NCBI RefSeq assembly: GCF_001194135.2
Contig: NC_068988.1
Span: forward strand, 84,593,966-84,657,965
DNA length: 64,000 nt
Source of the DNA: Octopus bimaculoides
Taxonomy: Eukaryota
Direction: 5' to 3'
In this document: in pieces, positions 1-64,000 of the stretch
Layout of the letters: the number at the start of each line of letters is the position of its first letter
How positions within the stretch are numbered: the first letter of the stretch is position 1
Position numbers and translations under genes: made by a program
The notes under the pieces: generated by a model
Databases searched by the model: none
Seen by the model: the letters and a program-made list of their open reading frames with translations, nothing else
What the model was told of the DNA's origin: nothing

Positions 1-152
1 CCCCCACACACAGGGCTTCTTTCAGTTTCTGTCTCTGAAATTCCTCTCACAAGGCTTTGGTCAGCCCAAAGCCCTAGTAGAAGACACTTGCACAGGTTAC
101 CATGCAGTGGGACTGAATCTGAAACCTTATGATTGGAAAGCAAATTTCTCAC
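1..152 (-). mobile_element. tRNA-derived SINE (family B, head ...gggttcagtcccactgcatgg...gtgtcttctact)
   Basis: Reverse complement matches copies at 3116-3280, 4280-4430, 14150-14290 and 44067-44395. Confidence 0.8.
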
Positions 153-339
153 CACTATGATTTAATTATCATTTTTAAAAGTATTGGGGGAAAGGTAGGG
201 CTAGCTGCAAGACACTGTCTTTCAAGTGCTTATTCTATTGAAAGATAATGTCTTGCTCTAGGCTGCTAATGCAAAGAAGTTCACACCTACATGCATGCAT
301 GTGCACACAGGCACACACACCCATATACACACGTGTAGG

Positions 340-1230
340 TCATTGATAGCTATAATCCCCATCTGGTTGTCAATCTTCCCTTGCTTGATGAGCAAGTATT
401 AATGCTTATCCTGACCAAACTCCTTTCCTACGTCATGTGAGAATGTGGCGGCTGGTTTTTACCATCCTTAACTGTCTGTTAGTGTCATGAATATTACTTG
501 AGAATAGTTTCAGGTTATTGACAAAAAGGTGTCTGTGATATTAATTTTTCTTTTTTCTGCAAATCCTATCATGTAACCTTTGCATTTCCTCAACAGGGTT
601 GACAAGGGTTCACATCCAGGATGAAAAGCATTACTGTGAAATGTTCCTGTTGATAATCAATTATGGCAGCACTGTTCAGCACTGCCCCAAAACCTCGTCT
701 TTCCTCCTGCCTGCTCATGAGTCCTCACATGATTGTGGAGAAATGCATTTAAGCAATCTGTGTACAATTTATACATAGCGTTTGAGCATGCTGTGGGCCT
801 GTAGTTTTTGACCTCTGTACAACATGAAGTTCCTCTACCAATAGCCAACTATCAAGTCTCTCTTAGGCTGGTGATTTTTTCCATTCGATAACCTTGCAAC
901 AACCATCAGGAGATTTTCAATGGTGATATGTTGTGGTAGAAACATTTGCACAATATTCACTCTGTAGCTCATTTAATCATATCGCATCATGGGTTTCCTG
1001 TTTATTTACATTCAAGATGCCCCCACTAAAATGCCTGTAGGTCATTCTAGATAGGGGCCTTTTTAACCTTCATGTTATGACCTCTTATGCTGTTTTAACC
1101 TTTGTGGGTTTAATGCAAACCTGTGGTTGAAAGTCTCACTTTCTTGAAATTTCTGACAATAACAAAAGCTTTGACTTACCACTCATTTGCATTGAGGGGC
1201 AATTAGCTTACCTGCAAGTGTCTTTCATTG
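340..1230 (-). mobile_element. Decayed non-LTR retrotransposon RT remnant (R4/Dong-like)
   Basis: Minus strand reads NYRPTACSNAMYKLYT and EQAGGKTRFWGSAEQ, with a frameshifted, degenerate catalytic motif (FVNNLKLF) near 500-545. Clade call is from motif memory only. Confidence 0.65.
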
Positions 1231-1544
1231 GCACTTCCCATGTACTTTGGATAATCTATTATAAAATTGTAGCTAGTGGTTCATTAATTCATTATTCATT
1301 GCATTGAAGGATGCTGTCCAGTTGTCTCATATTTAAACTGAGACCATTGACATTTTTTCAAAGAGGTAATTTATTTTGGTTGTGTTCTCATTTTGATTGA
1401 TATATGTTCCTCCCATCTGTGAGTGGTTGATAACTGCAACACAATACAGTGGAATATTACATGTCCATAATTAGTGCTAGGTTTTTTCTAGTAGTTGGAA
1501 TAATTTATATCCTTTTCTCTATTTCTATCATATGTTCAGCTAGG

Positions 1545-2390
1545 GGTACCTCTATATGCTGATGACCCTACTTTTATAGCTGAACTAGTGACTGATCTAG
1601 AAAAGAAATTTCTGATGTGGAAGCAAAATCTAAAATTGAGATGCCTGAATTTCACTTAGCAAAGAATAAAGTATTAGTAAATAGGAGAGAAATTAGTACC
1701 CTTCTACCACCCAGGAAATGACCATGCTCAGTATGCAGAAAAGGCATGTGAACAGAGAAATTTAACTTCATATATGACAAGTGCTTGAAGACAATAAGCA
1801 CTAAAAACTGACAGGAAATAGATTCTATCAAATGCTCAGAAGGCTCCCTGGAAGTAGTTGATAATCTTCTGTTACATAGGTGATCTAATTCATAGAGACA
1901 GGGAATGGTTTGTAAGCAGAATAATGAGAGTAAGAATAGTTTGGAAAAAGTTCAGGTAAGTAATACCCCTACTGGTAACTAAGGGCTTCTCCTGCAAAGT
2001 AAAGGGCAGATTGTATGATGCTTGTGTATGAAGCAGGATGCTGCATGGAGATAAAATATGGCCTTTGAATGCAGAGGATTTGCAAAGTCAAGAAAGAAAT
2101 GTGTATGTAATGCTAATGGTACAAACAACAGAACACAAATGGACTGAAAGAAAAACTGAACATAAGGGGAATGAACTGTAGTGTGCAAGAGAGAAGACTG
2201 TTGGTATGGACATGTGATGCATACAGAGGATGACTGCTATATATAAATACATGTTGTGCACTTAATGTGAATGAAACTTAAGAAAGAGGGAGACTGAGGA
2301 AGACTTGGGATAAAGTGGTGAAGATAAATCTAAAGTTGTTGCATTTTATTGAGGATTTGAAGAATCATCATGTGGATTGGTGTGTTTACA
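1545..2390 (+). mobile_element. Decayed RTE-clade LINE, 3' part
   Basis: LYADD at 1552-1566, then MWKQNL, PCSVCRKG and GRLRKTWDKVVK. Homologous to 22565-23310. Confidence 0.85.
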
Positions 2391-3115
2391 CATACTATCA
2401 AGGCCACACCTTGGACCTCCTTGGTAGCTTCTTATTTCTCTTACATGCATATCTTATCACTCACCTGTTTATCAGCCAGGTCCCAGTCACCCTTGCCTTC
2501 ATCACTCATGCCTCTAGGGCACATTCTTTTATTGCCCATCTCTTGATCACACTCTCCTGGTCTTACCCTCACTTTACTCTACTGCCTTTACTCTACTGCC
2601 TTTACTCTACTCCACTTTACTCTATCTTTAGTGTGACCAAAGATAGCAGTAGATCTTCAGCTCACTATACATTGCTTTTAAGGGATGCCATGGGTTCTAT
2701 CTGACCTCTCTGATACTCACTCCTTCTCTTTCATCCTTGTTACCCTAACTTTCTTACCATCTTGATATATATATATATACTTAAGGGACCACTTCACTCT
2801 GCTTATACCTACAACTGGCCATTAATTATTCACTCTCACCATTTCTCCACCTCACTCTACCCATCATTCACTCACTCCTGTCTTCTAGTACTGGTGCTGC
2901 AATAAAATGCACTCGGTATCTAGTGGTTAGTCTGAAGAAGGGCATCAAGCCAAAAATGAAACTTAGGAGCAAGTTGTAGTTCCTTGACCTACCTAGAAGA
3001 GCAGAAATGACCCATCCAACACATATCAGCTTGGAAAGCAGATTTAAAATGATGATGACATATATTGTGTATATGTATGTGTACACACACATTATATATA
3101 TTATACATTATAGAT

Positions 3116-3280
3116 GCAGGCATGGCTGTGTGGTTAAGAAGTTTTCTTCTCAATCACTTGGTTTTGGGTTCAGTTCCACTGTGCAACACCTATGTTTTCT
3201 CCTATAGCCCTGAGTTGGCCTATACTTTGTGAGTGTATTTGGTAGATAGTAACTGTATGGAATTTTGTTATATATATATG
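3116..3280 (+). mobile_element. SINE family B copy
   Basis: ggcatggctgtgtggttaagaag...gggttcagttccactgtg...gagtgtatttggtagat head and body. Confidence 0.75.
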
Positions 3281-3282
3281 TG

Positions 3283-3363
3283 TGGATAAATTAAGAAATG
3301 GAGTCAAATGCAGGTGTTATTCAGAATAACTCCTGTGTTTGACTCCATTTCTTAATTTATCCA
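3283..3363. repeat. 81-bp near-perfect palindrome
   Basis: 26-bp perfect outer stem tggataaattaagaaatggagtcaaa / its reverse complement; 40-bp arms with 3 mismatches and a 1-nt centre. Confidence 0.95.
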
Positions 3364-3486
3364 TGTTATACAGAAACATTTCATCTAACCCTTTATAAGT
3401 AGGCTGCAATATCCTTGGCACTTATGTAAATTTTTGCTACCCTGGTAACAATTTACTTTTCCCTTGTTATTTGTACACAATGAAAC

Positions 3487-3501
3487 ACACACACTCACAC
3501 A

Positions 3502-3576
<75 letters not shown>
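3487..3576. repeat. (CA)n microsatellite
   Basis: Direct reading. Confidence 0.98.
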
Positions 3577-3585
<9 letters not shown>

Positions 3586-3750
3586 TTGTTTTTATATTTT
3601 ATTCACCTTCCGAAAAAATAAAATTTTTGACAAAATATATCTCATCAGAAATGTTTATTTGTCTGCTTAAGATATCACAGGAATCAGAAATGTAAATCTG
3701 CTAACTTTTGAAGCATCTTATGTCACCTGATGATGCTTTTTTGCACTATG
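3575..3750 (+). pseudogene. Diverged tandem duplicate of the juxtamembrane exon and its acceptor; pseudo-exon or alternative terminal exon (R)YHRNQKCKSANF*
   Basis: caaaatatatctcatcagaaat...tttgtctgcttaagatatcNcaggaatcagaa is shared with about 6270-6381. In-frame TGA at 3709-3711. Confidence 0.75.
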
Positions 3751-5300
3751 TGTTGCATCTAGTGCCATTACATCGTCCCATGCCCCTAAGGAGCAGTCCA
3801 GAATGAAATCAAAACAATTATTGTGCTAATAAATGCTTGTTGTTACACTCTTTCTTCTGTATTAATCATTTAATATATATATATATATATATACACACAC
3901 GCACACATATGTATACATACATATGTATACATACATATGTATACATACATATGTATATCCATCTGTCTGTCCATCTGTCTTGTTTAAAACAATGTGTGTG
4001 TGTGCATCTAAGTGTGGGGGTTGCATGTGTATCTGTGTGAATGTTTATATTTTGTACTTCATGGAAAGTGTTGTTTGTTGACAATTACCATCAACAAATT
4101 GACCAATAGCTCAACTTTTGAAGATGGCTGGAATGAAAAGGCCTTTATTTGAAAAACAGGTAATGATTACTGACAGGTAGGTCATCCACCTGTCATAAAA
4201 TAATGCATCACTAATAGTTATTATATGTGATCCTTACTAGCATGGAAAGTGGATATAAAAATAGAAATGAATAAGACAGTGTGGTTAAGAAGTTTGCTTC
4301 CTTACCATGTGGTTCCAGGTTCAGTCTCACTGTATAGTCCCTTGGCCAAGTGTCTTCTACTGTAGCCTAGGCTGATCAAATCTTTGTGGCATATTGATTT
4401 GGTAGACAGGTACTGATGGAATCTCCTGTGTATGTGTTTGCTTGTCATGTTGAGCATCACCATCATACATGTTGTGCTCCTCATTTCTGATTTTCTGTGA
4501 AATTATGTCCGGTTGTGGAAAAACATTACCTTACTTGCTAACTGGCAACAGAGAAGCATCTAGCTGTAGAAAATCTATTTTCCTCAGTGAGTGCCATCTG
4601 ACCTGTGCAGGCATAGAAAAATGGATGTCAAAATGAAACATTGGCATAACTATGATGTTCTGGTGATCTGATGAGCTAGCTTTCTTTATCTTCATTGATT
4701 TGCAATTATACAATTGTATTGTACAATGCACAGCATGCATGTTAGTGCAGACAAAATAATTTATTATACACCTAAATTATTATTACATGATGAAGGCTGC
4801 AAGATGGCCATAATCCTAAGGACGTCAAGTGGTTAAATAAATATATTCACCTCTCATAGCACCTGACTTTTTTTGTCTTATATACTCCTCATGAAATAAT
4901 TTCATTGATTGAATATTCTGGACTTCAGCTGTATAGAACTCTGCATTATAATGAATGAATTTATATATATCTATATATATTACAATTAAAAGGGTAAAGG
5001 TTTATCAATTTATTAATGTATTAATAAATCAACAATTAATAATTTTTACCAAGCCCTTCGGTATGTAAACACCATTATCGGTGGAGAACTTATTTAAAAG
5101 TTCTTATACATTTATAAACATAATTAAGGGATCAGCAAACATTTGCTTCACCACATACCGAAGTTCAGAAATAGCAGCTAAAAAAGCTGAGACTCCAACA
5201 GATAGCATTACTTGTAACTCACAAAGGCAAAAAACAAGAAGAAAAAACAAATGAAAACTAACCATTCGAAGTTAATCATAGACGCGTTTCTGGATTATGA

Positions 5301-5666
5301 NNNNNNNNNNNNNNNNNNNNNNNNNNNNNNNNNNNNNNNNNNNNNNNNNNNNNNNNNNNNNNNNNNNNNNNNNNNNNNNNNNNNNNNNNNNNNNNNNNNN
5401 NNNNNNNNNNNNNNNNNNNNNNNNNNNNNNNNNNNNNNNNNNNNNNNNNNNNNNNNNNNNNNNNNNNNNNNNNNNNNNNNNNNNNNNNNNNNNNNNNNNN
5501 NNNNNNNNNNNNNNNNNNNNNNNNNNNNNNNNNNNNNNNNNNNNNNNNNNNNNNNNNNNNNNNNNNNNNNNNNNNNNNNNNNNNNNNNNNNNNNNNNNNN
5601 NNNNNNNNNNNNNNNNNNNNNNNNNNNNNNNNNNNNNNNNNNNNNNNNNNNNNNNNNNNNNNNNNN
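5301..5666. other. Assembly gap
   Basis: N run. Other gaps at 8289-8701, 10451-11366, 22762-22919 and 43632-44066. Confidence 1.
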
Positions 5667-5707
5667 TGGTATGTGGTGAAGCAAATGTTTGCTGATCCCT
5701 TAATTAT

Positions 5708-5747
<40 letters not shown>

Positions 5748-6363
5748 TTTATTTATTTATTTATCTGTCTATGTGTGTCTCTGTTTCCATTTCAGATTAG
5801 TATAGGTATGAAATGAATGAATGATTTGGTGTTTATTTTAAATTGAAGGGAAAATAAAATAGAAATTCTTATGCTGTCAAATGACTCTCTAAAACCATTA
5901 AATATAAATGATTAGAAACAATAAGAAAAATTATGAATATATATGTTATGTTTATTTATTTAAAAAAAAATCATTCTTCAGGCTTGATGTCATCACATCT
6001 GAGGTGAATATATGTACATGTAATATGAACATCATGGAAAGAATTAAATTTATGTACTTATATCCTTTCTTTTCTCTCAAATAGAGCTGTTCCTGATATT
6101 TTGTGTATTGAAACTCTTGTTAATGTGTCATATTGTCTGTATAATAATTATATTACATTACCTTCTTAATTAGATTCTTTTATTTCATTTTCCAATTAGC
6201 TTTCTGTAATTATTTCTATATTTTTAAAACTTAAAACTGAAAAAGAAAACTTTAAAAAAGAATGAAATACAGTTTATATTTGTTTCATATTTTATCCTCT
6301 TTTTGAAAGAAAAAAAAATTGCCAAAATATATCTCATCAGAAATTACTATTTGTCTGCTTAAG

Positions 6364-6437
6364 ATATCGCAGGAATCAGAAGGTGAAGCACAGCAGCTTC
6401 CGAGCGGGACCTGATGTTGTACCAGACATACCTGAAG
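6364..6437 (+). CDS. RPTP juxtamembrane exon (R)YRRNQKVKHSSFRAGPDVVPDIPE(E)
   Basis: ttaag|A...G|gtagc. The basic YRR start is typical just after a transmembrane helix. It ends in phase 1, matching the next exon (G+AA=Glu). The donor is weak. Confidence 0.65.
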
Positions 6438-6959
6438 GTAGCAAAGAAACAGACCCTTTCCTCATTGGAAGCCCGCATGGTAAGACCATACATGCCAACC
6501 CTCTGTCTACAACAGTGTTTAATAGCTATCAATGAAATAGTAGTTCAGTATTCAATACATCACATTAGTAAATATTCTTGTATTAAGCATTTTTAAAAAC
6601 AATGTAAACACTGTATTTTGTTGTGTAGGTGTGTATATTTGTATGTGTTTATACACATATACACCCTTACACATGTACACACACATATACAAATGTATGC
6701 GTATATATAATTACAATTGTAAATACACACACAGATATCCATGTGTGTGAGATGTATGTGTGTATATGTAATGTGTGTATGTAAGGTATATATACAATGT
6801 GTGTATATATATATATATGTATGTATGTACATACACACACATGTATATATGTAAAATGTTTATATCATATGTATAATCTATCACATCATCCCATAAGTAA
6901 TGCCCAAATATTGGACAAGGAACAAAAAAAAAAAAAGGAACTCTACATTTCATATTTCT

Positions 6960-8110
6960 ATTTGGATACCTTCTTTAATGTAATCACCATCATTATCAAA
7001 GACTTCCTGCCAATGATTTATAAGCTTCTTTATACCATTTGTGTAATATTCTTTTGGTTTTGTGGAAAAGATGTAGTTTCTAATCTTCATATGGTGGAAA
7101 AAAAGATGTAGTTTCCACATTTTCATATATTGTTAAGAACTTGTCCATCAAAACGATTCTGTAAACTAGGTTATAATCAGATGGAGCAAGGTCTGATGAA
7201 TAAGGTGGTAGTTGTGGAATTTTACTCCAGCCAAGATTTCAGTGTTTTCAGACATCATCTTTGCTGTATGGGACCATGCATTATCATGATGGAATAACTC
7301 TCCTTTGTGATTTGCTAAAACAGGCCTGTTTTCTTTCAAAGCAGTGTTTAAACATTCTAACTGCTAACAGCAAATGTCTGCTGTAATCATTTCATTTGCT
7401 GATAGCAACTGAAAGTGGATCACACTAACAATCCTACGACATTTTTCTTGGTTGAAGGTCTCTCCTTGGTTCAGCCAGTTCTCCTTCATGTAGCCATTTA
7501 GTAAAATAACTTTGTTGTTATTAAGCTGATACTTAGAGCATAAAGTAACATGGACCTTTGAGGGAAAGTTTTAATTTAGATCACTTTAAAACAGTATGTT
7601 TATATTATAAAACCAGGGTCAGTTTTAGATGGGTTGATTTCAAAACTCACTTATTTGTCCAAAGATGGTGATATGAATTCATGAGAGTGTGGAGAATTAT
7701 AGAAATCCATATGTGCAGTGCTAATGTTTTCTCTCAAATTATGGGGAACTCATTTTCCAAGTTTAGGCACCTTTCCAAGTTGTTGCAGAAGCGGTAACCT
7801 GTTGAATGGCTTGAATTCAGCTTTTGGGCTAATACTTCAATTTTAACGGCATAGCTCGATAAAGTTTTGACAAAAACATATCTTTATTAAACTGAAGAGG
7901 CAGTCTATTTATAAAGCAGCTTTGCTTTTAAGCTGAAATTACCCTCCCTAAAAGCTTCAAATCGTCTTTGACTAGTTCTTACATTTAAGAACTCTTTCCT
8001 ATCAACACCATGAATATTTTGGATGACTTCTGCCCAATTATGGTTTTCGTTTTTACTCATATGCCTTTAAATGCCTTAAATACGTGGTGGACATGTCTAT
8101 CTTTGGTAGG
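6960..8110 (-). mobile_element. Decayed mariner (DD34D-type) transposase, interrupted by a small insertion at about 7500-7650
   Basis: Minus strand: GKVPKLGK*VPHNLREN (WVPHEL motif), FHHDNAWSHTAK, PYSSDLAPSDY, NGIKKLINHWQEVFDNDGDY. Confidence 0.85.
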
Positions 8111-8734
8111 GTTAAAGCAGTAACAAAATTGGCTGATACATACTGTAACAACATAAATTACTACATGACTAATGTGTACTACTGCTATTCAGGTATTTGA
8201 AAAAAACCCCAAAACTAACCACCATACAGATCCATTACATATGATGTGACCTTATACATACATACATAATAAATTATATATATATATANNNNNNNNNNNN
8301 NNNNNNNNNNNNNNNNNNNNNNNNNNNNNNNNNNNNNNNNNNNNNNNNNNNNNNNNNNNNNNNNNNNNNNNNNNNNNNNNNNNNNNNNNNNNNNNNNNNN
8401 NNNNNNNNNNNNNNNNNNNNNNNNNNNNNNNNNNNNNNNNNNNNNNNNNNNNNNNNNNNNNNNNNNNNNNNNNNNNNNNNNNNNNNNNNNNNNNNNNNNN
8501 NNNNNNNNNNNNNNNNNNNNNNNNNNNNNNNNNNNNNNNNNNNNNNNNNNNNNNNNNNNNNNNNNNNNNNNNNNNNNNNNNNNNNNNNNNNNNNNNNNNN
8601 NNNNNNNNNNNNNNNNNNNNNNNNNNNNNNNNNNNNNNNNNNNNNNNNNNNNNNNNNNNNNNNNNNNNNNNNNNNNNNNNNNNNNNNNNNNNNNNNNNNN
8701 NTATAAATAAACGTTATGTATATATATATATAAA

Positions 8735-8773
<39 letters not shown>

Positions 8774-9508
8774 ATACATAAAGTGTGTGTGTATGTATGT
8801 GTATATATATATATATATATGATTATATAGATAGATATACATTGGTCACCTGCAACTAAAATGGGCTGAAACTCTTGTCTTATCATTCACTGTTATTTCT
8901 GTTGCATCATAATCTTCAGCTTGCTGTTCTTTTTAGAGATATTTGGCAACAGCCAGTGAGTGGGCTGAATAAGGTCTTCCGATTGGTCAGCACAGAATGC
9001 TCCTTGATGTGATGTTATACAAGTTGGTTTGACGTTAGTGAAAGGCAGGAGATGGTTATGGTTTGAAATTATGAAATGGAAGGAAATGAATGTAATAAAT
9101 ACATTGAGTAAATTATTAAAGGGAAATAAGTCAGTCTATTACTGGTCTTTAAGCGGTCTCTGATGTTTGGATATTTTCATTCATATATTCAAAAATATGG
9201 GGGCAAATAAGATGGGATAGGAGAAATAAAATGAAATATCTCTTTGCAGTTACTCCGACCCACCCTTATATAATGTGGGGTACTGATGTATCTCTTCTGT
9301 AGCAAAACATTTGTGCTTGTCCCTCTGTTATACTTTAGCTTCTCAACTCCTGGCATAGAGCCATTTCTCTCTCTATTGTAGCCACACTCAGTTGAGAGAA
9401 CTTGCAAGTTATGTGATAACCTCACTAATGCCGGTGACATGGGGCTTGACATTGTCCTCCCATTTGTTGGATCCTATCTCACCAACAAATCCATGGAAGA
9501 TGGACATT

Positions 9509-9509
9509 A

Positions 9510-9572
<63 letters not shown>
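9509..9572 (+). repeat. (GAT)n tail of an RTE-3'-end element (element about 9400-9572)
   Basis: ccatggaagatggacattaa-(tga)n matches the RTE tail seen reversed at 33955, 44545 and 52585. Confidence 0.85.
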
Positions 9573-9574
<2 letters not shown>

Positions 9575-10291
9575 ACTAAATAAATAGAATATAGAAAATG
9601 AAATGGAATAAAGGAAATCAGATTAGAAAGATAAATAAAGAAAAAGATAGTTAAACGGTACAATATTTAATAGTATAAATTTAGGATTAATCTGGGTGGA
9701 TGGGTGTTGTGATTATAGAGTGAAGTGCTCAGGTTTCATGGATTCACTCAATATATGACATAGGGCTGCTGTTATTCATGTAGGTGTAATGTACATAGTT
9801 TGGAGGCCAGGAGTATATTGTGTATCCTAAGAGAATATTCCTGTTGCTTACATGAGTTTATAGTAGTTCGTAGATTAAACATTTATTAGTTTAGTACTGT
9901 ATTTATGGTGTTACATGCTCATGTTAATATTTAATGTTCATGGCAGTTTATGACTTTTGTATCAACAGGTGCATATGCCATGACATGAGGTGGGAATTAT
10001 TCCTGTGGAGTCATTTATAGCTTGAACATAGTTAAATCCAGTGTGGTGTTTCTACTTCCACTAGCAGCAATATGTTATGTGGATTAAAGTTTATGACATC
10101 TTATAACTTATGTAACTAATATGTGCAGTCACCATGCTTTGGTGTTGTTTCCTGGTGTTAAGAAAACAGTCAGTCCACTTGTGAGGAGTGAGAGTTTTCC
10201 TTCCATGGATAGGAACCGAGGAGTACAGTGATTCAGACAGGGTGCCAAAGCAGTGTCAATGTGAAGAGACAAAACGACAGAGAGAGAGAGA

Positions 10292-10339
<48 letters not shown>

Positions 10340-11366
10340 TTTATATATTTATTTGTGTATATATGAGTAAAGATATATACATGTGTATGTATATTATGTA
10401 TATATTTATTGATATGCATAAATATATATTTATATATGTGTTTGTGTGTGNNNNNNNNNNNNNNNNNNNNNNNNNNNNNNNNNNNNNNNNNNNNNNNNNN
10501 NNNNNNNNNNNNNNNNNNNNNNNNNNNNNNNNNNNNNNNNNNNNNNNNNNNNNNNNNNNNNNNNNNNNNNNNNNNNNNNNNNNNNNNNNNNNNNNNNNNN
10601 NNNNNNNNNNNNNNNNNNNNNNNNNNNNNNNNNNNNNNNNNNNNNNNNNNNNNNNNNNNNNNNNNNNNNNNNNNNNNNNNNNNNNNNNNNNNNNNNNNNN
10701 NNNNNNNNNNNNNNNNNNNNNNNNNNNNNNNNNNNNNNNNNNNNNNNNNNNNNNNNNNNNNNNNNNNNNNNNNNNNNNNNNNNNNNNNNNNNNNNNNNNN
10801 NNNNNNNNNNNNNNNNNNNNNNNNNNNNNNNNNNNNNNNNNNNNNNNNNNNNNNNNNNNNNNNNNNNNNNNNNNNNNNNNNNNNNNNNNNNNNNNNNNNN
10901 NNNNNNNNNNNNNNNNNNNNNNNNNNNNNNNNNNNNNNNNNNNNNNNNNNNNNNNNNNNNNNNNNNNNNNNNNNNNNNNNNNNNNNNNNNNNNNNNNNNN
11001 NNNNNNNNNNNNNNNNNNNNNNNNNNNNNNNNNNNNNNNNNNNNNNNNNNNNNNNNNNNNNNNNNNNNNNNNNNNNNNNNNNNNNNNNNNNNNNNNNNNN
11101 NNNNNNNNNNNNNNNNNNNNNNNNNNNNNNNNNNNNNNNNNNNNNNNNNNNNNNNNNNNNNNNNNNNNNNNNNNNNNNNNNNNNNNNNNNNNNNNNNNNN
11201 NNNNNNNNNNNNNNNNNNNNNNNNNNNNNNNNNNNNNNNNNNNNNNNNNNNNNNNNNNNNNNNNNNNNNNNNNNNNNNNNNNNNNNNNNNNNNNNNNNNN
11301 NNNNNNNNNNNNNNNNNNNNNNNNNNNNNNNNNNNNNNNNNNNNNNNNNNNNNNNNNNNNNNNNNN

Positions 11367-11415
<49 letters not shown>

Positions 11416-12361
11416 CACATACACACATATATATATACATGTATATACATACATATATATGTGTATGTATTTACATGTATGTGTGCATATATATATATAT
11501 ACACACACACATATATGTATTTACACATATGTATTCATATACATACATATATACACATACATACATACATATATACATACATACATTCACACACATGCAC
11601 ATATATAGGTATAGATATTTATCTTTATTTTCAAGTTTACTTTTTAAGAATCTCATGTATAAAAGAAAGCTTTGGAAAGGTAAATTTTAAGCTTGTGTGT
11701 AAGTGTATGCATTTTTGTGTGTTGTGTGTATACACATCCACAAACTAATGCATGTACACACAAAAATATGTACTAAAAAAAACTTTTTCAAGAATCCAAT
11801 TAATGTGTTCAATAAATAAATGTTTTATCTCATAAAATTTTTTTTTTTTATATTTTTCCCGACAATGAAGTTTTAAAAGCAAAAGTGAAAAGAAAAAACA
11901 AAAGCTAAAAATGAAACATGAAAAAAACAATGAAATAAAGATATAAATACTGAAAAAAAAAATGATATTTAAACTCTTTGTATAAATTGGGTTGGCATGT
12001 ACGTCTGGCATTTAAAATCAATTTTCTCTCTTTACTCCTTTAACACAGAAGCTATTTCTACTTTGCATTCATTTTCAATAATCTGGCTGTCCCAGCTGTT
12101 GCTGCTTCTGCAAGCTTCTTTTGAATGCTCCCCTTCTATTGGACAGTTAAGATTTGCAGTTGTATGAATTTGTTCGTGTTTTGGTTTTTTTTCCAAAAAA
12201 TAAATTTTTTTTTTGGCCAATGTCAAATTTGTCTTTTTTTTTTTGTTTTTAATTTTGAAGCAAGTGCAGTTTTCAAAGTCTCATTTTTATTTTCAACATA
12301 TCAAACTGTGTTTTAGTTGCATTTTTCATTTTTGTTGTTCTTGCTATTATTATCATCATTA

Positions 12362-13555
12362 GTGGGTGATTAGGTAGAATTGCTAGAGCAACAGATAACA
12401 GACCTTACTGAATTTCTTTCCTTCTCTTTATGTTTCAAGTTTTCAAATCCAGTTGAAGTCAACATTCCTTTCAGAGTTGATAATATAAAGTACCACCGAA
12501 GCACTTGGTTCAAGGCAATTAATTAACACCTATCCCTAAATTTCAGGTCATGTACCTTCGTTAGAAGCAGTTATTATTAATATTATTAGAAGGCGGTGAG
12601 CTGGCAAAATGCTTAGAGGAATTTCATCTGTCCTTACACTCTGAGTTCAAATTCCACCGAGGTCGATTTTGCCTTCCATCCTGTCAGGGCCAATAAATTA
12701 AGTACCAGTGAAACACTGGGGTTAATGTAATTGACTTGTTCCCTCCCCCAAAATTTCAGGTCTTGTGCCTTTAGTAGAAAGGATTATTATATTATTATTG
12801 TGAAGAGCCAGCCAAACTGTTACTGCTCTGAACAAAATGCTTAGCAGCATTTCATCTGGCTTTACATTCAAAGTTCAAATGCTGCTGAGGTCAAGTTTGC
12901 CTTTCACACTTTTGGTATTAATAATATAAGTACCAGTTGGACACTGGGGTTGATGTAATCAACTTCCCCCTTCCACCATAGTTTCAGGCCAAGTGCCTAT
13001 AGAAAAGATTATATTATTGTTATTGTAAGGTGGCAAGCTGGTAGAATTTGCTAGCACATTGTGTAAAATACTTAGCAACATTTCTTTTGGCTCTTTATGT
13101 TCTGAGTTCAAATTTCATTGGGGTTAACTATGCTTTTCTTCTTTTTGGGGTCAATAAAATAAGTATTAGTTGAGTACTGGAGTTAATGCAATCGACTTAA
13201 CCCGCTTCCTAAAGTAACTGACCTTGTGCCAAAATTTGAAACAATTATTATTGTCAGATAAGTGATCATTTCTTTAGTAACACCATGCCCCATTTTCTTA
13301 CCCCATAGGAAAGGATTTACTTTGACTTGAGAAGAGACTATTAGTATAGATTGGCAGAATCAATAGGATATCTGACCTTACAGCATTTAGGTTATCTCCT
13401 TAAATTTTGAGTTTAAATCTTGTAAACACTGAATTTGTCTTTCATTCTCCTGGAGATCAATAAAATAATATTACAGTGAAATTGTGGAGTCAGTCTGACT
13501 ATATCACTTCTCTAAAATTTATTGCCTTGTACCCAAGTCAGAAATGATGATTATA
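12362..13555 (+). mobile_element. Head-to-tail train of about 5 tRNA-derived SINEs (family A)
   Basis: Repeated ggtgagctggca...ctgagttcaaattcc...aagtaccagt...ctggggt...gtgcc...(att)n units with A/B-box-like heads. Confidence 0.85.
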
Positions 13556-14063
13556 TTTCTGTTTTCGATCTATACATACTCTAATCTGGTAAAAAACCAT
13601 TCAGCCACTTTAACATAAAGTAAATTCATGTATCACAGATGAAGAGTAACTTCATTAGAGTGCTATTTGCTGAACTTCACAGAAGGAAGGTTTACTTGGC
13701 AGTCTTTCATTGTCTTCTTTGTGCCATGCTCTTCTTTTCCTAACAATTCTAATTATGAGGACTGTTCTTGTCTGTGTTTTACATGCATTGGTAGTTATAT
13801 TTTGAAAGGTTTTATCTTCATTGTTTCTATCATCTGTCATCATTATTTTTATGTCCACTTTTCCATGGGTCGGACAGAATTTGTTGAGGCAAAGTTTTTA
13901 TGGCTGGATGTTCTTTCTGTTGCTAACCCTCACCTATTTCAAAGCAAGGAAATATTTCCCCATGACCAGACATGTTTTTGCAGAATATTGGAAATGGACA
14001 ACACTGCTTTTATGACAGTGACACACATTTACAACTACTATATAATGTCAAGATAAGGAGACA

Positions 14064-14102
<39 letters not shown>

Positions 14103-14149
14103 ACGCACATACACACACAGATATACATACATATGCACATATAAGATAG

Positions 14150-14290
14150 CCTCCTTTCAGTTTTTGTCTATCAAATCCACTCACATGGCTTTGATCAACT
14201 CAAGGCTTTAGTAGAAGACATTTGCCCAAGGTGCCATGCAGTGGGACTGAACTTGAAACCACATGGTTGGGAAGCAAACTTTTCAGTGAC
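14150..14290 (-). mobile_element. SINE family B copy
   Basis: Reverse complement of the family B head/body. Confidence 0.8.
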
Positions 14291-17200
14291 ACAGTCACAC
14301 TTGTGGCTTATTGTTATTTCTATAAATGATCTCCTTGTGTTTTGGTGCCATGGATTAAATATGTGCATCATACTGAGTTCATATGCATATTTTCATTAAT
14401 AGTTCTGTCATACACTTGTGTCTTGTTCATGTCATGTTACAGTATTGTAACTGTGACAAGTCTAGCAGTTAACTGCTAACAGATGTATAACTGGAGAACT
14501 GTTTTGTCATATCAGGCTAACACTATTTCTTGTATTGTTGTCATATCAGGGATTCAGTATTACTGTTTCTTACCATCATCTTGTTGTTATTGTTATATTG
14601 AAATAGTAATTTTGCTGTGATAATTTTTACTAGTGCCTTTGTTTTATCAGGCAGTCACTGATGGTGTAATCGTAGTTATATTGGTATATCAATGTTATTA
14701 TATAGATAGTATTTCTCATATCTTTCTTATTGGAATTAGGAGCTGAAATGTACCAGTCAGTAACCCATCACCACTGTACCAGTAATATCTCACATAATTT
14801 ACTAAATTTACTAAATCCCTATTTTGATCAAGTTTGATCTCTCAGTACTATCTTTCTCATGAAAGTTTTCTTTTTTAAAGAGAACACAAAATTTCTGTAA
14901 CAAACTTACTTTCAAATATTTTTGTTCTCCACCAGTAACTCTGCCATTATCATCATCATCATTAGAAAATGGACATTGATTATTAACAAACTATTTCTAG
15001 CATTGGTTAAATATGGTCTTCATCTATATAATAAACATAATATTGACATTGTTATTTGATTTTGAGAAAGTTTTCTGTTTTCTTTTAAGCTGTCTTGTAG
15101 AGTAGGATTGCTTAGAGATAACTTTTTATTGTTCTGCTGAAAGTTAATTAATTTAGACTCTAATGAAATCTCTATGCATATGAAATATAAAATGAATAAG
15201 ATTTAAATGTCAAAAACAAAAAAGGAAATATGTCTACTTCACTAATCTCAGCCTAGTCATTTATTAGGTGAAAGGCTGTGAGGAGAAAATAATTGAATTT
15301 TACATTTTGGACAATGTAGCCCTAATTACAGTGTCTGGAGGAATAATATGATGGGTTGATCACTTTTCAAGCACCGTTAATGGAGCCGGATTGAACTGAG
15401 ATAAACAACAAAAATAACCATACTTTATGAAATTAGGCTTATAATTTATATATTACAGGTGATGCTTATAGTTTTATTGGTTAATCAGGACATAATTGAC
15501 GTTGTGACCTGTATTTTATTAGTGTCAGTGTTGTTGATATTGTTATATTAGGATCTATCACTGCTTCCATTATTATATCAGTCTATTGATACATCTAGTA
15601 TCATGGCTATATAAAGATATTCTTGTTATTGTCATTTCAAAGAGGGCAGTGAGTTGGCTAAAATGCTTAGTGGCATTTCTTCTGGCTATGCCCTGAGTTC
15701 AAATCAGCCGTACAAATTTGCTTGTGTATAACTGCAATGTCAACCCAAAATTAAATGAAACTAGTTAGATAAAAAAAAAAAAAATGTTACTATTTTTTAC
15801 AAAATAGAAAAATCTAGATAGAAAATAATTTATCTTATTGTTAATTTGTTGGTATAAACTAAATTTAAAATCTTATACAAATCTTGTTCATTTTAGTTCA
15901 AGCTTAGACTTTAATTACCTTTTACATTTAGCATATGAATCAAATTTTTGCTTTATATATATTTATTTAATTTTCAATTCCTGTTTTGCTGTTGTTAGCG
16001 ATATATTTCTGTTTTTCATCAGCATTGCATTCTTTGCAGCATGATGCTATTAGCTCTAGACCTCACACTTTTTTGCATGGACATTTCTCAATTATTTATT
16101 GGAATGTTTACCATTTCTCACACTGCTACCATCTCATCTATGTTAACCTTCTGTAGAATTTCTAGTCTGGAATCTACTACAGCTCGTTTTGTACTCTTTC
16201 TTTTCCTTTTTTTTTTCCCTACGTATTAACATGTTTATTATGAAATATTTAATATTACTTTATATTTCAGTGGTAACGATCTCACCTTTTTTTTCTTGTG
16301 GTTTTTGCCTCTTGTCTATAGTGTTTAAATATCTAATTAAATATTGACATGTATTGTCGAATTTAATGAATCAAACAGCGAACATATCTTGTTAGCAGTT
16401 TATAGAATGTAATTTCTTTGAAACTATAATTTTGGAATAGATTTGATATTCTGGATATGTTGATTTGAGGTTCGATTTTGTTCTTGTCTTTTAATTATAA
16501 ATGTTTTGTGAAACCCACTTTAGTTCCATAGGACTGTTATTTAATTAGCTTTTTGTTATGCAAAGCAGATCTAGAACAAATCGCTTCTTTAGATAGATGT
16601 CTAGTCTATTGCAGGTAAACTTCACATTCACCAAAGCTAAATAAACTGAGGTTATGTAAAACTCTTTGTCCGGTCCAGAGATACAGCAAAATATTTGTAC
16701 AGGGTTTCAAGTTCTTCAACTATAAACAGAATGTTGAAAATGCAATGTCATCTTTTTTACTGTACAATTTAATTGCAAATGTACAGGATAGCCAAGCAAT
16801 ATCAATCAAATATTTTATATGTTTGATTTGCTAGAGCTGTTTTGCAGCTCTTGCCTTGTTCTTAGCAGGTATGTCTACTGTGTTAAGCTGAGTTAATTGA
16901 GAAGATACCTAATCACACTCTTGTGTATTATCTAGATTAATGCTGTTACACTTTTATTGCCTGATGAAAACACTTTGTTGTAAACATTCAGACCTGGTCT
17001 CCAGTTTGAGGAGACCTTCCTCTCTCTTTTCCTCCTTCCAGTTTCAGAGGCCCTGAAACAATCATGGACACTACCCTTCTCTATCCAAGCAAAAACTACC
17101 AGTTGTTGAATTGCAGCTATGAAGGGGTTCTGCTTTCAATTATGTTGACCCCAGTGCTAAGATTAGTACTAATTTCATCAAAGCATATCTTGGTACAATT

Positions 17201-18123
17201 TTAAATTTGACCTGAGTTATGTCCCTTAAGAGAGTTCTTTCCTGAACGTATACTGTAGATTGTAATGTATTTTATCTCAGTTTTCACAAACACACCTAAC
17301 TAGTTTGGGTGCCTCTGTATGGTCACTTAATCAGCAAGAAATAACAGTTGTAGACAGTTCTGTCTGTCTCAACCACAACTAAACATTTTAAAAGACATTG
17401 GAAAATCAGGTCCTGGGTTCTGTGCACAGAGAGAAAATACAGGATGGTCATCATATATATATATTTATGCTGTAGTTGAATGTAAATTGTTATTCAGCTA
17501 CATTTTGCCAGTAATGAATGAGACAGAACTTACACTTTGAACTATCATACTATTCAAAATTCCACAATTCCAGTTCAGATTAGTAGTCTAATTAATCAAT
17601 TACTTTTCATGGATGATTGTAGTTTCTTTAAGCCTGTATTTGTTGACATGTTCATTTTCTTTTGTTTGTTTATTTCTCTTGACATTCCCCAACTTTGTAA
17701 GTACTCTTACCATCCCATTGGCTTCTTTAGATGAGTTCCCTTATTTTGTAATTTTTTATTTTGATATAAGCTAGCAATGCTGTGGCCAGATTTTGTCTCT
17801 TTCCTCTTTTAGTCATCTTCATGACTCTCAGACTGCTGAAAATTATCTAGGTAGTATATATATATATCAAACAGCTTCTGGAAGAATTTGATCTGGTGGG
17901 AATAGAGCTTGATACAACATTGGATAAAGTTGTTGATTTGCCCCAGGTCAGTTTTTCATACAGCAAACCTGTGAGCAAAGATATTTCAGACATTATTTAC
18001 CTGACAGAATATCTAGGACTACATTATCCAATGTATCCATCTTGTTGGTGACTTTTGTGATAGCCTGAGCTGACCAATGCTTTGTGAGAGAAATTGATAG
18101 ATGGAAGCCGTAAGAAACCTGTC

Positions 18124-18170
<47 letters not shown>

Positions 18171-20957
18171 GATTAAAGGCAGGTATTCTCTGTATAGAAT
18201 ACTTTCCGTACTGCTCAAGAAATTTGAACTTGAGCAGGTAGCGGAATAAATGTATTTAATATTTTTTGTATATCACCGTGCCTAATTTGCTTGTATATAT
18301 GTATGTGAGCTTATGTTAGACATATGAAAGGAGTGCTCAATACATGTTATTGGAGGTATGTCTTTTTTTTATTGAAACTGTGAGTTTGTCTCCCAACTGT
18401 GATCTTATCTGAAGATCAGATGACATGAAACTGGAGTCATGAGACAAATACTCAGTTTTGATTTTGATAAAAAAAACTTGTGTGTGTGCATGAGTGCATG
18501 CATGCGTGCACATGTTTGTATCTCCCTCTCATCTTGACATTTGCACACTGATTGAAAACAAAGTCATCATACATGCAAATGATTTCATTTGTTTACAATC
18601 TTCTACAAAATCTTGTCTGGGCATAGACTAGTTTGAAAGATTATTACCTTGCTTTTGGAAATACTTGAGGTTGGTGGCAGGAAGAGCGTTTGGCTGTAGA
18701 AAACATTTGTTTCAACAAGTTTCATTTGAGCCATGCAGGCATGGAAAAATAGACATTGCTGCTGATGATCTCATTGGTTGAGCAATGTGGCAGAAGCCCA
18801 CAGAAGTCCTAAAATATAGGCTGAAAGGGAGTTGCAAATCAAAGAAGATGGAAGTATTGGAAAATGTGCTTTGCACTCAGTCTGTAGAATGAGGTTAGTG
18901 CATGAAGTTGTTGTTTAGCTGAAATTAGGTGTTCCAACTGTGACCATCCTGTACTGGCTTTTTTATCAAACACTGTATTTGGGACTACGTTATCCAATGT
19001 TTTCTTCTGTTATAAAAGAGTAGCAAAATTTTGTTAATCTTTCTAGTAGGTGGAATGAAAGCTGTAGAGTCTATCTTGTTGGCTCGACCGTACATCAAGT
19101 TGCACAGCTGATCAGTTTAATTGATGTAGTGTTGATAGAATGGAGATAGGATAGACATGTCATATCATTGAGTTAATAGTTACAGCTTTAACTACCACCT
19201 GGATGCTTTTGGTTAGTTTACTATTTAATACACCCAATCCTATGTATGCAACAATGCAGTTTGTTGTGGAAGACATAATCAGATTTAAAGCAATCAAAAT
19301 GTTGTTAGTATTGATAATAAAACTGGGACCCTGCATCAGGATAATGATTAATTTTGTCATTGGTCTTGAATTTAGTATTTACATACAGTAGTAATGTCTT
19401 ACATATTTTTATGTATTATTCTTTCTTCATTTTAACTTTCATGTATTACTGGCTACACTTGACTACTTTTCATGAATTGTTCATGTTTTGGAGGAAGCAA
19501 AATATTTTGTTAACAAAGCGTATCTTATTTACTTCAGTCGGCCAACAATTATTACTGCTAACTACCTAACGAACTGTAAAGTAGGGTAACTGTGAGAACC
19601 TAATTTATTGACCATGGCTAACTAAGAGAGCAAAATTATGTCTCTTTCATCGGGACATTTAACACAATAGCTGTAAATAGTATTAGTCGTGGTGATAGTA
19701 GTTGTAAGGTCTAAACCATGTGGTCAATAACTATAGCACTGTAATCTTACAGCTATTGTTTAAAAGGAAATAGAAATCCTCTAACTGTTTAAGTTCTTTA
19801 ATTCTTTAAAAAAATATGTATAGAAAAGAAAGAAAATTAATTAACTGAATGGCCATTAAAGTTTGTTTTCTGATGAAATATAGTATTTTTTAACATCATT
19901 TGTGATTTGGAATTATTTTGAGTTGACTTTTAGAGGAATCTGTGTCTGCTATGATATTTTCTTTTCAGAATTCATGTTTTGCTAATAGTTTAAATTCCAT
20001 AATGAAAACTGGTAATATCCCTGTTTCTCTAAAATTATTTCATTAAATGTAATCAATTGAAAGTCTCAGTTCATTAAATAGATATTAATGAATTAAATGT
20101 TGATTTAAAAACAACAAAACAATAAAAGCAAGAATCTGGCAATGGTTCAAAGTGAATGTTTATTGACATAAAGTAAATTATATGCCATATGGATTAAAAA
20201 TATATTTAACATTTGTTAGGGTTACTTTCATCTTACTTGAGACATAAATGAAAAGTTGACACATTGTTACAGATGGAGTGTGAATATTTTAATTAATGAA
20301 TATAATTGTAATTAATGAATATAATTATAGCAGAAAAGTAATTTCCTTAACTAGTTTGAGAAACAAAGTGAATCTTGTAACTCATTGAGTAATACTCCCC
20401 CCCCCCCGACTTCGTTTTTATGCTGTGTATGACATATACAATAAACAAGCTTGACAGAGCCTGTCCCTCTTAATTGCAACACTCATCAGAGTATTCTGGA
20501 ATCATCCTTACAAAATGATTGAGATACTTTTCAACTATGAAGTGCTACTGTTGCTGTTAATGATGACGTGTATCTGCTCATGTAATCTGTTGAGAAACTA
20601 GCTGAGCTGTGTCAGTGACAGCTATGTTCTCAGTCTTGCATGAGATGTAGTGGTAGCACTGTATAAATGACAAGTGCTGTGAGGTTGAGTTTAAATAGTG
20701 TTATGAGTGTAATTTAATAAAGAGCAATGTATTACATAAAGATACCTTTTCTGAGCCCACCTCTCAATACTCTGTCTTTACATGTTGTCCTTTATTACTC
20801 AATGGTTTATAGGACTCATTTTTTTCACACAAACTGAATTATATTGTTGTATAATATTTATATCTATCTGAAATATTTTGATTGGAAAAAAAAAAAATTA
20901 TTCTATGCCAAAAATATTTTATTATAATTTTTGTTATTCCTCTTTTTATATCTGCAG

Positions 20958-21148
20958 AAAATGGTCGACATATATTACCAACAACACATTCTTCCCCTGA
21001 ACCATCTGAAAATGGAGAAACAGATGAACCATTATACATGAATGTAAATACAAAGAAGATGAATAGTCCAGTTAAAATAGAAGATCTTTATAATTATATA
21101 CAGACGAACAAAGCCAACAATAATTCTGGTTTCAAGAAAGAATTCAAG
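20958..21148 (+). CDS. RPTP juxtamembrane/wedge exon ENGRH...EPLYMNV...PVKIEDLYNYIQTNKANNNSGFKKEFK
   Basis: tctgcag| acceptor, |gtaaaa donor, 191 nt. Typical pre-D1 sequence ending GFKKEF. Confidence 0.93.
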
Positions 21149-22262
21149 GTAAAAATAAATACAAAAATACAACTTATTTTGCTAAGTAAAAACATTTTAA
21201 ATTCACTTTACCTTAGCTGTTAGGCTTGACACACTGTCCAGTTTAACACTACCATCTAGTCTTTTACTGATTAACTTCAGAAAAAATATCCTTCTGTATT
21301 TCTATATTTGTTATACCTTCCACGGTACGTTTGATGGTAGGTTTGGGTAATGCTTACATATTGATGTCTAGTTTTGGGAGATCTTGTGGCATATATGTAC
21401 TTAGTTCCAGTACAATATTTAGAGCTTTAACAGTTCACCTAACTGTGACTAGGAGATATTGTCATGGTATTTGTAAATGAATATTAAAATTTTATCTCAC
21501 CATGTTGATAATTCTGTCTAAGATAATCCATATTTCCATCCTAGATATCTCGCCCTCTCTCCCCATTTGTGTGCCATGCTTACAGGTATTAGTGCTTATG
21601 GACTTTCATGCCAAAGTCAGAAAACTCAGATTTTTGGGGAAAGATACAGTAGTGGTTTCTTGTTGCCTTCTTGATTTATTTACATTTTACTCTGTTAATC
21701 TTTTGAGCTTATCCTTGGGGTACAGGGCCTGTTTAACACTTAGACAGGATGACTGGTCCACATCACATCAAGTCATACCCATACATTGCTGGGCCTGTGT
21801 GACACATATGACACAGGTGCAGCAGCCTGCAGGAATAGCTTGTGGCTTATCTACGTTGGAGTCTTCTGACTCTTGTTTGACCCATAATGGTAGCTCTTGA
21901 CAGGTACTACCACACCTGGCCATAGTTGAACAGGGAACAATGGTGACTAAATGGCAACTCTGTACTCCCCAAAACTCCTGAACTCCTAAACGGGAACCTC
22001 ACCACTGGTTACAGTTTGATGTTTTACTCAGGATACTTTGATATATAGCATACTGATAATTCCACCTTAGATTTACCATGATTTCCCATACGGTTATTTT
22101 CTTCTGAGACATATACCATTCTAATAATTTCATCTTAGAAATATCACGCAGATGTTTCCATCTTAAATACATAAGATTTGCTTGATTTTTTCCCTTTCTT
22201 CGATGATGATGTTGATGACTGATATATTTTTAATGTTTTAATATATTTATTTATCCATCTAG

Positions 22263-22350
22263 CAACTTCCGGAAGGTCTATTAGCAATGTGTACTACAGC
22301 TCAACGAGAAGAAAATAAAGAGAAAAATAGATATAAAGACATTATTGCAT
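22263..22350 (+). CDS. RPTP D1 exon QLPEGLLAMCTTAQREENKEKNRYKDIIA(Y)
   Basis: ctag|...|gtaagt, 88 nt, KNRY motif. Confidence 0.97.
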
Positions 22351-22453
22351 GTAAGTAACTTTTATTGTTACACCAGCTACAGTACTGTGTTGTGTTTCAT
22401 TTCCCTGCTGTCTTATTACAATAATAGCAGTAATGTATTGTAAAAGAACAAAG

Positions 22454-22567
22454 AATGACCGAGACCTTTGGAAATATGCTGTGTGTGAGAAGACCCGGCA
22501 AGACAAGTGAGACCATAACCCATGGCCTTTACCAGGGGTGTAGCCAGCCCACTTATGCGTACCCTCC
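22454..22567 (+). mobile_element. RTE ORF C-terminus plus start of 3' UTR, inverted relative to the adjacent RTE body
   Basis: Plus strand reads NDRDLWKYAVCEKTRQDK* (TGA 22508-22510). It matches the sense (minus) strand of the 52585-53050 copy. Confidence 0.85.
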
Positions 22568-23310
22568 ATTCTCGCCAAATGACCATACCAGTGCAATCGT
22601 CTCTCTTGCACACCACAACTGATGCTTCTTAGGTCCAACTTTTCTCTCAAGGTACTTACACTCTGTCGAGTATGCACACTGACATTACACATCCATCAAA
22701 GCATACTGGCTTCATTCCTTGTTAGCTTACACATGTCCTCAGCAGTCACGGTCCATGTTTCNNNNNNNNNNNNNNNNNNNNNNNNNNNNNNNNNNNNNNN
22801 NNNNNNNNNNNNNNNNNNNNNNNNNNNNNNNNNNNNNNNNNNNNNNNNNNNNNNNNNNNNNNNNNNNNNNNNNNNNNNNNNNNNNNNNNNNNNNNNNNNN
22901 NNNNNNNNNNNNNNNNNNNTAGCAGCTACACTTTCAGCGCACCCTCCCCCACTACTGACTTGCTCACCTAGGTAACGGAAGCTATCAACTACTTCTAGTT
23001 TTTCTCCCTGGATTGAGACAGAAGTTGTTCTCTGCACATTTTCAGTGTTTATTGCTCCTGAGCATCTGCCACATACAAAAACTATCTTCCTAGTTAGCCT
23101 TCCTTTGATATTGCTGCACCTCTTATGTGCCCATAGCTTACACTGGGTACATCTTATAGAGTTTCTACCTACACCTTTTCTACAGATCGAGCAGGGCCAT
23201 CTACCTGAAGGGGTTTGTGTTTTGTCTACCTTCCTACTTATTAGGACTTTGGTTTTAGCCAGGTTGACTCTAAGGCCCTTCGATTGTAGTCCCTGCTTCC
23301 ACACAATATA
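22565..23310 (-). mobile_element. RTE-clade LINE fragment (RT C-terminal region with embedded PHD-like finger), spans an N-gap
   Basis: GLRVNLAKTKV, CSIC..CTQC..H..C..CGRC, LEVVDSFRYLG, ETWT, ERRLHWYGHLARM. Confidence 0.92.
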
Positions 23311-23328
23311 TGCTGATATATTGTCATA

Positions 23329-23383
<55 letters not shown>

Positions 23384-23543
23384 TTCTCTTTCTCTCTCTC
23401 TCTCTCTCACACACACACATTCATGTACATTCTTTAGAGAAAGAGTCTTTTGAAAGTACTTTTTGTATTGCATTATATGAAATAATCATTGTTTTGCATG
23501 TATGAATACAAACTTACCTGAATATATTTATCTATTGTAACAG

Positions 23544-23620
23544 ATGACCATTCACGAGTTCACCTAGACTTGGTCCCAGGAGATCCCTATTCTGATTATG
23601 TTAATGCTTCATATCTTGAT
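23544..23620 (+). CDS. RPTP D1 exon (Y)DHSRVHLDLVPGDPYSDYVNASYLD
   Basis: aacag|...|gtaagt, 77 nt, DYxNAS motif. Confidence 0.97.
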
Positions 23621-23819
23621 GTAAGTCTTTGACTATATTGTTGTTGTTTCCACTTCAGATAATCCTCATGTATTTATTACCTAGTTGACTATTTGTTCAA
23701 GGTCATTAGTCCAGTACCAAACCCTCACAGCCATTGTATCTCAATAGAGATTACTTTTGGTCTATTGTATTTTGAAGATTATTTGGAAAATTTAATCTTT
23801 CTTCTTTTTCATATTTTAG

Positions 23820-23856
23820 GGTTATAAAAGAGAAAAAGCATATGTAGCTTCGCAAG
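23820..23856 (+). CDS. RPTP D1 exon GYKREKAYVASQ(G)
   Basis: ttttag|...|gtaaga, 37 nt, YVASQG motif. Confidence 0.96.
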
Positions 23857-24130
23857 GTAAGAGTCTTTATTCATACTGATACTTTTATTGAGGAAAAAAG
23901 CTTTTGATGTTGCCTCTTAGAGCATTGTTATATCTATAACATTTTTATCCAAGCCACTTCTTCCCCATCATTTTCCTTCATATCAGTCATTCAGCTTGTA
24001 ACGTTGAAAAAAGAAATCCCTACCTTTCTTCACAGCTTATCATATTTTACCAGTTTTATGAACCGTTTTGCAGATAGAATCATTAGTCTCTTTGAACTCT
24101 TGTATGATATCTTCTAATGTCTAACATACT

Positions 24131-24560
24131 TGTAGGAAAGTGGTTATACACCATTAGGTGTATACCCGCTTCCGTACATTAAATTTCTTGAAGAAACAAC
24201 GGAACGCAGATTCTGAACTATGAACACAACAATATTTATTTACAGAGGAAATAGGCAGCACTTCGCCCTTTGGTTGCTGAGACGCCGTCAATGATGTTGA
24301 GTGGTTATTTGTCTAGCTCCAGAGTTGGAATGTTGGAGAGAGCTGTCTCCAGAGTTGGAATGTTGGAGAGAGGCTGCTTGATGACGTCCAGGCTCATCGC
24401 CAGCCGGCCGAGAAAGAGAATGAAAAACCGCGCGAAGCTTGGGTGTCGAATGACCACGCATGCGCACGAGACTCTTCCTGTATTCCCTCCGGAACCAGTC
24501 CCTGCGCATGCGTGGATAAGCTTTCCGGAAATGTTGTCTGCTATTTAAGGCGTCACTACA
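24131..24560 (-). mobile_element. Solo LTR (Gypsy-like), 430 bp, CpG-rich
   Basis: TGTAG...CTACA termini, 4-bp TSD TACT (24127-24130 and 24561-24564), minus-strand AATAAA near 24235, internal 30-bp tandem repeat (24317 and 24347). Confidence 0.85.
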
Positions 24561-26525
24561 TACTAAAACCCAATTCTGGAGATTAACTCATCACTTCTAA
24601 AATATGGTGTCAGTGAATGACTTCAGATTTCATTAATTTAATCTTTGCTAAATATATTAACAAAATAAGACTGAAAAATCTAATTCCATAGCTATTCTTG
24701 AAAAGTTTTACAGAGGTGGCAAATATGTACATTACCTTTGTTATTATTACTTTGCTGACCTTTATTCCTTGCCCTAGTTTTTGTCTAATGAAATAAAAGT
24801 GTCTGCTGTTTTCACTTCTTATGGAAAGGTTGTATTCCATTGGTCAGGCTGTTCATTTACTTTCAACACTTTCTGTGTAGAGTGCTCAGTATGTCTTGGT
24901 TGGTGATGCACAGACATGCACTGAAGATGTGGTATTTACAAAGATGTGTAAATTATCTTTGTAAATGGACAGTGAGCAGGTGTGCTCACTTTTTAATCAG
25001 ATGTGTTTTCCCCACTGCTTGTCTCTTTGCCAGAAATGCAGTACTGGGTCAAGCATACAAAAAACACACAAAAAAAATAAATAAATAAATGAATAAAAAT
25101 AAGAGGTGGGGGAGACTAAGTACATGACATCTAGAATATTGTCAGGCACTCACTGCTCTTAGCCAGTTAGCCAATGTGGTTGATGGAACTTCCTTGTTAG
25201 TGTTTGATAGAGGACTAGTGATAGGTAGAAGTGAAGATATTCTTGAGGAAACTCTCAGCTATAATGAGCTATAAACTCTCAGCTAGCTGGTCTATTCTGG
25301 AAAAATTTTATCCTAAGGACTATGGGTAATTTCTTGACAACACTGACCTGGCAATGTTACCAGGATGGAATGGAGGCACTGCTTGTTCAAGACCCACTCT
25401 ACGGAGGCACAGAAGTACTGCTAACCAAGTCTGTTTGTGATGAGTGATGAAACTGTTTTGCTTGCATGTGAGAAAGGAAACTCAAGAAACTTGAAATAAA
25501 TGAACAGAAACATGCTGAAAAACAACAACAACAACATGAGCAACATCATCAGCATTATTTAGCATCCATGTTCCATACTAGCTGGGCTAGGCAGTTTGAC
25601 AGGATCGAATGGGCCCTAGAACTACATGTGCTCCTCTGTCTATTTTGGCATGGTTTCTGTAGTGGAATGCTCTTTTTAATGCCAACCTCTTTGCAGCATG
25701 TATTGGATGTTGTTGTTTTGTGTACTACTAGTGCTAATTAAGTTGCCATGCAGCTTGCAAGACTCTGAATCCTGAGAGAGAGAGGCAGGTTTATGCATGA
25801 GATGAGAGGTTAAAGCATGATATAAGGAGTCAGAGCAGAACAGGTTTCTTGTTGTAAGAGACTACATAGCTACTCATGTTTTAGAAGAGAAGGAATGGTG
25901 ACTGGGATGGAACGGGGAAAAGATAAAATAGTGGTGATGTGGTGTCTCTGTGGATCCTTGAAGTTATGAGGTGAGTAGAAATGAGTGGTGGCAGAAGAAC
26001 TGGGAGTGTGGGAAGTTAGAGGTTGCAAGGAATATAGGGGAGTGAGTGTTATATGTAAGGAATATAGGGGAGTGAGGGAATGGGAGAAGAGGTGAATATA
26101 ATGAATGAAGAACAAATGTTGAATGGATGAGAAGTAGAGGAGGTAGCAAAAGGAGGTGGAAACTATGGAGATTGGACAAGGTTCAGTGGTGGATGTAGTG
26201 AATGATGGATAAGGAGTTGTAGGATCACCAATGGTGAATGGTAGTGAAGAGTGGTAGAATAATAATGATGATAGTGGGGGAGGGGGAGAATGAGACAGAC
26301 AGACAGACAGAGATATTGATGACGATGAGTGATTTGAGGTAGGTTGTGAGTAGGAAGAGAAGGAAGTGGAAGAAGTGGTTGATGCTAATATTTTTATTTC
26401 CTGTTTTGTCTTTCTTTTCGCTTATCCAGGTAATTGCAAGTTATTTTGAACTTTTCCCACCATATAAAGAAACAATTGTTTTTATTTTTTATATGTGCTT
26501 CACTTTTTTTTTTTTTTTTCGTCAG

Positions 26526-26743
26526 GACCTAACAAACCCATGTTGAAAGATTTCTGGAGAATGGTATGGCAGAAAAATATTTGCAAAATAGTCATGCTTA
26601 CAGATACTGTTGAAGCAAGTAAGAAGAAATGTGAAAAATATTGGCCAGATTCCGGTGTTGAAAAGTATGGCGAGATAGTTGTGGAAAATATTGATAATGC
26701 ACATTTCACAGATTATATTATTAGAACATTTAAACTTAACAGA
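26526..26743 (+). CDS. RPTP D1 exon (G)PNKPMLKDFWRMVWQKNICKIVMLTDTVEASKKKCEKYWP...IRTFKLNR
   Basis: polyT-cgtcag|...|gtaagt, 218 nt, DFWRMVWQ and KCxxYWP motifs. Confidence 0.97.
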
Positions 26744-27270
26744 GTAAGTAGCCTAGTGTGTTAACCCCTCTTCGTATCCATTATGTTTTTGACTCATCGG
26801 CAATGTTTTCATGATAATTAAAAAAGAATCAAATCAGTGGTTTGATTCTGTAATAAATCAACAATTTGATAAATTATGTAATAAACCAACTAGAATTATT
26901 TAAAAGAAAATGTTTTCAATGAATATTTGAATCTATATGATATTTACTGTAAGTTTTAACTTCACTATCTATTAGTCTTTGTGATTCTCTTAAAAATTGT
27001 TTATTTGCATGCTTGCACTTAATATGGCTCTCTTGTCAAACTATGGCAATAATCACCTTGAATTGATGTTGTTAGAGTAATAACGTGATTTGATACAATG
27101 TTACCTCATTAAATTCATCAATGCCTCTATCTGTCTGTTTTCCTCAGTACCCACCCACCCACCTGTCTATCTATCCACCAGTCTATGTATCTAATCATCT
27201 ACCAGTTATCAGTTAATTCAGCCATCCGCTGTCCTTAATAAATTCTATTCTGTTTTCTCTAATTCTACAG

Positions 27271-27419
27271 AATGAAAATACAAGGATTGTTAAACACTTT
27301 CACTTCATCACCTGGTCAGATCATGGAGCACCAATGCATCCGACCTCTTTATTAATATTCAAACGTAAAGTTAAACTTTATAACCCAAATAGTTTGGATC
27401 CAATCTTGGTCCACTGTAG
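27271..27419 (+). CDS. RPTP D1 exon NENTRIVKHFHFITWSDHGAP...DPILVHC(S)
   Basis: ctacag|...|gtgagt, 149 nt. The W-x-D loop reads WSD; contains the catalytic VHC. Confidence 0.97.
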
Positions 27420-27559
27420 GTGAGTATCTTATTTACTTTGCTCACTCAATCTTCATTAAAAAAAAAAAATTTAATCATCTTGTTTACTTTGCTTATTTAG
27501 TCCTCTTCTGAAAAAGGAAAAGAGTTAATATTTTGGTGGAGAAATCTATACCCTTTGTT

Positions 27560-28159
27560 GTGGTCATTGCTGTTTTTACTGCTGATACTTATGACTGCTC
27601 CAGCATTGGCCATGGCTTACTGGGTGAAACCAGTAAGAGTGCTTAAGTGACTGAATTGACTGGATACCAGAAGGCCAACCACAATGTACAGAAATGCAGA
27701 GAGGGACACCCTTGATAGATTAAGCTTGTGACCACTGAGCAGGTTCCACTGTACATGGCACCAATACCCTTGTGGATGACTGTTAAGTAGTGAGGTCAAC
27801 TTCATTGAAAGCTTTTGCATGATCCAAATTCATCAGACCTCACCAAAGCCAGGGTTGTTATCCACCCCTCTTATCTGCAATATATATCATCAGGTGGAAA
27901 TTGTCATGGACAGATTTACCAGGAATCATATGGGTTTGTATGTTTTTGATGGCAAGTGCCAACCTGTTGATGAGTGTCTTGGTGAAAACCTTGAACTTTG
28001 CATTCAGTAGAGTTATGCGTCTGAAATTATTAAAGATTTCCCCACTTTTTGTATCTTCTCTCTCAACAGTACTGCTATTCCCTAACTCACAGAACTTGGA
28101 ATCTTCCTGTTCTGCTTTCGGTTGCAGTAGATATGAGTGAAAACTTCACTGAACTTTCT
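27560..28159 (-). mobile_element. L1/Tx1-like LINE RT remnant, left half (split by Gypsy insertion)
   Basis: Minus strand: NNFRRITLLNAKFKVFTKTLINRLA, IPGKSVHDNFHL, NLDHAKAFNEVD. Confidence 0.75.
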
Positions 28160-28164
28160 GTCAT

Positions 28165-28413
28165 TGTTATAAACCAGTTCAAAGAAGGCTTTTATTCAAA
28201 CTTTATTTCTGCTTGCTGTCTAATCCGTTAATCACAGCTGTCCAATGATTAAGACACATTGTTTTATATCAGGTAAAGACAGTATCCATCTATCAACGTC
28301 ATTTGACACTATGCCACATTTTCATACTCAATACAAAATAAGATATCTGTGTTCTTATCCATTATTTACTATTGTAGAAAGAAATTAATGATGGGATATT
28401 AAAATTCATAACA
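28165..28413 (-). repeat. 3' LTR of Gypsy element
   Basis: Direct repeat of 31920-32168, about 27 mismatches in 249 by hand count. Preceded on the minus strand by purine-rich AGCAGGGAAAAC (PPT-like). Confidence 0.95.
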
Positions 28414-31400
28414 GTTTTCCCTGCTGAGTGGAAAGTTTGTCATGATACATTCAAAACATAGAGTCCTTTAGATAAAAAGGGGTCTTGATAATTCATCCTG
28501 ATCTCATTTTTCTCGTCTCTTTTCGTCCTTGAATAGTTGGCATTTTGTTAACCGTATTATTCTCATTCAGGTACTCTTCACAATTTTTGCTAATCTGCTC
28601 ATGTGAGATTGTGTGTCAACACCGTATCTATTTGTCTGTTTCCAAATTGTACGTGTGCAAAGTTGGAAGGAATCATCTCCAACAATTTCGCATTTTCAGC
28701 AAGTGGATCCTCCTTATTTCTGAGATGTTGACGATGCAGTATTGTGCTTCCAATATTCTGGAGGAACTCAGGAAGATTGTTTCCCCACTGTTGATGATTA
28801 TGAAAATTTAAACATTTGCTCATGTGGGGTTGTGTTGGCAACTGTACTGAGGAGTCCTTTCATGGCTGATAGTACCATGGGAAGGACTGTCAACCATTGT
28901 CCTTTATCTAGTTGTAGTGACTAAGTGCTAGATTTATGGTCTTCATGAGGGTACTGTTGGTCCTTTCACATTGGCCATTGCCTTGAGGTCCATAGAGAGA
29001 TGTTCTAGTTTTTATTGTCCCGTTACTGTGAAGGAAGTCCAGGAGCTTCTTATTATCAAATTGGGTTCCTGTGTCAGAGTGGATACAACTTGGTGATCCA
29101 AACAATGAAATTAGGTTGGGAAATTACTGTTTTGGTACTCATGTCTTTGCATGGGTATGCGAATAGGTACCTTGAGTACCCATCAACTATTACCAATAAG
29201 TAGCAGTATTGTGTGGTTGATGGCAGGGGACCAACAAAGTCGATGGACAGGTGCTCTCAAGGTCTTGATGCCTATATTAATTGGCCCATAACTGGTTTGT
29301 GGAAGTGGGGTTTGAGTTTGTTGCATGTAAAGCGAGTGTCATTTTGTGGATTTTGTTGAGGGAGAACGACAGGTTTCATACTTTACAGTAGTGAAGTAGG
29401 CAGGTCACCCCTGGGTGGCACAGTTGTTGGTGAAGGGTTATTAGTATTGTAGTGTTTCTTGTTGTTGCGCATCTTGATAGTATGTCTGCTGTTTTGAGTT
29501 CCTGCTCTATAAGAGATTGTATAATTTATGTCTGAAACGTCCAAGTGCCAGCGTATAAGTTTTTCATTTTTGATTTTTGATGTCCCTTAGTTATTGAAGA
29601 TCATCACCACCGAGCATTGGTCGGTGACGATGTTGCAGTATGGGGAAATGTATTAGGTGGCACCATTTGCAGTAACATTCTATGCTTTCCCATGCTTCTC
29701 TCTCAACAGTGGATTGGTGCTTTTCTGTTTTTGAAAGAGACCTTGAATAGAAGGCCACTGGCCTTCCTTGTTGTGATAGCGTCCCTCCCAAGGCTAGGTC
29801 GGAAGCATCTGTTTCGTTGGTAAGTGGTATTCCAGGTTGTGGAATGGCAAGTATGGCATTTACCAATGCAGTCTTTAGAGATGTGATTGCTGTTTTTGCT
29901 TCTCTGGCAGTCTTGCTTTGTTGATATTCTCTCTGGCTCTTGTAAATGGAATTGTGAGTATGGAGCACTTAGGTATCCACTTTGCATAATATGCAAAAAC
30001 GCCTATTATTTGATTTAGTTCTCTCAATGTTCTTGGTTCTGGCATATCTTGTAGAGCTTGATACCTTTTAGGGTCATGTTTTTTGGTTGAATTTCCAATA
30101 ATATGTTCAAGGAAGCTGATTTGCTTCTGAGAGAATTGACTCTTGATGGTCATTCCAGATGTTTCGGCTGCCTGGATAAATTTCCTGAGGTTATCGTCAT
30201 TTCATGATGATCTTTGCCAACTATGATGATGTCATCTAGATAAGCAAAGGTTTTTTGAAGATTGTTTCTTTTTATGAATTCATCCATGATACACTGGAAA
30301 ATTGCTGTGGCATTGATACAACCAGATGGGAGACATTTAAATTTGTACAGTCTTCCCCTGCTTTGAACACTGTCAGTTTATAGTCTATGGCTAAGAGTTC
30401 CACCGGGTGAAATGCAGCTGCCATATCTGTGTTGCTGAAAATCTTGTTTGCTGCTACTTCATTTAGAAGATCATTGATCTGGGGGTAGGGTAGGCATCCA
30501 ATTGTGTGTAGATATGTATAGTGTTCGAGTAGTCGATCACCAGTCTTTTCTTCCTTCCATTAGATGTCACGAAGCATTGAACTCACCAGGGGCTACAGCT
30601 TTTCTGAATTATGTCCTCTGAAAGTAACCTGTCTATTTCGTGCTTAATAAAATCTGTGTCTCTAGGATTGCGTCTTGAAATTGTTGTAATTGGTTTGAGC
30701 TTAGAGGTCTTAATGTCAGTAAGTAGTTCATATGTGGTGCATTTTAGGCTTGACATGGACATGCAGAATGACACAGGTTTGAATGTGCCCTTGAAGACAA
30801 TTGTAACTGCTGAGTGTTGACTGAGGATATCGATTCTGATGATGACCAGAGCTACAAGGTGGCCGGCCACAAGGAAATTAGTGTTATATGCGTTATTTCC
30901 CAGTTGTTGTTTGCTACTGAATTTGCCTTTAATTTCCAGTGCTGTGTTGTTGGCCAAGCTAACTTTTTCTGCGCAGGTATGATCATATTGTAATTCCCAA
31001 ACTGCAAGAAGATTTGCTTCTATAAATGTCCTCGTCAGAACCCATGTCAAGAAGGGCTTGTGTATTGTTGTCCTTAATTTTAATGGGTACCAGCTGTCCT
31101 GTACCATTTGTTACTGCTAAAATGATGGATGATAAGGTCCCATCACTGTTTTCCTCTGAGTTGCTCTTGGGCTCTGTGATAGCTGCTGTTTTAGGGAAGT
31201 TTTGTTTCTTGGTGGCTTTTTTGAGAGGCAGACTTTCTCCCAGTGGCCTTTCTCCTGACACCTTCTGCAAGTGGAGTTTCTCGCCAGGCATTGATTTTTT
31301 TTTTTTTTTTTTCATGGATGTCTCCACCACACCAAAAGCATGCTGATTTAGCAGCTGTAAAATGGGGTAGTTGATCGATACCAACTGAACCTTGTGATAA

Positions 31401-31919
31401 GTTGCAAGTGTCTTCAATGGCCACCTCCATGGTTTGAGCAAGCTTATTGAGTGTTTCTAAGCTGTTGTCTGATGATTCGAGAAGTCTTTGTCTGATTGAT
31501 GGTGATTGAAGCCCAGCCACAAAGGCATCACCAATTAGAATTTCTCAGTAATGATCTGCCGTTAGAGCTTGAATTTTACACTTCTTGGCTTGCCATAAAT
31601 TCTTCTATAGACTTGTTTTCTTTTTGTTTTCGAGTTCGTAGCTTATGGTGCATCATTATGTTTGAACCTTTCTTTATGAACTTTGAGTCCAGGCGTTCTA
31701 TTGCTTTTGCGAAGGTTTCAGATTCTTTGGCGATAGGTAGGTCCTTGCTCTGCAGAGGACTAAGAGTATCTCCAGTTTAAATTCATCTGGAACTTTTGCT
31801 TATGCAATGTAGATGTGTAGCATCTGTTTCCAGTAAATATAATCTTCCTCGGTTGGGTCATCTAGAAGGGTCTCCTCAAGCATTTTGGCATCTATTTAGA
31901 ATCAAGTTTGAATAAAATT

Positions 31920-32168
31920 TGTCATAAACCAGTTCATAGAAGACTTTTATTCAAACTTTATTTCTGCTTGCTGTCTAATCTGTTAATCACCGCTGTCCAA
32001 CAATTAAGATGTGTTGTCTAATATTAGGTAAAGACAGTATCCATCTATCAACGTCATTTGACACTATGCTGCATTTTCATACTCAATATAAAATAAGATA
32101 TCTATATTTTTATCTAATATTTACTATTGTAGAAAGGAATTAATGATAGGATACTATAATTAATAACA
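31920..32168 (-). repeat. 5' LTR of Gypsy element
   Basis: Direct repeat of 28165-28413; contains minus-strand AATAAA near its 3' end. Confidence 0.95.
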
Positions 32169-32173
32169 GTCAT

Positions 32174-32420
32174 GTTTACATAAAGCTCATAGGGCAGACC
32201 AACCAAACTCAGTGATATGCTCCTTTCACAATTACTCACTGTATCTCATTGCTAAGCTTCTGTTAAAAACTTTCTGCAAGGACTCTGGTGAGATTTGTGA
32301 CAGGCATCAAAGGTCACTGTGTGGTTTACTGCTTTCACTGAAGAGCTGGGAAAAGTGTTGCTGTAAAGCTGCACACTTCTGCTTGAAACCAAACAGAATG
32401 TGCCAGTCCTGATCTGTTGA
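32174..32420 (-). mobile_element. L1/Tx1-like LINE remnant, right half
   Basis: Minus strand GLPYELYVNM continues across the TSD (ATGAC) into the 28159 side (...YCNRKQNRKIPSSVS*GIAVLL). Confidence 0.7.
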
Positions 32421-32523
32421 AGTCAGAATCTTGACCAATAATAATAATAACAGCAAGAGAAATGAGATGATGGATTAAGTTTACATTTGCTAGGTATTTT
32501 TATAATTGTTGTTATTGTTTTAG

Positions 32524-32659
32524 TGCTGGCTCCGGACGTACTGGATGCTTTGTTGCCTTGGACTACTGTATGGAGCAAGCGAAGAGTGAAGGCATTGTAG
32601 ATGTTCTCGGATGTGTTCAATTGATGAGGACAAACAGAGTTAATATGATTCAGAATATT
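32524..32659 (+). CDS. RPTP D1 exon (S)AGSGRTGCFVALDYCMEQAKSEGIVDVLGCVQLMRTNRVNMIQNI
   Basis: ttttag|...|gtaagt, 136 nt. Completes the HCSAGxGRTG P-loop. Confidence 0.97.
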
Positions 32660-33954
32660 GTAAGTATTTGTTAGTGTTGCTAGCTCTTGCAAAATGTCTT
32701 TTATTTGAGGTCATATTTATGGATTACATTTTGTCCCATTTAAGAAAAAAAAAAAAAAAAGGATTAATATCTGTTTCATAGTGTGGCATTATTGCAGAAT
32801 ACAGTGAGGCTTTTGTTTACAACTTTTTTGCTATCACATTTATACATGCACAGAAAAATGAATGTTTGAATACACATGTTTTGAAGAAAAAATTTAAAGA
32901 ATAAAGAATAAGAAAACAAAATTATTGTTAAACAAAATGCTAACATTTAAAAAAATAATAACAATCTTTGTGACAATAATGACAATAATGATAAAAATAT
33001 TGGTAGTGACATTCATGCATACAACTGCAAGTGGAGGTGACTTGAATCTGGGTCAAATGCATCGTTTGTAAACATTCTACTAAATAAAAGAAACGTTTTG
33101 AAGGAAAAACTACAGCATGGAGGTATTTTGTTATTAAGCAGAGTATTTCTCTATAGCAACAAATTACATGGAAAGGCAAAAAAAAAAAAAAGACTAAAAT
33201 AGCTGGAGTTTGTAAAACTATGAAGGATTTCATTGTGTCCTCTAGGGAGCGACTGGAGATAATCTTTGTTGACATGGTGAAAGAAATGTCATTTATAGGA
33301 AGCAAAAGAAGCACAAGTTCAAATAGTTAGAAACACACCTGGCTATTAGTTTGTCTTACAGTATGTGGGATGGAGAAACACAGGTGTCACTAATCAAGAT
33401 ATTGGTGATAATGTCAACTCTTGGTTTCTGGTCACTTTTTTGATGGAGTATGGAATGTGGTCAGTGCTTACTCTCAGTGATATGTGGTTGGGTGTGATCA
33501 CAATGGACAAAGAGGCTCTCATGACTGCAGAATTACAAAAAAATCCCAGATCTGTATTCTGTAAAGAGTGCTGAGAGGTAAAAAAAAAAAGCCCAGCTAT
33601 TACACGTATATCAGTAAAAGTCATTTAAAGATTATTTTTCATCAAGAAGGTTTGAAAGGAGGAAATCAGCTACAAACTACAAGACTACTGTTCCTAGAAT
33701 ACCATGAAATACAACTCGGGTGATACTAGAGAAAATTGCTTGATCCTCATTTGCAGGACTTAAACAGGACACTGAAAAACTCTTCCCACAGCCAAAATTA
33801 ATGATAACAATGAAGTGTCAGAGAGATCAACAGAAACAACAACAGTAAGCAACACCCATTGCAGCTACATGAAGGGTCAGAGTAATTGCATTGCCCTCAA
33901 CACAAGAAGCAATTACAGAACTCTCAGCAATACTACCACATTGAATTCATCATC

Positions 33955-34250
33955 GTCATCATCATCATCATCATTTAACATCCGTTGTCCATGCTGGCAT
34001 GGGTTGGACGGTTTGACTAGAACTGGTAAGCTGGAAGGCTGCATCAGATTCCAGTCTGATTTGGCATGGGTTTCTACGGCTGGATCCCCTTCCTAATGCC
34101 AACCACTCTGAGAGTGTAATGGGTGCTTACATGTGCCACTGGCACGGATGCCATTTGCATGACACTGGTATTTGCCAAGTTTGCGATTTTGCTTGACTTG
34201 ATGGGTCTTCTCAATCACCACATAATGCCAAAGGTCTGGTCATCGCCTCT
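33955..34250 (-). mobile_element. RTE 3'-end element with (GAT)n tail
   Basis: catcatcatcatttaacatccgttgtccatgctggcatgggttggacgg...; same family as 44545-44760 and 52585-53050. Confidence 0.8.
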
Positions 34251-35406
34251 GTGAATTGTGAAGATGAAAACCAAATGCAGTTTTTACAGGAGAAAATAGA
34301 AGAACTAACCTTGTCACAAAGTTTCTGGAACTGTGTAGGTGAACTGTGAACCTTAGATCTTCAGTAAATACAGTCCTCAACAAAACAACACTGAACTGAT
34401 CAATTTAATGCATGAATTAAAGAGAAGTATATCTTAGAGTATGTGGATCAATGAAGAGTTGGGGGTTCACAGCTTGAAGCATGATGAAGACGCAATATTG
34501 GTTAAAATTATAAGAGAGGTGTAGGACACTTTTAGATGTTAATTGGGTAAAATACCTTGCAATATTTAGTTCTGGTTTTTTACATTCTAAGTAACAATCC
34601 TGCCAAGGTCAGCTTTGCCTTTCAGCCCTCTTTAATCCCTCCTTTTAAATTTCATTAAGCGAGATTGTTTTCTCTATGCTCTTGAAAGATCAAATAAAGG
34701 AGCCACTGTCTGATATCTGGACTGGCATCTAATTCATTGACCAGGTCATGGTTTATGGTCCTATCTACCTGAACTTCATGACCTAAAGTGAAACATAAGG
34801 CAAAAATTATACTTGAAATATCTGCACATAGGCCCATACCATTGTATACATACCTGTGTAATATCAAGGTTACTGCCAGGGGTATTGGCAGTAGCATTGA
34901 ACAACTTGCTTATCATCTTTGTGGCACAATACCGTGGGGTAAATGCAGAGGTGATGAGGAGTGACATGGAGCAAGCATGGACTTGTGAGTTCTTATGTCT
35001 CCTCAAGACTACAGAGCCATTGTGGATCTGTACCTTATGATTGACACAAACACATAAGCAATGGAATTAGTAGTGCAAGGCAGAAAGCCCTGCTGTTATG
35101 CTTGTGGCGTTTAGAGTTACTTGAGGGCTTTCTACTTCAAGAATGTAGAAAACCAAAGAGAGAAAGAGAAATGTTATGAATGCTAGCCATATCCTAAATG
35201 AATGAACTATAAAATGAATGTTGAAACCAAGCCTATATTATTAAAACTGTATTAATTGTGTCAATCCATAGTATTTGCCATAGCTTTGTTTTAGCTTCTA
35301 TACTTCAGCTTTTAGCTCTATCAAACAAAACTTCCTACATCTTGATCATGCTATGTAAATACCAACACACTTTATTCTATCTCTTTTTTTCATTTTCTCT
35401 CTTCAG

Positions 35407-35556
35407 GACCAGTACATATTTGTGTATGATGCTTTGTTAGAAGCCACTATGGCTGGTGAAACTACCATTCCAAGATCAATGTTTAATGAGACCTACCAGA
35501 AATGGTGTCTTCCAAATAAAGATTCATTTTTGAGTAATATAGAGGATCAATTTAAA
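35407..35556 (+). CDS. RPTP D1 end/linker exon DQYIFVYDALLEATMAGETTIPRS...IEDQFK
   Basis: cttcag|...|gtaagc, 150 nt, QYIF Q-loop. Confidence 0.97.
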
Positions 35557-36393
35557 GTAAGCTATCATGAAAACTTGCTATTTTTGGTGTTTTGTTTGTT
35601 CTATTAGTGATGAATGTCAAAAAAACATTTTAATGTATTTAATGAAAGTTTCATTATCCACCCACACTCATCATACCTGTACTATTATAAGTTGAAGATA
35701 GAATTCAAGCTTAAAATTTTCAAGCCTATATTTCTAAGCAATAAAATTAATTTTGCAACATGATTAATCTTCAAAGTTCATTGTCTTTGCATCTAGATTA
35801 ATTTCGAACCCGGATAACTTTGAAACAAAAATCATGAAATAAGATTTTCTTGTGTCAAATCTCATGTTCTCATAACCATATTTCAAAATATGACTATGTT
35901 CCAATTTAAGAGACATATACTAAGCTACTGGAACATATTATCATATTTCTAATTAGCACATACTGCTTATGTGTTTCAACTTAATTTCTAAAATAATCTG
36001 GAATTTGCAAAGATGAGTGGAAGTTAATATAAGTAACTTTTCTTGTTTTTTGGCTATATGAATCTGGTGTTTGAAATACAGCTTCATGTTTTTATATAAA
36101 ACTGGTAGATTATTTACCTAGTGAAATCTCAACTTGCCATTTCTATAACAATGCAAATATGATCTACATTGAGCACTTTAACATGAGAGGTCATAGACGG
36201 CTTGAGAACAAAGAACAGTCTCTCTAGTAAATTGGAAATGAATACTGAAGATTTTCTCAGTTTTCACTGGTTCAGTCCTCAACAGTAAATAGGTACTATT
36301 GATGCATGTTTCAAGAAGAGGTTAGGGTGGAGTGAGGATGGGGTTCTTAAATATTTAAATCCTTTCAAAATTCTGTTTCTTCTCTAATTTCAG

Positions 36394-36493
36394 GTATTAT
36401 ATCAACTGTGTCAACCAGTTCCTCGAGATGAATACCGTGCAGCTCTTGAAAGTGAAAATCTCTCTAAAAATAGGTTTAAGAATATATTGCCAG
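36394..36493 (+). CDS. RPTP D2 exon VLYQLCQPVPRDEYRAALESENLSKNRFKNILP(A)
   Basis: tttcag|...|gtgaga, 100 nt, KNRF motif. Confidence 0.96.
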
Positions 36494-36624
36494 GTGAGAT
36501 TCTGTTTACATTAGGCTGTGTTTAATAATAAACTCAGTCAAGACTTCAAAGTGTCCAAGAAGGGAGAGTCAAAGGGAAGCAGGGAGCTATGAAATTATTT
36601 CCTTTTGAAGAAAATGATTTCAAA

Positions 36625-38760
36625 TTTTAGCACAAGGCCTACAAGTTTAGGAGAGGAGGTAAATTGATTACACTGATACCAGTACTCAACTGGTACTTAT
36701 TTTATCGACCCCCAAAAGGACAAAAGGCAAAGTTGACCTTGGCGGAATTTGAACTCAGAATGTAAAGATGGACGAAAGGCCACTAAGAATTTTGTCTAGC
36801 ATGTTAATGGTTCTGCCAGTTCACTGCCTTCCTTTGAAGAAAATAATAATGTTCTTTTTATCTGTACAGAGAGTCAAGCTGTGCCAACAAGAACATCACC
36901 ACCAAAATTGGTAACTCAGCTTAACTCTTTTGATACCATCTCGCCTGAGACTTATCTTGGCCTTGTGATGTAAACTCTCTGTTTTAAAGTGATTTAAATT
37001 TTAAAATCTATCAAAACATCATATTAATTTATGTTCTAAACATCACTTCAATAATGACAAAATTATTTTACAAATTTCTTATTATTTTGAAATGAATCAA
37101 AGGCCAGTGCATTTCAATAGAAATTTGGTAACAAAAAGGTTAACAAATCTGAAAAAAAAAAATGATATACAATAATGAACTGTTGACTTTCTTATAAAGG
37201 ATTGTTATAAACACATTTGCTTCCTAACCTTGACAGCTCAGTAAGTTGAAGCACAAAGAATTGAAATTTCTTCATAAATACAGAATTAAAATACTTGCAG
37301 GGGTATTGAATATCTATGACCTTGTAGTTCAATGTCATAGTCATTTCACTGATTTGCTTCTGTTATTCTCAGGGCCATCAATAGTTACTGATTATTAATC
37401 TGTTCTAGTCACTTTTAGACTGTTCTCCTGTAGTCATATCTCATTTTCTGAACTTATTGAATGAATACTTATTGTGAGTACTAAATCCACTTGCCGTAGT
37501 TGAGAGGTGGGGGTTAGTCACTACCTTTGACTTCAGCCCTTAGCTGGTACTTTATTTAATTGACCTTGAAAGGATAAAAGGTAAAGTTGACCTTGGTGGG
37601 ATTTGAACTCAGAATGTAGAGAGCTGGAACAAATATCACAAAGCATTTTATCTGATGCTCTAATAATTCTACTAGCTTGCTGCGCTTATAATGCTATTTT
37701 GGGAGGAGAGGGTCAGTTGATACCATCAACCCCTAAAGGATGAAAGACCAAAGTTGACCTCAGCAAGATTTGAACTCAGCTGAGGCAAATGTCACAGGGC
37801 ATTTTTTCCTAAATAATCACCATTGTTTCTAATTCAAGCACAGGTACAGTAATTTGGAGGAAAGGGAGTTAGCTGATAGCATTGAACCCACTACTATATT
37901 GGTATATCATTTTATTGACCTAAGAGGAATAGAAGGTAAAGTTGACTTCAGTAGGCTTTGAACACAGAACATAGAGAACTAGAAAAAAATACCCAAAGTA
38001 TGTCAAATAGACTTTGACACCTAAATGATTTTGTCAATCTAGGTTCTAAATGATGATAATACTGGCGATGAGAGGGTATTATAGACCAACCAGGAGAACG
38101 CTAGGCAAAATATATTCTGTACTTATTTCACTTTGCATTCTGTATTCAAATCTCACCAGTGCTAATCAAGTACTTGGTTGATGTAATTAATGGTATTCTC
38201 TCTCCAAATTGGTGGCTTTATACCTATTTTAAAAATCATTATTATTCAGAAATATTTGAATACCAGACTAAATGCCTTACAAAATTCTCCCTTCATTACA
38301 AGTTCAAATCCTTTTGGGTTCTGTTTATCTCTCCAGGTTGGATAAAATAAATATTTTGTAGGGTTAAGTGCAGTTCTTCCCAAAGTCTGTGTCTTGTTCC
38401 AAATTATTATTGTTGATATATACTATTTTGTTGGAGATAGGATTGTAAGAAATGGTAGAGGGGTGGGTAAAAGGCTCTGTGGTATTTAGTTGTTTGTCTT
38501 TACATTTTGATTTCAAATCATGTTTATGTCAAATTAGCCTTTCATTTCTTCCAGACAAGATAAAATAACTACATTACATGCAAGAGTCATTTGACTACAT
38601 CTCACCATCACAAAATATATGGTTTTAGTAATTAGTACCATTATAATTATTGGTTTCAAATTTTGGCACAATTTCAAGGGAGGGGTAAGTTGATTACATT
38701 GACCCCAGTGCTCAACTGATACTTATTTTATTGACCCGAAAGGACAAAAGGAAAAGTTGT
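36625..38760 (-). mobile_element. Cluster of about 5 family A SINEs on the minus strand (about 36625-36835, 37495-37690, 37700-37800, 37830-38045, 38645-38760)
   Basis: Repeated ggtacttattttatcgacccc...aaaggcaaagttgacct...ggaatttgaactcagaa. Confidence 0.8.
36925..37139. mobile_element. piggyBac-like MITE
   Basis: TTAA on both sides (36921-36924 and 37140-37143); imperfect TIRs ctcttttgatacca / tggtaacaaaaagg. Confidence 0.6.
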
Positions 38761-38873
38761 GATGATATTATTGTTTACTTTTTGTTCTATATCTCTACAG
38801 AACTTCTATTTTTCACTAAAATACTCTGTGATTTGTATCAGAAAGTTAAACATTGTTATTTATACTTCAACAG

Positions 38874-38947
38874 CAAACCGATGTCGGCCATATCTTTACA
38901 CAATGGCAGATGATTGCAATGACTATATTAATGCAGTTTTTCTACCT
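38874..38947 (+). CDS. RPTP D2 exon (A)NRCRPYLYTMADDCNDYINAVFLP
   Basis: caacag|...|gtaagt, 74 nt, DYINA motif. Confidence 0.96.
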
Positions 38948-39639
38948 GTAAGTTACAACCTAAGCTTTGTTCTATCATTTTTTGTGGGGTATGTCTTGTC
39001 TCAGGTCTACTCATTTTGAATTAAACCTGTAATGTATAAAAGATGAATAGCTTCAAGATTGTCTCATGATGATGTAAATATTCTGTATGAAGTAATGCAG
39101 TTAAAGATGTTTACACAAAATATATTGAACACTGATAAGTACTGCTTGTATCATAAAGGCCAAAAAGCTCACTAAAATTTGTATATTTGAAAGTGTTCTT
39201 GTTTAACTTTCAGGACAACCCTGATCCAGCAAACTTACTATTAAAGATGTTCCAGCCATTTTGTCTTTCTTTTAGACAAAATATATGTAGGATGTGTGTC
39301 TTTTTTTCTTTAAGGACAATAGATTGTGATTTGAGAGATATTTTGGCTATTGTTTCTAGCAAGTCGAGTGACCCCCCGCCTGCCTTCATTGGCTTACTAT
39401 ATTTGAAAGTGTGATAAATGTTGGTGGGATCCACAAAACCATTAGTGAGCATTCTTCTAGAATGAGAAGCATAGAGTGAAGTTGAAAGTCACACAATATA
39501 TAATAATAATGAAATTATTATGTATATTGCTCAGGTGCATTACAACTCATCAAAGGTGCATGTACAGTTCATAGAATTATGTACAAAAGCCAGGAAAGAA
39601 CAGTGTATGAGTCATGATATATATGTGTGCATGCATATA

Positions 39640-40870
39640 GAGGGGGTGATATCAGGTGTTGTGTTAGTGAATATCAAGAAGCATGGCGGTTTTAAAAGAC
39701 ACAATGTTTTGGCAACTAACAATTGATGCAGGTAGTTTGTTTCATGCTTCAGCAACTCTGAGTGTGAAAAAAATGTTTCTGAAAGTCATGGGAGCTGTGC
39801 TGTTTTCTGACTTTGCAGGCATGCCCAGGTGTGTTAGACAGATAGAGCTCAAAAAGGTGCTCATAAAAGTGCTCAAGGCATGATGGTTAATAATTTTGTG
39901 GGTGTTTACGAAGTCAGTTGCCAGATGGAGCTTCAATGTATCTCTGCCCAGGGAAGCAAGGCGTTCAGAGTATGGTAGATGCCTGATGGGGGGTTTTCGC
40001 TTGGTTGCACATCTCTGAACAGTTTCCAGGAGGCCAGTGTCCTGAGCAAGATAGGAGTTTCAGACTGGTCATACAAATTCCAAGTGTGGCCACATCATAG
40101 CCATATACAGCCTTAAATACATATCTGGAAAATGGCTGACAAAGGTCTTGCTGAATGATGCCAAGACACCCTCGGCCTTCTTGACAATTTTAGAAATGTG
40201 CGTTGTCCTGCACAAATCGCTGCTGACAGTAATGCCCATCTCATGCTGTCCTAGAACCATGACTACCTCTTTTTGGCTGAGAATAAAGGACTCTAGCCAG
40301 TTAAAAAGATCATCTTTCACACCCATTGGAGAGTCTTTTGTGTGGCACAGAATTAAAAGCTTTTGCAAAGTCAAGGTAAACAACATCCACCCATGAGCTC
40401 CCATCAGTGACCCAGGTAATGTCTTCAAGAAACTCAATAAGTTGATCACAGCAGCTGGAATTAAGGATAAACCCAAATTGCGAGGGGCCAGATAAGGCTG
40501 TGAGAATTCCAGAAGTTCCAGAGTGTTCCTCTGATGCAGGATTCCATCAGTTTGGCAATGCAGCTAGTAAGACTGACTGGATGATAGTTGACAGGCAACG
40601 TGCGGTCACCCTTTTTGAACAGAGGAATGGCACTGGCAGTTTTCCACTGCTCCGGAGTATCACAATTAATATATATAAGTATGCTTCAATGAAAATGAAT
40701 ATTCTTTAAAGAATATCTGAAACTGCACAGCCTCTGATCCCTCTCTCTTTTCCTACATGCCTTACCGACTGATGTCAACAATCAGGGATCTCCGTATTGA
40801 AAATTCATAAATTTTCTTGGAAAAGATATAGCAATAATTTCCATCTATTTTCTACCAGTTTATTTGCAGT
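39640..40870 (-). mobile_element. CR1/L2-type LINE remnant, internally deleted
   Basis: Minus strand: LFNWLESFILSQK, HISKIVKKAEGVLASFSKTF, LYMAMMWPHLEF, NIFFTLRVAEA. Confidence 0.85.
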
Positions 40871-41872
40871 TTACTCTGCTAGTCTCCTGCTTTTCCAAGC
40901 TTATGCTTGATGCACAGGGCTTATTTTAAACCCTTAGACTGGTGGACTGGTTCATGTAACATTAGAAAATGTCTATACATCAGTGCCTGTGTGACACATG
41001 TCTAGAGTCCAGTAACCCCCTAATCCAGTGCACCTTAATCATATGATTTTCTGCGTTGTTAATCTATAACTGCAAAATTTGTGAGGTACTACCACTGTAA
41101 GCCAGAGTGAACCTGCTGATTAAGGGTTAACTCCATATTCCTTAAAGCAGGAACCCATTCACCACCAGATGCAGTTTAATGTCTTGCCTGGGACAGTTTC
41201 CAGAGGCAATATTTTAGTATCAACATTTACTATAAATGTACTTAATCTTATAGACAGCCAAATGGAATTGGTCACAAATGTGTTTGTTGTATTGATAATC
41301 ATCTTTTGTCTTCTTTAATCTTTGATAAGTTTACTTCATGACAGTTAGGAATGTTGATTCAATGTATCTATGCATCACCAACAACAGCAATACACCACAA
41401 ATATCATTACCATAAGCAACTCCACTATCAAAACCACCATCACCAACAACATCATCATTCATTTTATGACCTGTTTTTTTTTCATTTGCTTTCATGGGTT
41501 GGATGGTTCTCAAGGCATCTCCTCTTATGTTGTATCACCTAGTAACTAACATATACCAGCTATTTACTCTGTTGTTTTTTAGCATGATTTTTACAACTAG
41601 GTACCCTTCCTATTATCAACCACTTAACAGTATGGACTAGGTGCATTTTATCATACCACAGAGGTTGTCTGTAGTGGGTCTAAAAATTTCCCTGTAGCCT
41701 GTATCTGCCCAGATAAGCTTGTGTATGATGTGGCATATAAGCTTTCTGTTTCTTCCAATTGATCTTTTTTATCATTAACAATATCTTCAACAGCAACATT
41801 GTAGCATTTTCATCAAAAGTACTACTGCTGCTAACACTATCACCTAAAAAAAAACAACAATATCATTGCTAT

Positions 41873-42176
41873 TGTAGTGACGTCATTGTCGGTATATTCA
41901 TACAGCATGGTTATTCGGCTGTTGGTTGTTCGATCACTTGTCCGCTGTTCCCGTCACGAGTTAATTGCGACTCGAAGAGAGTGATACAAAACACGTCCTT
42001 CGCCCACGAAGTTGTCGTCGCAAGAGAAAGATAAAACGCGGGAAAATGTTGAGAGAGTCGAACTACGCATGCGCATGGGACTCTTCCTGTGTTCCTTCCG
42101 GAACTAGTCCCTGCGCATGCGTGGATGAAAACGCAGTAATGGCGACTGTATTTTGGCGCCAAATGACGTCACTACA
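41873..42176 (-). mobile_element. 304-bp CpG-rich solo-LTR-like or TIR element
   Basis: 15-bp perfect terminal inverted repeat tgtagtgacgtcatt / aatgacgtcactaca and 4-bp TSD CTAT (41869-41872 and 42177-42180). Shares a 62-bp core with 24131-24560. Confidence 0.85.
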
Positions 42177-43139
42177 CTATTAATATCAACATCAGCTACA
42201 ATATCACAAACACTACTGCTATAGTCAGCACCATCACTAGCATAAACACCTCTGCTGCCACTACTGTCAACAACACAACCATGAACTGATAAAGAAGTGT
42301 CCACACGATCTCTTGACTTGCAAAAAATAAGTCAAATCCCTCTCAAGTCACATCCTACTATCTTAAGAAGAATACATTTGATAATGCAATTCCTGATATA
42401 CAAAACAGATGGAATGGTCACAGCTGGAATGCCTTTGATCTTAAGTCTACTTGATTAAGGCTGATCTGTTCCTAAACAAATCCAACCACAATGCATTTAC
42501 TAACACTTTTGTTTTATTGTCGACAATCAAATCTTTTTGTCTGACTAAAATGTTCAACATGAGTATATGAAACACAAATGTAATATTTGTATTTGTATTT
42601 TCAGCTTCACCTTATGTATAGCATAATTATCTGGTCTAAAGCTAGTAAGAATAATTTTGATAAAGGGGTTCAAGTTAGTAGAGCAATGATTTCCTCTTAA
42701 TTAATAGGATCGACTGTCACTCTGGCAATCAATGATAGAACATGTATCAGTACACGCATATCTTGTGCCTTCCTCTAAAGTATACCATAAAACACCAGGA
42801 CCAGAAAAGAAAGAAATATTTGTAATGATTTCTTAGTAACCATCCAAACAAAATATTGATGTTATAATTAATTGTTAATTTAATATTTTCTACTATTTAG
42901 ATGTATTCTGAATTCAACTTATTTCACCAACCTATTGTCGTCAATACTTATGTCATTTCTTATTTAATTATATTTCAGAGTAGTCCCTTGTCCTTTTTAA
43001 ACCATAATTAGTCATTTACATAATGATTTGTTTTTCAACACTAACAGCATAGTTTTAATAGATTAAAACATCATATAAGTTGGTATTTTGCTATCAATGT
43101 TTATTAATTCTCTCTCTCTTTCGGTTTCTCCACATACAG

Positions 43140-43274
43140 GGTTACACCAGACAGATCGCATACATTGTAACACAAATGCCTTTACCAAAGACTTTAGCTG
43201 ATTTCTGGCGCTTGCTTTATGATCATCAATCTGACACTGTAGTCATGCTGAATGACTATGACCGCAATGATAAG
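43140..43274 (+). CDS. RPTP D2 exon [45 protein letters not shown]
   Basis: atacag|...|gtaaat, 135 nt. Confidence 0.97.
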
Positions 43275-43521
43275 GTAAATTCGGATCTTTTTTAAAACGG
43301 GGGCCACATTTTTCATTAACGAAACACTTTGAAACTTGGAACACTGGTAGAATGTGTCATATAAAACATCTTTTTCTCTTAGTCTTCTTAAAAAAAAAAG
43401 AAATCCATAAATTATTCCATGTTAAAGTTGTCGTATTTCTGTAATTTCAACCAATCACTGACGTCCATTCAGCCGATATACATTAAGCGCCGACTACATA
43501 AACAAACGATTCTGAAACAAT

Positions 43522-43601
43522 TAACCCTAACCCTAACTCTAACCCTAACCCTAACCCTAACTCTAACCCTAGGGTTAGGGTGAGGGTTAGGGTTAGGGTT
43601 A
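43522..43601. repeat. Inverted telomere-type repeats (CCCTAA)n-(TTAGGG)n
   Basis: About 8 C-strand units then about 5 G-strand units around the palindromic centre ccct|aggg (43570/43571). Confidence 0.95.
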
Positions 43602-44066
43602 AAGCAAATTTAAAATGAAAAAAGCAAATAANNNNNNNNNNNNNNNNNNNNNNNNNNNNNNNNNNNNNNNNNNNNNNNNNNNNNNNNNNNNNNNNNNNNN
43701 NNNNNNNNNNNNNNNNNNNNNNNNNNNNNNNNNNNNNNNNNNNNNNNNNNNNNNNNNNNNNNNNNNNNNNNNNNNNNNNNNNNNNNNNNNNNNNNNNNNN
43801 NNNNNNNNNNNNNNNNNNNNNNNNNNNNNNNNNNNNNNNNNNNNNNNNNNNNNNNNNNNNNNNNNNNNNNNNNNNNNNNNNNNNNNNNNNNNNNNNNNNN
43901 NNNNNNNNNNNNNNNNNNNNNNNNNNNNNNNNNNNNNNNNNNNNNNNNNNNNNNNNNNNNNNNNNNNNNNNNNNNNNNNNNNNNNNNNNNNNNNNNNNNN
44001 NNNNNNNNNNNNNNNNNNNNNNNNNNNNNNNNNNNNNNNNNNNNNNNNNNNNNNNNNNNNNNNNNN

Positions 44067-44131
44067 GCCTCGGGCCGACCAAAGCCTTGTGAGTGGATTT
44101 GGTAGACGGAAACTGAAAGAAGTCCGTCGTA

Positions 44132-44172
<41 letters not shown>

Positions 44173-44395
44173 GTGTGTGTATGTTTGTATGTGTGTGTTT
44201 GTCCCCCCAACATCGCTTGACAACCGATGCTGGTGTGTTTATGTCCCCGTAACTTAGCGGTTCGGCAAAAGAGATCGATAGAATAAGTACTAGGCTTCTA
44301 AAGAATAAGTCCTGGGGTCGATTTGCTCGACTAAAAGGCGGTGCTCCAGCATGGCCACAGTCAAAAGACTGAAGCAAGTAAAAGAGTAAAAGAGT
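44067..44395 (+). mobile_element. Well-preserved SINE family B copy (5' end lost in gap) with internal (TA/TG)n
   Basis: gcctcgggccgaccaaagccttgtgagtggatttggtagacgg...ggcggtgctccagcatggccacagtc...taaaagagtaaaagag; CpGs retained. Confidence 0.85.
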
Positions 44396-44544
44396 ATATC
44401 AACAATGTAGAATTATTACAATGCTGTGACATTCCCTGAAAATAGAAGAAATGAACAAATAATAAATACATTTATGATAATATCTTTGGCTAATGATTGT
44501 TAATAAATGGTTAATAGGTTTGGGAAAAAAATAACTAGAAATTC

Positions 44545-44760
44545 ATCATCACCTTCTTTAATGTCTGTTTTCCATGCTGGCATGAGTTGGATGGTTTCAC
44601 TGGAGCTGGTAAGGCTGCACCAGGTTCCATTGTCTGTTCTGGCATGGTTTCTATGGCTGGATGCCCTTCCTAATGCCAACCACTCAACAAAGTGGTACTG
44701 GGTGCTTTTAACATGACACCAGCACAAGTGCTTTTTATATGGAACTAGCACCAGAATGAG
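44545..44760 (-). mobile_element. RTE 3'-end element
   Basis: catcatcacc...tttccatgctggcatgagttgga...ggctggatgcccttcctaatgccaacc. Confidence 0.75.
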
Positions 44761-45987
44761 TTCTGCTGTGGTGGACAAGTCTGTATTTAAGAATATGAAT
44801 CTCTCTTTCTCTGTACAGTCCTGTAGTGAGTCAGATAAGCTAGTGCGATACTGCATAGTAGAACGATGTTACAGCAATCAGCCAATCAGAGCTAAGGCAC
44901 AATTATATCAAAAAACCAGTTCTCAACCTTAGAGAGAACTAAGCTTTTTTAGTGAGTTAGTGACCAACTGGTGAACTGTCAACACCTGCAGCTAAATTGA
45001 GAAATGCCAATGTTTGTTTCCACCAACTACTCTCTGCTACCAGGTAACTTATATTAACCCAAATGGTTTTAATACAAAAGTAAGTTATAAATCTTTCTGA
45101 GTCATACACACACCAGTTTCGCTCAACTATTAGTCATCTCTTGTCCACGTGTGATAGAATAAATCAAATATATTTTTGTAATGATGTCTTGTCATTTTTC
45201 ACTGATGTGAAATTTCACTGTAATTAAGCCTTCTGATACACAACCCTAATTAAGCCTTCTGATATGCCATTTCACATCCTTCCCAAAGTTTTCTCTCATA
45301 GGAAATCCCCAGGTAACCTACAGTTCCTTTCTTTTTATTCCCCTCTATCTCTTTTTCCACCCAGTCTCTACTCTCATTCTCTCTTTCTTCCACTATTGAA
45401 CGAAACCTGTCTTTTATCCTCTGTTAATAATTACACTTCTTGATTCATTCTCTCTCTCTTCCTATATTTTTTCAATCTCTTTACCTGATTCCTCTATTTT
45501 CACTTTTCCTGGCTACACAGAAGCTATGCGGAATCTCATCCAAAGACTGTATCATGTAATTCAAAGAACCAGCCTTGTCCCATACACAATGTCTTGCTGA
45601 TTTTGCTTGAGGATTATGTTAAAATACATGGATAAACTTAATCTGTCATAGTTGAACACCACCACCTGGTTCTTGGGTGCCTTTAATAGAATTTCTATTC
45701 TGAAGATAACTTTTCCTTACCTCCTCTCACTGCCACATAATTTAGAAACAAATATATGCAGCCATTTGCACTACAATACAAGGAGTACATTGCCATGCCA
45801 ATCAAACAACTAGAATACTCATTTTACTCTATTATACACCAGTTGCCTTCATCTTCTTTTGTTGGCTAATTCTCATTTCTCCCTTCTTTTCACTACCCAC
45901 CTTATTCGATGCTCTCTCTCTCTCTCTCTCTCTCTCCCTACACATTCACAATATCTGTTTTAATAATTTCTGTTTGTTTTTTGTTAG

Positions 45988-46122
45988 ACATGTGCTTTGT
46001 ATTGGCCAGAGGAATATGGCTACACAGTGGAACATGGTCCACTGAGCATACAGTTATTATCATCATCTGAAATAGACCCTATTGTAGCTGTAAGGGTTTT
46101 TCAGTTGCGTCATGTAAGCAAG
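45988..46122 (+). CDS. RPTP D2 exon TCALYWPEEYGYTVEHGPLSIQLLSSSEIDPIVAVRVFQLRHVSK
   Basis: tgttag|...|gtaaat, 135 nt, YWP motif. Confidence 0.96.
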
Positions 46123-47003
46123 GTAAATACTTTAGTGTTAATTTCTCTTTCTCTCTTTCATTTATGTATTTTTATGAATATGATTTATTTTCGACATCAA
46201 GATATGAAGTGATGACTACAATAGAATTCCAGACAGAACACTGTGCTCTCTTTAGTCCTGTTTTTTTCTGTTCAAATTCTACTGGGGGTTGACTTTACCA
46301 TTCATTTGTTGTCAGTCATGAAATTATGTACCAGTCAACTATATCTCTCCTATAAACTTAAGAAATTATATATTTTTAATGCCTAAAGCAGAGATGTATA
46401 TGAAATGGTAAGGGGCTGGAATGAAATATCAAAGAGCAGTTAATTTCATTCCTTTGTACTCTTCATTCAAAACTCACCACAGTTGACTTTGTTTAAGGGT
46501 TTGTAAAATAAGTACCAAGCAATGTAGTAACAGTAACCAATTTCTCATCCTCTTGAAATTTAAGACCTCAAACCAATGTAAGACATTGCTATCTATTTTC
46601 AACATTATCTCACCTATTCTGCTACCTTTTCTTGATCTCTGATGGTTGTATGTGGAACCACTGGTGATGATAATTGTTTAAACCGGGTGATGAATATTTG
46701 TAATAACTTCTTTATTTCAGCTTCACATCTTCTCCTTTCATAGAAGAGCATTAAGAAAACATGCTCTAGTTCTGTAAATCAGTCTGTTTATCTGACCCCC
46801 TGTAATTAGAAGTATTCATTAAAGAGTTATCAATCCTACTGACTTCAGGGAATCATGAATGTCAGGGGTCATACCTTTCTTGAGAGCATCACTGTGATAT
46901 TATTGATCTGGAAGTTAAATCTGAGCCATTGATTTGGTTTTCCAACTGGGATCTTACCACGTTTAACTGTGGCATGTTTAGTGTGTGTGTATGTATGTGT
47001 GTG

Positions 47004-47058
<55 letters not shown>

Positions 47059-47817
47059 TGTCAACAGATGAGATCCAGAGATGTTCAGTATAGAAAACTC
47101 TTAGTAGTGTGCAAATGATTTGAGCTTACACTCCAAAATCTTTACTGAGGACTAAGTCTATTAGAGGAATCCAGGTGAGCACATATGGAGATAATGATAT
47201 AAATAAACAAATAAAACTACTTGGGTTAGATATACAAAATATATATATACATGTAAATAGAGAGAAAACAAAGACTGAAAATTTTCAGACAATGAAAATT
47301 CAAGTATATATATATAAATGTTTATATATTAACAGAGCAAACTTACACAGAGTATAAAGACATAGAAAATGAAAGGGGAGAAGGTATGGTGTTAAAGGTC
47401 CAACAGCTGTTTCTGTAGGGTCAGAGCTATTTTATAATGTTGGCAGATATAATTCACAAAAATATGCAACCAGTAATGGGGGCATATAAACATTGGGTAG
47501 GTCTGGCCTCTGTCTTCAGGGTAGAAAGATCAAAGTGTGTGTATGTGTGAGTTTATATATATATAAATTGAATTCAGCACTGCAAGTTAAATATAACTCT
47601 TTGTTTTTCAGGTTAGACATCTCACTTGTCTGGGAGGCACCTGTAAAAGTTGCTAGGTCCCTCTTGTGACTAACTTATTAAAATCACCACATAATAATGA
47701 CAATATTTTCAGGTTAAACATTGTTAAATTGATATTCATTTACCTTATTCTCTTTCTAATGATGTAATGATATTTTTAAGGCATATGAAATGTTTTCCAA
47801 AACAATGATATTTTCAG

Positions 47818-47969
47818 GGTGAAGAACGAGCTATCAAACAGTTTCAATTTAATGCCTGGCCTGGAATGCAGAAACTTCCAAACACTGCTGCTTCAATAAT
47901 TAGGTTATACAATCAAGTTCAAGAATGGCTGTCACAAAATGGAAAGGGACCAATCACTGTACATTGCAT
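47818..47969 (+). CDS. RPTP D2 exon GEERAIKQFQFNAWPGMQKLP...GKGPITVHC(M)
   Basis: ttttcag|...|gtaagt, 152 nt. WPG replaces WPD; contains VHC. Confidence 0.97.
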
Positions 47970-48589
47970 GTAAGTTATACTTTATACCATACATCTCTTG
48001 TATATAGTATGTAGTATTTATTATATGTTTTACCTTCTGCTAATTAGCTGCATATGTAATTCCAAAATTAAAGTAATTACACTCAAATGTACTAATTACA
48101 GACTTACACATGTATTTTAAAAATATCTTTTGAAACAATACACTTGTTACATGCTTAGTTATTTGCTATTTATGAGTAAACATCTAACAAGTGTTATATT
48201 ATAATTTAGCGTTTAGAAAGATAAAAGTCTTTCATAAGGGTTTGCTGCTTTCCCACTGCCACAGGAATTTTATAGTATCTTGATATGTATTGTAGTAAGG
48301 AAGAATTACACCAGATGACCAACCTTACTCTCATTTTTGACTTCCTATTCTTCAGGCAAAAAATGACTGAAGATATATCAGAGTAGTCATCATACTCTAA
48401 GATATGTATTCCACAATAATATTGCTGGATATTGTCTTTCCTTTCTCCACATCAAAACATAATCATTGATTATTAGGTTTTCTCTGCACAGTCTACTGAA
48501 AATCTAGTCTTTATATACATAGAGTGACAAATCTTTAAAGAACTTAAGACCTAGCAGTTACCCTCAACTATTTGTAGCTGGCTTGCCAA

Positions 48590-48900
48590 TATCATTGCCT
48601 AGGATATGATGTTGACAAATGCAGACAGTTTGTGAAACCACAGGTGAGAAAGCCAGTGGTTAATGAGCTGTTCTGCAAAATGAATTGGATGGACCAATCA
48701 CTGGATGTTAAGGAGGTATTGTCTCATCTCAACCCATCATACACCCCATGATCTTTGAAGCACACCAACTCCTGGTAAAATGTTAACAGCAACGTATTGA
48801 TCAGCACAGTTTTGTTGACATGAAGGTTTTTGATATGGTCAGCAGGGGATGCCTTATGGAAGCCCATGGAGAAATGTACCAGTGGCTTGTACTAGATGAT
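48590..48900 (+). mobile_element. Heavily decayed RT fragment (RTE-like)
   Basis: KVFDMVSRGCL resembles the KAFDxVSR RT motif. Confidence 0.4.
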
Positions 48901-49049
48901 GGAGCGATATCTAATACTTCACAATAACAAAGAGCATCAAGCAGCAGCATCCTTGTCCTTACATAGTTATATTTGCATAGTGCTGACTAATGCTTTCATC
49001 AGCAGCACCCAAGGTAATCATATCAAATACTGTATTGATGGTAAGACCC

Positions 49050-51000
49050 ACTGTCTTCAAATTGTTCTCAATGACTGTTCTCTCTCAGCAGCTTCACAAT
49101 AAGTAGACCGCAGTCATGTACCAGCCTTTTATGAAGAGACAAAGGCAAGTGGTCAGCAATTTTAATTACCTCAGCAATACACTTAGTATGTATATGCAAG
49201 GTGGGTAACTTGGTGGGGTGTAATAGTATAGATTTGAAGGAGGAAGTAAAGTGTATAGTGAAGAAAGCTTTATTTGTGGGGGTACTAATCACAGAGCTAT
49301 CATTGTTGAAGAAAAGAGAATTTTGCAAAACTGGTGAATATGTTTTGAGCAAGGGACCAGAGCTATGAGCTACACTGGGAAGTGGGATAGTTTAAGGGTT
49401 GTGTGATACACAAAGGCACAGTTTGCAGTTTGGATAGTGGTCTTGTAAGATTTAAACATTATCCATTTTTGGGTATAGGTGAGTTTCTCCGGATGTTATA
49501 GGCTTTTCTTTTTAAACCCGAACAGTTGCAACACAGCTATGATGGAATCACTCGGGGGACTTAGAGTATTGAAGTTTTTGTATGTGTGTGGCAGATGTGG
49601 AGGGACATGCTTAAAAGGGTTGTTTCAATCACCTTTTCGAGCTGTTTCAGATGATCATGTGCTGTTAGGGATAATTAACATAAAAATGACCTGAAGTACC
49701 ATGAAGTCTGGGACATATGGGTGATATTGTGCAGTCTGTGGATATGTGTTGAGTAGTTATGATGACATGGTTGACATAGACAATTACAGTTTGGTAGGGC
49801 TTAGGTTTGAAGATGAAATGTGATCAAGGGTGTTTGGGTGTCTATGTAACAATTTGGAATGTATGAAAGGATGAAACAAGTTAAGTATTGCAAAGAATTT
49901 GACTTCTTACCAGTAGTGTTGGTATGGAATGAGGATGTGTGCCCTGAAGAGTTGTGAGTGTTTAAAACACTAAAGATGAAGACTTCGGAAAAGGGTGAAG
50001 TGAGACATGCAGAGTTATTCAAAAAGAATGAAGCGATTTCATTTCGCAATATTTTAATAAAGAAAAGCAATAGAAAACTCCAGCTAAGTCACAAGTATTT
50101 ACTCACAATCGACTTTTATTTCCTGTCTTACAGTGTGGCCACCACCTGCAGCACGGGCAACATCAATGCGATAAGAGAATTCCTCCCAGATGCACATCTG
50201 CTTGGCCCCTGACCTCACCATGTGTGATTTTTTCTTGTGGGGATATGTAAAAGATCACGTTTATGTTCCACTGCTACCCACTAACCTTGATGATCTTAAG
50301 CATCGAATAACAACAGCAATCAACTCAGTGGATCGTGATATGCTGATACGTGTTTGGGAGGAATTCTCTTATTGCATTGACGTTACCTGTGCTGCAGGTG
50401 GTGACTACATTGAACACTTGTAAGACAGGAAATAAAAGTCGATTGTGAGTAAATACTTGTGACTTAGCTGGAGTTTTCTATTGCTTTACCTTATTAAAAT
50501 ATTGTGTGATGAAATTGGTTCATTCCTTTTGAATAACGCTGTATACTCTTAAAGAGTTGCTGGTAGTTTGAGGAGTTGGCAAAGCAGTAGAGGGAGCATA
50601 TGTATTTGGGTGCTTGAGGGAAGGAAACTTTGAGCCAGAGTGGCTATAAGTCACTATTGTTGATCACCAAGTGAGTGAGTGATGGAGAATGGAGTTTACA
50701 ATTGTAGACACCACTTTTCAGAGTGAAGTTTGAGAACAAATGATTGTAGCCTGGACAATGGAAGTGGATTCTAGATAAGGGTCCAGAAATTGTCTCAAAG
50801 AGGAATAGGACATAGGTTTTGCATAGAGTTAAAGGTAATGAAATGGATGATAGTCCATAGATGTTAGAAGAGCAAAAATTGTCCATTGGGTTTAGTTGTG
50901 GTTTTTGATGTCTTGGAGAAGTGTAAAGTAGAAGTTAGTAAATAACATTGGTTTAGAAACTTAGTTTTATGTGAGTATGGAGGAGGACCATTGTATAAAG
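49050..51000 (-). mobile_element. Decayed LINE endonuclease-like sequence, interrupted by the 50010-50541 element
   Basis: Minus strand CSSNIYGL..YVLFLFET..FHCPGYN resembles the N-terminus of an APE endonuclease. Boundaries uncertain. Confidence 0.4.
50010..50541 (+). mobile_element. Palindromic non-autonomous Tc1/mariner derivative
   Basis: Arms 50010-50188 and 50355-50541 are inverted copies. The centre/right encodes PDLTMCDFFLWGYVKDHVY...IEHL*. Termini CAG/CTG with TA on the right and TG on the left. Confidence 0.92.
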
Positions 51001-52584
51001 AAGTGCCACACATTCAAAAGGAATGGAACATGTAAAAGAAGATGAAGGACAACTTGGGAAGAAGTGGTTGAATCTCACAGAGGAAATGATGAAGGATCAC
51101 ATTGATTGATGCTACACATGGAAAAAGGGATGTTAAAATTGTGTATGTGCATATAGACATGTCTTTGGGTATATGTATATACATAAGTATGGTATTGGTT
51201 TTGACATACATCATTCACCCTCTCCATTTCATCCACCCTCTGTTATCTATCACACTCTCACTCCTGTTCTTCTGGTGTTTTGCCACAATAAAATGCACCC
51301 TCTGCATCCTGTTAAATATAGGTTGAGAGCACCCCCAGTGCTGGTGCCACAAAAATGCATCCAATACTCTCTAAGAAGTGGTTGTTGTTAAGAACAGCAT
51401 CTAGCTGTAGAAACCAAGCTAAATATATTTTCTGATGTAGGCACAAGGCCTGAAATTTGGGTGAGTGTAAAGCAAATAATGAAATTTTAAAGCAAGATAT
51501 AACCCTTTGACTCATTTAGGAGAACAGCAACAACCCTTCCAACCCATGCCAGCATGGAAAATGGATACAAAACGATATTGATGATGATGACATACGCGTG
51601 TGTGTGTGTGTGTGTTGTAGTCAATACACATAAGAGAGTTTATCCATTCATTTCTGTATTTTTGAAGTTCTTCAAGGTGATTATTCAGATATAATGGTAG
51701 TGGAAATTGAATAAACACATACATACATCTTTGTCATTATCACCACCACAGCTATCATTATTTTATACTTCTTTTTTTTTTTTTTATATATATTTGGACA
51801 AATTAAACGGATCTTCTCAGTTTTGTACTGCATCTCATTACTTCTTGTGGTCTTTTTTTATTCTCTTTGTGAGGTTCACATTCCAGAGATCAGTTTCTAT
51901 CATTTTTACTCTGCTTTTCTTAAGTTTTCTCCTCCTGTAAGTTCCTTCCTATATCTGTCTATTTATCTAGTCATCCACCCAAAATAATATTGTGTACATA
52001 TTTTGATGTCCTTTAACCTGCAATTGGCTTCTTATATCTTTCCAAATGAAAATTACTTTTAGTAGAGAATGAGTGTTTCATAGATATCAATTGATGTACT
52101 GTAATACAAATAGAAGACAAATATTTTAATTTGATTTCACTTCACCTGTTTTGTGTGTGGGAATGATCAGTTGATTTCATAGAAATGTTTAACAGATAGA
52201 TTTGGAACCTGTTCTGCATCTCAACTTCAAGACTATTCACATAAATATTGCTATTCTGTGAAATCTCAGATCAATAGGAAGTCTATCAAAATCACAAGTT
52301 CTTTATGCCTAAACTATCTGTGATGTTCTACCAACGATGCTGAACAATTAGCAAGGCTTGTGAACTTCTTGACTGTAAAACAGAATTTTCATTCATCTGT
52401 TTATCCCTAGGTTTTCTATACCAGATATCCCTTCCAGATATTGTCTACAGCAACAACATACAGAAAAACTGAAGCAACTAGTTGAAAAGAAATACTGAGT
52501 GAAAAACTACAGAATGATTTTGACACCTACAGAACAACAACCAAAGTTCAAATCTCTCCTTTGCTTGATGATCCTGAACACTTA

Positions 52585-53050
52585 TCATCATCATCATCAT
52601 CCTCATTGTTTAACGTCCGCTTTCCATGCTAGCATGGGTTGGACGATTTGACTGAGGACTGGTGAAACCAGATGGCAACACCAAGCTCCAATCTAATTTG
52701 GCAGAGTTTCTACAGCTGGATGCCCTTCCTAACGCCAACCACTCAGAGAGTGTAGTGGGTGCTCTTACGTGTCACCCGCACGAAGGCCAGTCAGGCGGTA
52801 CTGGCAACGGCCACGCTCGAAATGGTGTCTTTTATGTGCCACCCGCACAAGAGCCAGTCCAGGGGCACTGGCAACGATCTCGCTCGAAGACCCTACGAAG
52901 GCCAGTCAGGCGGTACTGGCAACGGCCACGCTCAAAATGGTGTCTTTTATGTGCCACCCGCACAAGAGCCAGTCCAGGGGCACTGGCAACGATCTCACTT
53001 GGCTTGCCGGGTCTTCTCACGCACAGCACATTTCCAAAGGTCTCGGTCAG
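52585..53050 (-). mobile_element. Young RTE 3' end (ORF end DRDLWKCAVREKTRQAK*, 3' UTR, (GAT)n tail) with 115-bp internal tandem duplication
   Basis: CpG-rich; repeat units start at 52780 and 52895. Confidence 0.9.
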
Positions 53051-54082
53051 TAGAGACATACTTGCATCTGCCAGTTCTTTCTGCATTGTTGTACAAAAGT
53101 TATTCTATAACTTGCTCAGCTTTCCATATTCCACTTTCCATTGAGAAAGGTTTTATCGGGAACATTGATGTTAACTGCAAATTGGCCAAAATAATTTGAA
53201 ACTCTTGCAGTTAGACAAATGTTGAAATGTGTTATAGTCACTTAGTACACATTTTGTGAACCCTTGCTAAATAATTTGCCTATTGGTAGCAAGGCCACAA
53301 GGTTTCTAGATGATTTTTGGTAAATACTTTCTTAAAGAAAGCTGTAAGAGCTGCTGTTATGAACATATTTAAGACTCATTCTTCATTTTGGAATTTGGAA
53401 TAGAGAGATGAAACTGAATATTAACATGAACAAGCAACTACAAGATACAGAAGACTGCAGCTTGGCTGATTTTCTGTTTTGTATTGGTGTAAGAAGGAAC
53501 AACTAAGTCTGATAGCAAGATCAAATGTCCAAATGGAGTTGAGGTTGTATCTGATGAGATGAAGGTGTATGTTGCTCTGTTGTAGGCATAGTGACAAGGA
53601 TAAAAAAAATGCCACCAACATAACTGAGTTTTCTAATGTTAAAAATTTCTTAACTTTATATCATCTAGATCCTTAATCTAAGTAAATTTCCATTTAAATG
53701 CATTTTTTCCAGTACTTATGTATCTTTGTATTTTTTTTTACTTCTAATGTTCACCATTCATTATTATCAACAATGATGACAGTTGCTCCTAAGCAAAGTG
53801 ACAACAAGTATATGTATGTGGTGTGTATAGCACTGCACCTTGCATCTGAATATGACAATTGTTCAACTATATAATGGGATATTATTATTATGTGTGTGTA
53901 TCCTGTTACATAGTGATATAATGTGGAGTGCAGTAAGGCTAGTTTTTTCCTGTTTATGTTTGTTTCCCTAACTTTACTCTATAATGAGAATGTACTATTA
54001 CAGCCATTGACCCTGTATATGTATACACACACACACACACACTTCCCAATAGCATTACATGTGTGTTGTTGTTTTTTTTTAG

Positions 54083-54218
54083 GGATGGGGCACGGCGCAG
54101 CGGTCTGTTTTGTGCAATCAGTGCTGTTATAGAGAGAATGAAAGTAGACAGGGAAGTAGATGTCTTCCAGACTGTGAAACAAATTCGTGTAAACAGATAT
54201 CAATTCATTGAAGATGTT
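54083..54218 (+). CDS. RPTP D2 exon (M)DGARRSGLFCAISAVIERMKVDREVDVFQTVKQIRVNRYQFIEDV
   Basis: polyT-ag|...|gtaagt, 136 nt. HCMDGARRSG is a D2-type P-loop. Confidence 0.97.
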
Positions 54219-54429
54219 GTAAGTATTTTAATGTTACATTTGATTCCAAACATTTTTGTTTTTATTATGGTCTGGAAGAGTTCCATTGCTACCCCAGAGG
54301 TAACTACTTTTCATCCATTTAGGGCCAATGTCTGTATTAATCTATTACACTCTTTCTCAAAACTTATTAGTCCTGTGTCTATATAAAAAAAATTATTCCA
54401 TTGTAAGACTCCCACCAAAATTTTTGGTA

Positions 54430-54800
54430 CTGTGCCTGTCAAAATGGCTTTAGTTATATCCATCTATGTACTGAGTTCAATTCCTGCCAGTGTCAGTTTT
54501 ACCTTTTATTTCTCCTAGCTTGAGAAAAAAAATACCTGTCAAATACTGGCATCATTTCAATTGATAGTACTAATGTTCTGAGTTCAGCTACCACCAGAAT
54601 TCACTTTTCATCCATTCAGGGGTTGTTAAAATATCTATCAATGAAGTACTGAAGTCAATTACATACACTACTCCTCTTTCTTGTGATAAAAGAAGCAAGG
54701 ATTAACAAATGATAAAGCATCAGACTAAATACATGCAGTGTTTAAGTTTTTACTGTCTACATTCTGAGTTCAAACCCTGCAAGGATTAACTTTGCTTGTC
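54430..54800 (+). mobile_element. Decayed family A SINE fragments (about 3)
   Basis: Repeated ctgagttca...ttt(a/g)ccttt motifs. Confidence 0.55.
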
Positions 54801-56760
54801 TTCTTTCTAAGAATGATAAAATAATCAGTTATCATAAACTGGACAGAGAATTGAATTGGCAACACATCCTTTCCTCCCATGTAAACATGTAACCTTGTGC
54901 ACATATAGTAAACTATTATCATTGTCTGCACTTCTACGTCTATTCCTGAGACTAGTTGTATTGAACTTGTTATTACTCTCACAAATTGCCAGAAACATGA
55001 TTTAGACAAATCTGATAATGTCTGTTAATTCACAACTAAGCTGTTCTTTAATTCTATTTTGGCCTTGCATGGGTAAAGAAAAAAGTAACATTTCTGTTTG
55101 CTGATTATAGTACTTAAAATATGATGAAAATTGTGTAAGTTAGGGGTGTCAGCTATATTTATTTATTTTATTGACGTTATCGATAATAAATACAAAAAAA
55201 AAATAAATAAAGATAACAATTAACACTTCTATTTTGCAGTTTCATATTCATGATTTCCAATGCTACAATTTTAGAAGATGAAGGGTAGTATCCATAACTT
55301 TTTCAGGTTTTCCAATGCTGGTAACATTGATTTGACCAGTTCCCAGCCTGAACATCTGCAGATCAATGTCTACAAACTAAAAATAGGTGGGGAGTGTCTG
55401 GCCCCAATACTTACAACAGAGTTATCTCTGTTAAGGGCAACCAACAACTCTTGGTGATGGTTAGGCCTACTATCCATGGCTAACATGGTTGTGTATTGGA
55501 GCAATTGTTTTTACTTTTGGATGATGACTCTTTCCACTTTCCTGTCACTAGCAACCTAACTGTGGAAGTGGGGAGTAATGAGGTCCTGTGCCCTTGTGAA
55601 ATGAGACACAAAGACTGCAGTGGTAACATTTGAAATTGTGACTAAATATGGTATCAGTAGTTAAATATCTCATAACCTTACAACCTTTGAGCACCCTGCC
55701 ATCTGTCTGTCTGTCTCTCTCTCTCTCCCTCATAGCTCTCTCTTCTTTCCACATGGGTAAGCCATGTATTCACTGCTTCAGCATGACACCTACTCCTGTC
55801 CCTCTCTCTTACTTTCTTATCCCTCAATATGATATATACATACCCCACTCAGTCGAGGGGTCTTGTGGGTACTTGATGACCTCACTAGTGCGTCATAAAA
55901 AAAAGAAAAACACTCAGTACACTCTCTGAAGTGGTTAGTGTTCGGAAAGGTATCTAACTACAGAAACCATATGAAAGCAGACATTGGAGCTTGGCACAAT
56001 CCTTTGGTTTATATACTCCTATTAAATCATCCAACCCATGTCAGCATGGAAAAAGGAACATTAAATGATGATAATGTTGCTCTAATACATAATTATGAAG
56101 ATTTAATGACTAACATCATATCATTCTGAAGCTGAAAAATTGTTTTGTGACTCAAGATTTACACATGGAAGCAGTGTATTTTTAAAGCAGTGCAAGTGCT
56201 ACTGCACTGAACAAAATGTCTTGCAGTCATGTCCCCTTGCATTCTCAGTTCAAAATGTATATTGATCAAAAATTGATTTTGCATCTTTCTAGGGATTCGT
56301 ACAATGAAGTACTAATTGAATTCTTGGTTATGCATAATCCATCTGTATGTAAACACATTGTTGATATAATGTTACTGATTATCTGTACTAGCATGAATTG
56401 AAGTGGAAATATATATAAACAAAAAAGTTTAGGTGTTGTGCCATAAGATAGTTGTGAGTAATGTTATGCAAGAGTCTGCATTGGAGATTCACGGCCAAGA
56501 CAGTCTTTACTTTATTTCATAGCACACTAACATGCACACTCTTTCTGACCTTTTTAAAAATACATATTTTTTTAAACTTTAGTTCCTAATGTCACTGACA
56601 AAGACTTATTCCAGTATACTTATTATTTTTTACATGAATCCTCACAAATTCTATTGAACGGACCATACTAATGTATGGTGTAATATATATATATAAATTC
56701 TTTCATTATTGTTTATAGAAATCATCCAATTTTCTTTTTATCTTTTTTTCTTCCCTAAAG

Positions 56761-56814
56761 GAGCAGTATGATTTTTGTTACAAAGTTATACAACAGTATT
56801 TAAACAGTCAATGA
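56761..56814 (+). CDS. RPTP last coding exon EQYDFCYKVIQQYLNSQ*
   Basis: Long pyrimidine tract then ccctaaag|, EQYxFCY motif, TGA at 56812-56814. Confidence 0.93.
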   Translation, partial: EQYDFCYKVIQQYLNSQ

Positions 56815-56982
56815 AAGTGAGAAGCTGGTATGAAGATTCCATGGTTATACACAAATTCTTGTTATGAAGGTATCACTGCCGAACGATGATTTACAAAAAC
56901 AAATGATCCATTATTTCTTTAGTGCCGTACTTTTGGTGAATATATTCCCAGAACCAGGGAAAGTATTCATTCAATATGCAAA

Positions 56983-56988
56983 AATAAA
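56983..56988 (+). promoter_or_regulatory. Candidate polyadenylation signal AATAAA of the RPTP gene
   Basis: AATAAA about 170 nt after the stop. The hexamer is common in this AT-rich sequence. Confidence 0.25.
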
Positions 56989-57694
56989 GCGAAAAAAGCA
57001 AGCTGTTCATTGGACCATCGTTCTATCCCTCTGTCCTTGTCAATTAATTTTATGAAACAACTGAGCTACAGGCCAATCCAAACAAGTTATAAATCTCATT
57101 TCAGTGCCAGTCTTAGGTCACATTGTTCACTGTGACCTTTGCTGCCTGCCTATCTGTCTTTCTATACCTACCTACTTGCCTATCTACCCATCTATCAGTC
57201 TGTTTATCTATCTGACTGTGTCTGTATATCTCTCTACATACTTACCTACCTATTCATATATTTATCTATTTGTCTACACTCTCCGGTATCCAGGTTGGTT
57301 CTTTGCTCTTAATCTCTTCATTAATATGCAATCTGCTAATCTAATGTAGATAAGCATGTAAGAAAAAAAAAAAAGAATGAAATCAAATCTGTGGTAGGGA
57401 CAATTTTTTTTTTTGTCCTTCTGCTCCACCGTACCCCTTTAATTTTTCATCTTTGGAAATTCCTGACTTTTATTATTATTATATTGATATAACTATTTTT
57501 CATTTAAAAAAAAAAAAAAATGCATTTTCAAACACGTTATTTGTAAATTTTTTTGCTTTGCTTTTATTTCATTTTTATTTTATTTCAAATTGTTGTGCCC
57601 CACTGACTTTGTCCTGCTGATCCAATTTGCCCCACTTTCTCTTCCCTTGTTCATCAAATATGAATTTTTTCTTTAGTTAAATTTATTATCATAA

Positions 57695-58140
57695 GGGTGG
57701 TGAATTGGCAGAATGGTTTGTGCTGGAGAAAATGCCTTGTGTTATTTGTTCTGGCTCTTTTACATTCTGAGTTCATATCCTGCCAAGGTCAGCTTTGCCT
57801 TTTATCCCTCCAGGCTCAATAGAATAAAATATCAGTCAAATCTTGCGGTTGGTTTAATTGACTCACCCTCTCCCCAAATCTAGGGCCTTGTGCCTATATT
57901 AGAAATGGTTATATATTGCATAGTGGATTGGAAAAATAGTTAGAGCAGCAGAAAAATGTCCTGCAGTATTTGTGCCAGCTCTTTCCATTCTGAGTTCAAT
58001 TCCTGCCCAGGTCAACTTTACCTTTCATCTTTTTGGAGTTGATAAAATAAAGTACCAGTCAAATACTGGGGTTGATGGTATCGACTAACCCCTTCCCTTC
58101 ACAATTGCTGGCCTTGTGCCTAAATTTAGAAACTATTATT
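57695..58140 (+). mobile_element. Two tandem family A SINEs
   Basis: ggtggtgaattggcagaatgg...ctgagttca...ggccttgtgcc...(att)n, twice. Confidence 0.8.
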
Positions 58141-58883
58141 ATTGTTATATTTTATTTCGTTAAATTTTTTTATTTATAATTTTTCTTTTACTTCAGACAT
58201 TTTATTCACTTAACCCCTGCCCCTTGTTTACACTTAGTGTAAAAAAAGAAAAAGCAAACAGAGAGAAAGGCAAAAAAGAAAAAAAAAATCTTTCCCATCA
58301 TTTCATTATGCTCACCCTACTAGCCCTGTTCCCCACCCCCTGTATCTGAAACCCACTACAATATTGAACTGCTGGAAATGGTAAAAAATATTCTTCTTGA
58401 TAACCAACTGATATGAAAGAAAATGATAAATATATAAATAAATAAAGGAAAGAAGAAAGAAAGCAAACTGTTCCCTTTCATATGAAAAGCAAAAAAAAAA
58501 AAATTTTAAAAAAGAGAAAGAGGAAAGTTTCAACAGAAAATATACTTCAAAATGAGGAAAGACGCTAAATAAAAAATGTTTTTACAAGTTGTTATGGTTG
58601 AAGTCTTCCCTGAACAAGCCTCATCTTAAACATGCTTCATTCTCTCTCTGCTTTCCTCATATATCTATATATACACACGTTGTATTCTTTTCTTGGTTTC
58701 AGTCACTGGACTGTAGCCATGCTGGGACACAACCATGAAGAGTTTTATTGATCTGAATTACTTCAGTCTGATCTTTATTTCATCAAAATCTATTTGTCAA
58801 GCTGCTTAGTAATGGGACTTGAAGGGAAACAAAATAAACAATGTGAATGTATGCATATATTATATAAATGTATGCATACATAC

Positions 58884-58921
<38 letters not shown>

Positions 58922-59392
58922 TGCACACATTCATACATAGTTTCCACTCATCAGGCTATGTAACCTTCATGCTCCAGGTTGCATGCTAAATTTTCAAGAC
59001 ATATTTTGGGTGAAAAATAGCACCCTTATTTTCAGGCCTGTATATGTATGACTCCTCACCGTTGAGGATGCAGTTTACTTTCCAAAATAAGTTTTTAAAA
59101 TTTACCAGGTATCCTAGAGGGTAAACCGATTTCAGTCCAGAGGAAGCTTATACTAAATTTATCATGTCTCTGCACTGTAAGGAATAATAAGCATGTGGTG
59201 ATGAATAAGATAAAGTTCCATAAGAACAAGGGGAAGGATTAACACAACTTATAAAAGGACATGTACAATATGATATATATTTAATACAGAATATATGTCA
59301 CTGAGCCACTAACAAAAGTATGTGAAAGTGTTGAGATTTTTTTTTTTTTGTTTGTCTTTTTTCCCTGAAATTGGGGTGCTGGGAAATACAGC

Positions 59393-59465
<73 letters not shown>

Positions 59466-59676
59466 TGTTTACAAATGAAAAAGTACTCATTAAGAGGTGT
59501 CACATTTCTCTATTAGTTGTTGCTTCACTCTATTGCTATTCATATTTACACATGATGGATGGTACAATGTGAACATAGCTTGAATAAATACATGTGTAGT
59601 ACCACATGTATAGGGGTAGCAACAGATGAACTATCAACTGATTTGTAATGAGCATATATGTGTCTCTCTCTATACA

Positions 59677-59729
<53 letters not shown>

Positions 59730-60753
59730 TATACACACAGATTATATATATTTGTTGTTTATACACATGTGTATATAAATAAGTGGGGTCAGCTGGAAAA
59801 GGAATAATTTGATTGTCACCAAAGGAGAAAACGGGTAAAGGAAGGTGCAAATATTTTTGAAAAAGCTTGCATTTCCCATGCAGATTTGAAGTGAACTGCA
59901 TGAAAACGCACAATTTGTGAAGTGGATAGGTTGAACTTGGTCTGCGGTATATGTAGGTGTATATGTCTTTCCAATGCTGGGCTCACTATTTACCAACAAA
60001 GTCATCAGGTCAGACAAAAATGTTAATTGAAATGTATTCATGATAAAAATTGTGTAACATGTACATGCAGGAAGCTTTGCAAATCTAGTGGTGACTTACA
60101 TATAGAAATTCGTTTCTGCACACTGGTGCACATAGCTTTGACCTTTGTAAGGTCTGTTAAAATACATGTAAGAGCCTAGGGGTTTTAGAGAGTCATTGTT
60201 GAAAACATGATTCTTTTAATGATCATTAATGGTATTCCTCAAACATGCATGAACAGCCATCATTTATAAATGTGTGTGTGTATATAAGATTGTAGCGAGG
60301 TGATTCTGTAAGAAACAGAGAAACCAATGATGGCAGTAAGGTACTCGAGAAATAAATGAATATGTATTAAGTGACTCTTACATGGACTAGGACTATTGCA
60401 TCCACAAGGAATTAATTCATTAGAGAATTTATTTGTTAAATTCCCCAGAAATGCAGCAATGCCAGTAGTACATATATATAAAATGTATTATGTTTTTAAT
60501 GTGCACAGCATATGACCATATGTTCTGTTGCACTCCAACACAGACGTCTGGAAAGAAAATTTGTCATTCTACTTATAATGCTTCTGAAGAAGTGGTTTGC
60601 ATGTAAAAATTGATTTTAAATAATCATTATGTAATTATCACTGAAACATGTGCAAAGATGTAGTAAGTCATTCATTCCATACTATATAGTCATGTAAGAA
60701 TTTTATGTTTGCATATCACCATTTGAAATGGATGTTAAATGGTGGTGATGATG

Positions 60754-60791
<38 letters not shown>

Positions 60792-63049
60792 ATACATGTG
60801 CTCCCAGTAATACATTCTGATTTATCTTTCATGAAATATATAATCAGAGAACTCCATGAACAATTAATGCTCAGCTGAAATGTCTAGAGCTCTGCCAGTA
60901 GCCTACATGATTTATGTAAAACAATTCAACAAGTCAGAAATATCACAAGAAAAGCATTTGTGAAAGTTTCCTATATATATGTTGTTTTTTAAAAATCTAT
61001 TTTTGATGCTGATATGAGTTGGATAGGCCCTCATGGCCCCAGTGAGTTCTTATTTGGAGTTACTGCCTTCATAGATGGGTGAGAGGAATACACCTCCGCT
61101 TTGTTACATGTTCCACTACTGACCTGTATATATGCATACATACATGTGTGTGTGTGTAATATATATAATGATAGAAAAAGGACATGAGCATTGATTTAGT
61201 ACACAGAGGACCCATGTGTGCCCACAACAGTAGAAATTTAACCCGATTAATATTTGAACCAAATCCTGAATGGTTTAATTGTTGTGTATTGAGTGCATCC
61301 AATCGTGTGAGTATATACATATATAAATATAAATATATATACATACATACACACATATATATATAGTTACATACTCATTTTACATACACATGCACACACA
61401 GTACCAATCATATGACAATGTGAAAAAGCTGGACATGAGAGGGCTAAATTTAAATGACCTGAAAATTGGAATACAATAAATTTGAAGGACCAAATACTTA
61501 GCACACTGAATTTTGAAATATTTTGTAAATAATGTGGAAAACTGTCATAAAAAGATATTTATTTTGTGGTTTGACATATTTACTTTTATTATGTTACTTC
61601 AGAATAACAAAAGCAAGCAAGATATAGTGAGCATATTTATTTACGAAATAGATATACGTTTATTTCAGGGATATTGTATCAGAGATGTAAGTGAAAACTG
61701 AAATAGTTTATTTATTAATAGAATAATTTCCATTCTATAAATTCTCTCATTATTAGTTTTCATTGTTTCTTTTAATACAAATGTATACAAAACTGAAAGT
61801 CCTGTGTTGGCATTATGAAATGGAAAAGGGAAGGCGAAGGGAGATAAGCAAGTGCATAAGAATCAAAATTCAACTTGTTAATCGTTTGCTTTGTATTGAA
61901 ACAAGAGGGAATATATTTAATAATGAGAGAAATCAAGGAATGTAGTATTTGATATATAAGCTATTTGTTTTCATTTTTGTCTTAAATATCATATCCCTAC
62001 AATATAAATTTATTGTGATAATTTTGTAAGTAAATATGCCCTTGTTATTTTGATATAGCATAAAAAACAAGGAAATGTTATAATTCTGATGTAATCTTAG
62101 TTTTAAAACTGTAAATAAATCATTTTCAGATTATTTTCCCCCTAAAATAATTATACTGACGTAGCATAATAAAATAAATAAATGTTATGTTTCTCAAATT
62201 CCATTTTAAATTTATACTTTCCCCTCTAATGTTCTTATTCTTACATAACATTATAGAAGTAAATATGTTATGATATGTTTCTTGAATAAACTCTCCTTTC
62301 AAAACTTTGAACATATACGTTTTAAAACCCTAAAAGTTTAAAATATTCAAAAAATTGGTGTTGTATTTTGTCTTTCAAGCTTTGAGTATTCTGATTTTTA
62401 AATCCTTCAACCCTAGTTGTATACACACACACACACATCTCGGAAGCTGAAATTTTTGAATCAATACTCCCAGTTTCACATTGCCAAATATTAAAACAAT
62501 TAATAAAGGGAAGTGGTATAATATTTTAGCAAACATCAGAATATGATTAGTCATCAGTATTTGACTGGTTGTCAAAGAACCATTAAAAAATGCATCACAC
62601 ATTCATTTATTCAGTTGTTATTTTCAGAACATATGATATATTTGTCTATTTACATGAAAAAAATATTTTCATTTCTTCAGTATTATATGTAAGGCACAAA
62701 TTCAAGGTAGCAGCTGTTGTTTATGTAGCCTTACTATTGATGCAAACCTGAATTTTTTGTTTTTTACATGTAACTATCTCTCAGGGTATAGTAAATCCAT
62801 TTTGTGAAACATTAACTACTTTTACCAGTTGGTATTTGTAAATTTCTCAATAGATATTGCTGGAAGTGTCTGCAAAAATTCACCAATTCTAACTTTTCAT
62901 TCAAAATTGCAAAAAGGCTTTAATAAGGTATTTATATTTCTTTGAGAGACAAAAGTTACATCTAGAGCCATTAATAGTGCATGGCACGATGCATGTTCTA
63001 TATTGGATCAATTGATTTTACGATTGTTAATATAAGGGATTCTAATCCT

Positions 63050-63285
63050 TTATAGTGTGGTGAACTGACAGAGTTGCCAGACTGTTGGGGAAAATGCCTT
63101 GTGGTATTTCTTCTAGCTTTTTGCATTCTAAGTTCAAAATTGCTGCGGTCAACTTTGCCTTTCATCCTGACTAATTGGGTTGACAAAATAAACAATACCA
63201 TTCAAGTACTGATGTCCATGATATAGATGAGATCTCTTCCCTCTAAATTGCTGGCCTTGTGCCAAAATTAGAAATAATATTATCA
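63050..63285 (+). mobile_element. Family A SINE
   Basis: gtggtgaactgacagag...ctaagttcaaaattgctgcggtcaactttgcctttcatcc...ggccttgtgcc. Confidence 0.7.
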
Positions 63286-64000
63286 TCCTTTATACTCCAA
63301 ATATGTTTGGGTGTTGGAGGTTTTTATGTATATCTGAATGTGTACACATGTTGCAAGAATTTTTTTTTTAAGTAAACCCTACATAGCTTTTTGTTTCACT
63401 CTCATTTGCAAAGAGCTTCTTACTTCAGTTTTTATAGTATATATATGCATATGCATAGATATAAACATGTTTATGTGCAAGTTTTATTATTTATACATTT
63501 TTTTAGTTTTAGATTTAAGTTCTTCACAGTATTCCAACTGATCACTAATAAAATAACAAGATAGTTCCAAGGACTTGTGAATTCGTTAGTGTGTGGGCGT
63601 GTTTGTACTCTTATAATGTTGTACATATCTCCTTAGTACCAAAATATAATTACTCTTTATGTATGTATTCATTTCAGGGAAACCAAATATAGAATTTTTG
63701 GAATGCTTTACAAATCTTCATTGTACCACTAATCAACTGAATTTGTTGTTACATAGTACAGTAATCCTATGATAATAAGTACATATGAGAATCTGTAGCC
63801 TAGATATAAAAACTAAGTTTCATACTAGTTCACCCTAGCCTCCACATCAGTGCACCATTTTTGTTCCCTGCTCCATAGAACAATATTAAATCCATTGTAT
63901 TTGCACCAGATCACTGTTTTTATCAGAATGTTTCACTGGTATTCCTTATTGTTAAAGGCGTGGATAGATTCTTGTGTGCTTCTTGTAGGACTATCAGGAC

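Follow-up and report, generated by a model that had tools for sequence, protein, structure and literature searches.

The octopus locus studied here raises the question of how a Gypsy-type retroelement begins reverse transcription when no tRNA-type primer-binding site (PBS) follows its 5' LTR. To our knowledge, self-priming is the only experimentally tested alternative to tRNA priming in LTR retroelements. Among Gypsy elements, self-priming has so far been linked mainly to Tf1 of fission yeast and to the chromoviral Tf1/sushi group. A first, sequence-only reading of the window, by which we mean the whole 64,000-nt stretch of Octopus bimaculoides DNA that was analysed, suggested that the PBS of one element in it pairs with the element's own LTR in the manner of Tf1 and not with a tRNA. 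In this study, the suggestion was followed up in the window copy, in related elements and in the literature on known systems.

The octopus element and its LTR-complementary site

The element spans 4,004 bp (28165-32168, about 4.0 kb) on the minus strand of the window, and according to its LTRs, TSD, polypurine tract, domain order and RT match it is a compact Ty3/Gypsy (Metaviridae) LTR retrotransposon (Table 1). A repeat search of the window returned a 252-nt direct repeat (28164-28415 and 31919-32170) with 89% identity, which was trimmed to LTRs of 249 nt with the termini TGTTAT...ACA (TG..CA) because a perfect TSD, ATGAC, then flanks the element; the three additional flanking matches were attributed to chance. 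On the minus strand, the 5' LTR ends in ...AAGTTTGAATAAAAgtcttctatgaactggtttatgaCA, with the final A at 31920. The internal region of 3.5 kb has the domain order gag-PR-RT-RNase H-IN, the same as in the intact relative L001, but it is scattered over all three frames and interrupted by many stops. Among PDB structures, P0001 matched the Ty3 RT best (4ol8, E = 1.7e-41), and PDB searches with gag gave zinc-knuckle matches only. In the window copy, the zinc-knuckle region of gag contains an A18 run. No chromodomain was seen in the integrase remnant of the window (28602..29634), and polypurine tracts similar to that of the window copy were found in relatives.

Table 1. Features of the octopus element in window coordinates.
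Feature	Position	Strand	Description
TSD ATGAC, 5' copy	32169..32173	minus	sequence reading
5' LTR	31920..32168	minus	249 nt, TGTTATTA...TTTATGACA; direct repeat with 28165-28413, TG..CA, ATGAC
Candidate self-primer (LTR arm)	31945..31958	minus	AAGTTTGAATAAAA; contains AATAAA, likely poly(A) signal; predicted start of R
Rest of R/U5 within LTR	31920..31944	minus	25 nt; together with AA spacer, 27-nt loop
AA spacer, LTR to PBS	31918..31919	minus	single A in most relatives
Putative primer-binding site	31904..31917	minus	TTTTATTCAAACTT; exact 14-nt reverse complement of 31958-31945
gag remnant	31228..31883	minus	ATG at 31883 opens MLEETLLDDPTEEDYIYW..., then frame broken; tblastn with L001 gag and Hydra P0015
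PR-RT-RNase H remnant	29708..31153	minus	three frames, stops; RT_RNaseH_2, 8.7e-19
Integrase remnant	28602..29634	minus	zinc-binding and DDE core, frameshifted
Polypurine tract	28414..28425	minus	AGCAGGGAAAAC; directly 5' of 3' LTR; sequence reading
3' LTR	28165..28413	minus	249 nt, ends ...TTTATAACA, then ATGAC
Second copy of 14-mer, 3' LTR	28190..28203	minus	14-mer search
TSD ATGAC, 3' copy	28160..28164	minus	sequence reading

Since the LTRs have diverged by 11% and every gene is broken, the window copy is old and dead, and self-priming would therefore concern the family in its active period. No match was obtained in a protein search that used the window's 174-aa PR/RT ORF as query. A stitched RT-RH query found distant relatives only, the best of them 40-44% identical, and the closest named relative of the RT was a Hydra vulgaris protein with 58% identity over part of the query. 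Because the window's own family was absent from the protein collection, the comparisons were made with more remote relatives and with three multi-copy families of other hosts.

On re-reading the window sequence, the exact 14-nt complement was found at the coordinates that the first reading had given, with the 27-nt loop that it had described, and the lack of a TGG-type PBS was likewise confirmed, as no TGG occurs in the 40 nt after the 5' LTR. The first reading had also stressed that the 14-mer is unchanged in the 3' LTR; this is true, but an identical 14-mer in both LTRs is weak evidence by itself because it has a chance of about 0.2 at 11% divergence (0.893^14). The 14-mer has three sites only in the window (28190-28203, 31904-31917 and 31945-31958), with 0.21 matches expected at up to one mismatch and three sites reached in 0 of 100 shuffles. 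When the 25 nt after the LTR were compared with the last 140 nt of the LTR, a complement of 14 nt was obtained in 0 of 5000 shuffles. The pairing reaches 18 nt with one mismatch (31900-31917 with 31945-31962), and the minimum-free-energy RNA fold pairs both arms (-14.9 kcal/mol, z = -3.7). ARAGORN found no tRNA genes in the window, Rfam gave no match within it, and no clear TATA or Inr motif was present upstream of the arm.

Arm and PBS pair and covary across related elements

About 90 related loci were fetched in all, among them loci of Hydra vulgaris, Biomphalaria glabrata and Clonorchis sinensis and 80 loci on metagenome contigs that were reached through integrase alignment A4. The relatives carry a perfect complement of their LTR 1-3 nt past its CA, with a sequence that is different in each. 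In L001, an element of 4.2 kb with intact ORFs, LTRs of 286 nt at 100% identity and the TSD GGAAG, the PBS TTTAACCAACAAGAA (15 nt) lies one nt after the LTR, its perfect complement is found 44 nt upstream of the LTR end, and the gag ATG directly follows the PBS. The complement measures 11-15 nt, with another sequence each time, in L002, L003, L004, L007, L008 and L009, 14 nt in the locus of Hydra vulgaris (L006), 16 nt in that of Biomphalaria glabrata (L010, in OX365774.1, with near-identical LTRs and the TSD GATAG) and 25 nt in that of Clonorchis sinensis (L091), and many metagenome contigs have the same layout. Shuffling of the first nine elements gave P <= 0.004 for the complement in each. 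The loop is 27 nt long in the window and 24-88 nt in the relatives, which bears out the much smaller loop of the first reading.

The hairpin-bearing clade was thus seen in Hydra, Biomphalaria and Clonorchis. The integrase of L001 is 50-66% identical to proteins of many animal phyla, and the hosts of these homologues comprise the cnidarians Hydra, Nematostella and Xenia, the molluscs Biomphalaria and Argonauta, and further a flatworm, a rotifer, a crinoid, an insect and a stingray. The stingray locus (L092), the single vertebrate locus that was fetched, is 5'-truncated and uninformative on pairing, and L005, which has neither an LTR pair nor the hairpin, was left out. Repeats of 103-127 nt with 100% identity at or near both ends of several JGI contigs were set aside as probable assembly overlaps and not LTRs. 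Four palindromes from a blind hairpin search (L030, L036, L049 and L080) were dismissed for lack of the ACA-A-TTTA context. Among the contigs, none convincingly started at the arm or ended shortly after it, as transcript assemblies would.

With a pipeline based on LTR pairs, almost all loci in which such a pair was credible gave a complement of 11-19 nt; it lies directly past the LTR, at most a base or two off the boundary estimated by blast. So that loci would not be chosen by the pairing, a set of 29 was then picked solely by the gag N-terminus M..L[KR]P.R[LF]..DP. The first reading had named copies with a tRNA PBS or without the pairing as evidence that would speak against it, and such copies were hardly encountered in the gag-defined set: a perfect complement of at least 11 nt (11-19 nt) stands directly after ...ACA-A in 28 of the 29 loci, a CA..TGG site in none of them (0/29), and the sole exception to the pairing, L021, has a 3-nt deletion in the PBS. 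A natural control is provided by L016, where an unrelated LTR element has a PBS of the TGG type and reaches a complement of only 6 nt.

For the analysis of covariation, 21 families were aligned with MAFFT without gaps (alignment A5). The arms of these families and of the window copy (31945..31958) occupy homologous positions and have the form ...GTTG-NN-TAAA, with GCC or ACC coming next. Watson-Crick pairs make up 96% of the cells, a percentage that is inflated because the families were chosen for showing a complement, while the covariation of aligned columns is free of this inflation. Of the 14 pairs, 10 have changed on both sides (68 cells) and none on one side alone, and the only two G:U cells are in the outermost pairs. 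The covariation score was reached by 0 of 500 shuffles, and controls with a slid partner were 27-49% paired. The innermost four pairs, TAAA/TTTA, are invariant and therefore uninformative on pairing. An alignment of 7 families, in which the window row was re-anchored and one inner A:T pair dropped, agrees with the covariation in the 21 families. The arms of L002 and L003, the two most divergent, were misaligned by MAFFT and are described separately.

Three multi-copy families from one host assembly (WLWD contigs) allowed the pairing to be followed within families. In family B, whose copies are about 99% identical, L026 and L027 have the arm CAAGTTGATTAAA and the PBS TTTAATCAACTTG. In its copy L020, the arm reads CAAGTTTATTAAA in both LTRs and the PBS reads TTTAATAAACTTG, so that three sites have changed in concert: each LTR arm carries G>T, and the PBS carries the corresponding C>A. 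L018 has one PBS mismatch, and L021 has the PBS deletion noted above. A second compensatory change, C:G to T:A, was found in L033 and L036. In family A, two copies have a complement of 19 nt, and in four others a stretch of 13 nt is followed by a mismatch and then by 5 nt. The first reading had asked whether the pairing is conserved or covaries among copies, and both the distant relatives and the three multi-copy families answer in its favor. Its central proposal, a PBS that pairs with its own LTR in the Tf1 manner and not with a tRNA, gains support from the kept position and the compensatory change in relatives. Comparison of these sequences establishes the pairing of arm and PBS, its position, its conservation and its covariation.

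Proposed mechanism of priming and rival explanations

Considering the above results, we regard it as likely that the 14-nt inverted repeat is a self-primer/PBS pair and that the family is self-primed rather than tRNA-primed. The comparisons point to an architecture of the Tf1 type, in which priming very probably proceeds from the 5' end of the element's own RNA, in a chromodomain-less clade that is widespread in animals. We propose the following model for this process. Transcription would begin within the LTR, close to or exactly at the arm's 5' end (about 31958-31962 in the window copy), and the RNA would then double back over a short R-U5 loop, so that its first ~14 nt pair with the PBS 2 nt past the LTR. 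By analogy with Tf1, the RNase H of the element would cut the duplex on its loop-proximal side, beside the invariant TAAA, and free a 3'-OH. From there the RT would extend the primer across the spacer, U5 and what remains of R, followed by transfer to the 3' R. Plus-strand synthesis would then copy the primer back into the PBS, and the PBS would automatically track the LTR arm. By our own reasoning, such copying would account for the near-absence of G:U pairs and of single-sided changes and for the concerted three-site change with no need for selection. Against the model stand the lack of a clear TATA or Inr motif upstream of the arm and the short stretch of R, some 25 nt or less, that a start of R at the arm would leave in the window element for strand transfer once the primer is removed. 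The TAAA at the predicted cut site is invariant and is followed by GCC or ACC in most families, an observation that is only suggestive.

The arm also coincides with a second signal. Of 24 entries, 17 have an arm that closes with a poly(A)-type hexamer on its 3' side, and the arm-end hexamers are AATAAA (8), ATTAAA (6) and AGTAAA (2), plus GATAAA and TTTAAA; of the other seven entries, four have AATAAA or ATTAAA in the loop. In the window, AATAAA lies in the arm and the loop holds no other poly(A) signal. A poly(A) hexamer in or just after the arm places the arm inside R, which fits a transcription start at the arm. The overlap with the poly(A) signal means that the arm is conserved in part for a reason other than pairing. 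It may be speculated that the arm/PBS duplex also hides the 5' copy of the poly(A) signal.

The arm-end hexamers are also an argument for a different reading of the duplex, as only a regulatory or structural hairpin for poly(A) hiding, packaging or dimerisation, with reverse transcription primed in some other way. A poly(A) hairpin is in use in HIV-1, and the pairing of the arms in the window copy is the minimum-free-energy fold, both of which count for this explanation. We nevertheless consider it unlikely, since no other PBS candidate was found, the complement lies exactly at the PBS position and a TGG site is missing from all 29 gag-defined loci. In the four entries mentioned, moreover, the top-ranked hexamer is in the loop and not in the stem. 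A structural hairpin should tolerate G:U pairs and single-sided changes, but the 21 families have the two G:U cells noted above and no pair that varies on one side. The three-site change in the 99%-identical family is what primer copying predicts, whereas two independent selected mutations are unlikely.

Self-priming has also to be weighed against a host RNA as the primer, which might be an internal tRNA segment, a tRNA half or another small RNA, with the match to the LTR being secondary. tRNA halves are known in Copia-type elements (PMC6317226), and in the elements studied here the innermost TTTA never varies and several of the families share TTTATTCAAC. Past the first 4 nt, however, the PBS differs by family (e.g. 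TTTAACAGCTTA, TTTATTACGCGT, TTTACTTGTCTA and TTTAACTAGCTA), and since the PBS of each family perfectly matches its own LTR, one conserved host RNA cannot fit all of them. A TGG complementary to CCA is also absent, and we therefore hold a host-RNA primer to be very improbable. A chance match in the window, for which the AT-rich sequence and the age of the copy might speak, has a negligible probability and is already refuted by the 5000 shuffles without a 14-nt complement and by the same feature at the same position in 28 of 29 relatives.

Relation to known self-priming systems and significance

The mechanism of Tf1 is established: its mRNA anneals to the PBS through the 11 nt at its 5' end and is then cleaved by RNase H between nt 11 and 12 (PMC7175516). 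Tf1/Tf2 and Tj1, self-priming elements by experiment or by inference, have an LTR-complementary PBS and a primer made by RNase H, and use no tRNA (PMC7175516, PMC4600332, PMC5341516). The clade described here is alike in its LTR-complementary site beside the 5' LTR, with its 11-25 nt in the same place. Self-priming of the clade is predicted from sequence, in contrast to that of Tf1, and the same sequence criterion has served to assign Tj1 to self-priming (PMC4600332) and to infer it for Tj1 and other elements (PMC4600332, PMC5006619, PMC6934838). The clade also differs from Tf1 in its animal hosts (cnidarians, molluscs and flatworms), in its short loop of 24-88 nt, in an arm that usually ends in a poly(A) hexamer and in the invariant TAAA/TTTA at the inner end of the duplex. 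In Tf1, an additional U5-IR-like stem-loop near the primer/PBS duplex has been described (Lin and Levin 1997/1998, as cited in PMC4600332). A small hairpin, RCCUW...WAGGY, starts from the first base after the arm in about 14 of 24 entries of the clade and recalls the additional stem-loop required in Tf1; the hairpin of this type in the window copy is weak (-1.6 kcal/mol).

Tf1 and Tf2 are chromoviruses with a chromodomain integrase, whereas the clade lacks this domain. The chromodomain PF00385 is absent from the L001 integrase and from 13 of 13 clade integrases, and precomputed Pfam annotation has none among the 120 homologues listed, so that the remark of the first reading that the element has no chromodomain and may be a separate lineage holds. 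The absence of a chromodomain and the presence of protostomes among the hosts set the clade apart from the Tf1/sushi chromoviruses. Other predicted self-primers are Maggy, Skippy, Cft-1, Boty, Grasshopper, Afut1 and Tcn1, and also the vertebrate sushi group, the plant Tcn1 clade and the TAR lineage of Ty1/copia (PMC6934838, PMC6317226, PMC4600332). They share with the clade the lack of a TGG PBS and an LTR-complementary sequence past the LTR. In contrast to the clade, those of them that belong to Gypsy are all chromoviruses, with fungal, plant or vertebrate hosts. Protostomes, echinoderms and urochordates have been reported to lack chromoviruses (PMC2774666), and the clade, found in protostomes and cnidarians, has a range unlike that.

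In size, short LTRs, LTR termini and host range, the clade resembles the Mag lineage (PMC3601003, PMC6238403), whose members SURL, Steamer and MchSLE1 are compact (4.7-5 kb), have LTRs of about 175-190 bp and no chromodomain, and are pan-metazoan as a group. The termini reported are TGTNATRT...AYANAACA for Mag C and TGTTRKR...YAYAACA for Mag A (PMC3601003, Table 3), and those of the clade are TGTAATGA...TATAACA in L001, TGTGATGA...CACAACA in L009 and TGTTATTA...TATGACA in the window; they are similar, but such short motifs are a weak match for lineage assignment. Steamer has a PBS of the tRNA-Leu type, TGGTGTCAGAAG (PMC8905726), and MchSLE1 one of the tRNA-Asn type (PMC11046912). In contrast to these conventional tRNA PBSs, the clade loci studied have no tRNA-type or TGG PBS. 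No copy of the Steamer PBS lies beside any 5' LTR of these loci, and the single TGGTGTCAG match in them (L012:1363) falls beyond the bounds of the element at that locus.

GalEa Copia elements of marine invertebrates also have no recognisable tRNA PBS, and a conserved hairpin has been suggested to take part in their priming (PMC6934838). They belong to a different superfamily, however, and their hairpin lies within the internal region, has no LTR-PBS pairing and has been assigned no mechanism. In a large survey of mollusc LTR elements, PBSs were not analysed. Full-text literature searches gave no report of self-priming in non-chromoviral animal Gypsy elements; notes in Repbase, Dfam and GyDB were outside their scope, and earlier cataloguing is possible.

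Taken alone, the window is of modest interest, being one dead fossil insertion. Together with its relatives, it is best filed as the architecture of a known mechanism, Tf1-type self-priming, in what appears to be a new setting, a chromodomain-less, pan-metazoan Gypsy clade with a short loop and a putative primer segment that doubles as poly(A) signal. Natural copies with identical or near-identical LTRs, such as L001 and L010 of Biomphalaria, make this testable. LTR annotation pipelines that rely on matches between PBS and tRNA will misjudge elements of the clade. Control by 3'-tRNA fragments through PBS sequences has been described for ERVs (PMC7472051), and we predict that elements of the clade escape such control by fragments that target the PBS. 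The clade also bears on whether hairpin priming is ancestral to LTR elements, an idea raised in PMC3601003.

Tentatively, and with rather less confidence than we place in the self-primer/PBS pair itself, we put forward the wider view that a pan-metazoan, chromodomain-less Gypsy clade, of cnidarians, molluscs, flatworms and probably other animals, self-primes in a Tf1-like way, with one segment acting as R start, poly(A) signal and primer and with the 5' signal hidden in the duplex. If this is true, a large group of animal elements would be invisible both to host defence by tRNA fragments and to tRNA-based annotation. Furthermore, tRNA-independent priming would be no peculiarity of chromoviruses, and would be either ancestral to LTR retroelements or repeatedly evolved in them.

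Surroundings and decay of the window copy

The window is a draft scaffold, as five runs of N mark assembly gaps in it (see table). These runs also produced two spurious signals: long open reading frames in all six frames and an apparent GC dip at 8-12 kb. Directly 3' of the Gypsy element, on the minus strand at 27800-28160, a stretch resembles by eye a fragment of a non-LTR (LINE-type) reverse transcriptase (...GLMNLDHAKAFNE...); the Gypsy copy may therefore have inserted into an older LINE. Within the gag of the Gypsy copy, the homopolymer run translates as KKKKKK and probably represents an expansion after insertion in this dead copy.

Repeats and assembly gaps in the window and in two related loci
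Feature	Location	Description
N runs (n = 5)	window 5301-5666, 8289-8701, 10451-11366, 22762-22919, 43632-44066	158-916 nt; assembly gaps
(AC)46 microsatellite	window 3485-3577	
18-nt homopolymer	window 31295-31312	A18 on the element's sense strand; gag zinc-knuckle region
Tandem repeat	window 52780-52996	115-nt unit x 1.9, 99% identity
Long TA-rich simple-repeat arrays	L006 (Hydra vulgaris) 8451-8764 and 12968-13149	within the 3' part of the element and downstream
Repeat of larger LTR element	L016 1823-2185	second copy ~7.2 kb downstream

Element boundaries in related loci

The LTRs of the Hydra element (L006) are spaced 6 kb apart, versus ~3.9 kb in its relatives, because of the TA-rich arrays in its 3' part. 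In the related locus L016, the self-priming element is enclosed by a larger, unrelated LTR element with a conventional PBS (TGGTGGCAGCG...), which served as a negative control for the LTR-complementary PBS.

Exact repeats of 103-127 nt were present at or near both ends of the contigs L029, L036 and L074 and of other JGI contigs, and the gene order was circularly permuted in some such contigs, for example L055. Together, these features indicate that short-read assemblers joined the elements into circles through their LTRs. End repeats of this kind do not mark LTR boundaries.

Integrase conservation and the gag start codon

The integrase of the clade is unusually conserved across phyla: in the integrase alignment (A4, 13 proteins), sequences ranging from cnidarian to stingray proteins share 50-66% identity, and the conserved stretch includes a C-terminal part of ~100 residues (GPVLLKRHVR.SKYDPLVDEV...). 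The RT-RH region of the window element is far less similar to that of this clade.

The PBS adjoins or overlaps the gag start codon in several families, as in TTTTAACAGCTTAGAATCATGG; such contact was recorded at L012-L016, L044 and L079 (all of family A, a multi-copy family on WLWD contigs) and at L004, L028 and L042. As a consequence of this arrangement, the same bases would serve both priming and translation start, if the PBS primes as proposed.
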